NCBI GenBank assembly: GCA_965214095.1
Contig: OZ243938.1
Span: 4,416,001-4,480,000, forward strand
From: Candidatus Poribacteria bacterium
GTDB lineage: Bacteria; Poribacteria; WGA-4E; WGA-3G
Length of the DNA stretch: 64,000 nucleotides
Reading direction: 5' to 3'
Positions 1 to 64,000 of the stretch are shown piece by piece. The position numbers were made by a program, and so were the translations under genes. Within the stretch, counting starts at the first letter, position 1; the number at the start of each line of letters is the position of its first letter. The notes below the pieces were generated by a model. It was not told where the DNA came from. It saw only the letters and a program-made list of their open reading frames with translations, and did not search any database.

Positions 1-888
1 TACACTTTGACTTGCCTGTACCGCCCCACTCATTCTTGAACCACGATACGACCGCACATCTGAGAGATCAACAGTTGCTGAAACAACTTCAACATCGCTG
101 ATAGAGAATTGCGATCCCTGTGCGAGAATATGTCCATTCTGAGCAATAGAGGCACACCCATCAAAATATAGTCTGCCACCATCACACCCTTGCTGATTTG
201 CATATAGGTAAATCCCACCGCATTTGTCAGTAGCATTGCATATCAAAGATAGACGTGTATTGAGCTTGCGTAGTTCGTGATGCGAACCTGACCCATTTGC
301 AATAATCTCTACACCGTTTGCAGCAAGGTCAATATGTGGTGAATGCGGCGCGAATAGTTCTTCACAGGTTTCAGAAGCTAAAATTGTATCGTTTGTCACG
401 AGGACTGCGCATCCTATCGGCACTGACGACTGTGAAGTGATTTCACGGATCTCAGGTGGTAACTGATACGGTTCGGTTGTCCACCCCTTCTGCCACGCTG
501 CAAACCAACGCGGTTCTCTGTAGTTTCCTTCTGCAGCGAGTATTTTTTTGGGACGGATTAGCAGTATTTTACCATTACAGACAAACACCCTGCAGTTATA
601 TCGCACGCTCTTGTGCATCACAGGCATACCTATGTCGCACAAGATACCATCAGTATGACCACCGATTATGATCTGTGCAAGCGATTCCCAACTGTGCCGT
701 AACGTATCTTCCTCCAAAAAATGGTCTTCACAAGAGTAACCTGTGATTTCAAGCTCAGGACCGAGTCGGTAGCGGGCACCTGTTGCTTTCGCACGATCAA
801 TTGACTCAATGATACGTTCACAGTTACCTTCAAAATCAAGTGACCACTGATTCAAGTTGCAGGTTGCAAGTGTTGCTTTCATAATCAT
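1..888 (-). CDS. nadE: Glutamine-dependent NAD+ synthetase, N-terminal nitrilase/glutaminase domain (runs off the left edge); eukaryotic QNS1/NADSYN1-like
   Basis: Absent from the ORF track because it has no stop in the window. Manual translation from ATG 888/882: [57 protein letters not shown]...[19 protein letters not shown]...ETCEELF...[12 protein letters not shown]...[20 protein letters not shown]...DVRSYRG. The nitrilase E-K-C triad motifs are present. Confidence 0.93.
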
Positions 889-951
889 TAGCTATCAGAC
901 TTCAGCATTCAGCAAGAGTGTTCAAGTCAGTTTACTGAATACTGACGACTA

Positions 952-2265
952 TTAGGTTTTCTGTGGTTTTTTGCGTGCGGCAGGGAACAGAATGTTATTT
1001 AATATCAACCGATAACCAGGTGAATGCTTATGCAGGTCAAGATTCGTTGGTATCTTTCCTTCACCAACAAGGTGTCGGTAATCCTCGGGATCATGTCCAC
1101 CGAGAAAGGTAAATGTGCCTTTTCCAAGTGTCCCGTGAACATATTTCACATAGTCTGTACCTTCAATATTGGCTAAAATCGTGACTGAACGGTTAATCGT
1201 GTTTTTGTTAAACGATGTTGTCTGTCCAAGGAAACCCTGTACTTCTGAGACGTGGTTTTGTGTCAACATTGTAGGTATAGGGTCATGTTTCGCTGAGAAT
1301 TCAAAGAGTTTGAAATCCTCAACACCTGTTTGTGGACTCCTATCAGGGTTCGGATTATCTATATCAGAGAATTCATATCTGTTTGGATTCGGATAGAGCG
1401 TAAAATTCTCAAATGCAAATGTGTGTTCAAAGTCCAATTTCTTTTGAAAATCCTGTGCAAGCGGTGTAGCATCTAATACAGGATCAACGATATCAAGCGT
1501 GCCGCCCTTTGATGCTAAGGCAATATCTAACGTTTCAGGGGCAGAACACATGGCAAATATGAATCCACCTTTTGCTACATAATCTGCAATGTCCAGTGCG
1601 GTTTGTCCTTTATGACGTGAAACACTTTTGAAACCTGCTTCTTTTGCAGTTTTCTCAAATAGTGCCATCCGTTGTTGATACCAGACTTGGTGCGAAAATG
1701 AACCGTGGAATTTGCCGTGCTGTCCAGTAAAATCTTCATGATGTAGATGTAACCAATCGTAACCGTCGGTATGTAATGCACCGCGTTGCACCTCTTTATC
1801 CCATATTTGGTCATACGAAATTTCCGCGTAATCCAGGGCAATTTTCACCGCATCGTCCCAAGGGTCTTGAAATGGAGACGCTTCTGGTGGTGCATATACT
1901 GCAATCTTCGGTGCTTTTTCAAGTAATATCTCATCCATATTACTTGTTTCAATGACAGTCTCTTTGATTGTCTGATATTCAACAGCACTCAACGTTTCAA
2001 AAGTAACACCCATTTGTGCAGCGCGTAGTTTCACATCCGCCGCATCAGGTGTCACAAACGACCCACCGCGATAGTTCAGCCACCAGTAACAACTGTATTC
2101 CCGCGGCACTTCCAATGCCCAATATGTTAGTCCATAAGCCTTCAGATGGTTTGTTTGGACGTTGTCCATTGGGATAAGAAGATATTGTGCTGATGCTGAT
2201 GACAGAAGTAGTATAAAGAAAACCATTATGAACATTAATTGGAGAAATCTTTTTAAGCTATACAT
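952..2265 (-). CDS. Secreted conserved protein (family often labelled 'asparagine synthetase B' in Bacteroidota; class I GATase-like fold)
   Basis: 437 aa with a signal peptide (ASA-Q). Motifs LIPMD..Q.NHLKAYG, WLNYRGGSF, DWLHLHHEDFTGQ, GGFIFAMCSA, GGHDPEDY, PGYRLILNNILFPAA. Confidence 0.75.
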   Translation of the reverse strand: MYSLKRFLQLMFIMVFFILLLSSASAQYLLIPMDNVQTNHLKAYGLTYWALEVPREYSCYWWLNYRGGSFVTPDAADVKLRAAQMGVTFETLSAVEYQTIKETVIETSNMDEILLEKAPKIAVYAPPEASPFQDPWDDAVKIALDYAEISYDQIWDKEVQRGALHTDGYDWLHLHHEDFTGQHGKFHGSFSHQVWYQQRMALFEKTAKEAGFKSVSRHKGQTALDIADYVAKGGFIFAMCSAPETLDIALASKGGTLDIVDPVLDATPLAQDFQKKLDFEHTFAFENFTLYPNPNRYEFSDIDNPNPDRSPQTGVEDFKLFEFSAKHDPIPTMLTQNHVSEVQGFLGQTTSFNKNTINRSVTILANIEGTDYVKYVHGTLGKGTFTFLGGHDPEDYRHLVGEGKIPTNLDLHKHSPGYRLILNNILFPAARKKPQKT

Positions 2266-2395
2266 ATAGTTACACCTTGCTATATCAAATATTAGAAATT
2301 CAAGAACTGAAAGCTGCGATTGTTATAGGTTATTTTTGACAAATTCATCATTTTTATTTCCTATAATTTTATTGTATTTTCTCTTTTTTCACAAT

Positions 2396-2435
2396 AAAAA
2401 AGGTAACATTCTAAATTCATAGTGAATGTTACCTT
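2396..2435 (-). terminator. Rho-independent terminator downstream of 2492..5374
   Basis: 12-bp stem AAGGTAACATTC/GAATGTTACCTT (2400-2411/2424-2435), followed by a T-run on the minus strand. Confidence 0.7.
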
Positions 2436-2491
2436 GACGTTAGTTCGCTATATTTTTTAGGTTCAGTTGTCTCCAGTTTATATTCTAACAC

Positions 2492-5374
2492 TCATCTCTG
2501 AAAAGAAACTGCAACAGGTTGATACCCAAACACAACTTTCCCATTACTCATCAACGGAGATTCACTTCCTGGATTTTGATAATCCACTGTCCAGAGTTGT
2601 CCATTGTTTTCATAAACAACCCAACGGCCATTCGGTGGCACCCACACAGGACGGCTTCCACCCATTTCAGTAATCTGTTGTTCTGTCCGTACTCCGGTAG
2701 ATGAATAATTGACCACCCATATCTGACGGACGTTTCCATCAGTTCCTCTTGAAAACACAAGTGTATTACGGTCAACAGGATGCCAAGAGGGTTCCGCATC
2801 ATCTGCTGGGGAAATGACAATAGGTTCAACACTGTTTGTTCCTTGATTGAATAGAAAGATGTTCCGATTTGTATCTGCAGCAGGATTTTCTATTGAACCC
2901 GCAGTAGCATAAGCAAGGAATTGACCATCTATGCTCCAAGCAGGATGCGTCATTTCTCTCGCTGTTGAAGGAACAAGGAATATATTCTCATTGCGTATAT
3001 TTTGAATGACAATCCTCTTTCTATCGTTCCCTTCGTTCCGTGAATATGCTATATATTCGCCATTAGGCGAAATCTTCACATCTTCTGCGAGAGCACGACC
3101 ATCAAAATAAACCGTGCTTTTCCCAGTTTTAATATCTCTAATTAGAACATTGTTATCAAAATCATGGTAGACAAGGGTTCCGTCCACAGATACAGAGGGA
3201 CGATGACCTACTCCAAGTGGTGCCATCCGAGAATCCACAGGCACATCACGGAAAGCATTTAGTTTTATATCATCTGCCGTTGTTGGGGCAATACGCCATA
3301 ACACACCATCGTGACTGTAGAAGATTGAAACGGATGCACCAGAGAGTGAAAACCTACCTAATTCCACATTATCAGGTTCATCTATTTTCGTCTCATTAGC
3401 ACTAATCTGTTTTTTCTCATCAGACGTTTCTGGATCTTTACCTATATTCTGTGTATTAGGTTCAAACTCTTCCTGATCATTTAATTTCCATCCAGCACCT
3501 TCCGCTACAAATTTAAACCCAATACCTTTTGTCCAATACATCCATTCTTCAATCTGTTTGCCTTGTTGTGTGTATTTGAAAATATCCTCAGGTTCACCAT
3601 GCATACGCGCGATATTCCACCGTCCACCATCTTCAATTTCAGACATCGTGCCTGTCTCGTCAATATAAGATGCCATAATATCAATATCAACGTGTGGCGT
3701 GGTCATACCCTCCAAGACAGTAACGGGAGCCGGTGTGCCACGAACAGGTTGATGTGTTCCGAAAACGCCGATGCCATCTGACAACCCTGATGCACCATCC
3801 CGATTTTGGTCTAAAACAGCAAGGACAAAATATCTACCCGGTTTGACATCAACGAGGTAGTTTCCATCTTCATCAAGGATAAGTGGAACTACCATAGAAG
3901 AACTGAAATCAGGGGTTGTGGAAAGACTTAGAATCCCATCAGGAACGGGTATCTCTTCATCTGATGGTGCGTTTTCATTATTAGGTTTAGCACTATGTGA
4001 GGCAAAGAACGAAGTCACTTTCCCTGTAATACTCCCCATCTTTACTTCTTGTGGCACACCGGGGGATGGATTCGCTCCTAAATCAACGATAGATGGGGTT
4101 ATATTCGGATCGTTGATAGCAACAAGTTGACCATCTGCATCATACTGTGCGCTTAATCGGATATTGATATCGCGTGTTTCGCCTGTATCAAATGTGGTCA
4201 CAGCAGGTTGTTCTGTAGTAATTGAATCCGTTCCCAATCCGCCTAACTTATCTCCTTTGCTATATCTACCGTCACCATCAGCATCGTGATTGGCAATGAT
4301 GTAGTATTCTCCTGGAGGAAGTTGAAGACGATATGTGCCATCAGGGTTGGTAACCGTTGTCGCGAGGGGTTTTACAAAGGCAGAATTATCATAAACTTCA
4401 ATCCGAACCTCTGTTGCAGTTTGTGGTATTGGAAAAACGCGTCCTGATATTATCGCTGTCCCTTCTGAAGTTTCTGTAAGATCTACTATTTTATAGGTAG
4501 CAGTGAGATGAATTTCAACACCTTCAGCAAATGAACTGGGTTTAACCAAGACAGGTTCTGGAAATGCTCCCTTCTTGTATATGTCTTTAAGACCATAGAA
4601 ACCGAAAATATCACCATCATCAAGTTTGTTGCTACCATTTTTGTCAACTATTGCCATGAGATAATATTTTCCAGGCTTCAAACGGAGTTCCCATTCGTTT
4701 GTTTTGTTATTAACAATAGCAATCCCAGCACGATATTTCCACGATGTATCTGTATAGGCAAGAACAAGTTTGTGCTCTTCGGCAATTTCACTTTCTCCCG
4801 AATAGTTAAGTGTACCACGTAGACCTGATGTTGCCTTTATGAGTTCTGTTTTGAATTGTTGGGATTCACTCGGTTTATATGCAGTTGCAGGAACAAGTTT
4901 CTGTGTTTCTTCAACGCCTTGAAGTCTTGCTGTAATCGGTATCTGTATGCCTTTTATCGCTGTGTTTGTACCCACTTCGATGGCAACATGCGTCTGATTT
5001 TCATTACTCCAATCCTTTATACCCAAGACACCGTATCCATCACCCTCATCAAACTTCCCGGAACCATCAACATCCACATAAGCAACCAAATAATAACGTC
5101 CGGGTTCCACACGAAGCGTAAATGTGCCAGTTCCTAATTTTGATACACCACTGGTGTAAATGTCTTTCAGTTTTTCATCACGATACACAGATACGTTAGT
5201 ATGAGATAGGTCAAAACCTTTCCAAATTACCTCACCAGACAATCTTGCAGTCATCCGTTTAATTTGAGGTTGTGTGCCAGTTCCCACCAGAGGTGTTGTC
5301 TGCTGTGCATGAACTATCCAACTACTGAGTAATCCGAAGCAAATCGCAATTATAAGAAATACAGAACGTTTCAT
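2492..5374 (-). CDS. Secreted multidomain protein: four beta-sandwich repeats with DxDxxG Ca-binding loops plus a C-terminal TolB/PD40-like beta-propeller
   Basis: Signal peptide (VHA-Q). Four repeats of PG.Y...A..D.[DN].....D.GD..G. C-terminal ISPNGEYIAY, PAWSIDG, EPSWHP and PVWVP blades. Confidence 0.8.
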   Translation of the reverse strand: MKRSVFLIIAICFGLLSSWIVHAQQTTPLVGTGTQPQIKRMTARLSGEVIWKGFDLSHTNVSVYRDEKLKDIYTSGVSKLGTGTFTLRVEPGRYYLVAYVDVDGSGKFDEGDGYGVLGIKDWSNENQTHVAIEVGTNTAIKGIQIPITARLQGVEETQKLVPATAYKPSESQQFKTELIKATSGLRGTLNYSGESEIAEEHKLVLAYTDTSWKYRAGIAIVNNKTNEWELRLKPGKYYLMAIVDKNGSNKLDDGDIFGFYGLKDIYKKGAFPEPVLVKPSSFAEGVEIHLTATYKIVDLTETSEGTAIISGRVFPIPQTATEVRIEVYDNSAFVKPLATTVTNPDGTYRLQLPPGEYYIIANHDADGDGRYSKGDKLGGLGTDSITTEQPAVTTFDTGETRDINIRLSAQYDADGQLVAINDPNITPSIVDLGANPSPGVPQEVKMGSITGKVTSFFASHSAKPNNENAPSDEEIPVPDGILSLSTTPDFSSSMVVPLILDEDGNYLVDVKPGRYFVLAVLDQNRDGASGLSDGIGVFGTHQPVRGTPAPVTVLEGMTTPHVDIDIMASYIDETGTMSEIEDGGRWNIARMHGEPEDIFKYTQQGKQIEEWMYWTKGIGFKFVAEGAGWKLNDQEEFEPNTQNIGKDPETSDEKKQISANETKIDEPDNVELGRFSLSGASVSIFYSHDGVLWRIAPTTADDIKLNAFRDVPVDSRMAPLGVGHRPSVSVDGTLVYHDFDNNVLIRDIKTGKSTVYFDGRALAEDVKISPNGEYIAYSRNEGNDRKRIVIQNIRNENIFLVPSTAREMTHPAWSIDGQFLAYATAGSIENPAADTNRNIFLFNQGTNSVEPIVISPADDAEPSWHPVDRNTLVFSRGTDGNVRQIWVVNYSSTGVRTEQQITEMGGSRPVWVPPNGRWVVYENNGQLWTVDYQNPGSESPLMSNGKVVFGYQPVAVSFQR

Positions 5375-5531
5375 GTGGATTGAATCTCCGTTTTATCCGA
5401 GAATTAAGTGTTTATTCTTGTCTTCTACATGCAATTTTAGCATATCCTATCACAATTTTCAATGAATTCATTTTAAGCAACGTTCCTAACATAATGTCAC
5501 TAACAGGAGGACAATTACTTAAATTGCCGTC

Positions 5532-5634
5532 TATAGTACGGTTTCCGAACCGCATCTATGCGACTGAACAAACACCGGTTCGGTTCGGAAACCGAACCTA
5601 CCGTAGTGTGAAAATAATTATGGTTTTTGCTATA
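5532..5634 (+). repeat. Left-truncated copy of the REP-doublet MITE family (others at 42912-43040 and 51589-51725)
   Basis: Shares cggtttcc.aaccgcatcta...ctgaacaaacaccggttcggtt.ggaaaccgaacctaccgt.gtgtg.aaataattatgg with the other copies and ends in GCTATA. Confidence 0.8.
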
Positions 5635-5643
5635 AAAAAATTC

Positions 5644-5672
5644 GTTCGTAGTCGCGCAATTCATTGCACCTC
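5644..5672 (+). repeat. GTAG-type REP (family B: GTTCGTAGTCGCGCAATTCATTGCGCCTC)
   Basis: GTAG foot plus GCGCAAT-TC-ATTGC(A)C palindrome. Six copies in the window. Confidence 0.8.
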
Positions 5673-5826
5673 TTATATTTTCCACCTTAGAGTGAAAAAT
5701 CATCTTATATGAAGTCTTATTTTCAGAATTGGTATAAGTTTGAATTCAAAATACCATAGTGAGATAATCTCAATTAGAATTTGTATTGCGTATTTCTCAA
5801 AAAAAGAAAGAACTGTCATCTTAACC

Positions 5827-5861
5827 AAAAAACCCTCCCTACAATGTAGGGAGGGTTTTTT
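5827..5861. terminator. Bidirectional rho-independent terminator after the Gfo/Idh/MocA gene
   Basis: AAAAAACCCTCCCTAC-AAT-GTAGGGAGGGTTTTTT, a perfect hairpin with A and T tails. Confidence 0.85.
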
Positions 5862-5916
5862 GTCACCTGAAATGTCTCAAAAATGACACGGTATAAAACC
5901 GCGCCTAATTCTAATT

Positions 5917-6897
5917 TTACGCAAATGCGTCTTCTTCTACATCATTAAGAGAAATACGTGCATTTTCTTGTAATGCCGATCTATGAACAGCAGCTTCAAA
6001 GAGCAATTCATTCCATGCAGCATTACCATCTGCGGGGAAAGCATTATCAGATTGCATCGCTTTAATTACACCATCTGCCATCCTTTTGAAAGATTCAGGC
6101 ATTTCAGGATTACCCTGTTCGTTTTCCCATCGTTCCTCAACTTCAGAGTTACCTGCCTTACGGCGTAAGTATTTCCCGTCTAAACCTTTCGCCTCAGCGT
6201 ACGACTTATCTCCAAGAACTTTGATACGAAGCGGATCATCATCATAACCCCATAGATTTGTACCACTTAGTGTACCGATGACACCGTTCGGCCAACCGAT
6301 ATGAATCAATCGTGCCCATCCACCTGACTCATTTGGATCGCCGACGACACTCACCCAATCGGGTCGACCTATAGTCCACAGAATCAGATCTATGATATGA
6401 GACCAGCAATTGAAATGTGCACGGGCATGAACCATTTTGATTTCACCTAACACACCGTCAGCGACATCATCGTGCAGTTTTCTGAAATGATGCATAAACC
6501 GATAATTAAAATCAATGCCAAATTTCAACCCTGATTCACGCCAACTTTTGATTGCCGGTGCCGCAATCTTGAGATCCTCTTCACGAACTCGTGCTTGTCC
6601 CTCTAATCCACACAGCGGTTTTTCTGTAAACACATTTCGTCCACCTGCAATCAGTTCGCTTAATGGTGGAATACGACGCGTTTCGTTAACGATCAGCAGG
6701 ACAAGTTCTGCATCACAGTTTGCTAACAACTCCTCAATGGTTGTGTAACCAGGAACACCGAAATGTTCTTTCGCTTTTTCAAGCAGTTCAGGATTCATTT
6801 CGCATACCGCAACAACTTCCGCATCCGGATGGTTATGGAAGTTTCCACCATGCATCATACCCATTCCTCTACCACTAAGCAATGCACAATTAACCAT
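5917..6897 (-). CDS. Gfo/Idh/MocA family NAD(P)-dependent oxidoreductase
   Basis: N-terminal Rossmann fold (GRGMGMMH, VVAVCE); motifs VFTEKPL, FNYRF, HIIDL. Confidence 0.9.
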   Translation of the reverse strand: MVNCALLSGRGMGMMHGGNFHNHPDAEVVAVCEMNPELLEKAKEHFGVPGYTTIEELLANCDAELVLLIVNETRRIPPLSELIAGGRNVFTEKPLCGLEGQARVREEDLKIAAPAIKSWRESGLKFGIDFNYRFMHHFRKLHDDVADGVLGEIKMVHARAHFNCWSHIIDLILWTIGRPDWVSVVGDPNESGGWARLIHIGWPNGVIGTLSGTNLWGYDDDPLRIKVLGDKSYAEAKGLDGKYLRRKAGNSEVEERWENEQGNPEMPESFKRMADGVIKAMQSDNAFPADGNAAWNELLFEAAVHRSALQENARISLNDVEEDAFA

Positions 6898-7223
6898 ATT
6901 TAATACCTCTCATTTAGCGATAATCAATAAACTAAGTTTGAAACGATGTTCAAGACAAAATCTCTGCTTCATACGCAAGGGTTGGAACAAAAAGATTTTC
7001 AGTAGTATATCACACACAACAAAAAACTCAAGAAAAATCTACTATTTGCAGTGTCTTTCGTTTTCGGTTCTTCTTGTTGTTTTTTCACAAATGCTAAATG
7101 CCCCAAGGCGGCAGGCACGGTTTCCAACATAAGGGGTATCAACGGCATTCGGAACACGCCGGCGCGAAAACTTACGAGACTCCCAATGCCAACGATAATA
7201 CGAACCAACACTCACACTCGCTT

Positions 7224-7375
7224 CTTCACATCCTAAACTCACAGAAGTGCGCCTTAGCAACACAGCCAGATCAGCAATAACCTCTTGTGACAACCGCATG
7301 CAACCCTTCTTTTTCGCGAAGGTTTTTATTGTCATTTTTTCCAAAAACACCAAATTATAATGCAATTAATGCAAA
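7224..7375 (-). promoter_or_regulatory. Conserved 114-bp element (7375-7262), CRISPR-leader-like, followed by one repeat-like 38-mer (7261-7224)
   Basis: Aligns without gaps to 58632-58745(+), with two identical 18-bp blocks. Function is inferred, not shown. Confidence 0.45.
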
Positions 7376-7495
7376 ATGTTTTTAAGAATACCATATTTTC
7401 AAACCACGATTTACCGGACACTCGATCAGGTGATTTCGGACAAATTGCATTTATGAGATACACTGTAAATAAACCTGCTGCTCATACAAATTTGC

Positions 7496-7524
7496 TTGTA
7501 TTCTAACAATAGAAAGGGTATAAT
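7496..7524 (+). promoter_or_regulatory. Sigma70-type promoter upstream of the WD40 cluster
   Basis: TTGTAT-N17-TATAAT. Confidence 0.55.
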
Positions 7525-7767
7525 ATTGACAACCATTGATTTAGGCGTGTTTTTGTTCGGCATCCTTGCCTTATATACAACTATCCATTAACACATTCAA
7601 AGATAAACTTTATCCTAACTTCGTCAAAGTCCATCGCAAACCTACGTGTGAAGTATTACCAATCGATGAGTAATAATACAAATCCACATCCTTATTACCT
7701 ATCATGTAGATACAATATCTCAATTAATAAACCACGCCTACCCGGATAGTTTTATCAAATTTTGCAC

Positions 7768-7886
7768 TATAGTAAAGTTTAGAATTAAGAAGACATTTCA
7801 ATGCGCTTTCAAGTGCCACAAGTCCCGTAGGGGCGAGGTTTCCTCGCCCTCTGAGACGTGTCCTATTAATTGTATATTCCACTATA
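7768..7886. mobile_element. 119-bp MITE-like element with TATAGT...ACTATA ends and a central GTAG REP
   Basis: Imperfect ~28-bp arms (tatagtaaagtttagaattaagaagaca vs reverse complement tatagtggaatatacaattaataggaca) enclose GTAGGGGCGAGGTTTCCTCGCCC. Confidence 0.65.
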
Positions 7887-7934
7887 AATACAGACAATAG
7901 TTTTTTCACACACTGTGAATACTAACACATAATA

Positions 7935-9788
7935 ATGTCTAATCATCAATACAAGAACGAAATTTTAATTATGCTAAATACAAACCAAATATCGCAATGG
8001 TCTCTACCAAAAGGTGCAAAAGCACGTTTAGGCAAAGGTGGTATTGGAAGAATCAGGTTTTCTCCTGATGGTACACAGTTTGCAACACTCGCACCTATAG
8101 GTATATGGATATATGATACCAATACCTATAAGGAAATTGCATTTCTAAGTTCTAGACACAGTAATGGTTCAACACAGTTACCGTCTTCTTGGTCTGGAAC
8201 CACGCTTGTCACAATATACGATGACGAATCAATTTTACTATGGAATGCTCACTCAAATGTACGTCGGATCATCACCTCAAAACATTCAGAAGATGTCTTT
8301 GGGTTCGCAGTTTCTCCAGATGATACAACACTTGTCACTATTGGTTGGGATAAAAAAACAAGTTATTGGGACAGACAGACTGGACGTTTCCTCTTTTCTG
8401 TTCTACATTCGGACCCCATTTATACACTTGCTTTTTCTCCAGATGGCAATGTCGTTGCTACGGGTGGTGATAACATGACTATAAATTTATGGAACGCTAA
8501 AAACGGTACACATATAAGCACATTTGGCGAGGGTGATGAACCTATTGAGGGGTTAGCATACTCTCCAAACGGTATCCTTATAGCAAGTCGTAGTTCTGAT
8601 GAATCTGTGAGTTTGTGGGATGTCAAGACTGGTGAAAAGCAAGTAACTCTTGCCACAGAACTTGGCAATGTCAATGAAATGTTCTTAGATTTTTCTCCTG
8701 ATGGCACGCTCATTGCATGCGGTAGTGGTGATAATATCGTGAGAATATGGAACGCTGATACAGGAAACGAACATGCAAGATTCACAGGACATACTGACGA
8801 TGTACATTTGATTACATTTTCACCAGACAGAAGAACACTTGCAAGTGCAAGTGAAGATGGCACTATCCGTTTCTGGGACCTGATAACAGGAAATGAAATA
8901 GGTATTATCACAGGACATACTTCATGGATAGGTTCTGTGGCATTTTCACCTGATAGTTGTTATCTTGCAGCTGGCACATGCGAAAGTATACCAAAAGTGT
9001 GGGATCTGAATACTTATGAACTTTCTTCTACGTATGAAAGTCATCACAATTCAATTGATAGAGTGCTTTTTTCACCAGATGGAACAACACTTGCCACTGC
9101 AAGTAGAGACGAAAGAATAGTTTTATGGGACTTGGAGTCAGGCAGTCAGAGAACAATCCTACAAGGACATTCATCAATGATTCGCACATTGGCATTCGCA
9201 CCAAATGGAACAACGCTCGCAAGTGGAAGTGATGATGAAACCATCAGATTGTGGGATATAGACACAGGTAAACAGTTGTCACTTTTGAAGGGGCATACAA
9301 ATTGGATTGGCACTGTCACTATTTCACCGGACGGTAGAACGCTTGTCAGTTCCAGTGCTGACGGCACAATTCGCTTATGGAATGCAATCACAGGACATCC
9401 GCTCACTGTGCTAAGAGATCATGATACTATCGTTGAAACAGTAGTTTTTTCACCAGACAATACCATTCTCATCAGCGGGAGTTCAGATAAAACGATCAGG
9501 TTTTGGGATATTGATACGTATCAAGTTTTTTCAACTATCCAAGTACCTTGCCATGTCTATGTGTTATCTGTTTCACCTGATGGAAGGATGCTTGCAAGTT
9601 CTGGTGAGGATGGAAATATATCGTTGTGGGATATACATACCAAATCAGAAATGGCATTGCTTACAGGACATATATTTGATGTAGACGACTTAGAATTCAG
9701 TCCTGATGGCAGAACACTTGCAAGTGGTGGAACAGATGGCACAGTAATCCTATGGGATATAGATACCATCGTGAATGTCCGATACTAA
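7935..9788 (+). CDS. WD40-repeat protein (no signal peptide)
   Basis: WSLPKGAKARLGKG cap, then many GH...FSPDG..LAS.S.D.TIRLWD repeats. Confidence 0.93.
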   Translation: MSNHQYKNEILIMLNTNQISQWSLPKGAKARLGKGGIGRIRFSPDGTQFATLAPIGIWIYDTNTYKEIAFLSSRHSNGSTQLPSSWSGTTLVTIYDDESILLWNAHSNVRRIITSKHSEDVFGFAVSPDDTTLVTIGWDKKTSYWDRQTGRFLFSVLHSDPIYTLAFSPDGNVVATGGDNMTINLWNAKNGTHISTFGEGDEPIEGLAYSPNGILIASRSSDESVSLWDVKTGEKQVTLATELGNVNEMFLDFSPDGTLIACGSGDNIVRIWNADTGNEHARFTGHTDDVHLITFSPDRRTLASASEDGTIRFWDLITGNEIGIITGHTSWIGSVAFSPDSCYLAAGTCESIPKVWDLNTYELSSTYESHHNSIDRVLFSPDGTTLATASRDERIVLWDLESGSQRTILQGHSSMIRTLAFAPNGTTLASGSDDETIRLWDIDTGKQLSLLKGHTNWIGTVTISPDGRTLVSSSADGTIRLWNAITGHPLTVLRDHDTIVETVVFSPDNTILISGSSDKTIRFWDIDTYQVFSTIQVPCHVYVLSVSPDGRMLASSGEDGNISLWDIHTKSEMALLTGHIFDVDDLEFSPDGRTLASGGTDGTVILWDIDTIVNVRY

Positions 9789-9810
9789 AGCAACAAAGGA
9801 GTTTTTCACT

Positions 9811-11823
9811 ATGTCAAATTACTTTCCTTATCAGATTGATCACGGCAGTACAGATCCAAGCACATGGAACTTACCAGAAGGTGCAATTACACGGATAGGA
9901 CGAGGTGGGATACAGGATACAGCATTCTCACCCGACGGAAAACTCCTAACAATTGCAACATATCTCGGTCTATGGTGGTATGATGTGGAAAAACGTGAAC
10001 TCATAACATTATGGGAGCAGGGGAATGGAGTTGCATCTGTTTCATTTTCTCCATGCGGTGAATGGATCGCAATAAGCTACTATGGACATATCAAAATATG
10101 TGAAGTAACTACCGGTGAATGTATAATGGAAATACCCCGCGAAGAACGTGTCCCCCCATCAACACAAATTGTCTTTTCTTCTAATCGTGAGTATCTCGCA
10201 GTTGGTGGCTACAGTAGACACGCAAATCCTGAAAACAAACTCTACTGTTGTACAGAAATCTGGGAACTTCCGAAAAATGTTCATGAAATAGGAACAACTG
10301 ATTTGCCTAAATGCATAGGAAAATATGTGGGTACGAATCCGCTTGCATTTTCACCTGACAACCGTCTATTAGCTTTCGCTTCTCCTGATGGAACCCCCGA
10401 ACCTTACAACAGAGATGGATTTCCAATGATTGAAGAAAAAGGGACTGTGTTGTCTTCAAACACAGTCGTTGTGTTTGATATTGCAACAGGTAAACATCTC
10501 TCAACACTTAGTGGCATAGAAAACATTGCTACAATATGCTTCTCGCCAGACAGAAAACAACTTGCTGCATGTGATTGGAATGGTCAAACACAAGTTTGGA
10601 ACATTCCCAACACATCTTCAAATGATCAACACGAATGGAAACTACACACTACATATCAGAAACCAAATGAAGAGGGTTTGCAATCAATAAGTTATACACC
10701 AGATAATAGATTATTCTCTACTTTTTATCACTTCAAGGATAATACTGCTTCAGTGAATGATTTAGAAGAAGGGGAAACACTTTATAGACACCAGAATGAA
10801 TCAGGATTCTTCAATACTGACTTTTCAAGTAGGGTCCATCTTGCTTTTGAGAGTGAACATAATTTCCACTATTGGAAATTAGGTGAAAACCGAGCTGTCA
10901 GTCTGGAACATTCGTCAGGAGTGTGGCCAAGTTCTCTTCAGTTTTCATTAGATGGCAAGACTTTATTTGCTAAGTCAGGTTTGGGTGTCTTGAGTTATGA
11001 TATCACAACTCCAAACCTACCTTCAAAGATTTTCAAACCAAAACAAAAAAGGAAACATGATCCTGATAGTTACGGTGAACGGTATACTTCTGTTGTTATT
11101 TCCTCAGAGGAGAAATACTATGTCACCTCTGGTGAAAAAAATAGTGTGCGTCTGTGGGAAATTGGTAATTATACACCGATTGTTTCATTTCCAATAGAAT
11201 CTGAGTTGTCAGATGTTATCTTCTCACCGATTACAAACTTACTTGCATGCCATGACGAAGATAATAGAATCTATATCTGGGATATAACAACAAATGAAAT
11301 CTATGACACCTTTACAGTTGAATCGCCTGAGGACATTAAATATATCTCTTTCAGTTCAGATGGTAAATACCTTATCTGTCATTATGGACAAATATATGAT
11401 GTGTCTGAACGTAAACTTTTGGATAGGTATACGTATGATGACAGCATCAACTATCAAGCGTTTTCCTCGGAGTCCAACCAAATCTGGTGTGATTGGAATA
11501 ACGACACTATAGACTTATGGGATTTCCTGAAAGATGAAGAAGTCCTGTCTATTCCAAAGCCAGAATGGTGGGATCGTAAACATTTAGTGTCTCTTACGGT
11601 ATCTTCATGTGGTAAGTATCTTGCGTGCAGTCCAGATACATGGAATTGCAATGACAATCTTTGCGTTTGGGATATAACAAAGGAGAAAGAACCGATTGCT
11701 AAATTTACGACACAAGATAGTCCAAGATGTCTCAGCTTTTCACATGATAACACGCTTTTAGTTGGTTGTTATGAGGATGGTTCTATCCTGCTGTGGGATA
11801 TGAAACCATACCTTAATCAATAA
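9811..11823 (+). CDS. Divergent WD40-repeat protein (ORF open from 9775; ATG 9811 follows AAGGAG)
   Basis: WNLPEGAITRIGRG cap; degenerate FSPDG/WD blades. Confidence 0.88.
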   Translation: MSNYFPYQIDHGSTDPSTWNLPEGAITRIGRGGIQDTAFSPDGKLLTIATYLGLWWYDVEKRELITLWEQGNGVASVSFSPCGEWIAISYYGHIKICEVTTGECIMEIPREERVPPSTQIVFSSNREYLAVGGYSRHANPENKLYCCTEIWELPKNVHEIGTTDLPKCIGKYVGTNPLAFSPDNRLLAFASPDGTPEPYNRDGFPMIEEKGTVLSSNTVVVFDIATGKHLSTLSGIENIATICFSPDRKQLAACDWNGQTQVWNIPNTSSNDQHEWKLHTTYQKPNEEGLQSISYTPDNRLFSTFYHFKDNTASVNDLEEGETLYRHQNESGFFNTDFSSRVHLAFESEHNFHYWKLGENRAVSLEHSSGVWPSSLQFSLDGKTLFAKSGLGVLSYDITTPNLPSKIFKPKQKRKHDPDSYGERYTSVVISSEEKYYVTSGEKNSVRLWEIGNYTPIVSFPIESELSDVIFSPITNLLACHDEDNRIYIWDITTNEIYDTFTVESPEDIKYISFSSDGKYLICHYGQIYDVSERKLLDRYTYDDSINYQAFSSESNQIWCDWNNDTIDLWDFLKDEEVLSIPKPEWWDRKHLVSLTVSSCGKYLACSPDTWNCNDNLCVWDITKEKEPIAKFTTQDSPRCLSFSHDNTLLVGCYEDGSILLWDMKPYLNQ

Positions 11824-11985
11824 CATGTGTTTGCTATAAACTCAATGAAGTTTAAGAGGACCACTGGGTAATTCTATGGTCACAAAGAACGGTAGGTGCA
11901 GTGTCCTAAACAATTCAGCATACTTCTTACACTACAGTTCAAATCGGAACATCAACCAGAAAATTTGTTTTACTTTGGAGATATT

Positions 11986-13884
11986 ATGCTTAAAATCCCT
12001 TTTATACTTAATCTCATTTTATTGAGCATCCTTATTTTGAATACATGTGATGCACAAGATGCTATGCAGTGGAATCTACCTGAAGGTGCAATAGCACGCC
12101 TCGGTAAAGGAAAAATAAATGAGATACAATATTCTCCTGACGGGAAAATACTCGCTGTAGCAACCAGAATCGGTCTTTGGTTATACGATACAACAACGTA
12201 TCAAGAAATCAGTCTTCTAACAGACCATAAAAGTTCGGTCACTAATATTATATTCAATCCAAACGGTAACACCTTAGCAAGTGCCGGAAAAGACAACTCC
12301 ATCCTTCTATGGGATATACACACTGGCACACAAATTAGGTTATTTGCACATACGGGTAGATTTGCACAGAACATCTTGAGATTTAGCAATGATGGAAAGG
12401 TTATTGCAAGCGGTGAAAAGGATACTATCATCTCATGGAATGCTATAACAGGTGAACATAAGGATACTATTAATGGATTACCAGAATATATCGCAGATTT
12501 CTCATTCAGTCCGTTAGGCAGAATCATTGTTAGTGTAACTTCTGACGGTGTAGTATGTATTTCAGATGCAGCTAACGGTGATAAAATAAAATCATTCACT
12601 GTGGAAATGAAAGAAGGTGTATTTTGCGTTGGATTCAGTCCGGATGGTAAATATGTAGCAATCGGTGGTCGAGACGGTATTATCTATCTCGCAGATATAT
12701 TTAAGGGTGAACTGATACGAAAACTCACTGGACATAACTTTGACATACAACGTCTTGTCTTTAGTCCAGATGGAAATACACTTATAAGTTCATGCTATGT
12801 TGATGAAACAGTCCGTATATGGAATCCACATACAGGTGAACTAATACGGACTATTACTGAACACACAGGTGATCTATGGGGTTTAGACTACAGTCCTGAT
12901 GGAAATACATTCGCAAGTAGTGGAAGTGGAGATGCAACAATCCGTTTCTGGGACACCAAAACTGGAAAACAGAAACATCAGATCACAGGACACTCGGATT
13001 TTGTGAGTAGTATGACTTTGCATCCAAATGGAAAATATATCGCATGTGGTTATGATGATGGTTCCATCCGTTATTGGAATATAAATACCAAGCAACATGT
13101 CAAGACTTTTGATAGGTATATAAATACTATCTCAGAATTAGTTTTCACTCTTGATGGAAAAACAATAATTGCAGGAGTTGATCAAGGTCTCCGTATTTAT
13201 GATGCTAATACTGGAAGACAGATGTTCCACATGACAGAACATGAAGGATTAACCCATAGCATTGCACTCAGTCCCGATGGAAAGACCATTGCAAGTGGAA
13301 GTGAAGATATGACAATCCGCCTATGGGATATACACACAGGAAAACTAAACAACGTACTCAAAGGGCATAAACACAGAGTATATAGTCTTGTCTACACACC
13401 TGATGGAAAAATTCTTATCAGTGGCAGTGAAGACAATACGATTCGTCTATGGGATGTTATTGGGGGTAAGAACACAAAGACTTACACTGCACACACCGAT
13501 GCTTCAGAACTTCATCAGGGAAATCCATTGAGTTTTGAAGGGGTAAAGAGCCTTGCATTGAGTCCTGATGGAAAAACCCTGTCAAGTGGCGGTGGTGACA
13601 AGAACATACACCTGTGGGACTTTGAAACGGGTGTTAAAAAGATTACATTTAAAGGCCATTTATATCCTGTATACACTTTAGCTTTTAGTCATGACGGTAA
13701 TCTTCTCGCAAGCGGAAGTTCAGACGGGGATATCAGAATATGGGATACACAGACAGGTGAGTTGAAAAAATTACTAACGGGACATACTGCAAGGGTGAAG
13801 AGTTTATTGTTCAATCATGACGGTAAAACTCTGTTTAGTGCAAGCGACGATGGCACCGTCCTCTTGTGGGGAATAATACCATAG
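11986..13884 (+). CDS. Secreted WD40-repeat protein (ORF open from 11896; ATG 11986 follows GGAG)
   Basis: Signal peptide MLKIPFILNLILLSILILNTCDA, WNLPEGAIARLGKG cap, canonical WD40 repeats. Confidence 0.92.
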   Translation: MLKIPFILNLILLSILILNTCDAQDAMQWNLPEGAIARLGKGKINEIQYSPDGKILAVATRIGLWLYDTTTYQEISLLTDHKSSVTNIIFNPNGNTLASAGKDNSILLWDIHTGTQIRLFAHTGRFAQNILRFSNDGKVIASGEKDTIISWNAITGEHKDTINGLPEYIADFSFSPLGRIIVSVTSDGVVCISDAANGDKIKSFTVEMKEGVFCVGFSPDGKYVAIGGRDGIIYLADIFKGELIRKLTGHNFDIQRLVFSPDGNTLISSCYVDETVRIWNPHTGELIRTITEHTGDLWGLDYSPDGNTFASSGSGDATIRFWDTKTGKQKHQITGHSDFVSSMTLHPNGKYIACGYDDGSIRYWNINTKQHVKTFDRYINTISELVFTLDGKTIIAGVDQGLRIYDANTGRQMFHMTEHEGLTHSIALSPDGKTIASGSEDMTIRLWDIHTGKLNNVLKGHKHRVYSLVYTPDGKILISGSEDNTIRLWDVIGGKNTKTYTAHTDASELHQGNPLSFEGVKSLALSPDGKTLSSGGGDKNIHLWDFETGVKKITFKGHLYPVYTLAFSHDGNLLASGSSDGDIRIWDTQTGELKKLLTGHTARVKSLLFNHDGKTLFSASDDGTVLLWGIIP

Positions 13885-14013
13885 GACTTGATCTTTTGTC
13901 AGTGGTCATTACAAAAAAACGGAAGATCGAGAAATTCAACAAAATTTTGAATACACTTATATCTTCCACGAATGAATATGTTCCGACCAATTTCACGAAA
14001 ATTATTACACACA

Positions 14014-14042
14014 TGCAACCTTCCTTCCCTTAAAACGCGTCA
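14014..14042 (+). promoter_or_regulatory. ECF-type promoter, probably autoregulating the sigma-WD40 gene
   Basis: TGCAACC-N17-CGTCA, matching the typical ECF -35 AAC and -10 CGTC, about 40 nt before ATG 14081. Confidence 0.6.
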
Positions 14043-14080
14043 CCTATTATTGTAAGTGTAAATTATTTTGGAGTTTTCTG

Positions 14081-16555
14081 ATGGAAAGAGACGACACAGA
14101 ACTAATTAGCAGCATTTTATCAGGTGACGAGACTGCTTTCAATCTATTGGTAAGAAAATACCAGAAAAGTGTCCAGGCACTTGCATGGAGAATAACCGGT
14201 GATTACCATATCGCTGAAGAAATAACACAAGATACATTTCTTCATGCCTTCAAAAAACTCTCAACCTTGAATGAACCTAAACAGTTCTCTGGGTGGCTCC
14301 ATGTCTCTGCTAAACGTCAATGTCTTGCATGGTTGAGAAAAAAGAAAATGGACATGCAATCGTTGGATTCTGTCCCTGAAATAGCATTGGAGAAAGCTGC
14401 CTATGCAAATTATATTGCTGATCTCAGAGAAGAAGAATATAACGAATATCTCCGAGAAATAGTTGATGATCTGCTACAAGAACTACCTAATAAGGAACGC
14501 ACAGTTGTGATCCTTCACTACATTGAAGAAATGACATGCGAAGCAATTGGCAAGCATCTAAGTATATCACCAAACACTGTCAAAAGCAGATTAAGTCGCG
14601 CTCGGAATCGTCTTAGGATTGTAGATTTTCATCTGAAACCGATCAAACATAAGCGGACACATGACAGTTCTCTTCAAGACACAAATAGGATGAGTCAACA
14701 AAAAGGAATTGCAACAATGAAAGACAATTTAGAACATAATCCTATGCAAGGGTTCTCACCGAGAAATGCTAAAGCACAACTTGGGAAAGGTAGGATACAC
14801 AGAATAACATATTCACCTGATGGAAAATCACTTGCTGTCGCAAGTGGTATAGGTATATGGATATATGATATTCTTACTAATCAAGTAATAACATTGTTTA
14901 GAGTTAATGATCATGAAGTCAATTACGTTGCATATAGTCCTGATGGACATTACATTACAGGAGGATATGACGATGGTAAAGTCTGGATTCTGAATACAGA
15001 AACTGGTGAACCTTTCCCTTTAACATTTGATGACCATACAGATATTGTATGGAAAATAGCGTATAGTCCCGATGGAAAAACAATCGCAACGGATAGTCGC
15101 GATGGAACTACACGATTTTGGGATGTTTCATCAATAAATCTTAAGCAGTCTAACACAATAATTAACATTAAGCATACTATTACAAAAGAATCTTTTCATG
15201 CAAATGAGGTATCATTCACATCTGATGGTAAGGAAGTGGTATGTGTAAGTTGGAAAGATAAAATTAGTATATTGAATACCGAAAAGTATGAGCCAATAAT
15301 GACGTCCAACTTACATCCTGATTGTGAAACCACCAGTACTGCGTTTAGTCCAACTCAAGAAATAATCGCTGTAGGTAGTGACAATGGAAAGATATATCTC
15401 TATGATAGAATAACTAATGAACTGATAATAACACTTACTGCTCATAAAGAACATGTTGATGTCTTAACTTTTAGTCCGGATGGCAAAACACTTGCATCTG
15501 CATCACTTTATGAAAAATCCATCAAACTGTGGGATACACACACTGCAAATCACATAAAGACATTCAAAGGACACGAATCCTATATACGAGGATTAGCGTT
15601 CAGTCCTGATGGAGAAACACTAACAAGTGGCAGCGGGGATGGCACCATCCGAAACTGGGATATTCAATCAGGTGACAATATAATAAAATATACCGGATAT
15701 TCAGAATATGTTATGAGTATTGCCTACAATCCAAATGGAAATCAAATCGCAAGTAAAACAAGTGATCACGCGATCCGTTTATGGGATACAAGAAGATGTA
15801 AGAACATTGAAACATACTATCAGTTCCAAGATACTGCATTCGGTATCACATTCAATTCTGATGGAAATCTTCTCGTTGCGAGTGCAGCTGACAACGGTAT
15901 CAAACTCTTGATTGTAAACACAGGTGAACACAAAATAATACCAACTGGACAATCTGAAATCTATGAAGATATTTCGTTCAGTCCTGATGGCAATACACTT
16001 GTGAGTAAAGACACTGATAACAATATCGGATTATGGGATGTCCAAACATGTGAAGAAAAGAAAGTGCAATTAGGTCCGGATAATTGTGTAAGAGGTATCG
16101 CATTTCACCCAGACGGGAAAACTATAGCGACTCGAAATCTTGGAAACTCCATACAACTCTGGGATGTTGACACAGGTGAAAACTTAAAGACCTTCTTGGC
16201 ACATTCTGGAGGCGTTGACTGTATCGAATTTAGTCCAGATGAGAAGACATTAGCAAGTGCTGGAAATGATGGCATCATCAAACTGTGGGATACTAACACC
16301 AACAAATCCATAATGGAACTTACCGGTCATACAGATATGACCATTTGCTTAGCATTTAGTCCTGATGGAAAAACACTTGCAAGCGGTAGAGAGGATGGTT
16401 CCATTAATTTATGGGATACTGAAAATGGTAAGCGCAAGAAGATACTTTATGGTCATTCAATTAAGGTGAATAGTATGAAATTCAGTACGGATGGAAAAAC
16501 GCTTGCAAGTGGTAGTGCTGATGGTGCCGTCATCTTATGGGAAATAAGCTCATAG
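14081..16555 (+). CDS. ECF sigma-70 factor fused to a C-terminal WD40 propeller region
   Basis: Region 2 (AFNLLVRKYQ..AEEITQDTFLHAFKKL..FSGWL), region 4 (LPNKERTVVILHYIEEMT..ISPNTVKSRLSRAR), then AKAQLGKG cap and WD40 repeats. Confidence 0.92.
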   Translation: MERDDTELISSILSGDETAFNLLVRKYQKSVQALAWRITGDYHIAEEITQDTFLHAFKKLSTLNEPKQFSGWLHVSAKRQCLAWLRKKKMDMQSLDSVPEIALEKAAYANYIADLREEEYNEYLREIVDDLLQELPNKERTVVILHYIEEMTCEAIGKHLSISPNTVKSRLSRARNRLRIVDFHLKPIKHKRTHDSSLQDTNRMSQQKGIATMKDNLEHNPMQGFSPRNAKAQLGKGRIHRITYSPDGKSLAVASGIGIWIYDILTNQVITLFRVNDHEVNYVAYSPDGHYITGGYDDGKVWILNTETGEPFPLTFDDHTDIVWKIAYSPDGKTIATDSRDGTTRFWDVSSINLKQSNTIINIKHTITKESFHANEVSFTSDGKEVVCVSWKDKISILNTEKYEPIMTSNLHPDCETTSTAFSPTQEIIAVGSDNGKIYLYDRITNELIITLTAHKEHVDVLTFSPDGKTLASASLYEKSIKLWDTHTANHIKTFKGHESYIRGLAFSPDGETLTSGSGDGTIRNWDIQSGDNIIKYTGYSEYVMSIAYNPNGNQIASKTSDHAIRLWDTRRCKNIETYYQFQDTAFGITFNSDGNLLVASAADNGIKLLIVNTGEHKIIPTGQSEIYEDISFSPDGNTLVSKDTDNNIGLWDVQTCEEKKVQLGPDNCVRGIAFHPDGKTIATRNLGNSIQLWDVDTGENLKTFLAHSGGVDCIEFSPDEKTLASAGNDGIIKLWDTNTNKSIMELTGHTDMTICLAFSPDGKTLASGREDGSINLWDTENGKRKKILYGHSIKVNSMKFSTDGKTLASGSADGAVILWEISS

Positions 16556-16602
16556 ATACTTCACAACAATTCATCACCTGAGCACCGTGTTCCTACGCAA
16601 TA

Positions 16603-16775
16603 TTAACGATGAGGACAACCCGGCCAACAACAAGGTCTACGTTTACCCTCTATCAATTCAGCATGTGTTCGTTCAATCCGTTTCATTTTCGTCTCTGGTT
16701 TCTTAGCAGATGTAACCCAGCAAATCCATTCATTACGCGCAAGAGGTGTCAGGTCATTCCATTCCTCTTGCACAA
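16603..16775 (-). pseudogene. C-terminal remnant of a YdeI/OmpD-associated family protein
   Basis: WNDLTPLARNEWICWVTSAKKPETKMKRIERTHAELIEGKRRPCCWPGCPHR. Similarity stops upstream of VQEEW and there is no convincing start. Confidence 0.65.
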
Positions 16776-16903
16776 CTAATATAATCTTACCTTGACACAA
16801 TAATCATTGACATGTTAGTCTATAGATAGAGTCATCAAGACGAAAAATAATATCCTCCACAAAGATTTATCTCATATCATCTTTCAATAAGCGACAATTC
16901 GTT

Positions 16904-18817
16904 ATGAAAAAGCTCAACATTAATTTAATACTCATACTCATCCTATTCCAATTTTCATTGTCCAGTAGCATGGCTCAAGATTATATCCGATGGCAATTGC
17001 CACAAGGGGCAGTTGCACGTTTAGGAAAAGGAAAACTCTATGATATAAAATACATACCAGATAGCAATCTCATTGCAGTCTCTACATCCATCGGTGTTTG
17101 GTTATACGACACAGACACAGGTGCAGAAACTGCACTCATCGCGGGGCACACAGATAGCATTGAGTGCATTGCAATTAGTTCTGATGGAAAGTTAATGGCG
17201 ACAGGCAGCAATGACAACACCATAAAGATATGGGACATAGAGACACGAAAACGAAAATCAACACTCATCAGACATATAGATGATGTCCGTTCAGTCGCAT
17301 TCAGTCCAGATGGAAAGACGCTCGCAAGCACAAGTGAAGATGCAACCGTATGCCTATGGGACATCCAAACTGCACAACTTATAAAGACCTTATCAGGACA
17401 CACACGTTGGGGAAGAGCACTTGCATTCAGTCCAGATGGCACTATCCTCGCAAGTGGTAATAACGATGCAACCATACAACTCTGGGATGCCAACACCTAT
17501 CAACTTCTAAGAATTTTATCGGGGCATGAACGCGCTGTAACCTCGCTTGTATTCAGTCCAGACAGCAAAACTATCGTCACGGGATGTGATGATGGCACCG
17601 TTGGAATATGGGATACAAACTCCGGTTTGAACAAACACATAATCGCAGGACATTCATGGTATGTCGTATCCGTTGCGATGTCTCCCGATGGCAAGTCATT
17701 CGCAAGTGCCAGCAAGTCATTCGCAAGTGCCAGTTGGGACAATAATATCCACCGATGGGACATCAACACAGGTGAACAGTTGAGAACACTTACTGGACAC
17801 ACAAATCATGTTGTTTCTGTAACATATTCTCCAAATGGAAGTACCATCGCAAGTGGAAGCTATGATGGAACTGTACGTTTCTGGCATGCTCGTACAGGAC
17901 GAGAGAAAATGATGCTTGTCGGACATAATCGAGATGTCAAATCTGTTGCTTTTTCTCCCGATGGCAAAACCATCGTAAGTGCTAATTCAGGAAGCACTAT
18001 AGATCTTTGGAACACACAAACAGGCTCATATAAGAATACACTGTTCGGTCACACACAAACGGTCTTTAGTGTCGCATACTCACCTGATGGAAAAACCATC
18101 GCAAGTGGTAGCCAAGACAACACAGTCCGTTTATGGAACGCACAAACTGGTCAACTTGTGAAGACACTCCGTGAACATTTGAACGTCGTGGCATCGGTCG
18201 CATTTTCTCCCGATGGAACGAAGCTTGCAAGCGGAAGTTATGACTTAACGACACGGATATGGGACCTCCAATCAGGTGAAACCTTACATACACTGGAATC
18301 TCATAAAGAAAAAGTCCGAGCTGTCGCATTTTCTCCAAATGGAAAAACTCTTGTCACAGGTGCAGGTGATAACAAAATTATATTTTGGGATCCAAATACT
18401 GGTAAACACAAGAAACCCTCTTCTCCTAATCTAATAGTTAGAAACCAACATAATCAACATACCAATGAAATAACAGGACTTACATTCAGTCCAGATGGGA
18501 GAATCTTGGTCACATCAAGTGATGATAGAAGAATCGGTTTGTGGAATGCACGCACAGGACAAAATACACGGTTGTTATCTGGGCATGCATGGTATGTACT
18601 TTCTGTAGCATATTCACCATTGGATGATATAGTTGCAAGCTGCAGTTGGGATAAGAAAATTCGTTTGTGGGATGCAATAGCTGGAATACCCAAACCAGGT
18701 TTCGCGGGACATACAGGTTATATCTTATCTGTAGCATTTTCTCCAGATGGAAAAACACTTGCAAGTGGTAGTGCAGATGGAACCGTCCTTCTGTGGGACG
18801 TGTCAAATTTACGATGA
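16904..18817 (+). CDS. Secreted WD40-repeat protein
   Basis: Signal peptide (SMA-Q), WQLPQGAVARLGKG cap, highly canonical WD40 repeats. Confidence 0.94.
   Translation: MKKLNINLILILILFQFSLSSSMAQDYIRWQLPQGAVARLGKGKLYDIKYIPDSNLIAVSTSIGVWLYDTDTGAETALIAGHTDSIECIAISSDGKLMATGSNDNTIKIWDIETRKRKSTLIRHIDDVRSVAFSPDGKTLASTSEDATVCLWDIQTAQLIKTLSGHTRWGRALAFSPDGTILASGNNDATIQLWDANTYQLLRILSGHERAVTSLVFSPDSKTIVTGCDDGTVGIWDTNSGLNKHIIAGHSWYVVSVAMSPDGKSFASASKSFASASWDNNIHRWDINTGEQLRTLTGHTNHVVSVTYSPNGSTIASGSYDGTVRFWHARTGREKMMLVGHNRDVKSVAFSPDGKTIVSANSGSTIDLWNTQTGSYKNTLFGHTQTVFSVAYSPDGKTIASGSQDNTVRLWNAQTGQLVKTLREHLNVVASVAFSPDGTKLASGSYDLTTRIWDLQSGETLHTLESHKEKVRAVAFSPNGKTLVTGAGDNKIIFWDPNTGKHKKPSSPNLIVRNQHNQHTNEITGLTFSPDGRILVTSSDDRRIGLWNARTGQNTRLLSGHAWYVLSVAYSPLDDIVASCSWDKKIRLWDAIAGIPKPGFAGHTGYILSVAFSPDGKTLASGSADGTVLLWDVSNLR
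17691..17732 (+). repeat. Perfect in-frame 21-bp tandem duplication inside a WD40 gene
   Basis: GCAAGTCATTCGCAAGTGCCA x2, giving KSFASASKSFASAS. Confidence 0.9.
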
Positions 18818-20697
18818 AGAACACACAACTTTATCACATACTCCTCATCTTTATTTCTACGCTATCAGTATCTCTTTGTCATGCCGTAGATCACACCCAA
18901 TGGCAATTACCTGAAGATGCAACCCGCCGATTTGGGAAAGGGGTCATCCAAGATATAGTATATTTCCCAGATGGTAATCGTATCGCTGTCAGCACTACAA
19001 TAGGAGTATGGATTTACGATGTCCATACAGGCGACGAACTTGCACTTCTCACAGACGGGGTGAATGATTATTCTGCAATCGCATTCAGTCCTGATGGACA
19101 AATACTTGCTTCTGCAAGTGAAAACAACATACAACTCTGGAATATAGATGAACTCAAACTACAAGATGTTTACACGGGACATACATCTGAAATCAAGTAT
19201 TTAGTTTATAGTCAAAATGGGAAAACTCTTATAAGTGGAAGCACAGATGCAACTATTCGTGTATGGGATACAGCAACGGGTGAAACGTTGTCAACCTTAG
19301 TTGGTTTCTCTGACAATACAGCTGAAATTGCAATTTCTCCCGATGGCAGAATGGTTGCAAGTTCAGCATTCACAAATATAGGCAACATCTGGGTGTATAA
19401 CTTGGAAACAGGAGGACTTAATAATAAAATTGCAACAAATAATAACATCATATATGAACTCCTATTCTTACCAGATGGACACAGAATTGTCGCAGGAGAT
19501 AGAAACGGTGATTTACAGATATACGATGTGAATTCAGGTGCATTACTGAAGAAACTGGCAGGTAAAATCGGGTATACAAAATCCTTAGATTCCTCAAAAA
19601 ACGGTATGTATATCCTATCTGGATCTGCTGAGGAAATCATCCAATTGTGGGCAGTTGAAATTGAAATACTAATTAATACTTATAACAAAGACATTGATCC
19701 CATTTCTAAAGTAGCATTTTCACCTGATGGTAGTACTTTTGCCAGCGCAAGTATAGGTGAAGGAACACTCCAAATCTGGAACATTGGAAATAGCAAACTT
19801 CAGAAAACAATTTCTGGACATACAAATTACAGCAGATCAGTCGTCTTTTCTCCGGATGGACAATTCCTTGCCACCACCGTGATGGCAGATGATACCATAA
19901 ACGTCCGTAATATACAAACAGGAGAGATACATCTATCACTCAACGGACACACGCAACGTCCATATTCCCTAACATACTCACATAACGGAGAAATACTTGC
20001 ATCGGGAAGTTACAACGGACAGATTATTCTATGGGATATGAAGAATGGAAATATATTAAATCAACTTAGTGAACATGGACAAAATGTAAGCTCTTTAGCA
20101 CTGTCTCCCATTAGAAATTATCTTATAAGCGGTGGATGGGATTCTATGATCAATTTTTGGAACTTTAATACTGGTAAAAATATACAGCATATTCCAATGA
20201 ACCAAAAGGTTCGGGATATAGCAATCAGTCCTGACGGTAATATACTTGCAAGTGCCACTGATGAGAAAACTGTCCGATTATGGAATGCAAATACAGGAGA
20301 ATCAATAGGAAAACTTGAAGGTCATAAAGAATCAGCAGAATGTGTCGCATTTTCACCAAACGGTAACCTAATTGCTACGGGAAGCAACGACAACACAATC
20401 AAAATATGGGATCTGAAATCTCAAGAACTAATTAACACTTTTTCTGAACCAACCAATAAAAATACGGATGATGTCGCGTTTAGTCCTGATGGAAATCTAC
20501 TTGCAAGCAGTAGTCTAAAGGTCATTCGGATTTGGGATGTAATGACAGGTAGAATCCAAAAGACATTTACAGGACACACAACCTGGGTTCGTTCCGTCCA
20601 GTTCAGTCCTAATGGTCATAAGCTCGCAAGTTCCTCATCCGATGGCACAGTGCTCCTATGGGATGTATCAGATATATCTAATGCCAACAATAGATAA
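18814..20697 (+). CDS. Secreted WD40-repeat protein (ATGA overlap with the previous gene)
   Basis: Signal peptide MKNTQLYHILLIFISTLSVSLCHA, WQLPEDATRRFGKG cap, WD40 repeats. Confidence 0.92.
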   Translation: MKNTQLYHILLIFISTLSVSLCHAVDHTQWQLPEDATRRFGKGVIQDIVYFPDGNRIAVSTTIGVWIYDVHTGDELALLTDGVNDYSAIAFSPDGQILASASENNIQLWNIDELKLQDVYTGHTSEIKYLVYSQNGKTLISGSTDATIRVWDTATGETLSTLVGFSDNTAEIAISPDGRMVASSAFTNIGNIWVYNLETGGLNNKIATNNNIIYELLFLPDGHRIVAGDRNGDLQIYDVNSGALLKKLAGKIGYTKSLDSSKNGMYILSGSAEEIIQLWAVEIEILINTYNKDIDPISKVAFSPDGSTFASASIGEGTLQIWNIGNSKLQKTISGHTNYSRSVVFSPDGQFLATTVMADDTINVRNIQTGEIHLSLNGHTQRPYSLTYSHNGEILASGSYNGQIILWDMKNGNILNQLSEHGQNVSSLALSPIRNYLISGGWDSMINFWNFNTGKNIQHIPMNQKVRDIAISPDGNILASATDEKTVRLWNANTGESIGKLEGHKESAECVAFSPNGNLIATGSNDNTIKIWDLKSQELINTFSEPTNKNTDDVAFSPDGNLLASSSLKVIRIWDVMTGRIQKTFTGHTTWVRSVQFSPNGHKLASSSSDGTVLLWDVSDISNANNR

Positions 20698-20721
20698 TAA
20701 TCACTTTGTTTGAGAAACTCA

Positions 20722-21765
20722 ATGAACATCAATGATTTAGACACACCTTCACTAATTGCTGATTTAGATGTACTGGAACATAACATCAATGGAATGGCTT
20801 CCTTATGTCGTAATCTTGACGTTCCACTACGCGTGCACACAAAAACACACAAAGTCGCAGAAATTGCCAAATTACAACTGAACGCAGGTTCTCAAGGAAT
20901 AACATGTCAAAAATTAGGTGAAGCAGAGGTAATGGTAGAGGCAGGTATTGACGACATCTTAATTCCATACAACATTGTTGGAAAACCCAAACTAAGAAGG
21001 TTGACATCTCTATCCAAACGTGCAAGAATCGCAGTAGCACTTGATTCTGAACAAACTGCAAAAGGTATTTCTCAACAAGCAAATTCAGATAACTGTGTAG
21101 TTCCAGTTATCATTGAAATGGATACTGGTGGAGGAAGATGTGGAGTAAACTCACCCAAAAACACCCTCCTTCTCGCACAAAAAGTCGTCAAAATGTCCGG
21201 TATTGATTTTCAAGGTCTGATGACCTATCCAAGCAATGTCAACGCGAAACAATTTATCACAGAAACGATAGATCTCTTGAAGAAAGATGGTATTCCTGTT
21301 AATATTATCAGCGGTGGTGGAACTGGTGCTGAAGCAGCATCTAAAGAAATCGGATGCACCGAAACACGTAGCGGTTCTTATGTATACGAGGGCATGACAC
21401 GCATTGGCAATTCGGAGATGCTTTCTCCAGATAGATGCGTCCTCAGAGTCATCGTAACTGTTGTTAGCACACCAACGACTGACCGAATCATCATTGATGG
21501 AGGACAAAAGACCTTTACAAGTTATCCACCTTCACCGTATGGACATATCATAGAACATCCCAATGCTAAGATTTACGGTATGTCGGTGGAGCATGGACAT
21601 ATAGATGTCAGTGCATGTTCATACAAGTTTCGTGTCGGTGATAGACTTTCTGTTATCCCCCTACACCAAGGGATGACAAGCAATTTACACGATGAACTTA
21701 TAGCCGTACGAGGAGAAACAGTTCAAGCAATTTGGAAAATAATTGGCAGAGGAAAGGTGAAATAA
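20722..21765 (+). CDS. PLP-dependent alanine-racemase-fold enzyme (D-threonine aldolase/D-serine dehydratase, DSD1-like)
   Basis: LDTPSL, LRVHTKTHK (PLP lysine), CQKLGEAE, DTGGGRCGV, ISGGGT, DGGQK, SVEHG. Confidence 0.88.
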   Translation: MNINDLDTPSLIADLDVLEHNINGMASLCRNLDVPLRVHTKTHKVAEIAKLQLNAGSQGITCQKLGEAEVMVEAGIDDILIPYNIVGKPKLRRLTSLSKRARIAVALDSEQTAKGISQQANSDNCVVPVIIEMDTGGGRCGVNSPKNTLLLAQKVVKMSGIDFQGLMTYPSNVNAKQFITETIDLLKKDGIPVNIISGGGTGAEAASKEIGCTETRSGSYVYEGMTRIGNSEMLSPDRCVLRVIVTVVSTPTTDRIIIDGGQKTFTSYPPSPYGHIIEHPNAKIYGMSVEHGHIDVSACSYKFRVGDRLSVIPLHQGMTSNLHDELIAVRGETVQAIWKIIGRGKVK

Positions 21766-22481
21766 TGATACGACCAACACCAGAACAGAAAGAACAGTGG
21801 GAACAACAAGGGTATCTTGTGTTCGAAAACGCGATTCAAGGTGAACAATTAAAAAGGCTACAATCAGTCTTTGATTATTGGGCATTGGAATGTAAAGACG
21901 AGTGGTTAGAAAGAGTGGAAACTGGTGATGCAGCAGCCACATTTTACGACATTCCAAATCCACTTGAGAAAGATCCAATTTTCATTGATCTGATTGACCA
22001 CCCAAGTTATTACGGTGCATTAATGGAGTTCACTAACGATGAGCTGATACTGCTTGGTCCACAAGTCAGGACAGTCGCACCGTGGCCTGTAAGTTACACA
22101 GTATGGCATCCGGATGTAGGACAAAGCAATCCACTCCACATAAAAGTGCAAATATATGTCAATGATGTTCCAAAAGGTTGTGGAGAATTTGGATTTGTCC
22201 CCGGTAGTCATAAACCCAATGCTGGACCCTTCATACGTCCATTGTTGCAAGAGAGTATGACAGGACACAGAACTTTCCCAGGAAAAGCAGGCACAGCCAT
22301 TATGTTCAATTCGTGTGGATGGCATACATCTATGGACAACTCTACAGATACGCCACGAAAATCCATCATTCTGATATACGAAAAACACACACCCGGTCGT
22401 ATTGGGCCTGAACAGTACGCAGCAATCTCTGAACACTGCAAAACACCAGAACGTCGCAAACTTTTCAGTTTAGCAGATTGA
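21765..22481 (+). CDS. Phytanoyl-CoA dioxygenase (PhyH) family Fe(II)/2OG enzyme
   Basis: EQQGYLV start, WHPD (HxD), FVPGSH, GWH, PRKS. Starts in a TAATG overlap with the upstream gene. Confidence 0.9.
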   Translation: MIRPTPEQKEQWEQQGYLVFENAIQGEQLKRLQSVFDYWALECKDEWLERVETGDAAATFYDIPNPLEKDPIFIDLIDHPSYYGALMEFTNDELILLGPQVRTVAPWPVSYTVWHPDVGQSNPLHIKVQIYVNDVPKGCGEFGFVPGSHKPNAGPFIRPLLQESMTGHRTFPGKAGTAIMFNSCGWHTSMDNSTDTPRKSIILIYEKHTPGRIGPEQYAAISEHCKTPERRKLFSLAD

Positions 22482-22499
22482 AAGCAAAAAGGAAATAAA

Positions 22500-23399
22500 A
22501 TGCCGAGAATAGACGCACATCTCCATGTTTTCACAAAGGTTTCACCCAAATTTCCACGGGAAGCCACACCCATCTGTCCTGCTGAACGCGAAGAACCTGC
22601 GGAAAAACTGTTATCCGAAATGGATAAACACAATATAGACCAAGCAGTTCTTGTTCAGATAGGCGGTACAAGCATTGAACACCATAGTTATCTGCTTCAC
22701 TGCCTCAGCAAATATCCTGATAGATTTCTTGGTATCGGACTCGTACCACCAGATCACCCAAATCCTTCAAAACACATGAAAGAATTGACGGACAGCACTG
22801 GAATTATCGGATTCAGACTATTTGATCTTGGGGGACCGAGAGATATATTTGAAACAAAAGATGTCCGTGAATTCAAAACATATCCCATCTGGGAATGTGC
22901 AGCAGAAAAAGATTATGTGATGTGGTTATACCCCCGTTCAATTGATGCACATCTACTGCCATTTCTCATACAAATCTTTCCACAGGTTCGTGTTGTGCTC
23001 AATCATCTTGCAATGACACCGGGAAAAGGAAAATTCACGTTGGATGAACACGGAAGACCGCAAATACAAATATCTGGATACAACCTGAATATGCATACGA
23101 CCTACCGGTTAGCTCGATTTGAAAACGTCACTGTACATCTATCAGGTCAGTACGCGTTCAGTAGAGAACCATATCCGTATCAAAATTTGTCAGGAATGCA
23201 TCACAATCTACTAAACGATTTCGGTTCAAAGAGATTGATGTGGGCAACAGATTTTCCGTGGATATTGGAAAATCCGGGTTATGGTGAACTGACGACTATA
23301 ATTGAGAAATTGATGCCGAATTTGTCTGAGTCAGAGTTAGCAGACATTATGGGTGGAAATGCAAAAAAAATCCTTCGTTTCCCAGACAGACAAACCTAA
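22500..23399 (+). CDS. Amidohydrolase_2 family protein
   Basis: IDAHLH, VVLNHLA, RLMWATDFPW, IMGGNA. Confidence 0.9.
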   Translation: MPRIDAHLHVFTKVSPKFPREATPICPAEREEPAEKLLSEMDKHNIDQAVLVQIGGTSIEHHSYLLHCLSKYPDRFLGIGLVPPDHPNPSKHMKELTDSTGIIGFRLFDLGGPRDIFETKDVREFKTYPIWECAAEKDYVMWLYPRSIDAHLLPFLIQIFPQVRVVLNHLAMTPGKGKFTLDEHGRPQIQISGYNLNMHTTYRLARFENVTVHLSGQYAFSREPYPYQNLSGMHHNLLNDFGSKRLMWATDFPWILENPGYGELTTIIEKLMPNLSESELADIMGGNAKKILRFPDRQT

Positions 23400-23424
23400 A
23401 GTATAGTAGTCAGGGGAATAAACC

Positions 23425-23460
23425 GTTCGTAGTCGCGCAATTCATTGCGCCTCGGACATT
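23425..23460 (+). repeat. GTAG-type REP, family B
   Basis: GTTCGTAGTCGCGCAATTCATTGCGCCTCGGACATT. Confidence 0.85.
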
Positions 23461-23554
23461 AGTAGTCGGAGAATCATGCCGAATACCGGCGAAATTCCAA
23501 AAGAGCATTCATACCGTGCATTTGGAAAATCCTGGTTCAGACAAAAGCAATACA

Positions 23555-25300
23555 CTATTCCCTTTGAAACCGCGACAATGCATAATAAAACAACACAATA
23601 ACCCCTAATCCTATAAGAATACCAATATAGGAAGGTAATCCCAACGCAGCAGGCAGATAACCACATAGCAAAGCGATGACAGCAACCGTCAAAGCATACG
23701 GCATCTGTGTTCTCACATGATGCATCGGATCACAACTACTCACAATCGCACTGAGAATAGTCGTGTCCGAAATTGGCGAACAGTGATCACCAAAAATCGC
23801 ACCATCCAATACAGCACCTAAACAGATGATAGTAGTAATACCGTAAACGTCCCCATCAAGCACAAAAGCAACAGGAATTGCAGTCGGAATAAGAATCGCC
23901 ATCGTTCCCCAACTTGTACCAGTAGCAAAAGAAGTGAGCGATGCGACAATAAAAACAAGTGCAGGAAACCAGAGTGGAGAAACAACATCACTCAGCAGTG
24001 AAGAGATATACTGACCTGTCATCAACTTATCACAACTCGCTTTAATCCCCCACGCACACAATATAATTGCAATGGGTAACAAAGCACCGGATAGACCTTC
24101 CTTCGCAGCTGCTAATATCTCTGAATAAGTCCTTTTTGAAAAGATACGAGCACAGATAATGGATGCGATAAACGAACTAATCGCAGCAGAAGCAAGTATT
24201 TTGACGTTATTCGCATTAGAGAGTGCATCTCTCCATGAAGTCAGTGAAAAAATTGATCCACTCCCTTGACCATCAACCCATAAACCACCAAGGATCAAAC
24301 CAAAGAGCATAATTAACGGAATAAACGCAGATAAAATCTGAGTGCTAATTTTTTCAAAATCACTGTCTACTTTGATACCTCCCATAACTTTAGCATCAGG
24401 TTCAGATACATTTCCAGTTTCTTGAGCACGTTTCTGAGCACGCCGCATCATACCGTAATCACGACCACTAACCGCATTGACAATTACAAATAAGATTGTC
24501 AATATACAATAGAAACGGAACGGCAGTGCATCAAAGAACATAGAATAACCATCACTGTCCAATCCAATAGTTTCTGCAACACTATTAAACAATCCCACTT
24601 CATAGCCAATCCATGTGCTAACAAAGGCAAGTCCAGCGATCGGAGCACTCGTAGAATCAACAATATATGCCAACTTTTCACGACAGACCTTATACTTATC
24701 AGTAATAGGTCGCATCGTTGGTCCAACAAGCATCGCATTGCTGTAATCCCCGATAAAAATAGCAGTTCCCATCAATGCCGTAATCAATTGTGTAGAACGA
24801 ACACCCTTAGCAAGGTAGGATAACAGTGATATAGCACTACCTATCCCACCCGATGCAATCACAACTGAAATCATTGACATCATGAATAAGACAAACAGGA
24901 TTACCCAGAAGTTGAACAGATCAATTCCATCATTCCCAACAGTGACAGCACGGACAAACCAAACTACCTCAGTGAAAAAAGATTCAATCGACAATTTCTG
25001 TTGACCCAATGCAAGCAACAATCCCATTCCCACTGCAATACCAAGACTCAAAAACAACCGTGTTGTTATCACTGCTAATGTGATAGCAATAAGAGGCGGT
25101 AAAACACTATACCACCGCACAGTCCCATCATCGGATATCACATTCGGGAATTGCCATATCAATGCAACACAAATAACTATGAATATCGGAACACAGATAA
25201 AAGTTTTCTGTTTGTAGTTCAAAAATAACCTCCCCATTGATGCTCTGATAAAATAACACATAATCAAAAAATAATCAACAGTTCTCAATATTGTCCACAC
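23555..25300 (-). CDS. Na+/H+ antiporter NhaC family membrane protein (start uncertain)
   Basis: SVLPPLIAI, IFIGDYSN, REKLAYIVDSTSAP, SFATGTSWGT, GAIFGDHCSPISDTTILS, HVRTQMPYA. Confidence 0.9.
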   Translation of the reverse strand: MWTILRTVDYFLIMCYFIRASMGRLFLNYKQKTFICVPIFIVICVALIWQFPNVISDDGTVRWYSVLPPLIAITLAVITTRLFLSLGIAVGMGLLLALGQQKLSIESFFTEVVWFVRAVTVGNDGIDLFNFWVILFVLFMMSMISVVIASGGIGSAISLLSYLAKGVRSTQLITALMGTAIFIGDYSNAMLVGPTMRPITDKYKVCREKLAYIVDSTSAPIAGLAFVSTWIGYEVGLFNSVAETIGLDSDGYSMFFDALPFRFYCILTILFVIVNAVSGRDYGMMRRAQKRAQETGNVSEPDAKVMGGIKVDSDFEKISTQILSAFIPLIMLFGLILGGLWVDGQGSGSIFSLTSWRDALSNANNVKILASAAISSFIASIICARIFSKRTYSEILAAAKEGLSGALLPIAIILCAWGIKASCDKLMTGQYISSLLSDVVSPLWFPALVFIVASLTSFATGTSWGTMAILIPTAIPVAFVLDGDVYGITTIICLGAVLDGAIFGDHCSPISDTTILSAIVSSCDPMHHVRTQMPYALTVAVIALLCGYLPAALGLPSYIGILIGLGVIVLFYYALSRFQRE

Positions 25301-25310
25301 ACCGATAACC

Positions 25311-25339
25311 TTGACAATCGCAAAAAATGATGGTATTCT
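25311..25339 (+). promoter_or_regulatory. Sigma70 promoter for the UPF0182 gene
   Basis: TTGACA-N17-TATTCT with extended -10 TG. Confidence 0.7.
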
Positions 25340-25393
25340 ATACTAAGGTTTTCAAGTTACATCAAGACATATCTGTAGACAGAGGTTATTCCC

Positions 25394-28300
25394 ATGACTC
25401 CTGACATTTCAATTGCCTGGTTAATATTAAATGTCGTTGTAATTATAATCACACTTATATGGGGTATCTATCGATATCGCAGAGGAATATGGTATCGTAA
25501 ACTTTCCCTCAAATTCCAAGCATATTTCCTATGGGGAATCGGCGGACTTGCACTCCTAAGTAGTTTTTATCCGTATTCATGGCTCTATACAGAACACCTT
25601 TGGTTTTTTGAAAACGTCGGTTATCCAGATGTCTTTTGGAAAATCATAAAAATACGATGGGGACTCTTCTTCGCATTTTTCTTTGCAGCATTATTGTTCA
25701 TGAATATAAACGCGATTATAGCAAAGCGACTCTGTCCAGAAACGAGAGAGTTTTCCCGTTGGGTTCATGACCAGACAGTCTCCTTCCACCGCACCTTCTT
25801 CTGTGGATCAGTACTCATCGCCATAATCTTCGCAGTTCCAATGATGTCTCTACATGACGAATACATCCTCTATAAAGGACAGCCTAAAGAGGAAAAAGTA
25901 GCTCTTGCAAATGCCGAACAAGAGGAACTAGAAATAGGTGATGTAGAGCAACAAGGTACAGAAACAACTGATGTTGACCAAGGGACAACAGAAATAGTGA
26001 AGGCAGAATCTGAGGATGACGATATATTAGATTTTGAACAGGATACAGAAATTGCTAATGTCAATGTTAATGAGAATCCCAAAACAGAAACACGCTTCTT
26101 TGGAAAAGATGTAAATTTCTATATGTTTACTTATCCAATGCATAATGCAATCAGTCTATGGGTATGGGTTTTGCTATGGGTAACCTGTATTGTTGTAGGT
26201 TTGCTATACAACTTCTATTATCGTCGTGACGCACGTTCCATGGGGTTTGTAAAAAGAAATATCGTCCTGCACGGTAGCATTCTGTGGTTGATATTGTTAG
26301 CAGTGGCAATCTGGCGAGGATATGTAAATCTGTGGGGTAAGGTATATACACCTTCACTTTCAGATCGACTTTCGGCATATCACGGTTTGTTTTATGCTGA
26401 TAGTAAACTCGTGGGGTCAACCCATGTTTACAGTATTGTTCTTGTTATTATCGGAGTTGTGGTAATCTTCAATCTTTTTTGGAGAAAACGCAAAATATGG
26501 TATACATTAATTGTTATTTCTTTAATCAGTTACCTCTGTTTGATACTGATATATCCAATTGGTATACATTGGTATACAGTTAGAACTGCGGGGGATGCAG
26601 AGGGGCCAGAATTAAAATTCTTAGCTAGTCATATCAGAGACACGCGAAAAGCATTTGACATAAATAATATTTCCGAAAAAGATTTGGATAAAGGACTGAC
26701 AACAATTGATTTAATTGAAGAGAACCCAGAGGTTAAACAGAATATCCAATTCTGGGATCGTCGAGTATTCTATAATATACTTCGTAATGAACAACCTGAA
26801 TCGCACCATGATTTTCATCCCTATGCGGATGTTGATAGATATTATTTAACTACTAAACCAACTCCAGCAGATTCCTCACCTGAACCATCAGAAGATAATA
26901 CATCTGATGGTTCTACTGAAGTCATTGAGAATACATCAAATGGTGCAAACGAAGAAGAGGGAGAATATCGACAGGTATTGATCTCTGCTCGTGAAATAGA
27001 TCCAGATCCAGGACACAAAGAGTGGGGAGAACTTAAACTAAAATTTACACACGGATATGGCGTTTGTTTAGCTCCTGTGAATGTTGTAAATGAAAATGGC
27101 ACACCAGATTTATGGGTGAAAGGTGTACCTATTACTCAGAAAGAAGGCTTAAATTATCAAGAACTAGATATAAGTCAACCGCGGATTTACTATGGTGAGA
27201 TGACACATGATTATGTAATCGTAAATACAGAAAAACCTGAATACAATGTGGAAGAAGAGAAAGCAAAAGGAATTGAGAAACAAACCGATCTTACTGAGAA
27301 TAAAGAGAGCGAAACAGAAAAAGAAGTGAATAAAGAGGAGCAGATAGATATAGATGAAACAGAGAACTTAGGTGACATAAACAACGGATATCACTATCAA
27401 GGAACAGGTGGAGTTCGCTTAGGTGGTTGGTTTCGCAGGTTCTGTTATGCAGTCCGATTCACATCGGTTTATATTTTGCGTCACTCAGCTTTGAATCAAG
27501 ATAGTCGGGTTATGTATTGGCGTAAGATCGGCACTAGACATAACAACCGTTTGGTCGTTGATCGTATATCACACATTGCACCATTTCTTGATTTCGATCC
27601 AGACCCTTACATTGTTATTCATGATGGACAGTTGTGGTGGATGGTAGATTTCTATGTAACAAGCAGTAGATATCCAAATTCCCAATTCTACAAAGATGAT
27701 ACTGCACCTATCAAATATAATGAACTTGAACTTCATACTGAACCTCGGTTTAAAAGATTCAAGAAATTTAATTATATACGCAACTCCGGGGTCGCAGTTG
27801 TTAATGCATATAGCGGCGAAGTTAACTTTTATACAGAAGAAGATGATGAATTGATTACAAGTATCTACCAGAAAACATTCCCAACTCTATTTAAAAAAAT
27901 CAGTGATATGCCAGAAGGATTGAAAGGACACCGTCGGTTTCCAGATTATCTTAACCGGATTCAAGCAAAAATATATGGAAGTTATCATGTTATAGACGAA
28001 CGAAACTTTTACAATAATAATGATCAATGGAAAATTCCTAAAGAAGCTTATTACTCTGAATCTCCAAACCAAGAGATGATGCCATACTACATTATGTTAA
28101 AGTTACCTGGGGAAGAAAAAACAGAATTTGTAAACATGATACCATTTACTCCTCCTTTCAAAGATAATTTTATGAAGGGATGGTTAATCACTCGTTGTGA
28201 TCCACCAAACTATGGAGAACGTATTGTTTATTCACTTCCAGATGATATGAATATTAAGGGACCTAAACATGTTGAAGACGATATTCCTAAGAATCCTGAA

Positions 28301-28744
28301 TTAGCCGAACTATTTCGTAACTGGAAACCCAACAGAGTCATAAGAGGAAATTTACATGTTATTCCTATTGAGGAGGGTATATTTTACGTTGAACCGATAT
28401 ATTTTCAGCGAATAAGTTCTGGTGAAGCAGAAAGCGATGACCCTACAGATCCCATATTGAATTTACCTACATTGCAAACTATTGTAGTAAAAGCTGCTGA
28501 TCGTGAACTTGCTGCTGATATATCGTTTGATGTGGCATTGCGTAAAGTCTATTTAGGGAAACAACCAGCGGCTACTCCGGAAACTGAAAATGGAGAAAAA
28601 GAACCCACCACATTAGATCATCTTGACGCACTTGCAAAAGCAATAGAAGACCTTAGAAAAGCATATATTAATGAGCAAAACGGTGCTGGACAAACAGCAG
28701 CTCCAAAAAACGCTGGGAAAAAGAAACAAAATAAAAAGAATTAA
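25394..28744 (+). CDS. UPF0182 family membrane protein with acidic low-complexity insertions
   Basis: YTEHLWF, DVDRYY, FTHGYG, QPRIYYGE, APFLDFDPDPY, FNYIRNS, VVNAYSGEV, VIRGNL, YVEPIY. Confidence 0.92.
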   Translation: MTPDISIAWLILNVVVIIITLIWGIYRYRRGIWYRKLSLKFQAYFLWGIGGLALLSSFYPYSWLYTEHLWFFENVGYPDVFWKIIKIRWGLFFAFFFAALLFMNINAIIAKRLCPETREFSRWVHDQTVSFHRTFFCGSVLIAIIFAVPMMSLHDEYILYKGQPKEEKVALANAEQEELEIGDVEQQGTETTDVDQGTTEIVKAESEDDDILDFEQDTEIANVNVNENPKTETRFFGKDVNFYMFTYPMHNAISLWVWVLLWVTCIVVGLLYNFYYRRDARSMGFVKRNIVLHGSILWLILLAVAIWRGYVNLWGKVYTPSLSDRLSAYHGLFYADSKLVGSTHVYSIVLVIIGVVVIFNLFWRKRKIWYTLIVISLISYLCLILIYPIGIHWYTVRTAGDAEGPELKFLASHIRDTRKAFDINNISEKDLDKGLTTIDLIEENPEVKQNIQFWDRRVFYNILRNEQPESHHDFHPYADVDRYYLTTKPTPADSSPEPSEDNTSDGSTEVIENTSNGANEEEGEYRQVLISAREIDPDPGHKEWGELKLKFTHGYGVCLAPVNVVNENGTPDLWVKGVPITQKEGLNYQELDISQPRIYYGEMTHDYVIVNTEKPEYNVEEEKAKGIEKQTDLTENKESETEKEVNKEEQIDIDETENLGDINNGYHYQGTGGVRLGGWFRRFCYAVRFTSVYILRHSALNQDSRVMYWRKIGTRHNNRLVVDRISHIAPFLDFDPDPYIVIHDGQLWWMVDFYVTSSRYPNSQFYKDDTAPIKYNELELHTEPRFKRFKKFNYIRNSGVAVVNAYSGEVNFYTEEDDELITSIYQKTFPTLFKKISDMPEGLKGHRRFPDYLNRIQAKIYGSYHVIDERNFYNNNDQWKIPKEAYYSESPNQEMMPYYIMLKLPGEEKTEFVNMIPFTPPFKDNFMKGWLITRCDPPNYGERIVYSLPDDMNIKGPKHVEDDIPKNPELAELFRNWKPNRVIRGNLHVIPIEEGIFYVEPIYFQRISSGEAESDDPTDPILNLPTLQTIVVKAADRELAADISFDVALRKVYLGKQPAATPETENGEKEPTTLDHLDALAKAIEDLRKAYINEQNGAGQTAAPKNAGKKKQNKKN

Positions 28745-28750
28745 AAATCA

Positions 28751-28792
28751 AAAGGTGCTATTAGGAACCCTGAACTACCCAATAACACCTTT
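28751..28792. terminator. Imperfect hairpin between convergent genes
   Basis: AAAGGTGCTATTAGG...CCCAATAACACCTTT. Confidence 0.5.
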
Positions 28793-28816
28793 GTTTATAG
28801 TCTAATATACGCCGTA

Positions 28817-31216
28817 TTATTTCAACATAAACCTTTCTTTCCATTTCCGATTATCCAACCACTTCACAGAATAAAAGAGCAAGTTCTCCATCAATTTATT
28901 GTTGATAGCTGCATCTCTTTCTGTATCGTTCTTCAAACTGGTAACAATATACAATCCCTTCTGAAACGGCAATGTAAGCAGAGCCGATGCATCTTCTTTC
29001 GTTGACTTTGCAAGAGAATTCCATTTACCGAGTGGGTCCACCCACATATCGTCAAGCCGGACTAAAGGAACCTCTTTCGTATCGGGTGTAGTGTTCAACA
29101 CATTCGGTTTGTTGAATATGTGAGCACGTCTCCCTTGTGAAGTCGGCAAAAGTTCGTCCTCTTCGTCATACTCTATACCAGTCAATGGTTCAGGTATCCA
29201 ACCAGCACCGCGACGTTGTCTATAGTTCGCCTTCACATCTTGTCCAGAAACGATGACTACGCCACCCTGACTCACAAAATTCTTGATACGGTGTTCAGAA
29301 TCAATATTCAATCGATAGCCACCCTTGTAGATTTCACCATTACCAATCCAAAGAATATCCATTTTTGCCAGACGGTCATTTCGTAAAGTGTCAACAGGTT
29401 CATAGAGCATGTGGTGTTCATTGATATATTCAAATCTTTCAAGAATAGGATATTCAACATTCGTGCCATTGCTTGTGAGTGCCATCACTTTCAGAGGTAG
29501 ACGGAGTTCAGCCTTAGATGGAATTATTTTCTTCATCATAGGAATTCGTAAACGCCGCTTTACCTTTATCGGATATGTTAGCATGCCAAACGCTTCCTTC
29601 TGAAGTTCGTTTTCACGTATCTGTTCTACAATTTCGTTTTGGGCAGCAAGTTTATGTGAGAAGTATGGAATCGCCTTCTTATGTATAGGAATATTTTTTC
29701 GCAATGCATTATCAAAATGTGCGTATGCACCTTCCACTTCCCATCGACGACTATAACTTGAATCAACAGACTTCACGTCAAGTCGATCTTCATTGACATT
29801 AGTAATGTATCCATGCACAAGGTTCATACCATGGATCGGACGTCCTTGAGAATCCTCAATCGCTATCTCTTCAGTTTCACTCTTTTCAAGCATCGCATCT
29901 GTTAATGCGGTTATGCTGAACGTCTCTACTTGTCGTTTTTCTCCGCTTTCAATAATCGTACATATACCCTTACGCGGAAAGATAACATCAGCATCACGGA
30001 AAGATCGAAATTCAACGTTGATTTTCTTGAAATTCCTCGGAGTGCGGTGTTCCGGGATTGAGACGCGATCAAAGGGGGCTATTTTATGTTGCGATACCGG
30101 ATTGATACGTAACCTCCTAACACTAAGGGGTTCTATGTGCCACTTAAATTCCAAATTTCTTCCCCAAGGAGGAGATCCGTCATGCAGTCTAATATGACCA
30201 ACCTGTATAGAATAAGCTGTATTGTTTTCAAAAACCAGAAAGTATTTTCCCTCTTGTTCTACCATACGCGTTCTGAGTCCACGATCATCACGACGGTTTA
30301 TCCCATTAATATTATGTTTGTATTCTATCTCATATCCCCATTGGTCTCTGAATTCATGCCCATCCTTGTCTTTTACAGTCATGAAGGACATATACTCTTT
30401 ATTGTAATCTTTTAACAGCCCCATGTATTCACCGTCAGCATGCTTAACACTTTGTATTCTGAACTTTACGCGAGTTCCGACAAGACGTTCAATTATCCTT
30501 TCATAACTTTCTTCTGCCATAAAACCTTTTTCGGTTTCTTTCTGTAACTGATTTAATTCGCTCGCCGTATTACTTTCTCCACCCATTTCAGCTGCAGCCT
30601 TATCAATACGTTCTAACTGTTGTTGTAAAGGTTTTGTCGCACCTTTGATACCATGCCCAATCATGTTTATTGCATTTTGCACGGCTCCTCCTAATTCAAC
30701 AAACATGTTTCTGATTCTACGGACAACCCGTTGAGATAAGGGAGGATTAAGCAGACGTTCATGATCCCATGCACGTTCACGTTTTTCACGTTCATTCATA
30801 ATGTCATGGTATCTGATATAAGCACCAATATTATTCTGTAATTCATCCTTGCTGAAAATATAACTCGGAGCTTGTCCGCGCTGCCTCGATTCTTCGGATA
30901 CAATCTCAGCACCTTTCATATCTATACGCATTGTTCCATGATAACGGTGTCCGTTTTTCATATGAAAGACTACATACTTGTTCATAAGTGTCTTTTGCAG
31001 TCTATCTTTCTTAAACAATCGTACAAGATAAGCGATGCCATGGAAGACGAACACTGCGACAACAACAAATACACCTGACAGAATTCTGTTCCATATAGTT
31101 CCCGTACCATCCTGCAATTCGTCAGCAATACCCTCTTCCTGACCAAATGCGGTGATAGATAAAAGTACTATACCTAAAATGAGAATCAGTTGGACAAATT
31201 GTTTTTTTCTAAACAT
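28817..31216 (-). CDS. Hypothetical membrane-anchored protein; C-terminal class I GATase-like domain
   Basis: 799 aa; signal peptide plus one TM helix. C-terminal DILWIG..IKNFVSQGGVVIVSGQ..KLMENLL. Confidence 0.75.
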   Translation of the reverse strand: MFRKKQFVQLILILGIVLLSITAFGQEEGIADELQDGTGTIWNRILSGVFVVVAVFVFHGIAYLVRLFKKDRLQKTLMNKYVVFHMKNGHRYHGTMRIDMKGAEIVSEESRQRGQAPSYIFSKDELQNNIGAYIRYHDIMNEREKRERAWDHERLLNPPLSQRVVRRIRNMFVELGGAVQNAINMIGHGIKGATKPLQQQLERIDKAAAEMGGESNTASELNQLQKETEKGFMAEESYERIIERLVGTRVKFRIQSVKHADGEYMGLLKDYNKEYMSFMTVKDKDGHEFRDQWGYEIEYKHNINGINRRDDRGLRTRMVEQEGKYFLVFENNTAYSIQVGHIRLHDGSPPWGRNLEFKWHIEPLSVRRLRINPVSQHKIAPFDRVSIPEHRTPRNFKKINVEFRSFRDADVIFPRKGICTIIESGEKRQVETFSITALTDAMLEKSETEEIAIEDSQGRPIHGMNLVHGYITNVNEDRLDVKSVDSSYSRRWEVEGAYAHFDNALRKNIPIHKKAIPYFSHKLAAQNEIVEQIRENELQKEAFGMLTYPIKVKRRLRIPMMKKIIPSKAELRLPLKVMALTSNGTNVEYPILERFEYINEHHMLYEPVDTLRNDRLAKMDILWIGNGEIYKGGYRLNIDSEHRIKNFVSQGGVVIVSGQDVKANYRQRRGAGWIPEPLTGIEYDEEDELLPTSQGRRAHIFNKPNVLNTTPDTKEVPLVRLDDMWVDPLGKWNSLAKSTKEDASALLTLPFQKGLYIVTSLKNDTERDAAINNKLMENLLFYSVKWLDNRKWKERFMLK

Positions 31217-31242
31217 GATACAATCCTCCCCTAAATAGCACC

Positions 31243-32103
31243 TTAATAAATAGGCACTCCGTTTTCAGATGCAATTCTCCTGACATTAGTATTCGCAAGA
31301 GGGATTTTTTCATTTGGCAGATGTTCAATTAACCCGTAACCATCAGGATAGAGAGCATCATGCCGCTTCAATGCAACACTCAATTCCAATTCCCCCTCAC
31401 CAGGAACTTCCTCATTCAGATGCAAAACTAATCCTTTTTCAACACGGATATCCTTAATATGTGCCATCGGTGCGACCGGTCCCATAACATCAAAAATATG
31501 ATTAAGCCTCTCTTCACTATCGTAAACCTGTCTCAGTGTCTGAAAATGATTCACAAAATCCATCACGATCCGCAACCTATCTGAACCGACCTTCTCAACC
31601 ACTTCTCGGCAAGTTTCAGGTGAATCCATTATTGAGACTGCATGTGTCTCCATGACAAGCGTCAATTCCACGCGTTCCGCATGCGCTGCTATCGGTTTTA
31701 ATGTCTCAATTAACCTCTCCATCGATTCTGGTAAGTAGTTATCACGATGCGATGTCCACGCCCCCTCCGGATTTAGACTTCCCGGACGGAATAGGTAATG
31801 AAACGCACCGAGATCCTTCGCCACTGGCATACCACAATTCACTGCTTCAATCGCTGCTTGACGAACAGAAGGATTCGGATCAAACAAGCATTCCGAATAA
31901 GTTATACCAAATTGTACCAGATCAAGGTCTGCTTTTGCAAGGAGAAAACGAAATTGTTCACATTCATCTGCGGAAACCTGTGGGATATTAGCACTTGCAA
32001 AGTGGTAACTAATCCCTGTGAACTGCAATTCCTTAACTGCATCAATTTCCTGCTGATTTAACTTTCGAAAATCGCTCACTATGCCAACGACACCAAGTCT
32101 CAT
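31243..32103 (-). CDS. Sugar phosphate isomerase/epimerase (xylose-isomerase-like TIM barrel)
   Basis: LVMETH, MDFVNH, AHIKD, PGEG, LIEH. Confidence 0.88.
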   Translation of the reverse strand: MRLGVVGIVSDFRKLNQQEIDAVKELQFTGISYHFASANIPQVSADECEQFRFLLAKADLDLVQFGITYSECLFDPNPSVRQAAIEAVNCGMPVAKDLGAFHYLFRPGSLNPEGAWTSHRDNYLPESMERLIETLKPIAAHAERVELTLVMETHAVSIMDSPETCREVVEKVGSDRLRIVMDFVNHFQTLRQVYDSEERLNHIFDVMGPVAPMAHIKDIRVEKGLVLHLNEEVPGEGELELSVALKRHDALYPDGYGLIEHLPNEKIPLANTNVRRIASENGVPIY

Positions 32104-32107
32104 TGTG

Positions 32108-35100
32108 TTATTCTCCCTTCAAAGCCTGTAACAACTCAAATGCATCGGTCAGATCAGCTGTTTCAAAGCCTTCTGTAAACCAATCATAGATAGGATTGAG
32201 CAGGTTGTATGCTTCCTCGTGTCTATTCTGTGTCATCATGAATCTACAATAACTGACAGCAGTTCGGAGTTCCCATGATTTTGCAGACTGATTACGAGCA
32301 ACAGTCAACGATTTCTCAAAACAGGTTTCTACAAAGCGGTTAAGCTGTGATGCACAGTCAGATTTCTCACTCTTTTCTAAATCAGTTGATGACTTCTCCC
32401 AATCAGATTTTAGTAAAAGCTCCCCATTCAGTCTATAGAGTTCTGCTTCATTAATACGTATCCCACTCTCTTCAACGAAATCAAGTGCTATTTCTATAGT
32501 CTGAAGTCCTTCTTCAACCATTCCACGTTGTTCATAAGCCTGTGCTAAAATCCCAAGATAGACAGGACTCAATATTCGTGAAAGGTTATCCTCCCATTCT
32601 GTAAATCCTTCACGAATTAAAGCAATTCCTTCTTCATGTGAGTTCTCAGAATGTTGTTGAAGTGCCCAACCTTTGAATATTTTACCAGTCGGTTCCCACA
32701 CTGAAAAACCGTGTTCTCTGCACATCTTGAGTAGGTCTGTCCCGTACTCATCAACCTTCTCTGTTTCACCACGTTGTTGATATAACAATGCTCCAAATTG
32801 TAAAGAGACAACCTGACTGAACGGATGAGGTCTTTCCTCACCCATCTGTTGTGATGCTTGCAGTTGTGATAATGCTTGTTCTGGATACCCCATACACCAC
32901 ATCAAAGGTGCAGCATAAGCACGTAATGTCATTCCCGGATCAGCGAGATAGTAAAAAAACGCATCCACTGGGTGTTGATGCAGATCATACTTTTCTATTC
33001 CCGCTTCAACATGAGCACGTGCCGTCTTTAACTCACCTTCATAGAATAGCGTTGCCCCTAAAGCACGATGTGTTTCAACTTCCAACACTGGATTCTCTTG
33101 CTGTTGCGCCATCACTAAACACTGTTCACCAAGTTCACGAGCAGTTTGTAATTTTGCCCTTACCAAATAGGAGAGCCATAAACCAAACAAAATTGGGAAT
33201 CTGAGTAACATGCGTTCGTTGTTCGGCATAGTTTCCAAGAGCTCCTTAGCACGCAAGTATGTTTCTTCTACTTCAATAGCAGCATAACCCTTGGTTGCAA
33301 TAAGTGCCGGTCCCAATGTAGTTTGAAGTACTAATTCACGTGCCGCACGAGCAGGTGTTTCATGCATAGTTTCTAACAAGGACAAACCTTGTGACAAGTG
33401 ACGAACACCTTCAACATTTGCTGATCTTTCTACAGCGTGTTGACCTGCTTGTTGCCAGAATTCAATTGCCCGATCGAACATTCCCCCTTCAGTGTAATGA
33501 TACGCAACGAATTCCGGTTGTGCTTTAACGACTTCGCCGAATGATTTACGTAATACTGTCGCAATCCGACGGTGGTATGCTTGACGTGTGCTTTTTAACA
33601 ACGCCTGATACGCTGTTTCTCGAATTAACGGATGCTTGAATCTATAAATCCGTTTATTCTCAGGACTTTGACGAGATCGCAATATCTCTGCTTCTACAAG
33701 TTTCTGCAATTCTTTGTCAACCCAAGTGAGATCTCCTTCTTGGTCTTCATTTATACTAACAGGTGTGAACTGATCTGGATATGCAAGAAATTCACCTTCC
33801 TCTGGTTCTTCTGTCATACTCACGATAACCTTATGTAATAGTCCTGCTGTCCATTCTCTGCCAAGGGTCGCACCAAGTTGTATAAGTTCTTTACGTGCCC
33901 CTAAACGATCAAGCCTTGCTGTCAGCGATGCTTGAAGCGTTGCTGGTATTTCTGTTGACACATCTATATTTTCCAGTTCGGTTTCAAGTGCCATTCGTGT
34001 TATTTCTTCTATGAATAATGGCACTCCTTCTGTTTTAGTTGCAATTTGTTTCGCGATTTCAGCGGGGATAGTTTGATCGCCTGCTACCTTTTCTATCATC
34101 AGTGAAACCTGTCTACGGTTCAACCGTTTTAACTTCATTTGAGTTACCCAATCCAATTCAGTAAGGGTATTAAGCATTGCCCTGCCATCTAAATGTGAGT
34201 TTTCTTGGTGTAACCCAATTTCATCACGAGAAGTCAGTATGGCAAACAGCGGTGCAGATTGCACACGTGAAATTAATAGGTGTAGAAATTCGAATGTAGA
34301 AGGATCTGCCCAATGTAAATCTTCAACTATTAGCAATAAAGGTTCGCGTTGAGAGGATTTAAGGAAAATCTGCACAAGGGATTGCAAAGTCCTACGACGC
34401 TGCTGCACAGGTTTTAAGTCCACTCTTTGATAGTCCGCTTCTATCTCCAACAGTTCTGCCAAAAGCGGCAACATATTCGGTGACATCTCAAGTGAATTCA
34501 GAAAGTGTTCCAGTTTATTCAGTCGGATGTACCCTGGTTCCGATTCGCCAAATCGCAACAGTTGTTGCCGCAATAACGTCAAAATCGGATACAAAGGACT
34601 ATTCTGTGAATCAGGTGAACCACGGCATTCCAAAATTTGTGCGTTGTTTTCAACTGCTTGTTCTGCAATCACTGTGACTAAACGAGTTTTGCCGATACCT
34701 GCTTCACCCTCTATCAACACTGCTTGACCTTCAGCCTCAGTTGTACGTTTCCATAATGTCTTCAAAGTCGTGATCTGTCGCGTTCTTCCAATTAATGGGG
34801 TTACACTGCTGCTCTGTGAAGGTGTTTCCTGATCACCTTGGAAAACGAGAAATGTTCCTTCAGGGTGTTCACTAAGAATTTGATAGATAGAAACGGGTTG
34901 AGCAATCCCTTTCAAGGAAATTGTCCCCATATCCTGGTATGTAAAATGCCCTTCAATCAATCTGAGTGTTGTCTCACCGACTACGATTCCGTTCGGTGGT
35001 GCAACTTGCTGCATACGCGCTGCTATGTTCGGTGTTTTACCAACAATATCTATTGCTTCAACACTATATCTTTCAAGGGTTGAAATATCACGACCTGTCT

Positions 35101-35596
35101 TAACTGTTGGCATTCCTACTTCCCACACTACAACCAAGCCAGTGTCAATACTCAACCGCACCTGTATTTTGATTCCAAAAGTAGTCAGTAAACGAGAATT
35201 TAGCTTTTCTAAACCAGCAACAATCCCTAATCCCGCTTGAACTGCCCTGCGAGTTGCATCTTCATGTGCTATCGGATAACCGAAGTAGACTAAGATACCA
35301 TCACCAAAGTAACGTGCAATATGTCCATCATATTCTAAAACAACATCAGCGACAGATGCACGATAAGAATCCAAGACCTGACGCAAATCCTCTGGATCCA
35401 GTTGTTCGGTCAAAGCTGTAGAATCAATGACATCACAAAACAGGACACTCAATTGCCGTCTTTCTGCTTTGCCAATAGGAGGACTATTTAGTGAGGTGTC
35501 TGAATTATCAAGTCTGTGACCACATTCACCACAATACTTGACAGCAGGATTCATAAATCCGCAATCAGAACACCGTTTTTGCATCAGGCTTTTCAT
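32108..35596 (-). CDS. Class III adenylate/guanylate cyclase with Zn ribbon, AAA/STAND ATPase and TPR-like C-terminus
   Basis: CSDCG..CGECG; AERRQLSVLFCD; YFGDG; GKTPNIAARMQ; GEAGIGKT; VEDLHWAD; GVPLFIEE; FKHPL; WFTEGFET. Confidence 0.93.
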   Translation of the reverse strand: MKSLMQKRCSDCGFMNPAVKYCGECGHRLDNSDTSLNSPPIGKAERRQLSVLFCDVIDSTALTEQLDPEDLRQVLDSYRASVADVVLEYDGHIARYFGDGILVYFGYPIAHEDATRRAVQAGLGIVAGLEKLNSRLLTTFGIKIQVRLSIDTGLVVVWEVGMPTVKTGRDISTLERYSVEAIDIVGKTPNIAARMQQVAPPNGIVVGETTLRLIEGHFTYQDMGTISLKGIAQPVSIYQILSEHPEGTFLVFQGDQETPSQSSSVTPLIGRTRQITTLKTLWKRTTEAEGQAVLIEGEAGIGKTRLVTVIAEQAVENNAQILECRGSPDSQNSPLYPILTLLRQQLLRFGESEPGYIRLNKLEHFLNSLEMSPNMLPLLAELLEIEADYQRVDLKPVQQRRRTLQSLVQIFLKSSQREPLLLIVEDLHWADPSTFEFLHLLISRVQSAPLFAILTSRDEIGLHQENSHLDGRAMLNTLTELDWVTQMKLKRLNRRQVSLMIEKVAGDQTIPAEIAKQIATKTEGVPLFIEEITRMALETELENIDVSTEIPATLQASLTARLDRLGARKELIQLGATLGREWTAGLLHKVIVSMTEEPEEGEFLAYPDQFTPVSINEDQEGDLTWVDKELQKLVEAEILRSRQSPENKRIYRFKHPLIRETAYQALLKSTRQAYHRRIATVLRKSFGEVVKAQPEFVAYHYTEGGMFDRAIEFWQQAGQHAVERSANVEGVRHLSQGLSLLETMHETPARAARELVLQTTLGPALIATKGYAAIEVEETYLRAKELLETMPNNERMLLRFPILFGLWLSYLVRAKLQTARELGEQCLVMAQQQENPVLEVETHRALGATLFYEGELKTARAHVEAGIEKYDLHQHPVDAFFYYLADPGMTLRAYAAPLMWCMGYPEQALSQLQASQQMGEERPHPFSQVVSLQFGALLYQQRGETEKVDEYGTDLLKMCREHGFSVWEPTGKIFKGWALQQHSENSHEEGIALIREGFTEWEDNLSRILSPVYLGILAQAYEQRGMVEEGLQTIEIALDFVEESGIRINEAELYRLNGELLLKSDWEKSSTDLEKSEKSDCASQLNRFVETCFEKSLTVARNQSAKSWELRTAVSYCRFMMTQNRHEEAYNLLNPIYDWFTEGFETADLTDAFELLQALKGE

Positions 35597-35646
35597 AATA
35601 TCTTATATGAATATCTATAGTCTACAGTCTCCGATTTCACTGGTAG

Positions 35647-36369
35647 CTAATATCCACTCTTAAATTGATGGAGATATTCGGCAAGCTCCGTATCATTCGG
35701 CTGGCGTTTGTAAGCATCTCGTAAATAATTAACACCTTTATCTATAATGCCGATTTTCATATAGAATGAACCGAGATTACGATAAGGTTTCGCATAGGTA
35801 GATTTCAAATCTATTGCTCTGAGATAATATTCCTTTGCATATAAGAAATGCTCTTTTGTAGGTCCAACTAAAATATTCAGTGTTGTCATTGTGCTTCCGT
35901 AAAAAGGAAATACCGATGCCCCTCTCGCTTTGGCTTCCTCCAGAACCACTTTTGCTATTTCAGACGAATCAGTATTAACTCTAAAATAACCCGACTCCAC
36001 ATTTTGTAAAGCAAGTTCAAGTTCTGTAATCGCCTCTTGTTCGGAACCGTTCAAATCAATATCATTCCATGACGGCCATTCCGGTCCTGCATTCTTCAAG
36101 CCAAGATCGTAATGAACAGCACCAAGGTCATTACATACTTCCGCATTATTTGGGCGTAACTCTAATGCTTCCTCGTAATATCGGATCGCTTGTACGTATT
36201 GCTGTGATGCATAAGCATTCTGAGCATCAAACCGGATTGAACGAAAATTATGACTTTCCTCAGTGCCTTCTGAGATGGTTTGTGTATTCTTCCCTCCAAC
36301 AAAATGTATAGAGAGAATAACTACTAAAGAGAGACAAACAATAATGATGATAGGTATCTGCATTTTCAT
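35647..36369 (-). CDS. Membrane-anchored tetratricopeptide-repeat protein
   Basis: N-terminal hydrophobic helix; AIRYYEEALELRPNNAEVCNDLG and YRNLGSFY TPR motifs. Confidence 0.8.
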   Translation of the reverse strand: MKMQIPIIIIVCLSLVVILSIHFVGGKNTQTISEGTEESHNFRSIRFDAQNAYASQQYVQAIRYYEEALELRPNNAEVCNDLGAVHYDLGLKNAGPEWPSWNDIDLNGSEQEAITELELALQNVESGYFRVNTDSSEIAKVVLEEAKARGASVFPFYGSTMTTLNILVGPTKEHFLYAKEYYLRAIDLKSTYAKPYRNLGSFYMKIGIIDKGVNYLRDAYKRQPNDTELAEYLHQFKSGY

Positions 36370-36471
36370 TTTATATTCTCCAAGGTCAATTTACAATTGG
36401 TGATGTTCCATCAATTCCTCACAACTTTCTGTTACATTTCTGATAAATCTTACAAGTTTCCTAAAAAACAC

Positions 36472-37908
36472 TTATCTCCTTCGAATGTTTCTATAAAATC
36501 TAACTTGTATATAATCCTCTTTCCCGTTTCTCACATAGTGTAGTATAATTTCACTTGGTGCATGTATCTGCTCATCTACTAACTTAAAGAATTCAAGTGA
36601 ATGAATGGCAAGGTTATCAATTTTGAAAATGAAATCACCTTTCTTGAGTTTCCCATGCAAGTTATTATCTTTATCAATATCTGAGATGATTACACCTTGT
36701 CTATTATACTCTTGTAAAACCTCTTTATCCGGCTGCTTAAATGTGATCCCACCCCATCTTTGTGGTGTATATTCCCATTCCAGTTGTTTAAATTTCAATA
36801 CAGTTTCTCTCCATTTGTCCCGACGGATGTATTCACACTCTATAGGTTCATTAAGCGGAAGCATACGAAAAATTGCCTTAAAATCATTCTTGTCCTTGAC
36901 TCGACGACCAGATATTGACCATATTATATCACCACGTCTTATTCCCGATTCAGCAAAAGGACTCTTTTTTTCAATTTCCGATACTAAAACACCGCGAGAG
37001 AAAGTTGATTGCCTAGCCTCTTCTTTCCCAAAGAGTTTTTCTGCCATGTCCTCGTTGACAGATTGAATTTCTGCACCAAGATAGGGTGGTATTACACTTC
37101 CGTGTTCAGTAATCTTTTCAATGACGTGTCTTGCTTTATTTGCAGGAATAGCAAAACCAACACCTTGAGATCCTCCGCTTGTTGAACGAATGACAGTGTT
37201 AATACCAATGAGTTCTCCATTAACATTTACCAATGCACCGCCACTATTTCCCGGGTTAACTGAGGCATCGGTTTGAATAAGTGCTTCGTAGTAGCGCGGT
37301 TCCACTGTTAGCGAACGTTTCGTAGCACTGATGATACCAATTGTTACTGATGGTTGTGCGTTCCCAAGGGATAGTCCGAACGGATTCCCAATAGCCAGTG
37401 CCCATTCACCAATCAGTAGATTGTCGGAATCGCTCCACTCAATATGAGGTAAATCTTCCTTTGTATCAACTTTTAGTAAAGCCAAGTCCGACAGAAAATC
37501 ATAACCAATGATCTCTGCTTTAAACTCTCGTCCATCAGCGATTGCAATCCTGATTTCTTCTGCTTGTTCTATAACATGATAGTTAGTAAGGATATGTCCA
37601 TCTTTGCTTATTATTACTCCTGATCCCACTTCACGTAACTTACGTTTTGGAGTAGGAGGAAGTTCCCACATAAATTCTCTTAATATCCATTCATCAAGAG
37701 AAGTTCGTTGAGTCCGTGTTGCACTAATATTCACAACGGCAGGACTTGCCCGTTCCACAGCATTGACTATCGCTGTTCGTCGTGATTGTGTAACAGCATC
37801 CTGAATGTCTTGCTCAGTATATTCATCTGATACATCAGATTGAAGCAAAATCACAAAGAACACGGATATTGCCCCAAGCAATAAAAGAAAAAGTCGTCTA
37901 TATCTCAT
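36472..37908 (-). CDS. HtrA/DegP-family trypsin-like serine protease with PDZ domains
   Basis: GSGVII, LTNYHV, DLALLK, IQTDASVNPGNSGGAL, GFAIP; two PDZ-like regions. Confidence 0.93.
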   Translation of the reverse strand: MRYRRLFLLLLGAISVFFVILLQSDVSDEYTEQDIQDAVTQSRRTAIVNAVERASPAVVNISATRTQRTSLDEWILREFMWELPPTPKRKLREVGSGVIISKDGHILTNYHVIEQAEEIRIAIADGREFKAEIIGYDFLSDLALLKVDTKEDLPHIEWSDSDNLLIGEWALAIGNPFGLSLGNAQPSVTIGIISATKRSLTVEPRYYEALIQTDASVNPGNSGGALVNVNGELIGINTVIRSTSGGSQGVGFAIPANKARHVIEKITEHGSVIPPYLGAEIQSVNEDMAEKLFGKEEARQSTFSRGVLVSEIEKKSPFAESGIRRGDIIWSISGRRVKDKNDFKAIFRMLPLNEPIECEYIRRDKWRETVLKFKQLEWEYTPQRWGGITFKQPDKEVLQEYNRQGVIISDIDKDNNLHGKLKKGDFIFKIDNLAIHSLEFFKLVDEQIHAPSEIILHYVRNGKEDYIQVRFYRNIRRR

Positions 37909-37963
37909 AATGTAATAAGAACTTGGTCATAGATTATATTTTGTGTCTATCAATATAGAAAAT

Positions 37964-39340
37964 CTATACCTTCAGTTTCAAAGAAATGCGATAGCCTTCC
38001 AAACCTGGATCATTATCAACAATCTCCTGAACATCTGATTTCGTCCTACGTTTCGCAGGAAAGTCATCTGCGTCTGCACAGCGTAGAGCAATCCTTGCCC
38101 CGACTGAACTTGCACGTCGTAAGTTGTCCAATTCCACCTTTTCAAGTGTATCATAAGCAGTATGTCCAAATCCGCGTCCTGATGGTGCTGAAGTCGGATC
38201 TCCCATGTGGCACGAAGGCACACCTTCAAGGAAAAATGGAAAATGATCAGAGTAGGAATGCACCTTCTGTCCAACAGGCATATCTGCATGTATCTGTTCT
38301 TGTGCTGTCATAAAGAACGGTTCCAACGATTCCCAATGATGCAGGACAATCCCCTTACGACTTTTTCCGCCCGCCGCATCCATATTCAACATAAACCTGA
38401 TATTATCCAATTCATCTGTATGTGCATCAATATACCGAAACGCGCCAGTCAATCCAATTTCTTCAGTTCCAAATGCAATAAATCGGACAGTCCGTTTCAA
38501 TATATCAGATGCATAAGTTGATAAGACCCTTGCTGCTTCTATAACAGAGACCATACCAGAAGCAGGATCGTGTGCCCCTTGTGATATGTCATGTCCATCA
38601 TAATGGCACCCCAAAACCACCATCTCATCAGGATTTTCATTTCCCGGTAGGTCACCGACAACGTTCCAAGATGTGCGTGGTTCATTTATATCTGTAGTTT
38701 GCAGACGCATCACTACTTTGTCATATCGTTCTAAGCACCGCGTCAAAAAATCACCATCTTCTTTACAAACTGATATACCGGGAATAGGAGCAGGTCTATT
38801 GTTCTGTAGACTTCCTGTTTCAGGTCCAACACCGGGGTGTTCACTTACAAAGATGAATGCACTTGCACCACTCAGCACTGCGCGTTCATACTTTTCTTTG
38901 CGATGGACCCATCTACCAAGATCACTTGGAGACGCGCTGCTTGCCATCACAAGTTTTGACGTGGCAGTATCACCGAGTTTGCTGTATTCACCTGGACTTC
39001 CAAAACCAATAGATAGAAGTTCACCGGTAATATCACCTGATGGACAGTAAGGCAGTGAAATACAGTGCATTGTCCGTTCAATGGGTTCAGTTATTGTCAG
39101 TGTAGCATTACCTCGCGTCCATCCTGCATAAGGGTATTCTTCCAATCGGACATCTTTCAAACCATAGCGCGAAAATGTTTCAGAGATAAAAGTTACTGCT
39201 TTATATTCCTCTGGAGTCCCGGCAAAACGTGAACCAAAGTCATCGCACAATACTGTCAGATTGTCCATGACTTCGTTGCTCGTGTAAATATCACCGACCA
39301 TTTGCTGGTCAAGATTTAGATATGGATTACTGTTTTTCAT
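37964..39340 (-). CDS. M28 family metallopeptidase with PA domain
   Basis: GSRFAGT, GCHYDG, GAHDPASG, FGTEEIGL, LNMD, SDHFPF, HTAYDT. Confidence 0.9.
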   Translation of the reverse strand: MKNSNPYLNLDQQMVGDIYTSNEVMDNLTVLCDDFGSRFAGTPEEYKAVTFISETFSRYGLKDVRLEEYPYAGWTRGNATLTITEPIERTMHCISLPYCPSGDITGELLSIGFGSPGEYSKLGDTATSKLVMASSASPSDLGRWVHRKEKYERAVLSGASAFIFVSEHPGVGPETGSLQNNRPAPIPGISVCKEDGDFLTRCLERYDKVVMRLQTTDINEPRTSWNVVGDLPGNENPDEMVVLGCHYDGHDISQGAHDPASGMVSVIEAARVLSTYASDILKRTVRFIAFGTEEIGLTGAFRYIDAHTDELDNIRFMLNMDAAGGKSRKGIVLHHWESLEPFFMTAQEQIHADMPVGQKVHSYSDHFPFFLEGVPSCHMGDPTSAPSGRGFGHTAYDTLEKVELDNLRRASSVGARIALRCADADDFPAKRRTKSDVQEIVDNDPGLEGYRISLKLKV

Positions 39341-39390
39341 ATTCTCCTAATATTGATATTCAATAGTTTAGCAATTTCAATAAACATATT

Positions 39391-40332
39391 CTACTTTACA
39401 TTAAAGGTGGATGAAGTGCCAGGTTCTCCTTGGTCTTGCCCGTTGAGAAATGCTGCTAAATCAAGATCATCATCTGGGATAACAGGTGCTTCTTTTATGG
39501 GAGTTAGTGTTTTGCTTCGTGCATCCGCGATTTTCTTTAACTGCCATGAATTCAATATCTGTATCCGACCCCAATATTTGTCTATAACCTGATACTGTTT
39601 GAAAGTCTTTAATAGTTGATCAATTGTTTCAATAGAAGCTCCAGTTAATCTTGAGAGTCGTTTTGTTGACAATCGAGGGACTAATACAATACCTTTCCTA
39701 TCAGGTGCAGTTGCAAGATTCAGCAATAATAGTGCGAAACGAGAAGAAGTAGTTCTAAATGCAACATTACTAAAAGCATTGAAGTCTTTGCAGTCCGCAG
39801 TTCTGCTCGTATTTAGGATGTTGTGTGAACTAAATTGTCCTTGTTGTTTCCTGTTTCTATCTCTGAGAAATGTCTCTAACAACGTCCTTCGGTGTAGTGG
39901 TAAAGTTAAATGCGGTTTCCGTTTGAGAAAGAATGAAAAATCACGGAATGTCGCAATGCCGATACAAACTTCAGTCAAACATTCTGCATAAGTAAGCACT
40001 TCAGAGTTTTTACGCAGTATCATCTCTTTGTCTGAGAAAACACCAAACATTTCGCCTGTTTCCAGCACCTCTTTAGTCTCTTGCTTCTCCTCCGATTTTG
40101 CATTCATCAAGCGTTTTTCGGTTTTTTCATCGCTATCGTTTGTGGTGTCATCCGTAATCTTTATCCTTCCCTCTTTAATGAAATAAACACCTTCTTCACA
40201 GATGCGTTCCTCATGCTTTAGTTCTTTGTTTGAGAGAATCCGCTCTAAAAAATAGGCATCAGCATCGGAAAGGTCTTCAAAGATGTTTAGTTGTTTTACC
40301 CACCAATATTTTTCTGATATAAATTTTATCAT
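39391..40332 (-). CDS. Crp/Fnr family transcriptional regulator (with insertions)
   Basis: IFEDLS, VYFIKEGRIKI, GEMFG; C-terminal HTH LSTKRLSRLTGASIETID..GRIQILNSWQL. Confidence 0.8.
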   Translation of the reverse strand: MIKFISEKYWWVKQLNIFEDLSDADAYFLERILSNKELKHEERICEEGVYFIKEGRIKITDDTTNDSDEKTEKRLMNAKSEEKQETKEVLETGEMFGVFSDKEMILRKNSEVLTYAECLTEVCIGIATFRDFSFFLKRKPHLTLPLHRRTLLETFLRDRNRKQQGQFSSHNILNTSRTADCKDFNAFSNVAFRTTSSRFALLLLNLATAPDRKGIVLVPRLSTKRLSRLTGASIETIDQLLKTFKQYQVIDKYWGRIQILNSWQLKKIADARSKTLTPIKEAPVIPDDDLDLAAFLNGQDQGEPGTSSTFNVK

Positions 40333-41042
40333 TTTAGTGATTTCTGTGCCATTCCTATCTGTCCCTGAGAAATTTTGACGTAACTCTCATCTATATCACA
40401 CCCAGTAAAATTCCTAAAATTTCTCACCGACGCAACACCCGTAGTACCTGCACCAAGGAACGGGTCTACAACAAGGTCTCCTTGGTTACTATGTTTACAG
40501 ACTAACTCCTCAAACAATGATAGAGGTTTTTGAGTTGGGTGTTGTCTTTTACCTTTATGTCGGGGTATCGGATACTCATAAATTCCTGAGTCATATTCAC
40601 TGTTGAACGTAGGTTTCCCAACCTTGACACCTACTACAGCCATTTCTCTGCTATTTGAAAGATAAGTAGCACGCATATTCAACGGCACAGGATTGGTTTT
40701 CTGCCATATTATCTGACGCATCATTTTGAATCCAGCGGATTCCATCGCATCTTTCACCTTACCTATTTTCCACAGATCATACCAGACGATAGCAGTTCCC
40801 CCACGACGTAAGGATTTATAGAACACATTCGCCATATTATCAAGGTTAATCTCTACATGATCCCAGGGACCAAAGTCCATGCTGACAGCAAATCTCTCCA
40901 CACCGTTCACAACATCAGAAAAGCCAGTTTTTTTGCTAATACAATATGGAGGGTCAGTTAAGACAAGGTCCACTGAACCAACTGGTAACGAATCCATAAA
41001 TTCCTGATAATCCGCAGCCTTGACAGAAAATTCAGTAATCAT
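40329..41042 (-). CDS. Orphan site-specific DNA methyltransferase (N6-A/N4-C, beta class)
   Basis: VDLVLTDPPY (motif IV) precedes HPTQKP and VVDPFLGAGTT (motif I). ATGA overlap with the Crp gene. Confidence 0.92.
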   Translation of the reverse strand: MITEFSVKAADYQEFMDSLPVGSVDLVLTDPPYCISKKTGFSDVVNGVERFAVSMDFGPWDHVEINLDNMANVFYKSLRRGGTAIVWYDLWKIGKVKDAMESAGFKMMRQIIWQKTNPVPLNMRATYLSNSREMAVVGVKVGKPTFNSEYDSGIYEYPIPRHKGKRQHPTQKPLSLFEELVCKHSNQGDLVVDPFLGAGTTGVASVRNFRNFTGCDIDESYVKISQGQIGMAQKSLK

Positions 41043-41064
41043 CTTTGCTAACCTCTTGTCAACG

Positions 41065-41100
41065 GTTTGTAGTCGCGCAATTCATTGCGCCTCTCACATT
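41065..41100 (+). repeat. GTAG-type REP, family B
   Basis: GTTTGTAGTCGCGCAATTCATTGCGCCTCTCACATT. Confidence 0.8.
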
Positions 41101-41155
41101 CACTATCCTTAATGAATTTCCTATCGCAATTTCATTTACCAAAATTGGTATAATA

Positions 41156-41830
41156 TCAGTGTAGGATTCCATACCGAAAGAGGGAAGTAAGAATTTTTGT
41201 CCCTGCTCGGATACTCCCAACAAATGTCCCACTAATTTTTGATGTGCCGATACGTTTCCGATAACTCACAGGTACTTCACACACTTTCATTCCCATTTTT
41301 ACCGCTTTGAGTTGCATCTCTATCGTCCATCCAAAGTTCTTGTCCTGCATATTCAACGTTTTGAGTTTATCATAGCGGATAGCGCGAAATGGACCTAAAT
41401 CAGTATATTTTGCTCCGAAAAAGACACGCATCAGATTTGTTGCAAGTTTGTTTCCAAAACGTGCTTGTGGTAGTAAGGCACCTTTTTCACTCGGTTTTCG
41501 TGTACCTATCACGAATTCTGCTTGACCATCCTGTATTGGTTGTACAAGTGCCGTCATCTCTGTTGGGTCATCACTATAATCACCGTCCAAAAACACTACG
41601 ACATCTGGTGATTGAACGGCAGCTATGCCTGCCAAACATGCACTACCATACCCTCTCCGTGGTTCAGTCACAATCCTTGCACCATATTTACGTGCGATTT
41701 CTACGGTGCGATCAGTACATCCATTGTCAACAACGATTATTTCTCCCACTAACGTTTTAGGTATATCGTTGATGACACTTGATATTGCATCTTCTTCATT
41801 CAACACAGGAATGATAACCGATACGTTCAT
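41156..41830 (-). CDS. Glycosyltransferase family 2 (DPM1-like)
   Basis: VIIPVLNEE, VVDNGCTD, RGYGSA, FLDGD. Confidence 0.92.
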   Translation of the reverse strand: MNVSVIIPVLNEEDAISSVINDIPKTLVGEIIVVDNGCTDRTVEIARKYGARIVTEPRRGYGSACLAGIAAVQSPDVVVFLDGDYSDDPTEMTALVQPIQDGQAEFVIGTRKPSEKGALLPQARFGNKLATNLMRVFFGAKYTDLGPFRAIRYDKLKTLNMQDKNFGWTIEMQLKAVKMGMKVCEVPVSYRKRIGTSKISGTFVGSIRAGTKILTSLFRYGILH

Positions 41831-41891
41831 AGGATTTAATACCGTTAGATGAGTGAAGGCAAATATTGATCAACAAACTACTCAACAAGAA

Positions 41892-42899
41892 TTACATTCG
41901 AACTGAAGGTTCTTCTACTGTCTCAATCAAACGTTCAACGACTGTATCTGGACCAACCCCTTCTGCTTCAGCATGGAAGTTTGTTAAAACACGGTGACGT
42001 AACACGGCTGGTGCAACTGCTTTCACATCTTCAATAGAGGCATTATAACGTCCCTTGAGGATTGCTCTGGCTTTAGCCCCTAAGATTAGATATTGACCAG
42101 CACGAGGACCCGCACCCCATCGTACCCATTGTTGAACAAAATCAGGTGCATCCTTTTCTTTAGGACGAGTAGCACGACCAAGCTTCACAGCATATTGTAT
42201 AACATTATCTGCAGCAGGAACTCTTCGGACGATTTGGTGCAGTGATACAATCGCATCACCAGAAAGAGCAGTTTCCAATTCTGGTTCCTCTGCCCCCGTT
42301 GTTGACGAGATGATATCTACCTCTTCATCTTCAGCTGGATAATCAATTACAATTTTAAACATGAACCGATCAAGTTGTGCTTCAGGTAAAGGATATGTGC
42401 CTTCTTGCTCAATTGGATTTTGTGTCGCGAGTACAAAGAATGGTTCAGTGAGTGTATATTCCTCTCCGCCAGCAGTAACTTGATGCTCCTGCATAGCCTC
42501 CAAAAGTGCAGCCTGAGTCTTTGGTGGGGTTCGGTTTATCTCGTCTGCAAGAAGGATATTCGCAAAAATCGGACCTTGGATAAATCGGACGGTTCTATGT
42601 CCAGTAGTACGATCCTCCTCAAGTACATCTGTACCGATAATATCCGCAGGCATTAAATCCGGAGTAAACTGAATACGACTGAATTTGAGATTGAGAATAT
42701 CGGCAAGCGTTTTGATCATCAACGTCTTTGCTAAACCTGGTACACCTTCAACGAGACAGTGACCGCCGGCAAAAAGTGCCATTAACATCTGGTTGATCAC
42801 CTCTTCTTGACCGATAATAACTTTTTTCAGTTGTGTCACTATCAACTCTTGACTTTCCATCAACTCTTCTATTGCTTGGACTTCTTCTGTTGCTGGCAT
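41892..42899 (-). CDS. moxR: MoxR family AAA+ ATPase
   Basis: [65 protein letters not shown]. Confidence 0.95.
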
Positions 42900-42911
42900 C
42901 TATTTACTCCT

Positions 42912-43040
42912 TATAGTGAAATGTAAAAACACGTGCACACTCCCCGGTAGATGCGGTTTCCTAACCGCATCTATAACACTGAACAAACACCGGTTCGGTT
43001 AGGAAACCGAACCTACCGTCGTGTGTAAATAATTATGGTT
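42912..43040 (+). mobile_element. REP-doublet MITE (right end degraded)
   Basis: TATAGTGAAAT...GGTAGATGCGGTTTCCTAACCGCATCT...GGTTCGGTTAGGAAACCGAACCTACC; close to the reverse complement of 51589-51725. Confidence 0.75.
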
Positions 43041-43080
43041 AATAAAATTGATCTAAATGTTAATATCGTTAATTCTGATG

Positions 43081-45981
43081 CTATTGTGTTATGATAAATC
43101 GTTTCGTGCTTTTGCTGGTAGCAATCCTCACAACATCTTTCAGATGTCCAATTTTTGCAGCATCCACTCTTGGTGCGTTAAAACGGACAACTTGCTTCAT
43201 CTCTGCTTTCTTTTCAGATTTCTTGTAATCCAACTGAATTTCGGCAATATCAGTGCGGAGTTCATTATTCTGGGGTATCATCCGAATACGATAAGGTGCT
43301 TCCACTTCAACAGTGGTATGGTTTTCAAATGTTAAAGCCTTGCCGAGAACAGCAGGATGGTCACGTTCCTCATCTCGCAACAACTTCGCATACGGATTAC
43401 TAACAACAGGAAGTTCAAGAATGTATTGATCCGCAATCTCATATAAATACTCCTGACAAGACCACGTCAGTTTTATCTTTAATTCCGGACTCATCTCGGT
43501 TATATCAGATATTTCAAAATCCTCAACTTTTGCACGTTCATCTAATTCAAATAAATCACGTAGAAATTGAATCCTTTGATCGCGATGACTTGTAGCTAAC
43601 AGACGTGCACGTAATCTTGAATTGAATTCTCCTGACACACGTAACTCGTGCGTAACCTCAAGACTTCTATCATTTTTGACAATAACATGAGTTTCTGTTT
43701 GACGAATATTTGAGTTTGCAGGAAGCATCGGACTCTTGCGAAAGGCATATAAATGTTGTTTTACTTTATCACCGTCCAGCACTTGATCTTCAACGATAGG
43801 TGCACCTAATTCTTTACCGTCAGCCTTTTGTGCATCTGTATTGATAATCAATGTCCACCTGTCTTGATCACTGGCAGGAAAATCACCATACGCACAAGTA
43901 TGGGCAGTCGGATCAAGCCAAATCAACTCTTTATTTTTGCCACCATCTACTGCCAAAATCATGTGATTGAAATAAGCAAGTGATGGCACATCATGCACAA
44001 TGCGACTTGCCTTACCAGCTGAAATCAGCACAGGATAAGAATCAATCCCTGCAACGCGCAACATCGTTGAAAGCAATGTTGATTTTCCTTTACAATCACC
44101 CCACTCTTTCTTCAGAACTTCACCGGCAGGATAAGGTTTAATCGCCCAAATACCACGTTCATCACCTGCATACCGTATCTTTGAGGCAACAAATTCATAA
44201 AGTCTCTTAATTTTTTCTTCACGTGTAAATGCACCAAAGAGTAACTTTTTCGTTTTTGCTTCTATTTCATCTGTAATCCTATCCTGCTCCCGAATCAATG
44301 TAGCATACCAAGTAACTAATTCATCCCAAGAATCCAGTGATGTCAAGCTAATGCTATATGCTAAATCTGAAACAGCTGGCATCAAAGGTTCACTACGTAA
44401 TGCAGGAACATCTTTCGTCTCAAATGTATAGGTGCGTGTATAGTTATTTTCTGTAATTGTTGGTTCTATCTGTGGTCCATCAACTTCATAATAGAGTTGC
44501 TTCTTCTTAGGTATGTGCGTTGTTAGACGGTAATATTGGATAGGTTCATCAACTTGGAAGAAGACTTGCCGCCAAAACTCACCTTTCATTGCATCCCGCA
44601 GGTTTTTTGCAGAATAAGCATAGTCAATGATACAGCCATCGGAAATCTTAGGTAATTCAAAATACAACAGACGCGTATTGACGAGTAATCCCATTTCAGC
44701 AGCACTTGCGGGTGTAATACCACGAACAATATCACTTTCATCTAATTCTACGCGTGTCCCATCAGGTTGTATGGTTCGCGCATGATGTATCGTGACGTCG
44801 TCTCCTCCTTGGGCATAAGGAATACGGATCTTACCAAGATGGTGTCCATCTTTATTGAATATTTTTACAACCCGACGTGTGGAATGTACACGTTTGCCAT
44901 CCTCATCAAGGTCAAATACCTCTCCTTCCCACAAGATTACTGCACCATCATCAGGATGCTCTGCCTGTGACGGGGCATTTTTTATCCGTGATTGAATCTC
45001 TGCTTCATCAGTTTCACTGATAAAGTTGTAAGGAAGTGAGGATTTTCCCCTCATCCCAGACAGTTCCTGTTCTGCTGTGTTCTCTTCAAGCTCAACATTA
45101 CCATTATCTTGTGTATTTGGAACGGGTAATACATCCGAGTCTTCTTGTTGATTCTGAGCGGTATTTTCTATTTTAGGGAGTGGAATAAGCCGTTTGCCCA
45201 AAAACGTCTTACCAGCGAGCGTGCCTTCTCCGTTCGCTTCTACGTCTTTACGGGAAGCACGACCATCACCATTGTCGTCAAGATGAGGGTGTTCTCCTTG
45301 CATCGCACCATCTTGTTCATACCATTCGTCTATACGGGTCTGCAACCACATATACGCTTCCAACAACGAGATAGAACCATCTATGTTAGTATCCGCAGTT
45401 GGTTCGGAGAAAACATCAACGAAAAGGTCACCAAAACCTGCTTGAGAAGCATATCCTTCTTTTGCTGAACTTGACGTGATAATAATCCTTCCCGTTGCAC
45501 TGATGTCTGTGACGATCCTCGCACTATATTGAAACCCAAAAACAAGCAGCTGTTGTTCTGCACTTATATTGTTTATGTTATCGGTATATTCTTGCTGAGT
45601 TATGTCCCGTCCCGGTAAATTGAATTTCACGCCAGACGAAGTGCGCGTGGCATGTCCAATCATCAATAGGATAAATCTGTCTGTCGGTTGTACCTTTTCT
45701 GCAAGTTGTGTGAATGTATCCAAAACTTTTTCACGTCTTGCTTCTCCATCAACAAGTCCCGGCAGCATGCCGGAATCTTCAAAAAGGAAAGTAATCTGTT
45801 CAGCAGGATAACCGTATTGTTCTGTAAGCAATTGATGAAATCGAGAGGTCGCACTCCAAAACTGGTCATAATAAGATTTCTCGCCACCAGCACCACCGAC
45901 TATTAGAACATAATCTGCTGCAAAAGTCGTTGAGGTTACTATGAGAAAAACGACAATGATTGCTGTGATTGTACTACGCAT
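43081..45981 (-). CDS. Secreted fusion: caspase/C13-like domain + DUF3857 + transglutaminase-like domain (ORF open to 46038)
   Basis: Signal peptide after a GGAG RBS; VLIVGGAGGE, LMIGH, EHPHLDDNGDG; transglutaminase triad GDCKGK, FNHMI, WLDPT. Confidence 0.85.
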   Translation of the reverse strand: MRSTITAIIVVFLIVTSTTFAADYVLIVGGAGGEKSYYDQFWSATSRFHQLLTEQYGYPAEQITFLFEDSGMLPGLVDGEARREKVLDTFTQLAEKVQPTDRFILLMIGHATRTSSGVKFNLPGRDITQQEYTDNINNISAEQQLLVFGFQYSARIVTDISATGRIIITSSSAKEGYASQAGFGDLFVDVFSEPTADTNIDGSISLLEAYMWLQTRIDEWYEQDGAMQGEHPHLDDNGDGRASRKDVEANGEGTLAGKTFLGKRLIPLPKIENTAQNQQEDSDVLPVPNTQDNGNVELEENTAEQELSGMRGKSSLPYNFISETDEAEIQSRIKNAPSQAEHPDDGAVILWEGEVFDLDEDGKRVHSTRRVVKIFNKDGHHLGKIRIPYAQGGDDVTIHHARTIQPDGTRVELDESDIVRGITPASAAEMGLLVNTRLLYFELPKISDGCIIDYAYSAKNLRDAMKGEFWRQVFFQVDEPIQYYRLTTHIPKKKQLYYEVDGPQIEPTITENNYTRTYTFETKDVPALRSEPLMPAVSDLAYSISLTSLDSWDELVTWYATLIREQDRITDEIEAKTKKLLFGAFTREEKIKRLYEFVASKIRYAGDERGIWAIKPYPAGEVLKKEWGDCKGKSTLLSTMLRVAGIDSYPVLISAGKASRIVHDVPSLAYFNHMILAVDGGKNKELIWLDPTAHTCAYGDFPASDQDRWTLIINTDAQKADGKELGAPIVEDQVLDGDKVKQHLYAFRKSPMLPANSNIRQTETHVIVKNDRSLEVTHELRVSGEFNSRLRARLLATSHRDQRIQFLRDLFELDERAKVEDFEISDITEMSPELKIKLTWSCQEYLYEIADQYILELPVVSNPYAKLLRDEERDHPAVLGKALTFENHTTVEVEAPYRIRMIPQNNELRTDIAEIQLDYKKSEKKAEMKQVVRFNAPRVDAAKIGHLKDVVRIATSKSTKRFIITQ

Positions 45982-46077
45982 TTTTCTTTCTCCGATTAAA
46001 CTTTGTCTGTTGTTGCCAAAAGTTTGGTATTTCGCCATTTATTACAGAACATCTACATGTTTTACATCTTATTCAAA

Positions 46078-46545
46078 TTATAACGCAAAATCTCCGCTCG
46101 TTCCACCTGATTTCTTAACTAACCTTATTCCAGATATACACATCTCTCTATCTACCGCTTTGCACATATCGTATACAGTCAAACCTGCAACGGACACCGC
46201 TGTGAGGGCCTCCATTTCTACGCCTGTTCTGCCGACAGTTTGCACCTCAGCTTCAATCTCAATTTGTTCTTCCACAATTGTCACTTCAACACGGATAGAA
46301 GTGAGATTAAGCGGATGACACAACGGGATAAGATCACTTGTCTTCTTGGCTGCCATATATCCTGCAAGGCGAGCGACTTCTAACACATTCCCTTTCTTCA
46401 TCTGTTGAGCAGAAATAAGTTGCAGCGTTTCTGGTTTGGCAGTCACATGACCCTTGGCAATAGCAGTGCGTAATGATTGCGGTTTACCACCTACATCAAC
46501 CATCCGCGTATTGCCTTTCTCATCAAAATGTGTTAATTCTTTCAT
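46078..46545 (-). CDS. moaC: Cyclic pyranopterin monophosphate synthase MoaC
   Basis: LTHFDE..MVDV, KKGNVL..ARLAG, LIPLCHPL, TGVEMEALTA, YDMCKA. Confidence 0.97.
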   Translation of the reverse strand: MKELTHFDEKGNTRMVDVGGKPQSLRTAIAKGHVTAKPETLQLISAQQMKKGNVLEVARLAGYMAAKKTSDLIPLCHPLNLTSIRVEVTIVEEQIEIEAEVQTVGRTGVEMEALTAVSVAGLTVYDMCKAVDREMCISGIRLVKKSGGTSGDFAL

Positions 46546-48179
46546 AGGGGATTTTCATTAATGATTTTTTCGTAGGTTTCGCGAAATTTTTGGATATAAT
46601 TGCTGTCACCATGATATGCTATAACATCAGTCGGGTTGGGGTGTATGAGTTCGCCTCGTTTTTGCACATTAGCACTAAAGTCTTCCACGTCAAACGTTTC
46701 ACCAATATGTTGACAATATCCTTTCGCGCCAGCAACAGCTGCCCCAAGTGCAGCACCACCTTTTTCTATAGAGGCTACGGGACGGTTCCAAATTCCAGCA
46801 ACACGTCGCATAATCTGTTCACTGCCAGTCGCACCGCCTGTTACATACAAAGGTTCTTGCGAAGGTTTTGTAAAGACTTTGGAATAGATATACACAGCTG
46901 TCAGACTTGTCTCTATTACACCAGTATAGTCATTAGCCAAATTTGCTGTATCAGATTCATCTATCCGAATCAAATCAAATGCCCCTGACACAGGAAACGA
47001 CTCTGTCTTCGGTTGCCAAAAAGTCAGATTATTGCCGGGGGACACCTCTTGCAAAGCAGATTCCGCTGGTTCATATTCCTCTTTAGCAAGTCCGTAATTA
47101 TTTCTAACAGCGTCCCACACCATAGCCCCGTTCGTGCGGCATCCAAACATAAACGGACGACCAATACCATCATACATAGCATTTGCAAACCCTTCAGGAT
47201 CAAGTGTATCACCATCTGTTGATACCATATTGACAAAACTTGTGCCAAGACTGAGAAGGTCTCCCGCAACAGGAACTTTCGCCTGTGGATTGTCTCCTGA
47301 ACCAGCAATAATCGCACAATCTGCTGAGAAACCGTATTTCTCTACAAAATACGTAGCGATATTTCCAACAACAGAATCTGGTGGAGCAAGTTCTGGCAAT
47401 TTACTTCGTAATCCTTCCGATCCTCCCGGTAAATCATCGGCAGTTGCAGAAAGCAATTTTGAATCCCACTCTTTACTACGATAGTTCATCAGCGACATAC
47501 CGCATCCATTGCCTGTGTCAATAGGAACTATCGGATTAGCACACAGTACTGCCGGAATAAAACTACTGATGAGTTGGATTTTATCTGTTGCAGCATAAGA
47601 ACGTGATGATTGTTCTCCAACACGACGAATCACAGCACCTGTAAACCTGAGCGGTGCATCGGAACCAGAACGTTCTATCATCTCCGCTTTTCCACCGACC
47701 GCTTCTCTCACATGTTTGGTCTGTTCAACAGTATTAGCAGTCATCCAGATAGGAGCAGAATAATATGAAAAGATACCACCTAAAAGCGTTTTTAGTGCTA
47801 ACGTACAACTTTCTGCTCTCTGTAGGTTAGAAAGTATAATCCCAGCGTTCTTGTTCAGATACACATGTCCATGTTGCTGTCCAGATGTGTTGATAGCAAC
47901 GATATTCTCTAAAGCAACGCCTGCCTCACGTATATCTGCAAATACCGCATCGAGTGATGCCATATACATCAATGGAGGTTGTTCCGCTTCACCATCAGAC
48001 TTCGGGGGCAAGATATAATCCTCTCCAATACCGAAACTGTTCGTACGCTCATCAGCACGATAATCAATGGAGTGTTCAAAACACTTCTCAGCAGTATCTA
48101 CATCAATAACGAATGCCGACAAACTCTGTGTACTTGAGTCTAAACCCAGTGAAAGTCGTTGATTTTCTTGATTTGCCAC
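46542..48179 (-). CDS. xylB: FGGY-family kinase, eukaryote-type xylulokinase
   Basis: LGLDSSTQSL, SGQQHG, LRFTG, IQLISSF, GCGMSL, GDNP, LSLGTS, TGGA. Confidence 0.8.
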   Translation of the reverse strand: MANQENQRLSLGLDSSTQSLSAFVIDVDTAEKCFEHSIDYRADERTNSFGIGEDYILPPKSDGEAEQPPLMYMASLDAVFADIREAGVALENIVAINTSGQQHGHVYLNKNAGIILSNLQRAESCTLALKTLLGGIFSYYSAPIWMTANTVEQTKHVREAVGGKAEMIERSGSDAPLRFTGAVIRRVGEQSSRSYAATDKIQLISSFIPAVLCANPIVPIDTGNGCGMSLMNYRSKEWDSKLLSATADDLPGGSEGLRSKLPELAPPDSVVGNIATYFVEKYGFSADCAIIAGSGDNPQAKVPVAGDLLSLGTSFVNMVSTDGDTLDPEGFANAMYDGIGRPFMFGCRTNGAMVWDAVRNNYGLAKEEYEPAESALQEVSPGNNLTFWQPKTESFPVSGAFDLIRIDESDTANLANDYTGVIETSLTAVYIYSKVFTKPSQEPLYVTGGATGSEQIMRRVAGIWNRPVASIEKGGAALGAAVAGAKGYCQHIGETFDVEDFSANVQKRGELIHPNPTDVIAYHGDSNYIQKFRETYEKIINENPL

Positions 48180-48309
48180 TTACTACATTCCTTTCAAGTT
48201 CGGTACTCTGTTCCTTCTTGGTAACGCTCTTTACCAGTAGTCTCTAACAAGCGTTGATAGACTGAAAATTCTTACACGATCCCCACCTGTATAAATTCAG
48301 AAATTGCTG

Positions 48310-48345
48310 GTTCGTAGTCGCGCAATTTATTGCGCCTCGGACATT
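48310..48345 (+). repeat. GTAG-type REP, family B
   Basis: GTTCGTAGTCGCGCAATTTATTGCGCCTCGGACATT. Confidence 0.85.
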
Positions 48346-48387
48346 CCAGTTCAAAGGGGTTATTGACCTATAGAATCGCTCGTATTA

Positions 48388-49344
48388 TCAATTTCCAGGA
48401 TAAGTACGATTTTCCAATTCTGCAATGAATTTCTCTGATGCAATTGCTGCCGCCGCACCCGCACCTGCAGCAGTTATCGCCTGACGAAACACATGATCAT
48501 GAACATCTCCTGCAGCAAATACACCATCAATGTTCGTCCGTTGCATCTCATCAACGATGATATAACCTTGGTCGTCCATAATTATGACATCTGTGAACAA
48601 CTCAGTGTTCGGAATATGTCCTATAAAGATAAACACACCATCAATCGGAAAAAGTTCAGTCGCACCTGTCTTGACATTTTTGAGTTTTGCACCAGTCACC
48701 TTTTCGTCATTACCACATATTTCCTCAACGACGGTATCCCAAATAAACTTGATTTTATCGTTTTTGAATGCACGTTCCTGCATTATTTGACTGGCACGTA
48801 GTTGGTCGCGACGGTGGACGACATACACTTCGGATGCGTATTTCGTCAAAAAGATACCTTCTTCCAAAGCAGCATCCCCGCCTCCCACAACGATAAGTCG
48901 CTGATCCTGAAAGAAAAAGCCATCGCAAGTTGCACAGTAGGACACACCACGACCTCCATATCCCTCTTCACCTGGTATATCAAGAGTACGCGGGGAAGCT
49001 CCTGTGCATACAATCACAGATTTCGCATGGTACTCTTTACCGTATGTTTTCACGACAAACGGATGTTTCTCGAAATCTACAGAGGTTACTGTGTCAAATT
49101 GGACTTCAGTTCCAAACCTTTCCGCCTGTTCCTGCATGCCTTGAATAAAGACTGATGCTTCATTACCAAAAAAGCCAGGATAATTCTCAAGGTCAAGTGT
49201 TAATGAAAGTTGACCACCCAATGCTTCACCTGTAATAAGAATAGGTTCCAACATTGCACGAGAGGTGTAGACTCCCGCAGCAAATCCTGCAGTACCACCA
49301 CCTATTATCACTATATTTCTATTTTCTATGTTGTTTGTATTCAT
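48388..49344 (-). CDS. trxB: Thioredoxin-disulfide reductase
   Basis: IIGGGTAG, GGQL, ENYPGF, GVSYCATCDG, VVGGGDAALEE, HRRD, FAAGDV, RQAITAAG. Confidence 0.96.
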   Translation of the reverse strand: MNTNNIENRNIVIIGGGTAGFAAGVYTSRAMLEPILITGEALGGQLSLTLDLENYPGFFGNEASVFIQGMQEQAERFGTEVQFDTVTSVDFEKHPFVVKTYGKEYHAKSVIVCTGASPRTLDIPGEEGYGGRGVSYCATCDGFFFQDQRLIVVGGGDAALEEGIFLTKYASEVYVVHRRDQLRASQIMQERAFKNDKIKFIWDTVVEEICGNDEKVTGAKLKNVKTGATELFPIDGVFIFIGHIPNTELFTDVIIMDDQGYIIVDEMQRTNIDGVFAAGDVHDHVFRQAITAAGAGAAAAIASEKFIAELENRTYPGN

Positions 49345-49395
49345 TTTCTTTATTCTATCTTATAGACTTAATGATTTATAATAGTCAAGATATTA

Positions 49396-50232
49396 TTACG
49401 ACATCATTGGCATTACATTCATTCTCGGAATCCCATCAACAATTGGATAGGACTTCTCACAGTTCTGGCAAAGAATACGATGTGCTTCCCACAAAATGTC
49501 AGCTTTACACTTCGGACAGGCAAGAATGTCCTTGAGTGTTTTCGTCGGTCGACCTATCCGGCTTCTCGCAAAAAGTGATTTCGCAAATGACACAATACCA
49601 CGAGGAACAATACTTTTGAACATCAACCATAATTCTTTATGGATCTGTTCTGTTGAATCAAATGTTAATAATCTCTCTATAGTTTTCGGACAAGACAAAT
49701 TGATTGGTGAATCTGACTTACGCAAAATCTCGTAGTTAATCGTCCTTTCCCACTCGTATTGGACAAGGAACAGGTCGTGGTGCATAATATGAAACTTTCT
49801 CCAATACTTGTCTTGTGCAGCTAAAGTATGGAAAAGCTGACCAAATTCTGCACGCTTTGGGTTCTTGTATAAAACCAGACGACCATTGATCCGGTTCACT
49901 ACCCAATTGTGATAATGCCATCCGTAAATCCGTTCTCCTATTTCTGATGGAGTTTCAATATAACCTCTTGATGAAACACGCATCATTTCGGAAAGAAGTC
50001 TGTCAGGATTTTCAACGTGTTCTAATACATGCAAACAGATAACGTAATCAAAGGCACCGTCTGCAAATGGTAGAAATTGCCCATCAGCTTCTACCATCGG
50101 ACGATCTGTCACAATCATGCCACCACGTTGTTCGTCATCATCAATGAACTTATCACATAGGACATCTGAGCGAACATTTGGATTGTGACCACTGCCAATT
50201 TCTAATACGAAATCATCTGCACGAATGTTCAT
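49396..50232 (-). CDS. SAM-dependent methyltransferase-like protein with a C-terminal Trm112-like Zn domain
   Basis: VLEIGSG, LPFADGAFDYVICLHVLEHV; C-terminal LACPKCK..LCQNCEKSYPIVDGIPRM. Confidence 0.82.
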   Translation of the reverse strand: MNIRADDFVLEIGSGHNPNVRSDVLCDKFIDDDEQRGGMIVTDRPMVEADGQFLPFADGAFDYVICLHVLEHVENPDRLLSEMMRVSSRGYIETPSEIGERIYGWHYHNWVVNRINGRLVLYKNPKRAEFGQLFHTLAAQDKYWRKFHIMHHDLFLVQYEWERTINYEILRKSDSPINLSCPKTIERLLTFDSTEQIHKELWLMFKSIVPRGIVSFAKSLFARSRIGRPTKTLKDILACPKCKADILWEAHRILCQNCEKSYPIVDGIPRMNVMPMMS

Positions 50233-51059
50233 TTTTGCACTACCATTGTAATATAGGGGCTAAGATATGGAATCATATTTGCAACTAATCTCCCTTTTAA
50301 GCCAAACCCAACGGCTTTCTTTACTATCCTGAACCCATGCATCTTAAAATAGTAGGCAATATCAATAGGGTTAGCATAATATGCACTGTCTGCGTCCCCA
50401 CCGATAGCGTCCACTTCTAAAGCCGGTTCTCGATATAAAAAACGCGGGCTTTTAGTAAAGTATCGTTTATTGAAATAGAGTCTACAATTATGTATGAACT
50501 GCTGAAATGCTTGTTGTTTCGTCTCTGCCCATACAGGTCTTCCCTGTTTGCCACGTATCAATCGTATCCAATCGAGAAAAGGTGTTATAGGTGAACAGAG
50601 ATTTGGACCAGAAATCACTACCACGCCACCTTTACGAACAACACGAACCATCTCCGATAATGCCGTTTCTACATCAGGAAGATGTTCTACAAGTTCATTT
50701 GAACAGATAACATCAAAAGACTCGTCGGCAAAAGGCAACTCCAAAACATCACAAACTTCATACTGTAACGTAGGATTTTCCCATTTTCGCGCATCTTCCA
50801 AGAATAGAGAGGATATATCTGTTCCAACCACATCAAATCCCGACTGATTTAGCAAACGAGATGATATGCCGTTCCCACAACCAAGATCCAAAATCTTACC
50901 ATCCTGCGGAATAAATCGGGTGACTAATTCTACATAATGTCGGAGATAAGTTTCATCATGCGCAGCTAACAAGTCTTTGTAGGATTCCGATGTTTCGTAA
51001 AACTCACGCATCCGCTGCCTGAGTTCTAAGGATGATTCAGAAACTGATGTGCCAACCAT
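50229..51059 (-). CDS. Class I SAM-dependent methyltransferase
   Basis: ILDLGCGNG, GTDIS, LPFADESFDVI, VEHLPD, RVVRKGG. Confidence 0.9.
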   Translation of the reverse strand: MVGTSVSESSLELRQRMREFYETSESYKDLLAAHDETYLRHYVELVTRFIPQDGKILDLGCGNGISSRLLNQSGFDVVGTDISSLFLEDARKWENPTLQYEVCDVLELPFADESFDVICSNELVEHLPDVETALSEMVRVVRKGGVVVISGPNLCSPITPFLDWIRLIRGKQGRPVWAETKQQAFQQFIHNCRLYFNKRYFTKSPRFLYREPALEVDAIGGDADSAYYANPIDIAYYFKMHGFRIVKKAVGFGLKGRLVANMIPYLSPYITMVVQK

Positions 51060-51083
51060 TGTATTCTAATCCCGTAATGTTAC

Positions 51084-51485
51084 TTATTTACGTAGCGTAT
51101 TCCAAGGGGCTTCATCAAATACGTCAATCAATTGATATCCTTCTTCACCCATGCTCGGACTTAGCGTTACAAACAACTTCGCAGGTTGATCCGACACATT
51201 AAAGGAGGCATGTACCACATCTGCAGCTATAAAAACAGAATCACCCGCATTCAATACTTGCTTCTTATCCTCTAACCACTGTTCCACACTACCCTCAATG
51301 ACGTATATCACCTCTTCTTGGTCTGGATGTTTATGAAAGTCATGTCCGAAACCCGGAGAAAGACTAACTTCCATTGCAACAATATCTTTCCCGCCAGTCG
51401 TAGCAGGACGACTCAACCAACCAATCGTCCCCCAATCTAATTCATCTCTTTCAACTTCTGCAGATACTATAAATTTTCCATTCAT
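51084..51485 (-). CDS. Cupin domain protein (ORF open to 51542; ATG 51485 follows AAGGAG)
   Basis: GHDFHKHPDQEEVIYVIEG and AGDSVFI..VVHASFN cupin motifs. Confidence 0.9.
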   Translation of the reverse strand: MNGKFIVSAEVERDELDWGTIGWLSRPATTGGKDIVAMEVSLSPGFGHDFHKHPDQEEVIYVIEGSVEQWLEDKKQVLNAGDSVFIAADVVHASFNVSDQPAKLFVTLSPSMGEEGYQLIDVFDEAPWNTLRK

Positions 51486-51552
51486 TCGTGAGTTCACTCC
51501 TTTGAAAAAAATACCACTTCTAATAAATAACATACCCTTCAAGAAAAAGACT

Positions 51553-51588
51553 GTTCGTAGTCGCGCAATTCATTGCGCCTCGGACATT
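51553..51588 (+). repeat. GTAG-type REP, family B, abutting a MITE
   Basis: GTTCGTAGTCGCGCAATTCATTGCGCCTCGGACATT. Confidence 0.85.
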
Positions 51589-51725
51589 TATAGTAAAAGT
51601 CATAATTATTTACACACGACGGTAGGTTCGGTTTCCTAACCGAACCGGTGTTTGTTCAGCCGCCTAGATGCGGTTAGGAAACCGCATCTACCGGGAATGT
51701 GCACATATTTTTTGATTTCACTATA
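51589..51725 (-). mobile_element. Complete 137-bp REP-doublet MITE with TATAGT...ACTATA ends
   Basis: Imperfect terminal arms enclose the inverted REPs GGTAGGTTCGGTTTCCTAACCGAACC and AGATGCGGTTAGGAAACCGCATCTACC. Confidence 0.8.
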
Positions 51726-51793
51726 ATGTAAAAAGAGAAATTCAATTTTAGAAATGCTATATCAGACTATACAACAAAATCCTACATAATTTC

Positions 51794-51829
51794 AAAAATG
51801 TAGGTGAACCCAACAGAGTTCACCTACAT
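51794..51829 (-). terminator. Rho-independent terminator of the LamG gene run
   Basis: 12-bp stem ATGTAGGTGAAC/GTTCACCTACAT with a T-run on the minus strand. Confidence 0.75.
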
Positions 51830-51857
51830 AAAAGAATTAAACTAATAGTGCTTCCTG

Positions 51858-52646
51858 TTACTTGTTAGACTTGATGGTACCCCAGGTAGTGGCTAATTTG
51901 TCCAGTGCCTCAACAGCAGTACCACGTTCAACACCGATATTCATCTCTCGAATTACTTCCTCTTCACTGAGGGCACGGCTCCAGATACGCACTTCATCAA
52001 TCAAACCGAGGAACCTTCTGTTTGCACCTTCCGCAGTTGTTCCGACAAAGACTGCAGACGTATCCGCAGTACCGGGTAGAGCACTTTTTCCAGGAAATTC
52101 ACCGATGTTTTCTCCATTCAGCCAAAACCTGTGCACGCCATCATCAACTTGACCAACAACATGCTGCCACTCATTAAGTGGGATCATGGTTGCACAGGTA
52201 CTACCGCCACCTGCACTTAAGTGTAGACATTCACTGGGTGATTCAGTATAGAAACTATATGAACGCGGACTGTTACCTTTCGCGACAATCCCTTGCCAAC
52301 GTTGGTTATTAGGTCCCATGTGTCTTTCAGCATTTATCCAGGCCATCACAGTTACACTTGTTTCAACTGTAAGAATATCGTCATGTGGTACTTCTACCCA
52401 ATCAGTCTCACCATTAAATTTCATGGCGTTCCCGAACTTTCCATCTGCTAACTGCGGAGACCCCATGATTTCACCATCATTCCCATATTGAGAATGATCT
52501 ATAGCAGTACTTCCATCTACTTCATCAAACGAGAAATATAGGATAAGAGATTCCTCGGAATCTACTGCTGCATGCGCAAATGACGCTACAAATAGAACAA
52601 GTATTGATAATAAAATCATATACCTCATTGTTGATTTTTCCTCCAA
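51858..52646 (-). CDS. Secreted LamG/ConA-like lectin-domain protein (likely start ATG 52628)
   Basis: Signal peptide; LYFSFDE, GKFGNA, WQHVVG, GLIDEVRIWSRALS; C-terminal KLATTWGTIK. Confidence 0.88.
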   Translation of the reverse strand: MEEKSTMRYMILLSILVLFVASFAHAAVDSEESLILYFSFDEVDGSTAIDHSQYGNDGEIMGSPQLADGKFGNAMKFNGETDWVEVPHDDILTVETSVTVMAWINAERHMGPNNQRWQGIVAKGNSPRSYSFYTESPSECLHLSAGGGSTCATMIPLNEWQHVVGQVDDGVHRFWLNGENIGEFPGKSALPGTADTSAVFVGTTAEGANRRFLGLIDEVRIWSRALSEEEVIREMNIGVERGTAVEALDKLATTWGTIKSNK

Positions 52647-52718
52647 ATCTTATTTTCTTCAAGTAATCTTGAAGTCGTTTTATATAGATTATTAAAATAG
52701 TTAATTACAAAAGTGTAA

Positions 52719-53510
52719 TTACTTTATTTGGCCTTTTATTGTCCCCCAAGTAGTTGCAACTTTATGTCGTGGATCAACTGGGAAGAGCTCAAAATGTCCT
52801 TTATCCATCTGTTCATTGACCTCTTCTTCAGAAAGGGCACGGTTCCAAACACGAACCTCATCAATTAATCCGAGTAACAACCGTCCTGCACCTTCCGCTG
52901 TAGTACCGATGAAGACATTTGATGTATCACCACCACCCGGAAGATTCGCTTTACCCCCACTTTCACCAGCTATCTCACCATTGACCCAATACCGGTGTAT
53001 ACCAGCTTCCTGATGTACTGCGACATGAACCCATTCATTTAATGCAATCGCAGTATTACAGGTACTACCAGTAAAACCACCCGCAGGACCGATACTGAAG
53101 TGAAGACACATTGTTGGTAAATGTGTATAAAAACTATAAGAACGCGGACTATTTCCTTTTGCAACGATTCCTTGCCAATTTACGCCACCAGGTCCTGAGT
53201 GTCTTTCAACATTGATCCAAGCCATTGCTGTAACATCCTTATCAACAGTAAGACTTTCATGGTGTGGAATTTCAACCCATTGGCTTGAGCCATCAAGCTC
53301 AATTGCCTTTCCATGTTTACCATTAGCTAATTCCGGGTTGCCCTTCAATTCACCGTGATTCTCATACTTGGAATGGTCAATTGCCATATCATCATCGCTA
53401 AGGTTGTCAAATGAGACATAAAGAATTAGCGAATCTTCCGGCTCATTCAGTGCATGGACAAATGGTACCACAAGCATTGCAATTAATATAATAACAATTA
53501 TATTTTTCAT
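52719..53510 (-). CDS. Secreted LamG domain protein
   Basis: Paralog of its neighbours; GLIDEVRVWNRALS; C-terminal VDPRHKVATTWGTIK. Confidence 0.9.
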   Translation of the reverse strand: MKNIIVIILIAMLVVPFVHALNEPEDSLILYVSFDNLSDDDMAIDHSKYENHGELKGNPELANGKHGKAIELDGSSQWVEIPHHESLTVDKDVTAMAWINVERHSGPGGVNWQGIVAKGNSPRSYSFYTHLPTMCLHFSIGPAGGFTGSTCNTAIALNEWVHVAVHQEAGIHRYWVNGEIAGESGGKANLPGGGDTSNVFIGTTAEGAGRLLLGLIDEVRVWNRALSEEEVNEQMDKGHFELFPVDPRHKVATTWGTIKGQIK

Positions 53511-53603
53511 TTTTCTCCTTTTATTTATTAGAGTGTTCTATAGGTTTTCAAATCTATCCTACAGATACACTTATAAGGACGATACAATATGAACGTCCTT
53601 GTT

Positions 53604-54389
53604 TTACTGTTGTCCCTTCAAACTACCCCATGTAGTGGCTAATTTATTCCGAGGATCAACAGCAAATATCTCAAAATGTCCTTTCTCCTTATGATCATTA
53701 ACCTCTTCTTCAGTCAGAGCGCGGTTCCAGATACGAACTTCATCTATCATACCGAGCAAATATCTGATATTTCCAGGACCCGCAGCACCAATCGCAACAG
53801 GGGCTGTATCAGCGTCCCCAACAGCGTCCACTTTCCCGTCAATCTCCTTGACCATCTCACCATTAATATAATAACGATGTGTGCCATTGTCAAGTTGGGC
53901 AACAACATGGTTCCATTCATTCAAACTGATAGGTGTGTCGCAAGAACTGCCACCGAAACCTCCTGCCGGACCAATACTAAGGTGTAGACATTTCGACTGC
54001 AAATGGGTGTAGAAACTGTAAGAACGAGGTCCGTTACCTTTAGCAGTTATCCCTTGCCAATTGGCACCTTCAGGACCGGAATGACGACCAATATTGATCC
54101 AAATCATTACAGTCACTTCTTTTGTTACAGTGAGGGATTCATGATGCGGGATTTCAACATATTCGTCCTCGCCGTTAAGTTCAAGAGCTTTGCCAAACAT
54201 GCCCTTCACGTGTTTCGGATCACCCTTCATCTCACCATGATTTCCATAATTTGAATGGTCAAATGTCTCTTTTCCATCAATCGTATCAAACGACATGTAG
54301 AGGATAAGCGAATCCTCAAGTTCATTAGCAGCAAACACGATAGTTGAAACAGACAGAAAGAAGGCTAAAACAAGTAATACTTTCTTCAT
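53604..54389 (-). CDS. Secreted LamG domain protein
   Basis: GMIDEVRIWNRALT; C-terminal VDPRNKLATTWGSLK. Confidence 0.9.
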   Translation of the reverse strand: MKKVLLVLAFFLSVSTIVFAANELEDSLILYMSFDTIDGKETFDHSNYGNHGEMKGDPKHVKGMFGKALELNGEDEYVEIPHHESLTVTKEVTVMIWINIGRHSGPEGANWQGITAKGNGPRSYSFYTHLQSKCLHLSIGPAGGFGGSSCDTPISLNEWNHVVAQLDNGTHRYYINGEMVKEIDGKVDAVGDADTAPVAIGAAGPGNIRYLLGMIDEVRIWNRALTEEEVNDHKEKGHFEIFAVDPRNKLATTWGSLKGQQ

Positions 54390-54426
54390 AATTCCTCACT
54401 TTTCATACTACCAAAAAACGCAAAAC

Positions 54427-56127
54427 CTAATAATCTAATTGAATGACTTTTCTGCCTTCAATAACTAAATACCTCTGATTGACAGACAGATCTGTTTTCC
54501 TATCTATCTGACCTGAAGGCCATTTAATTTCAAGGAGGTCAATCTGTTCCGCTTTTCCAACACCAAAATGTGCTCGTATATCATGGAAAGAGAGGTAACT
54601 ACCACCACCATGCACTTCTCGGTACTGAACATGTTCACCAACGACTACCTTTATTTTCGCTCCAAATCCTGAACGGTTGCTCTTCAATCCATCTAATTGT
54701 ATTTGTACCCAATTGTTCCTATTACCAACTACATTCTGAAGCAAATCTGGAATCTGATTACAGTTCGTAACTAAAATATCAAGATCACCATCATTGTCAT
54801 AATCACCAATCGCAGCACCACGACTGACCTTCTTCAAAGATAACCCATCAGCCTCTGAAACTACATTTGCAAACGTTCCATCTCCCAAATTCCGAAATAG
54901 CAGATTTTTTTGCGGGTATGATACATGCTTCTCCAACTCAGAGATATTATCCATCAAATGTCCATTCGCAACAAAAATATCTTGATAACCATCGTTATCA
55001 TAATCAAAGAACTTGATACCCCAACCAAGATACCCATGCGTGATCTCGGCTATTCCTGAAGGTATCGTATTGTCAAGAAAGAAACTGCTATCGTGATTAT
55101 GGTAAAGTGTGTTCGTTTCGGTCTGATAGTTGCTAACAGTGATGTCAAGTTTCCCATCGTTATTATAATCACCGAAATCAGTTCCCATCCCAGCTTCTTC
55201 TTTTCCCATATCATTGTAGCAAACACCAGAAATTAATGCAACCTCTAAAAATTTACCTTTTCCATCATTTTGTAATAGAAAGTTCGGATCCTGATCGTTG
55301 GCAACATATAAGTCCATATCGCCATCGCCATCATAATCACCAAAGGTCACACCCAATCCATGCATTGGCAAAAGGTCGGATGGACGATATTGCGCCGACA
55401 CATCAGTAAACGTCCCGTCTCCATCACTTAAGTAAAAAGTGTCGTGAACAGCAGGATACGCATGAGGTCCACAATAGACATGAACCCCACGTTCATCGCA
55501 ACGTCTATCTTCTTTCGGATGGTAATTAGCATAGTTCGTCACATAGATGTCCAAATGACCTTCGTTATCAATGTCAACAAAGACGCAACTTGTTCCCCAT
55601 TCCTGATTCGCAACTCCTGCTTCCATAGTTACATCTTTAAATGTACCATCACCTTGGTTCTGATAAAGTTGGTCTGCTCCAAAGTTTGTAACATAAAGGT
55701 CAAGATCACCATCATTATCATAATCTCCAACTGTAGCACCAGTTCCATAAGCAGTACTCCCAACACCAGCAGCTTCAGTTACATCCGTAAAAGTACCATT
55801 CCCATTGTTTCGGTACAGCACATTAGTAGGTGACTTTTCTTGTGCGTTATCTACTTGTATTGCCCCATTCACAAGATAAATGTCAAGATCTCCATCACCA
55901 TCATAATCAAAAAAACCACCACCTGAACCGAGAAATTCATTGAATAATCTCTTTCCACTTCTACCATCGGTATGTTCAAATTCAATTCCAGCAGACTCAG
56001 TAACATCTACGAAAATCTGTTCCGATAATGCAGCATCATTATTAAAAAATAAGGTTAAAATCACAAGAAATATAGGGTGGATAAATTGAGGGATAGTAAA
56101 AATTCTTGATAAATTTGTCTTATACAT
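54427..56127 (-). CDS. CRTAC1/ASPIC-UnbV family protein with FG-GAP repeats
   Basis: Repeated DYDNDGDLD(L/I)YV motifs; FVDVTESAGI; SRGAAIGD; C-terminal GGSYLS..HFGVG..EIKWPSG. Confidence 0.93.
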   Translation of the reverse strand: MYKTNLSRIFTIPQFIHPIFLVILTLFFNNDAALSEQIFVDVTESAGIEFEHTDGRSGKRLFNEFLGSGGGFFDYDGDGDLDIYLVNGAIQVDNAQEKSPTNVLYRNNGNGTFTDVTEAAGVGSTAYGTGATVGDYDNDGDLDLYVTNFGADQLYQNQGDGTFKDVTMEAGVANQEWGTSCVFVDIDNEGHLDIYVTNYANYHPKEDRRCDERGVHVYCGPHAYPAVHDTFYLSDGDGTFTDVSAQYRPSDLLPMHGLGVTFGDYDGDGDMDLYVANDQDPNFLLQNDGKGKFLEVALISGVCYNDMGKEEAGMGTDFGDYNNDGKLDITVSNYQTETNTLYHNHDSSFFLDNTIPSGIAEITHGYLGWGIKFFDYDNDGYQDIFVANGHLMDNISELEKHVSYPQKNLLFRNLGDGTFANVVSEADGLSLKKVSRGAAIGDYDNDGDLDILVTNCNQIPDLLQNVVGNRNNWVQIQLDGLKSNRSGFGAKIKVVVGEHVQYREVHGGGSYLSFHDIRAHFGVGKAEQIDLLEIKWPSGQIDRKTDLSVNQRYLVIEGRKVIQLDY

Positions 56128-56153
56128 AAGGATTCAGTCTGAATCATTTTTAT

Positions 56154-57404
56154 TTATTTCTTCAGACGTTCCAATCTCCGAATTTCTGTCCAAGCATCTC
56201 TATCGGTAGGAACTATTTTTGTAATGTGTTGATATATCTCAATCGCTTTATCTATGTGCCCCTGATGTGCATAGATTTCTGCCAACCCGTGATACGCCAA
56301 ACTATGTTCAGGCATCTTCTCAATTGCCTTCTGCAGGTGTGATATCGCCTTTTCATCAGAATCCTGTTGTGAATACAACCACCCTAATCTAACGTGTGCT
56401 TCAACAGCATCAGGTTTCAACTCAAGAACTTTATGGAAAAGTGGTATAGCACGATGTAGGCTATTGAGTTCCATATAGAACCTACCCAACTGATCATAAC
56501 CGTCTACAAACTTCGGATTTAACCGAATTACTGCTTGATATGTCCTAATTGCAGCTGGTACATTCGCATGTTCTGCATGGATTTTCGCCAATTGCATACG
56601 GAGTGATGCGTTGGCTGGATCTTCAGTTAAAAAACCTTCTATGGTATAAGTCTGGTCATAATAATCTTTCATCTTCTGGAATAGTTTCAACTGCACAGAT
56701 GCTGACTCTATATCACCAATTAAACGATAAGCCTTAGCAAGATTATAGTATGCGCTTTGAATAAACGGCTTTTTCTGAATCGCAGTTTTATAGTAGGTAA
56801 TAGCTTCCTGTGGTCTGTTCCGCATTAAGGCAATTAATCCAAGCCATTGATACACTTCAGGAAAATCTGGGTTGAGTTGAAGAGTTTTCTTAAATGCAAC
56901 CAATGCATCCGGAAATTTCGCTTGGTGTGTGTAGATATAACCAAGACGGTAATGAGTATCAGCAACCAATGGATGTCTATCTACCGCTGCTATCGCATGA
57001 ACTTCAGCAACATCCAATTTGCTCTGTTCACTGTAAATTTCCGATAACAGAAGGTGTGTTAATCCTGTTATATGGTCATTTGTGTGATCCTTTTTCTTGG
57101 ACGCAATTGAGAATATCTTTTCTGCTGTTTCTATTGCTAACGCTAATTCATCTTGTAATTTATATACATTCGCCAATTGAAATAAGGCATCAATATCATT
57201 TGGCTTCCTTGATAGTATCAATTGGAAGGTGTCAACTGCTTTCGGATAAATCTTTAGTCTTATATACTGCGTACCTTGTTTCATTTCAGTTTCATATTGA
57301 TCAGAACTGACAGTCATCGAGGTTTGCAATAAGATAATAACTAATAATACATGATGAATGTGTATCTTAAACATCAGATGATACAGTGTATGACAAACTT
57401 TCAT
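56154..57404 (-). CDS. Secreted tetratricopeptide-repeat protein (start 57404 or 57374)
   Basis: Multiple TPRs (HYRLGYIY, AYYNLAKAY, AHVRLGWLY). The 57488 start overlaps the CMD gene. Confidence 0.88.
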   Translation of the reverse strand: MKVCHTLYHLMFKIHIHHVLLVIILLQTSMTVSSDQYETEMKQGTQYIRLKIYPKAVDTFQLILSRKPNDIDALFQLANVYKLQDELALAIETAEKIFSIASKKKDHTNDHITGLTHLLLSEIYSEQSKLDVAEVHAIAAVDRHPLVADTHYRLGYIYTHQAKFPDALVAFKKTLQLNPDFPEVYQWLGLIALMRNRPQEAITYYKTAIQKKPFIQSAYYNLAKAYRLIGDIESASVQLKLFQKMKDYYDQTYTIEGFLTEDPANASLRMQLAKIHAEHANVPAAIRTYQAVIRLNPKFVDGYDQLGRFYMELNSLHRAIPLFHKVLELKPDAVEAHVRLGWLYSQQDSDEKAISHLQKAIEKMPEHSLAYHGLAEIYAHQGHIDKAIEIYQHITKIVPTDRDAWTEIRRLERLKK

Positions 57405-57414
57405 GCTAATATGC

Positions 57415-57744
57415 TCAATCAGTGTCCGATTGTTTTTCCACGACATCTTTAATCCAAGATAGCGCAGCCATACTTGATGACCACCCAATTGAAGTTATAG
57501 CCAGCAAAGCCACCTGTTGGATCTCATCTGGTGTAATACCCTCACGTAACGCACGACGCGTATGTGAATGCACCGCACCTTCGGACTTCGCACCTATCGC
57601 CAATGCAAGCTTAACAAGACGCACAGTTTTCGGCTCAAGCGAACCCGAAGTGCCACACGCCTCACCCAATGCCTGATATGCTTGCCATACTTCTGGATAT
57701 TCTTCAATTACACCTTGAAGAAAATCTGGTAATTTATCTTTCAT
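57415..57744 (-). CDS. Carboxymuconolactone decarboxylase (AhpD-like) family protein
   Basis: YPEVWQAYQAL..LEPKTVRLVKLALAIG..EGAVHSH.RRAL.EG...EI. Confidence 0.9.
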   Translation of the reverse strand: MKDKLPDFLQGVIEEYPEVWQAYQALGEACGTSGSLEPKTVRLVKLALAIGAKSEGAVHSHTRRALREGITPDEIQQVALLAITSIGWSSSMAALSWIKDVVEKQSDTD

Positions 57745-57757
57745 GATAACTCAAAAT

Positions 57758-57958
57758 CTAACTAACTTCCTCTTTCTGTGGTGCTTCGGTATCCTGTTGT
57801 GTAGTAGTTGCGTTCTCCTCTTCTTGAGACTCATGAAGTCCTGATTTAAAGTTCGTTATGCTCTTACCAAGTCCACGTGCCAATTCAGGCAACTTCTTCC
57901 CACCAAATAGTAGTAAGGCAACTAATACTACCGCAATTATCTCCCAATGACCAAACAT
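57758..57958 (-). CDS. tatA: Twin-arginine translocase subunit TatA/E
   Basis: [34 protein letters not shown]; ATG 57958 follows GGAG. Confidence 0.93.
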
Positions 57959-58139
57959 ATCTGTCTCCAAATAAATTTTGTGATTTGTATTGTAAATTCA
58001 ACACTTAATTCTAATTATGTATTGTACTATATTTCTTATATAATTTCATCTAAAAATTACAATATCACCATAACATTATAATTACAACCTCCTAAAAAGC
58101 TTGAAATCTGCGATCCAGAAGAAAGAACCCGCTCGCATC

Positions 58140-58196
58140 CGCGCAACTCATTGCGCCTCTTACATTCATAGTAATAGGCATACTCCGTGTGCCGTC
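58140..58196 (+). repeat. Degenerate family B REP followed by a second REP-like palindrome
   Basis: CGCGCAACTCATTGCGCCTCTTACATT, then GTAATAGGCATACTCCGTGTGCC. Confidence 0.55.
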
Positions 58197-58323
58197 TATT
58201 TTTTGAATACCACCTTGAAACTTCAGAAGCATAATCCTGTAATCTTGGTTCAGACAAGAATCCGAGATTCAGGAATTGTGTAGGTTCGTAAAATTAGAAA
58301 TGGTATGACCTGCTTTTCTTGAA

Positions 58324-58831
58324 GGGTGTGTAAAGTTCTTGGCAAAATGGACACAGACATTCTATAGGAGGGATCTCCGAATCGCGAACTGTCGGGAATC
58401 GGAGTTCCCTCGGACAATGAATTTGGCGGTTAATGTCGAGAACTTTACATACCCATTTGGAACAATATCTGAAATTATTGTGACTGTTGTCCAGTTTTGC
58501 TTGGATTCGTCCATAGATGTCAATTTGTTGAGATAAGGCAGTCGGAAACTCGGATGCCTGCCTGCAAGTGGGCATTGGTCAGAAAACAGCAATTATTCAA
58601 CGATTGAATACCTCTGCGTATGTCATGAATGTTTGCATTAATTGCATTAATTTCTATTATAATTTGGATTTATTTATGAAAAAACCTTCGCGAAAAAATA
58701 GAGTTAGCTTCAGTCATAATAAGAGATTATCAATGAGCTGGGTGTATTTCTGAGACTGAAAGAATGCGGGGCACGGAGACTCCGCAAGACAATGGTTGGT
58801 GAGAACTTAGTGCCAAAAACTTTACACACCC
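58324..58831. mobile_element. 508-bp non-autonomous TIR element with a 9-bp target-site duplication and a third internal TIR
   Basis: 21-bp TIRs GGGTGTGTAAAGTTCTTGGCA / TGCCAAAAACTTTACACACCC (20/21 match). TTTCTTGAA flanks it at 58315-58323 and 58832-58840. An internal right-end copy sits at 58434-58454 (18/21). Confidence 0.85.
58632..58745 (+). promoter_or_regulatory. Second copy of the 114-bp leader-like element, inside the TIR element
   Basis: Ungapped match to 7375-7262(-); 76/114 identical by hand count. Confidence 0.45.
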
Positions 58832-58847
58832 TTTCTTGAAAATATAT

Positions 58848-58876
58848 TTGATAGATCAACATTTTTATGCTATACT
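58848..58876 (+). promoter_or_regulatory. Sigma70 promoter for the LamG pair
   Basis: TTGATA-N17-TATACT with extended -10 TG. Confidence 0.7.
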
Positions 58877-58958
58877 TTCCAATAATTGGTCTTCCAATAT
58901 TGAAATGAAATAATATAGGGCATATTGGAACTAACAAGAAACAACGAAAGGAGACGAG

Positions 58959-59753
58959 ATGAGATTTATACGTATCTATGTAATTATACTATTTGCTGTA
59001 TGTTTCGTGATCCTTCCCACACAGGCTGCGTTTGATGCCGATAACATCATGGGAATGTGGCTCTTTAATGAGGGTAATGGAGACACAGCAAAAGATTCGT
59101 CAGGAAACGGCAACGATGGTGAAATCATCGGTGGTGCAAAATGGGTTGATGGACAATTTGGAAAAGCACTTGAATTTGATGGTACGGATGACTGGGTTGA
59201 AGTTCAACACTCGGATGCTGTTGCGTTTGAAAAAGGAACTTCTTTCTCTATTACACTTCATTACAATGGATCAGCAGTAGGAGGTTCTCTTGTCGGCAAA
59301 GGCTATGAAGATACAACGCAAGTCAAACCTTGGTATTTGTTATGGAATGGTGGTGGTGATGCAAATGTATCTTTTTTTCTTCGCACTTCAGCAGATGCGG
59401 AGTCCAAAATAAATAGTACAGTGCCTGTCTCAGATGAAGAATGGCATTTTATTGCTGCTGTCGCAGATGCAGATTCAAAGAAAGTTTCCTTGTGGATCGA
59501 TGGAAAAAAGAATGTTGAGGGAGTCTTCAATGTTTCTGAAGGGTATGGTACAAATGATAGCGTTTTTCATATAGCACGACACTTTGATCGATATACAAAA
59601 GGTATAATTGATGATGTTGGAATCTTTAATGTTGCATTGACCGAAAATGATATGGACACTATCATGGAAAATGGTTTAGAAGAGGCTGCAGCAGTAGACG
59701 TTGTAGGGAAACTCACAACAACATGGGCTAACATTAAGCGAAATATAAAATAA
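58959..59753 (+). CDS. Secreted LamG domain protein
   Basis: Signal peptide (TQA-A); MWLFNEG, GQFGKALEFDG, GIIDDVGIFN; C-terminal KLTTTWANIK. Confidence 0.9.
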   Translation: MRFIRIYVIILFAVCFVILPTQAAFDADNIMGMWLFNEGNGDTAKDSSGNGNDGEIIGGAKWVDGQFGKALEFDGTDDWVEVQHSDAVAFEKGTSFSITLHYNGSAVGGSLVGKGYEDTTQVKPWYLLWNGGGDANVSFFLRTSADAESKINSTVPVSDEEWHFIAAVADADSKKVSLWIDGKKNVEGVFNVSEGYGTNDSVFHIARHFDRYTKGIIDDVGIFNVALTENDMDTIMENGLEEAAAVDVVGKLTTTWANIKRNIK

Positions 59754-59771
59754 AATTAGGAGATATATTTG

Positions 59772-60564
59772 ATGAAATATTTTGGATTTACATTAACTTT
59801 GTTATTTAGTCTCGTTTTACTTATAGCATATCCAAGTTATGCAGAATACGGTTATGAAAATATCACAGGATTGTGGCTTTTTGATGAAGGTGAAGGCACT
59901 GTAGCAGGTGATTCATCAAGTCAAAACAGTGAAGGTCAAATTCACGGAGCAACTTGGGTAGATGGCAAATTTGGAAAAGCATTGCAATTTGATGGAACAG
60001 ATGACTGGGTTGAAGTACAACATTCTGAAAATGTTGCTTTTGAAGCTGGAACATCCTTTTCGCTCACCGCTCATTTCAAAGGAACAGTGGTCGGTGGTTC
60101 ACTTGCAGGAAAGAATTATGAAGATACAACGCAGGCAACGCCTTGGTACATGATCTGGAGGCGGCAATAACAAAGTGACTTTCTTCTTACGGGATAGTGC
60201 TAATGCAAGTTTCAGACCAGAAAGTACAACTGAAATTGGGGATGATCAGTGGCATTTCGTTGCGGGTGTGGCAAATGTAGATACAGGAAATGCATCCATT
60301 TGGATAGATGGAAATATGGAAGCTGAAGTTGATTTCAATACTGACGATGGATACGGAACAGCTGAAGGCGTGTTTCATATCGGTCGACATTTTGACAGAT
60401 ACACAAATGGAATCATTGATGAAGTTGCACTCTTTAACGTAGCATTAACTGAAGACGATATTAACTCTATCATGTCTGACGGTCTTGTAAGTGTCACTGC
60501 TGTTGAAGCACAAGGGAAACTTGCTACGACTTGGGGGACAATCAAAGAACGCACTTCAAAATAA
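59772..60564 (+). pseudogene. Frameshifted LamG paralog (ORFs 59769..60170 and 60175..60564 are one gene)
   Basis: Both halves are colinear with 58959..59753. The frame breaks at 60156-60162 (TGG-A-GGC GGC AAT AAC AAA GTG). Confidence 0.85.
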
Positions 60565-60658
60565 TGTGTAATAAAGTATAGGGAACGTTCTCTGTTGCTA
60601 CTACACACTATTTGCATGTATGTTACAGAACATTCGCTCAAAAGGTAGGCGCGCTTTC

Positions 60659-60773
60659 ATGAAGATTAAGAAATAAATCAGGTAATTTCTTAGAGATGTC
60701 CGGTGCGGTTAGGAAACCGCACCTACCGGGTTTGGAAAAATGAGAATTACCGAATTAATAACTTAATTTTCAT
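60659..60773. mobile_element. MITE-like element with ATGAA(G/A)ATTAAG terminal inverted repeats and a central REP
   Basis: ATGAAGATTAAG...CTTAATTTTCAT encloses CCGGTGCGGTTAGGAAACCGCACCTACCGG. Confidence 0.6.
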
Positions 60774-60774
60774 C

Positions 60775-60898
60775 TAAGCAAGTTTCAATATTAAATATGC
60801 ACATTGTCCATTGATAGCGGGCGGGGAAACCCCGCCCCTACGAACTCGGTGGCATTATCTGTCGAAAAAATCGGAAGATTATTATTTAATATTGCTTA
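60775..60898. repeat. Adjacent MITE-like element with TAAGCAA...TTGCTTA ends and a central REP
   Basis: Encloses GGGCGGGGAAACCCCGCCCCTAC, related to the REP at 7827-7850 in the opposite orientation. Confidence 0.5.
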
Positions 60899-61029
60899 AG
60901 CGTGCCGAAAAATCAGAATACCATTAAAAATTACAACATTTTAGTCACAATTGGTAGAAAAACGTGAGAATTGTGTAAATCATATACAGAAATACTGAAG
61001 TTTTCATTTTGTAAAGGAAACAAATAGTC

Positions 61030-62130
61030 ATGAAAAAGTCATTACCACTCTTTGCATTAGCACTGTTGATGTTGATTGGATTCGGTTGTGGTTCAACGGA
61101 AGACCCAATCGATGAACCTGAAGAGGTGCAATTAGAACTTGGCAAACTTCAGGTGCAGATAGAATCAATTGAAGGGGTTACAATTCATGTCCGTCTATTG
61201 AAAGATGGTCAACTCATTGCACAAACAGATTCTGATGCAGATTATGACCTTGGTGATATAGAAAAAGGTCAATATACTGTTGAAATTTCTGCAAAAGGAT
61301 ATGAAACAACAGAATTAAATGTAGAAATTGTGTCTGGTGAAACCAACGTGTTAGATAAAGTAACACTCTCACCTTTAGAAGTACCTGTTTCTCATTTGAA
61401 TGGCATATTAACTGATGAAAAAACTGGGAATGTATTAGTTGATGTTCTCGTCCAACTTACTGACGAATCTGGTGAAGAGTATGAAACCTTGACTTCTGAT
61501 GAAGGTGCTTTTACCTTTGAAAATCTACCGGTTGATCAATCATTCACTCTAACAATTAGTCAGGTAGGATACGAAGATCAAGAAGTTTCTATAGACGCAA
61601 TTGGTGCAGATGAGACCCTTGAAATAGATGTAGAACTTACGGCTATTCTCGAACCAGAAATATTGGGTCCAGGTGAAGGCTTAAGTGTCGGCAGCCAAGC
61701 ACCTGATTTTGAGTTGCCTGACAGCAATAATCAACCACGGGCACTTGCCGATTTTATTGACAACATGAAGGCAGTGATTGTCTTTTACCGTGGAGGGTGG
61801 TGACCGTTTTGCGTTGACCAACTCGGAGAGTTGCAAGATGATTATAACAACATAAAATCTAAAGGGGCAGAACTCGTCGTTATCAGTTCCGATACCGTCG
61901 CAGCATCAAAACAGACTGTTGATAAAAAGGCACTTAAGTTCGCTGTACTCGCTGATAGTGAAAAGAAGACGATTGCAGATTACAATGTCGTTGATCCAAA
62001 CAACAAACATATTGCCCGTCCTGCCACATATATAATTGATCAGAATGGTATAGTTGCATGGAAATTCCTTGATCAACGCTTAGGTCATCGCATTCCAACT
62101 GAAGACATTCTTGATCAGTTGGGTAAATAG
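61030..62130 (+). CDS. Putative selenoprotein: lipoprotein with two carboxypeptidase-regulatory-like beta-sandwich domains plus a peroxiredoxin-like (AhpC/TSA) domain, motif W-U-P-F-C (366 aa)
   Basis: ORFs 61030..61803 and 61831..62130 are in frame across one TGA (61801-61803): APDFELPD..VIVFYRGGW*PFCVDQLGELQ..VVISSD..ARPATYIIDQNG. Lipobox FGC. Confidence 0.9.
61819..61833 (+). promoter_or_regulatory. Putative bacterial SECIS apical hairpin 1
   Basis: CAACTC-GGA-GAGTTG starting at +16 after UGA. Confidence 0.75.
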
Positions 62131-62172
62131 AAAGATCTATTAGGTATGTTTTCATCTATGAGGTAGCAAGAA

Positions 62173-63291
62173 ATGAAAAATATGTCGATATTTATCATAA
62201 TACCTTTATTACTTTTTTCCACAATCGGATGTGAGACTACAGAAAATCCGATCAGCGAAATACCAGAAGTAGAAACTACAACCGGTGTTCTGCATGGAAA
62301 AGTATCAACAAGTGTTGATGAGACAATCCAAGTCCGTTTGTTAAAGGATGGTGAAATTGTCGCACAGATGGAAGGTGATGGTGGATTCACACTCAGGAAA
62401 ATTGAAGCTGGAGAGTATACTTTACGCATTTCAGCGCAAGGCTTTCAAGATACTGAACTCAAAGTTACAGTCATAGCAGGCGAAACAGTTACTTTGGATA
62501 CTATCACACTTGAAGAATTGTCAGGACCTGTCTCACATATTATTGGACTTATTCGTAACAATAGGACTGGAATTCGTCTGCCAGCGATACTCGTTCAACT
62601 TACTGATCAGGATGGAAAACAGGACGAGACTTTGTCCTCAGATGAGGGTATATTCAATTTTAATAATCTTCCTACTCGACAGAAGTTTACCTTGACTATT
62701 GAAGATGCAGACTATGAAATACATGAAATATCAATAGATCCAATATCTGCCGATGAAACTGAGAAATTGAATGTAAAGTTAACACCAGTTGGAATTGGAG
62801 ACAGGGAAATTGAACCTGAGGAACCTGGAGAAGGGTTACCTATTTTTACAAAAGCACCAGATTTTGAATTGCCAGACGGTGACCGGAAAATGCATTCATT
62901 GTACGATGCTCTTGATGAAGGAAAAAATGTTATTATTGTCTTTTACATAGGTGGTGACTGACTTGCATGTAAGACGCAACTCGGTGAGTTGCAAAAGAAT
63001 TATCAATTGATTCAATCAAAAAATGCTGAATTATTTGCTATTAGTGTTGAAGATATTCCAACAACAAAAAGGACAGTTGTGGATGAAAATCTTGAGTTCC
63101 CTGTACTCTCCGATTTAGACCTTGAAGCGGTTAAAACTTACAATGTAGAAAACCAAGAATTTCCTGGTTTTCCACGAGCATCCACATTTCTTCTTGAATC
63201 TGATGGTACGATCGTTTGGAAATCGCTTGATACTGTTGATAGACGAGTGTCAACAGCAATAATCATGAAAGAATTAGGAAAACTTTGGTAG
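62173..63291 (+). CDS. Putative selenoprotein paralog: lipoprotein with beta-sandwich domains plus an AhpC/TSA domain, motif D-U-L-A-C (372 aa)
   Basis: In frame across TGA 62959-62961: APDFELPD..IIVFYIGGD*LACKTQLGELQ..LFAISVE..FPVLSD..RASTFLL. Lipobox IGC. Confidence 0.88.
62976..62992 (+). promoter_or_regulatory. Putative bacterial SECIS apical hairpin 2
   Basis: GCAACTC-GGT-GAGTTGC at the same offset from UGA. Confidence 0.75.
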
Positions 63292-63358
63292 CTCTTCTGT
63301 CATTAATGGGAAATGGATAATCCATATCTGTCATGATTCAAAAGAAAGGATTAGATAT

Positions 63359-63961
63359 ATGAGACAAACTTGTATGCACCTTGTATTAGCACTATTGATA
63401 TTTAGTGTTTTAAGTTGTGGTTCAACTGACAATCCAGTAGATAGTTCTAAAGAAATTGATCCTATTACAGTTGCAGAAACGGAAGCAGAAGCAGAATTAG
63501 GAGAAGGTTTAGTAATTGGCACACACGCACCTGATTTTCAATTGTCCGATGGAGATGGTAATATCCACACACTGTCAGAACATCTTGAAAACGGCAAACA
63601 TGTGGTAATTGTCTTTTACAGAACGGGTGGCTGAACGTTATGCACAACCCAACTCGTTGAGTTGCAAGATAATTACGAAGAAATCAAAAGCAATAATGCA
63701 GAACTATTTGCTATCAGTTCTGAAAATGTTAGTATTACAAAGAAAACTACTGAGAATGAAGGACTCACGTATTCTGTTCTTGCAGACACCTATAAAGATA
63801 CTATCAACGCATATAATGTCTTGGATCAAACTAACGAAACAATTGCAAGACCAGCAGCATATATTATTGCTCAGGATGGAACGGTTGCGTGGAAGTCGCT
63901 TGATTCTTTTTCTAATCGTGTACCTACCGCTACCATTCTAAGGGAATTAGGTAAACTCTGA
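63359..63961 (+). CDS. Putative selenoprotein paralog: lipoprotein with an AhpC/TSA domain only, motif G-U-T-L-C (200 aa)
   Basis: In frame across TGA 63632-63634: APDFQLSD..VIVFYRTGG*TLCTTQLVELQ..LFAISSE..ARPAAYII. Lipobox VLSC. Confidence 0.88.
63650..63664 (+). promoter_or_regulatory. Putative bacterial SECIS apical hairpin 3
   Basis: CAACTC-GTT-GAGTTG starting at +16 after UGA. Confidence 0.72.
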
Positions 63962-64000
63962 TGAATACTACCGACAAAGTAATTGCAGACATCATGTCTG
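63961..64000 (+). CDS. Possible start of the next gene (partial)
   Basis: TGATG overlap with the previous stop; MNTTDKVIADIMS stays open to the window edge. Confidence 0.35.
   Translation, partial: MNTTDKVIADIMS

Follow-up and report, generated by a model that had tools for sequence, protein, structure and literature searches.

In the Sec-containing peroxiredoxin of Eubacterium acidaminophilum (motif TxxU), selenocysteine (Sec) reportedly serves as the peroxidatic residue. Cys proteins with the motif FYRGxWCPxC form a subfamily of AhpC/TSA that we take to be CDD cd02970 (PRX_like2), the second Cys of its CxxC presumably being the peroxidatic one. The function of this Cys family is poorly defined. 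Peroxiredoxin (Prx)-like selenoproteins with a UxxC site have been listed for years: "Prx-like 1" comprises 225 selenoproteins and 2740 Cys homologues in Table 2 of the GOS survey (PMC2398784), and a Prx-like thiol:disulfide oxidoreductase selenoprotein, with WP_010940744.1 as the example, appears in a 2026 review (PMC13188914). An earlier, sequence-only reading of the locus described here had invoked a known bacterial UxxC selenoprotein class, and these entries bear it out. By sequence, we assign the three genes of this locus to the Prx-like thiol:disulfide oxidoreductase selenoproteins (PF00578, UxxC/UxxU). Because the family is already familiar, the surprise for selenoprotein specialists is modest.

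The window, by which we mean the whole 64,000-nt stretch of DNA analyzed, carries between 61030 and 63961 six open reading frames (ORFs) that reduce to three co-oriented genes, with read-through products of 366, 372 and 200 aa. We conclude that the three genes are almost certainly intact and that the internal stop of each is read as Sec in the active site of an exported, peroxiredoxin-like redox protein. The genes, their paired ORFs and the codons concerned are as follows:

61030..62130, + strand: gene 1 (A-type), 366 aa; putative lipoprotein-type signal (Cys20), followed by two CarboxypepD_reg domains and, at the C-terminus, an AhpC/TSA domain (W-U258-P-F-C)
62173..63291, + strand: gene 2 (middle type), 372 aa; architecture as in gene 1, with the divergent motif FYIGGD-U263-LAC
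63359..63961, + strand: gene 3 (B-type), 200 aa; putative lipoprotein-type signal (Cys20), joined by a linker to an AhpC/TSA domain (G-U92-T-L-C)
61030-61803 and 61831-62130, + strand: ORF pair of gene 1, same frame; read-through FYRGGW-U-PFC
62173-62961 and 62989-63291, + strand: ORF pair of gene 2, same frame; read-through FYIGGD-U-LAC
63359-63634 and 63662-63961, + strand: ORF pair of gene 3, same frame; read-through FYRTGG-U-TLC
61801..61803, + strand: gene 1 UGA, putatively read as Sec (U258), from the alignment column and Cys homologues
62959..62961, + strand: gene 2 UGA, putatively read as Sec (U263), from the alignment column
63632..63634, + strand: gene 3 UGA, putatively read as Sec (U92), from the alignment column

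Each TGA stands for the U of a U-x-x-C motif that lies within a single AhpC/TSA domain. The Pfam AhpC-TSA match bridges it in every case (residues 220-344 around U258, 226-349 around U263 and 53-178 around U92) and scores 110.9, 91 and 101.8 bits for genes 1, 2 and 3, against a cut-off of 26. Read-through therefore upholds the reduction of six ORFs to three genes, each with a single in-frame TGA and the motif named for it in the sequence-only reading; its statement that there are no other lesions also stands, as the translations hold neither a further stop nor a frameshift. The same reading had placed exactly 9 codons ahead of each second ORF. That spacing is correct (the gap between paired ORFs is one TGA plus 27 nt in all three genes), and it arises because the second ORF begins at an invariant Leu codon, the TTG within the 3' arm of a conserved downstream hairpin, which the ORF finder called as a start.

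The Sec machinery, whose presence had been proposed as a check, is complete in the source genome: selA (616 bits), a full-length selB (355 bits), selD (361 bits, itself carrying one TGA) and, ~150 nt downstream of selB, a tRNA-Sec with anticodon UCA identified using ARAGORN, all above curated cut-offs. TGA is otherwise a normal stop in this genome: among 2205 open frames with 300 or more codons, 432 end on it, and under code 11, frames that stay open for 100 codons or more cover 91% of contig C1. Were TGA instead a sense codon genome-wide (code 4 or 25), the residue would be Trp or Gly rather than Sec; we give this reading practically no credence, as it is opposed by the terminator count and the open contig, by selA and selB being free of internal stops, by the genuine TGA stop on which gene 3 ends, by Cys at this column in homologues and by the dedicated tRNA-Sec.

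The claim that the TGA and the Cys at +3 are invariant extends to all 53 aligned copies from 30 genomes, in which both fall in one column; because the TGA column is identical throughout, the pattern is far beyond chance. In 41 related genomes, exactly one TGA was found in every match listed, down to E 2.8e-12, and in a phylum sample of 151 genomes, 142 of which matched, one TGA was present in 150 of the 150 matches listed, out of 319 in total. TAA or TAG at this codon, the outcome that would have spoken for a plain stop, was found in none of the orthologue matches listed from either set. Cys homologues with the motif FYRGxWCPxC have Cys at the U column in 90 of 98 sequences and at +3 in 96 of 98. 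Both the part before the TGA and the part after it are under purifying selection, with respective median dN/dS values of 0.21 and 0.19 (A-type), 0.27 and 0.18 (B-type) and 0.20 and 0.29 (middle type).

These comparisons also bear on whether the genes are pseudogenes created by nonsense mutation, or the TGAs sequencing errors. Such an origin would fit the splitting of each gene into two ORFs by a standard ORF listing and the presence of pieces only in databases, but it conflicts with a TGA at the same codon in every aligned copy and every phylum match listed, with a dN/dS of about 0.2 downstream of the TGA and with the freedom from other lesions. A further point against it is an identical stretch in an independent run (X1), although that run might be the source sample itself. 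Genes 1 and 3 are spanned by RNA-library contigs (X17 and X21, both from one study), but at 90-95% likeness these contigs represent a relative and are no proof of transcription. We consider pseudogenes or errors to be extremely improbable. Functional Sec recoding at the three UGAs, as the sequence-only reading had proposed, is strongly supported by the machinery, the normal use of TGA as a stop elsewhere, the Cys homologues, the pattern of selection, the conservation of the UGA and the downstream hairpin described next.

In the mechanism that we propose, each internal UGA would be decoded as Sec during translation, with Sec-tRNA(Sec) delivered by SelB, and SelB would be recruited by a short mRNA hairpin that starts 15 nt past the UGA. 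The candidate hairpins are:

61819..61833, + strand: gene 1 SECIS-like hairpin CAACUC-GGA-GAGUUG, with its start at +19, counted from the U of the UGA; the TTG at 61831 is the false second-ORF start
62976..62992, + strand: gene 2 SECIS-like hairpin GCAACUC-GGU-GAGUUGC (7 bp), with its start at +18
63650..63664, + strand: gene 3 SECIS-like hairpin CAACUC-GUU-GAGUUG, with its start at +19

The consensus, CAACUC-GNN-GAGUUG with 6-7 bp and a start ~15 nt past the UGA, corresponds to the only helix predicted by RNAalifold, and its six core positions are base-paired in every one of the 318 cells of the aligned copies. Synonymous sites within it are frozen: CTC stands in 51 of 51 Leu codons, TTG in 53 of 53 and GAG in 52 of 53, against genome usages of 15%, 18% and 25%, respectively, while the third-position entropy of other conserved codons is 0.8-2.0 bits. 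Stem substitutions comprise one compensatory change (C-G to U-A) and four G-U changes. Covariation support is thin (two pairs with double changes; score 0.038 versus 0.028 in shuffles) because the stem is almost invariant. Part of the nucleotide conservation is due to the protein, since the hairpin coincides with the motif QLxELQ, which is partly kept in Cys homologues (Q in 71, L in 88, E in 32 and L in 50 of 98). Single-sequence folds of 70 nt were no better than shuffles (z of -0.10, -1.69 and -0.38), and an Rfam scan of 60800-64000 with E up to 10 yielded no SECIS model and snoRNA/sRNA matches at chance level. In the same genome, fdhA, a thioredoxin gene and HMA genes have similar hairpins with G-rich apical loops, which lie at +15 to +21 behind their Sec codons. 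By a criterion that was set after the hairpins had been seen, such a hairpin stands behind candidate Sec codons in 11 of 18 cases, behind TGA terminators in 8 of 432 and behind Cys codons in 100 of 9166. The frozen hairpin provides a simple search pattern for further copies.

In bacteria, release factor 2 competes with Sec insertion, and the hairpins are short and weak (6-7 bp, -4.3 to -7.7 kcal/mol). Both points would suit a situation in which the UGA mostly terminates, with N-terminal pieces of 257, 262 and 91 aa as the main products and Sec insertion being minor or selenium-dependent; the truncated products of genes 1 and 2 would in addition retain two folded CarboxypepD_reg domains. Nevertheless, we judge predominant termination to be improbable: purifying selection is the same after the TGA as before it, the hairpin is frozen at synonymous sites, and the 91-aa piece of gene 3 would consist of the signal, the linker and the first domain strands only.

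If Sec is inserted, standard annotation truncates these proteins, as the sequence-only reading had anticipated. Of the top 120 homologues of gene 1 in the database, none covers more than 70% of the protein, and nearly all are 252-299 aa in length and end at the TGA. The redox domain is missing from Poribacteria proteomes because close database entries end at the Sec codon, a systematic annotation error that read-through corrects. A search for homologues of the gene 3 protein of 110-352 aa found none, which fits orthologues kept as pieces shorter than 110 aa and is no evidence by itself. A search for related loci outside the source and near genomes yielded a single hit, an unrelated locus from Lachnospiraceae with 31% identity.

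Within the source genome, 9 of 26 AhpC/TSA matches carry a TGA, as do thioredoxin, HMA, FdhA and SelD genes. When additional Sec genes were sought with a codon model, 408 candidates emerged, the majority of which are false, and 18 were checked by Pfam. Candidates L069, L070, L071, L074, L077, L078 and L081 were rejected after this check, and L076 is supported by its motif only. These counts add to the picture of a lineage with a heavy investment in exported selenoproteins. That picture bears on an earlier remark about sponge symbionts, namely their enrichment in selA and selB (PMC5649159).

The N-terminus of all 34 copies compared has a hydrophobic run followed by [GNS]-C-[GENS], with the Cys mostly at position 20 and a box that is non-canonical at -2/-3. 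From this signal pattern and the invariant lipobox-like Cys, the products are predicted to be exported and lipid-anchored. In genes 1 and 2, two beta-sandwich CarboxypepD_reg domains would act as spacers ahead of the C-terminal domain, which in all three proteins has a peroxiredoxin fold of the FYRGxWCPxC (CxxC) AhpC/TSA subfamily.

The AlphaFold2 model of the U92 domain (pLDDT 90.4) has a helix from residue 93, directly after U92, and the U-x-x-C motif thus stands at the start of the active-site helix. Its best structural matches in the PDB are Bcp4 and AhpE (target-normalised TM 0.89-0.92). When aligned to 2cx3 (Aeropyrum pernix BCP), C95, the +3 Cys, falls on the Cys of "SPVC", which we take to be the peroxidatic Cys of BCP; Arg88 stands in the Pro column and U92 in the Ser column of the peroxiredoxin PxxxTxxC signature, both residues being replaced. 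The predicted Sec therefore occupies the thioredoxin-type nucleophile position, and the +3 Cys corresponds to the peroxidatic Cys of peroxiredoxins. The term "peroxiredoxin-like", used in the sequence-only reading, holds for the fold and not necessarily for the chemistry, because it is the +3 Cys rather than the Sec that sits at the peroxidatic position. With Sec at the first position of U-x-x-C as the nucleophile and the Cys three residues on as the resolving residue, the chemistry is most likely thiol-disulfide (selenenylsulfide) exchange by a reductase outside the cytoplasm, a reaction type that we infer from residue positions only.

The proteins might instead be true selenoproteins that function as thiol peroxidases, with Sec or the Cys at the peroxiredoxin position attacking peroxide outside the cytoplasm. 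We regard this as a less likely but serious possibility. The proximity of the fold to Bcp/AhpE peroxiredoxins and the alignment of the +3 Cys are in keeping with it, as are the Arg that precedes a conserved Pro (an RP pair in 32 of 34 Sec copies versus 10 of 98 Cys homologues) and the occurrence of TxxU-type Bcp selenoproteins in the same genome. It is opposed by the replacement of the Pro and Thr/Ser of PxxxTxxC by Arg and Sec, and by the lack of any NCBIfam peroxiredoxin equivalog above its cut-off (best 53.3 bits versus 140, PRK09437). The CxxC spacing and the conserved Pro ahead of a strand (29 of 34 Sec copies and 82 of 98 Cys homologues), which we take to be thioredoxin-like features, also favor disulfide exchange.

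The three copies may differ in substrate, as the sequence-only reading had suggested from their divergent active-site residues. Phylogeny separates two old paralogue types and a fast-evolving third copy, gene 2, on a long branch. Orthologues of the A-type (gene 1) occur in 16 of the 16 genus genomes compared, and the gene 2 type is present in the source genome, G001 and G005 among these. Directly downstream of gene 3 lies one further gene:

63961..64000, + strand: start of a DUF362 gene (370 aa, running off the window) with a twin-arginine (Tat) signal motif; conserved downstream partner

Its ATG overlaps the gene 3 stop (TGATG), and in all 30 of the loci compared, which come from two families, a DUF362 gene follows immediately. 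Spacings are 42 nt between genes 1 and 2, 67 nt between genes 2 and 3, and a 1-nt overlap between gene 3 and the DUF362 gene. On the basis of spacing and synteny only, genes 1-3 and the Tat-signal DUF362 gene probably form an operon; a promoter and terminator scan found sites no more often than in shuffles. We know of no function for DUF362, which shares a Pfam clan with the N-terminal domain of LarA. Searches of PDB sequences and NCBIfam gave no match for the DUF362 protein, and its AlphaFold2 model is poor (mean pLDDT 53.8). A single DsbD/CcdA-type gene elsewhere in the genome could be the electron source. It is conceivable, and in our estimation rather doubtful, that the Sec-redoxin lipoproteins of the tandem array, together with the Tat-signal DUF362 protein to which they are coupled in translation, constitute one conserved extracytoplasmic redox module of Poribacteria, in which the selenoproteins keep the DUF362 enzyme or its substrate reduced and the paralogues are tuned to different redox steps. 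If true, this would provide the first functional context for DUF362 and a multi-selenoprotein pathway outside the cytoplasm.

Taken jointly, three genuine Sec genes, decoding by hairpin and SelB, exported redox proteins with a predicted lipid anchor, disulfide exchange as the most likely chemistry and a probable operon with DUF362 form the explanation that we hold with high confidence. Within it, the gene structure, the conserved UGA, the Sec machinery, the hairpin and the fold are shown here, whereas Sec insertion as such, the lipid anchor, the reaction type, the electron source and any functional tie to DUF362 are inferred. How the locus compares with described systems can be stated accordingly. 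The Cys FYRGxWCPxC subfamily shares the motif, with Cys in place of Sec in 90 of 98 sequences, and has the AP, FY, D143 and R187 positions in common with the window proteins, whereas identity is at most 42% and the window proteins have Sec and the RP pair. The TxxU peroxiredoxin of E. acidaminophilum is alike in fold, Pfam family and selenoprotein status, but the predicted Sec of the window proteins lies three residues earlier, at the Thr/Ser position, with Cys at the peroxidatic position. TlpA/ResA are likewise exported or membrane-anchored thioredoxin-fold CxxC proteins, and ResA is the best NCBIfam match for genes 1 and 2 and has a PDB match at ~E 1e-6; however, NF002854 scores of 58.5, 44.3 and 49.3 bits are far under the cut-off of 170, and the structure is nearer to Bcp/AhpE. 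The SelL-related redox protein (NF040769) and eukaryotic SelL also combine a Prx-like fold with a Sec redox motif, but NF040769, whose cut-off is 120 bits, gives scores of 46.1, 21.2 and 41, and the motif of these proteins is UxxC, not UxxU. In the available portions of the published literature searched, no lipoprotein-type signal, CarboxypepD_reg fusion, tandem arrangement or DUF362 link was found for such proteins. The system to which we assign the three genes is the Prx-like thiol:disulfide oxidoreductase selenoprotein family, with which they share PF00578 above cut-off, the U-x-x-C site, abundant Cys homologues and a downstream SECIS-type hairpin, and from which they differ by the putative lipoprotein-type signal, the two CarboxypepD_reg domains of genes 1 and 2, the occurrence of 2-3 tandem copies and the DUF362 neighbor.

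We have found that six ORFs listed on the forward strand between 61030 and 63961 form three in-frame pairs, the gap inside each pair consisting of a single TGA plus 27 bases. Translation through the TGA as selenocysteine (Sec, U) yields products of 366, 372 and 200 aa, reproducing both the lengths and the active-site motifs of a sequence-only reading that had proposed three genes here:

61030-62130, + strand: gene 1, in-frame TGA at 61801-61803, FYRGGW-U-PFC
62173-63291, + strand: gene 2, in-frame TGA at 62959-62961, FYIGGD-U-LAC
63359-63961, + strand: gene 3, in-frame TGA at 63632-63634, FYRTGG-U-TLC

One Pfam AhpC-TSA match bridges the TGA in each gene, and genes 1 and 2 each carry two CarboxypepD_reg domains. 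The same reading had counted exactly nine codons before each second ORF; this spacing is real, and is a by-product of ORF calling, the 3' arm of a conserved hairpin containing an invariant TTG (Leu) that is taken for a new start. The three selenoprotein genes are real, go unannotated and belong to a known family, with an architecture and a probable operon specific to the lineage.

The internal UGA of all three is very probably decoded as Sec. The Sec machinery that the sequence-only reading had presupposed is present in this genome (5.2 Mb, 41% G+C): selA, a full-length selB, a selD with one TGA of its own and, about 150 nt behind selB, a tRNA-Sec with anticodon UCA (ARAGORN). Genome-wide reassignment of TGA is excluded, since TGA is otherwise an ordinary stop: it closes gene 3 itself and 432 of the 2205 open frames with 300 or more codons. 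Under code 11, frames open for 100 codons or longer cover 91% of the main contig.

Matches were found in 40 of the 41 related genomes searched. Those listed down to E 2.8e-12 contain exactly one TGA each, and stop-free matches appear only from E 2.9e-12 on, at identities of at most 30%. In 30 fetched loci, the TGA falls in one column, with Cys at +3, in 52/52 distinct copies. A phylum sample gave matches in 142 of 151 genomes; one TGA is present in all 150 matches listed (169 further matches lie beyond those), one of which has an extra TAG. Pairwise dN/dS was calculated using only pairs with 0.05 < dS < 2. Medians before and after the TGA were 0.21 and 0.19 for the gene 1 type (83 and 71 pairs), 0.27 and 0.18 for the gene 3 type (65 and 73 pairs) and 0.20 and 0.29 for the gene 2, or middle, type (3 and 3 pairs). 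The region behind the TGA is thus constrained as much as that ahead of it, and purifying selection on both sides was borne out, with medians of 0.18-0.29 throughout.

A putative SECIS-like hairpin, CAACUC-GNN-GAGUUG, starts 15 nt past the UGA in all three genes, with one additional G-C pair in gene 2. Across 53 sequences (the 52 distinct copies plus gene 1 of the window), every cell of the six core pairs is base-paired (318/318), and the helix is the only one predicted by RNAalifold. The stem hardly varies and so gives little covariation: a single compensatory change, C-G to U-A, and four G-U changes. Codon choice is equally fixed: the Leu codon is CTC in 51/51 (15% genome usage), TTG is kept in 53/53 (18%) and GAG in 52/53 (25%), compared with third-position entropies of 0.8-2.0 bits at conserved codons elsewhere (Val, Phe, Tyr and Cys). 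Further weak points are the shortness of the helix, single-sequence folds that did not rise above shuffles, the lack of an Rfam match for the region, and the conservation, in Cys homologues too, of Q and L in the encoded QLxELQ. Other Sec codons of this genome, too, have a hairpin behind them, at +15 to +21 and with a G-rich apical loop; among them are those of fdhA (CGUUGCC-GGUCU-GGCAGCG), a dockerin-thioredoxin gene (GAAACC-GGU-GGUUUC) and three HMA-type genes. Under a specification set post hoc, once the hairpins were known, one lies behind 11 of 18 candidate Sec codons, the window's 3/3 included, against a background of 8/432 TGA terminators and 100/9166 in-frame Cys codons.

An exhaustive HMMER search with gene 3 returned 4729 proteins at E <=0.001. 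Fragments of roughly 92-101 aa are among the best matches, as would fit Sec forms ending at the TGA; full-length homologues reach at most 42% identity and carry FYRGxWCPxC. In a 132-row alignment, Cys occupies the U column in 90 of 98 Cys homologues, as had been anticipated, and +3 in 96/98. The claim that standard annotation misses these genes also held: none of the best 120 of 316 gene 1 homologues exceeds 70% coverage, and all are 252-299 aa long save one of 422 aa. Among these 120, the three named by NCBI are all from Candidatus Poribacteria bacterium, two as 'carboxypeptidase regulatory-like domain-containing protein' and one as 'hypothetical protein'.

The predicted model of gene 3 (mean pLDDT 90.4; residues 1-40 low) best matches Sulfolobus Bcp4 and Mycobacterium AhpE (target-normalised TM 0.89-0.92). 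The main functional rival is that the window proteins are peroxidases. In the sequence alignment with Aeropyrum BCP, the +3 Cys lies opposite the Cys of the SPVC motif, which we take to be peroxidatic, Sec lies opposite a Ser three residues ahead of that Cys, and the signature Pro lies opposite Arg in gene 3; Sec thus occupies the thioredoxin-type first position of CxxC. A Pro precedes the following strand in 29/34 Sec copies and 82/98 Cys homologues, and none of the NCBIfam peroxiredoxin, ResA and SelL-related models reached cut-off for genes 1-3. Together these features favour thiol-disulfide (selenenylsulfide) oxidoreductases as the likely reaction type. In 34/34 copies the N-terminus is hydrophobic and leads into [GNS]-C-[GENS], usually at Cys20, which suggests periplasm-facing lipoproteins. 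Such oxidoreductases might receive electrons from a DsbD/CcdA-type membrane protein, one gene for which lies elsewhere in the genome.

Layout was compared between this genome and 15 genus genomes. The A-type gene (gene 1) has two CarboxypepD_reg domains and W-U-P-F-C; the B-type gene (gene 3) has G-U-x-x-C, with one such domain in 10/16 genomes and none in 6/16, ours included. In all of them a DUF362 gene directly follows the B-type gene, as it does in 30/30 shorter loci, five from another family; its start codon in the window, an ATG, shares bases with the stop of gene 3. The protein has an RRxFL twin-arginine motif in 26/26 orthologues and one invariant Cys, and Pfam places DUF362 in one clan with the LarA N-terminal domain (PMC11770544). 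We infer a link between the redoxins and DUF362. Gene 2 belongs to a clade on a long branch (length 0.68) that falls on the B-type side, and is present in this genome and two relatives (G001, G005) among the 16. The closest relative, G021, has only two redoxin genes, lacking gene 2, and RNA-library contigs (two libraries, one study) from a relative 90-95% alike fuse 62152 to 63357, so that gene 3 follows gene 1 with no gene 2 between them; presence of the third copy therefore varies within the genus. A contig of a run labelled sponge metagenome has all three genes.

Other features of the window are as follows:

51858-52646, 52719-53510 and 53604-54389, - strand, and 58959-59753, + strand: intact secreted Laminin_G_3 paralogues, 261-264 aa
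59769-60170 and 60175-60564, + strand: Laminin_G_3 (LamG-like) gene split over two frames (133 + 129 aa), probably a frameshift or pseudogene
60819-60837: perfect G+C-rich hairpin GGGCGGGG-AAA-CCCCGCCC in the spacer upstream of gene 1, with no T-run behind

A second contig of the assembly (C2, 32066 bases) has 64% G+C against 41% for the main contig, and could be a contaminant or a foreign element.

The genome abounds in selenoproteins, with at least 19 candidate Sec genes in all, selD counted. One TGA occurs in 9/26 of its AhpC-TSA matches, a Pfam domain spans the TGA in dockerin-thioredoxin, thioredoxin-TPR, two HMA and FdhA genes, and TGA-bearing candidate loci on the main contig (C1) of this genome (G000) are L068, L072, L073, L079, L080, L082, L083 and L084. 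Further loci are:

G000:C1:635945-636619, - strand (L085:1-675): F5_F8_type_C-like secreted protein, in-frame TGA, GGGNAKWC-U-GP
G000:C1:2185258-2185965, - strand (L075:1-708): as the preceding
G000:C1:1416324-1417181: pair of neighbouring Bcp-type AhpC-TSA matches, each with TGA in the peroxidatic position (FYPKDFTGG-U-TAE, FYPRDFGRG-U-TAE)
G000:C1:4984812-4989585 (L072/L001/L013): large surface protein with repeats, Big_5 and a C-terminal Prx-like W-U-P-V-C

The surface-protein gene, which has the CAACUC...GAGUUG hairpin of the window genes, is followed by selB and tRNA-Sec roughly 1 kb downstream. Homologues of the F5_F8_type_C-like proteins occur in 19/31 related genomes; the 39 matches listed (60-84% identity to the query) comprise 16 with one TGA, 22 with none and 1 broken, a pattern of Sec/Cys pairs. 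In its available text, the 2026 selenoproteome review mentions neither PF00754 nor 'discoidin', and these proteins may be an unlisted selenoprotein family.

In the main texts of the literature searched we found no description of Poribacteria selenoproteins, and selA and selB are reported as enriched in sponge symbiont bins (PMC5649159). A 2026 review that also treats operons of selenoprotein genes (PMC13188914) has an entry for 'Prx-like thiol:disulfide oxidoreductase, PF00578, UxxC/UxxU'. Table 2 of the GOS survey gives 225 selenoproteins as 'Prx-like 1, pfam00578, UxxC' (PMC2398784). The kind of selenoprotein encoded in the window is thus already known, the window genes and GOS 'Prx-like 1' both being UxxC pfam00578 selenoproteins.
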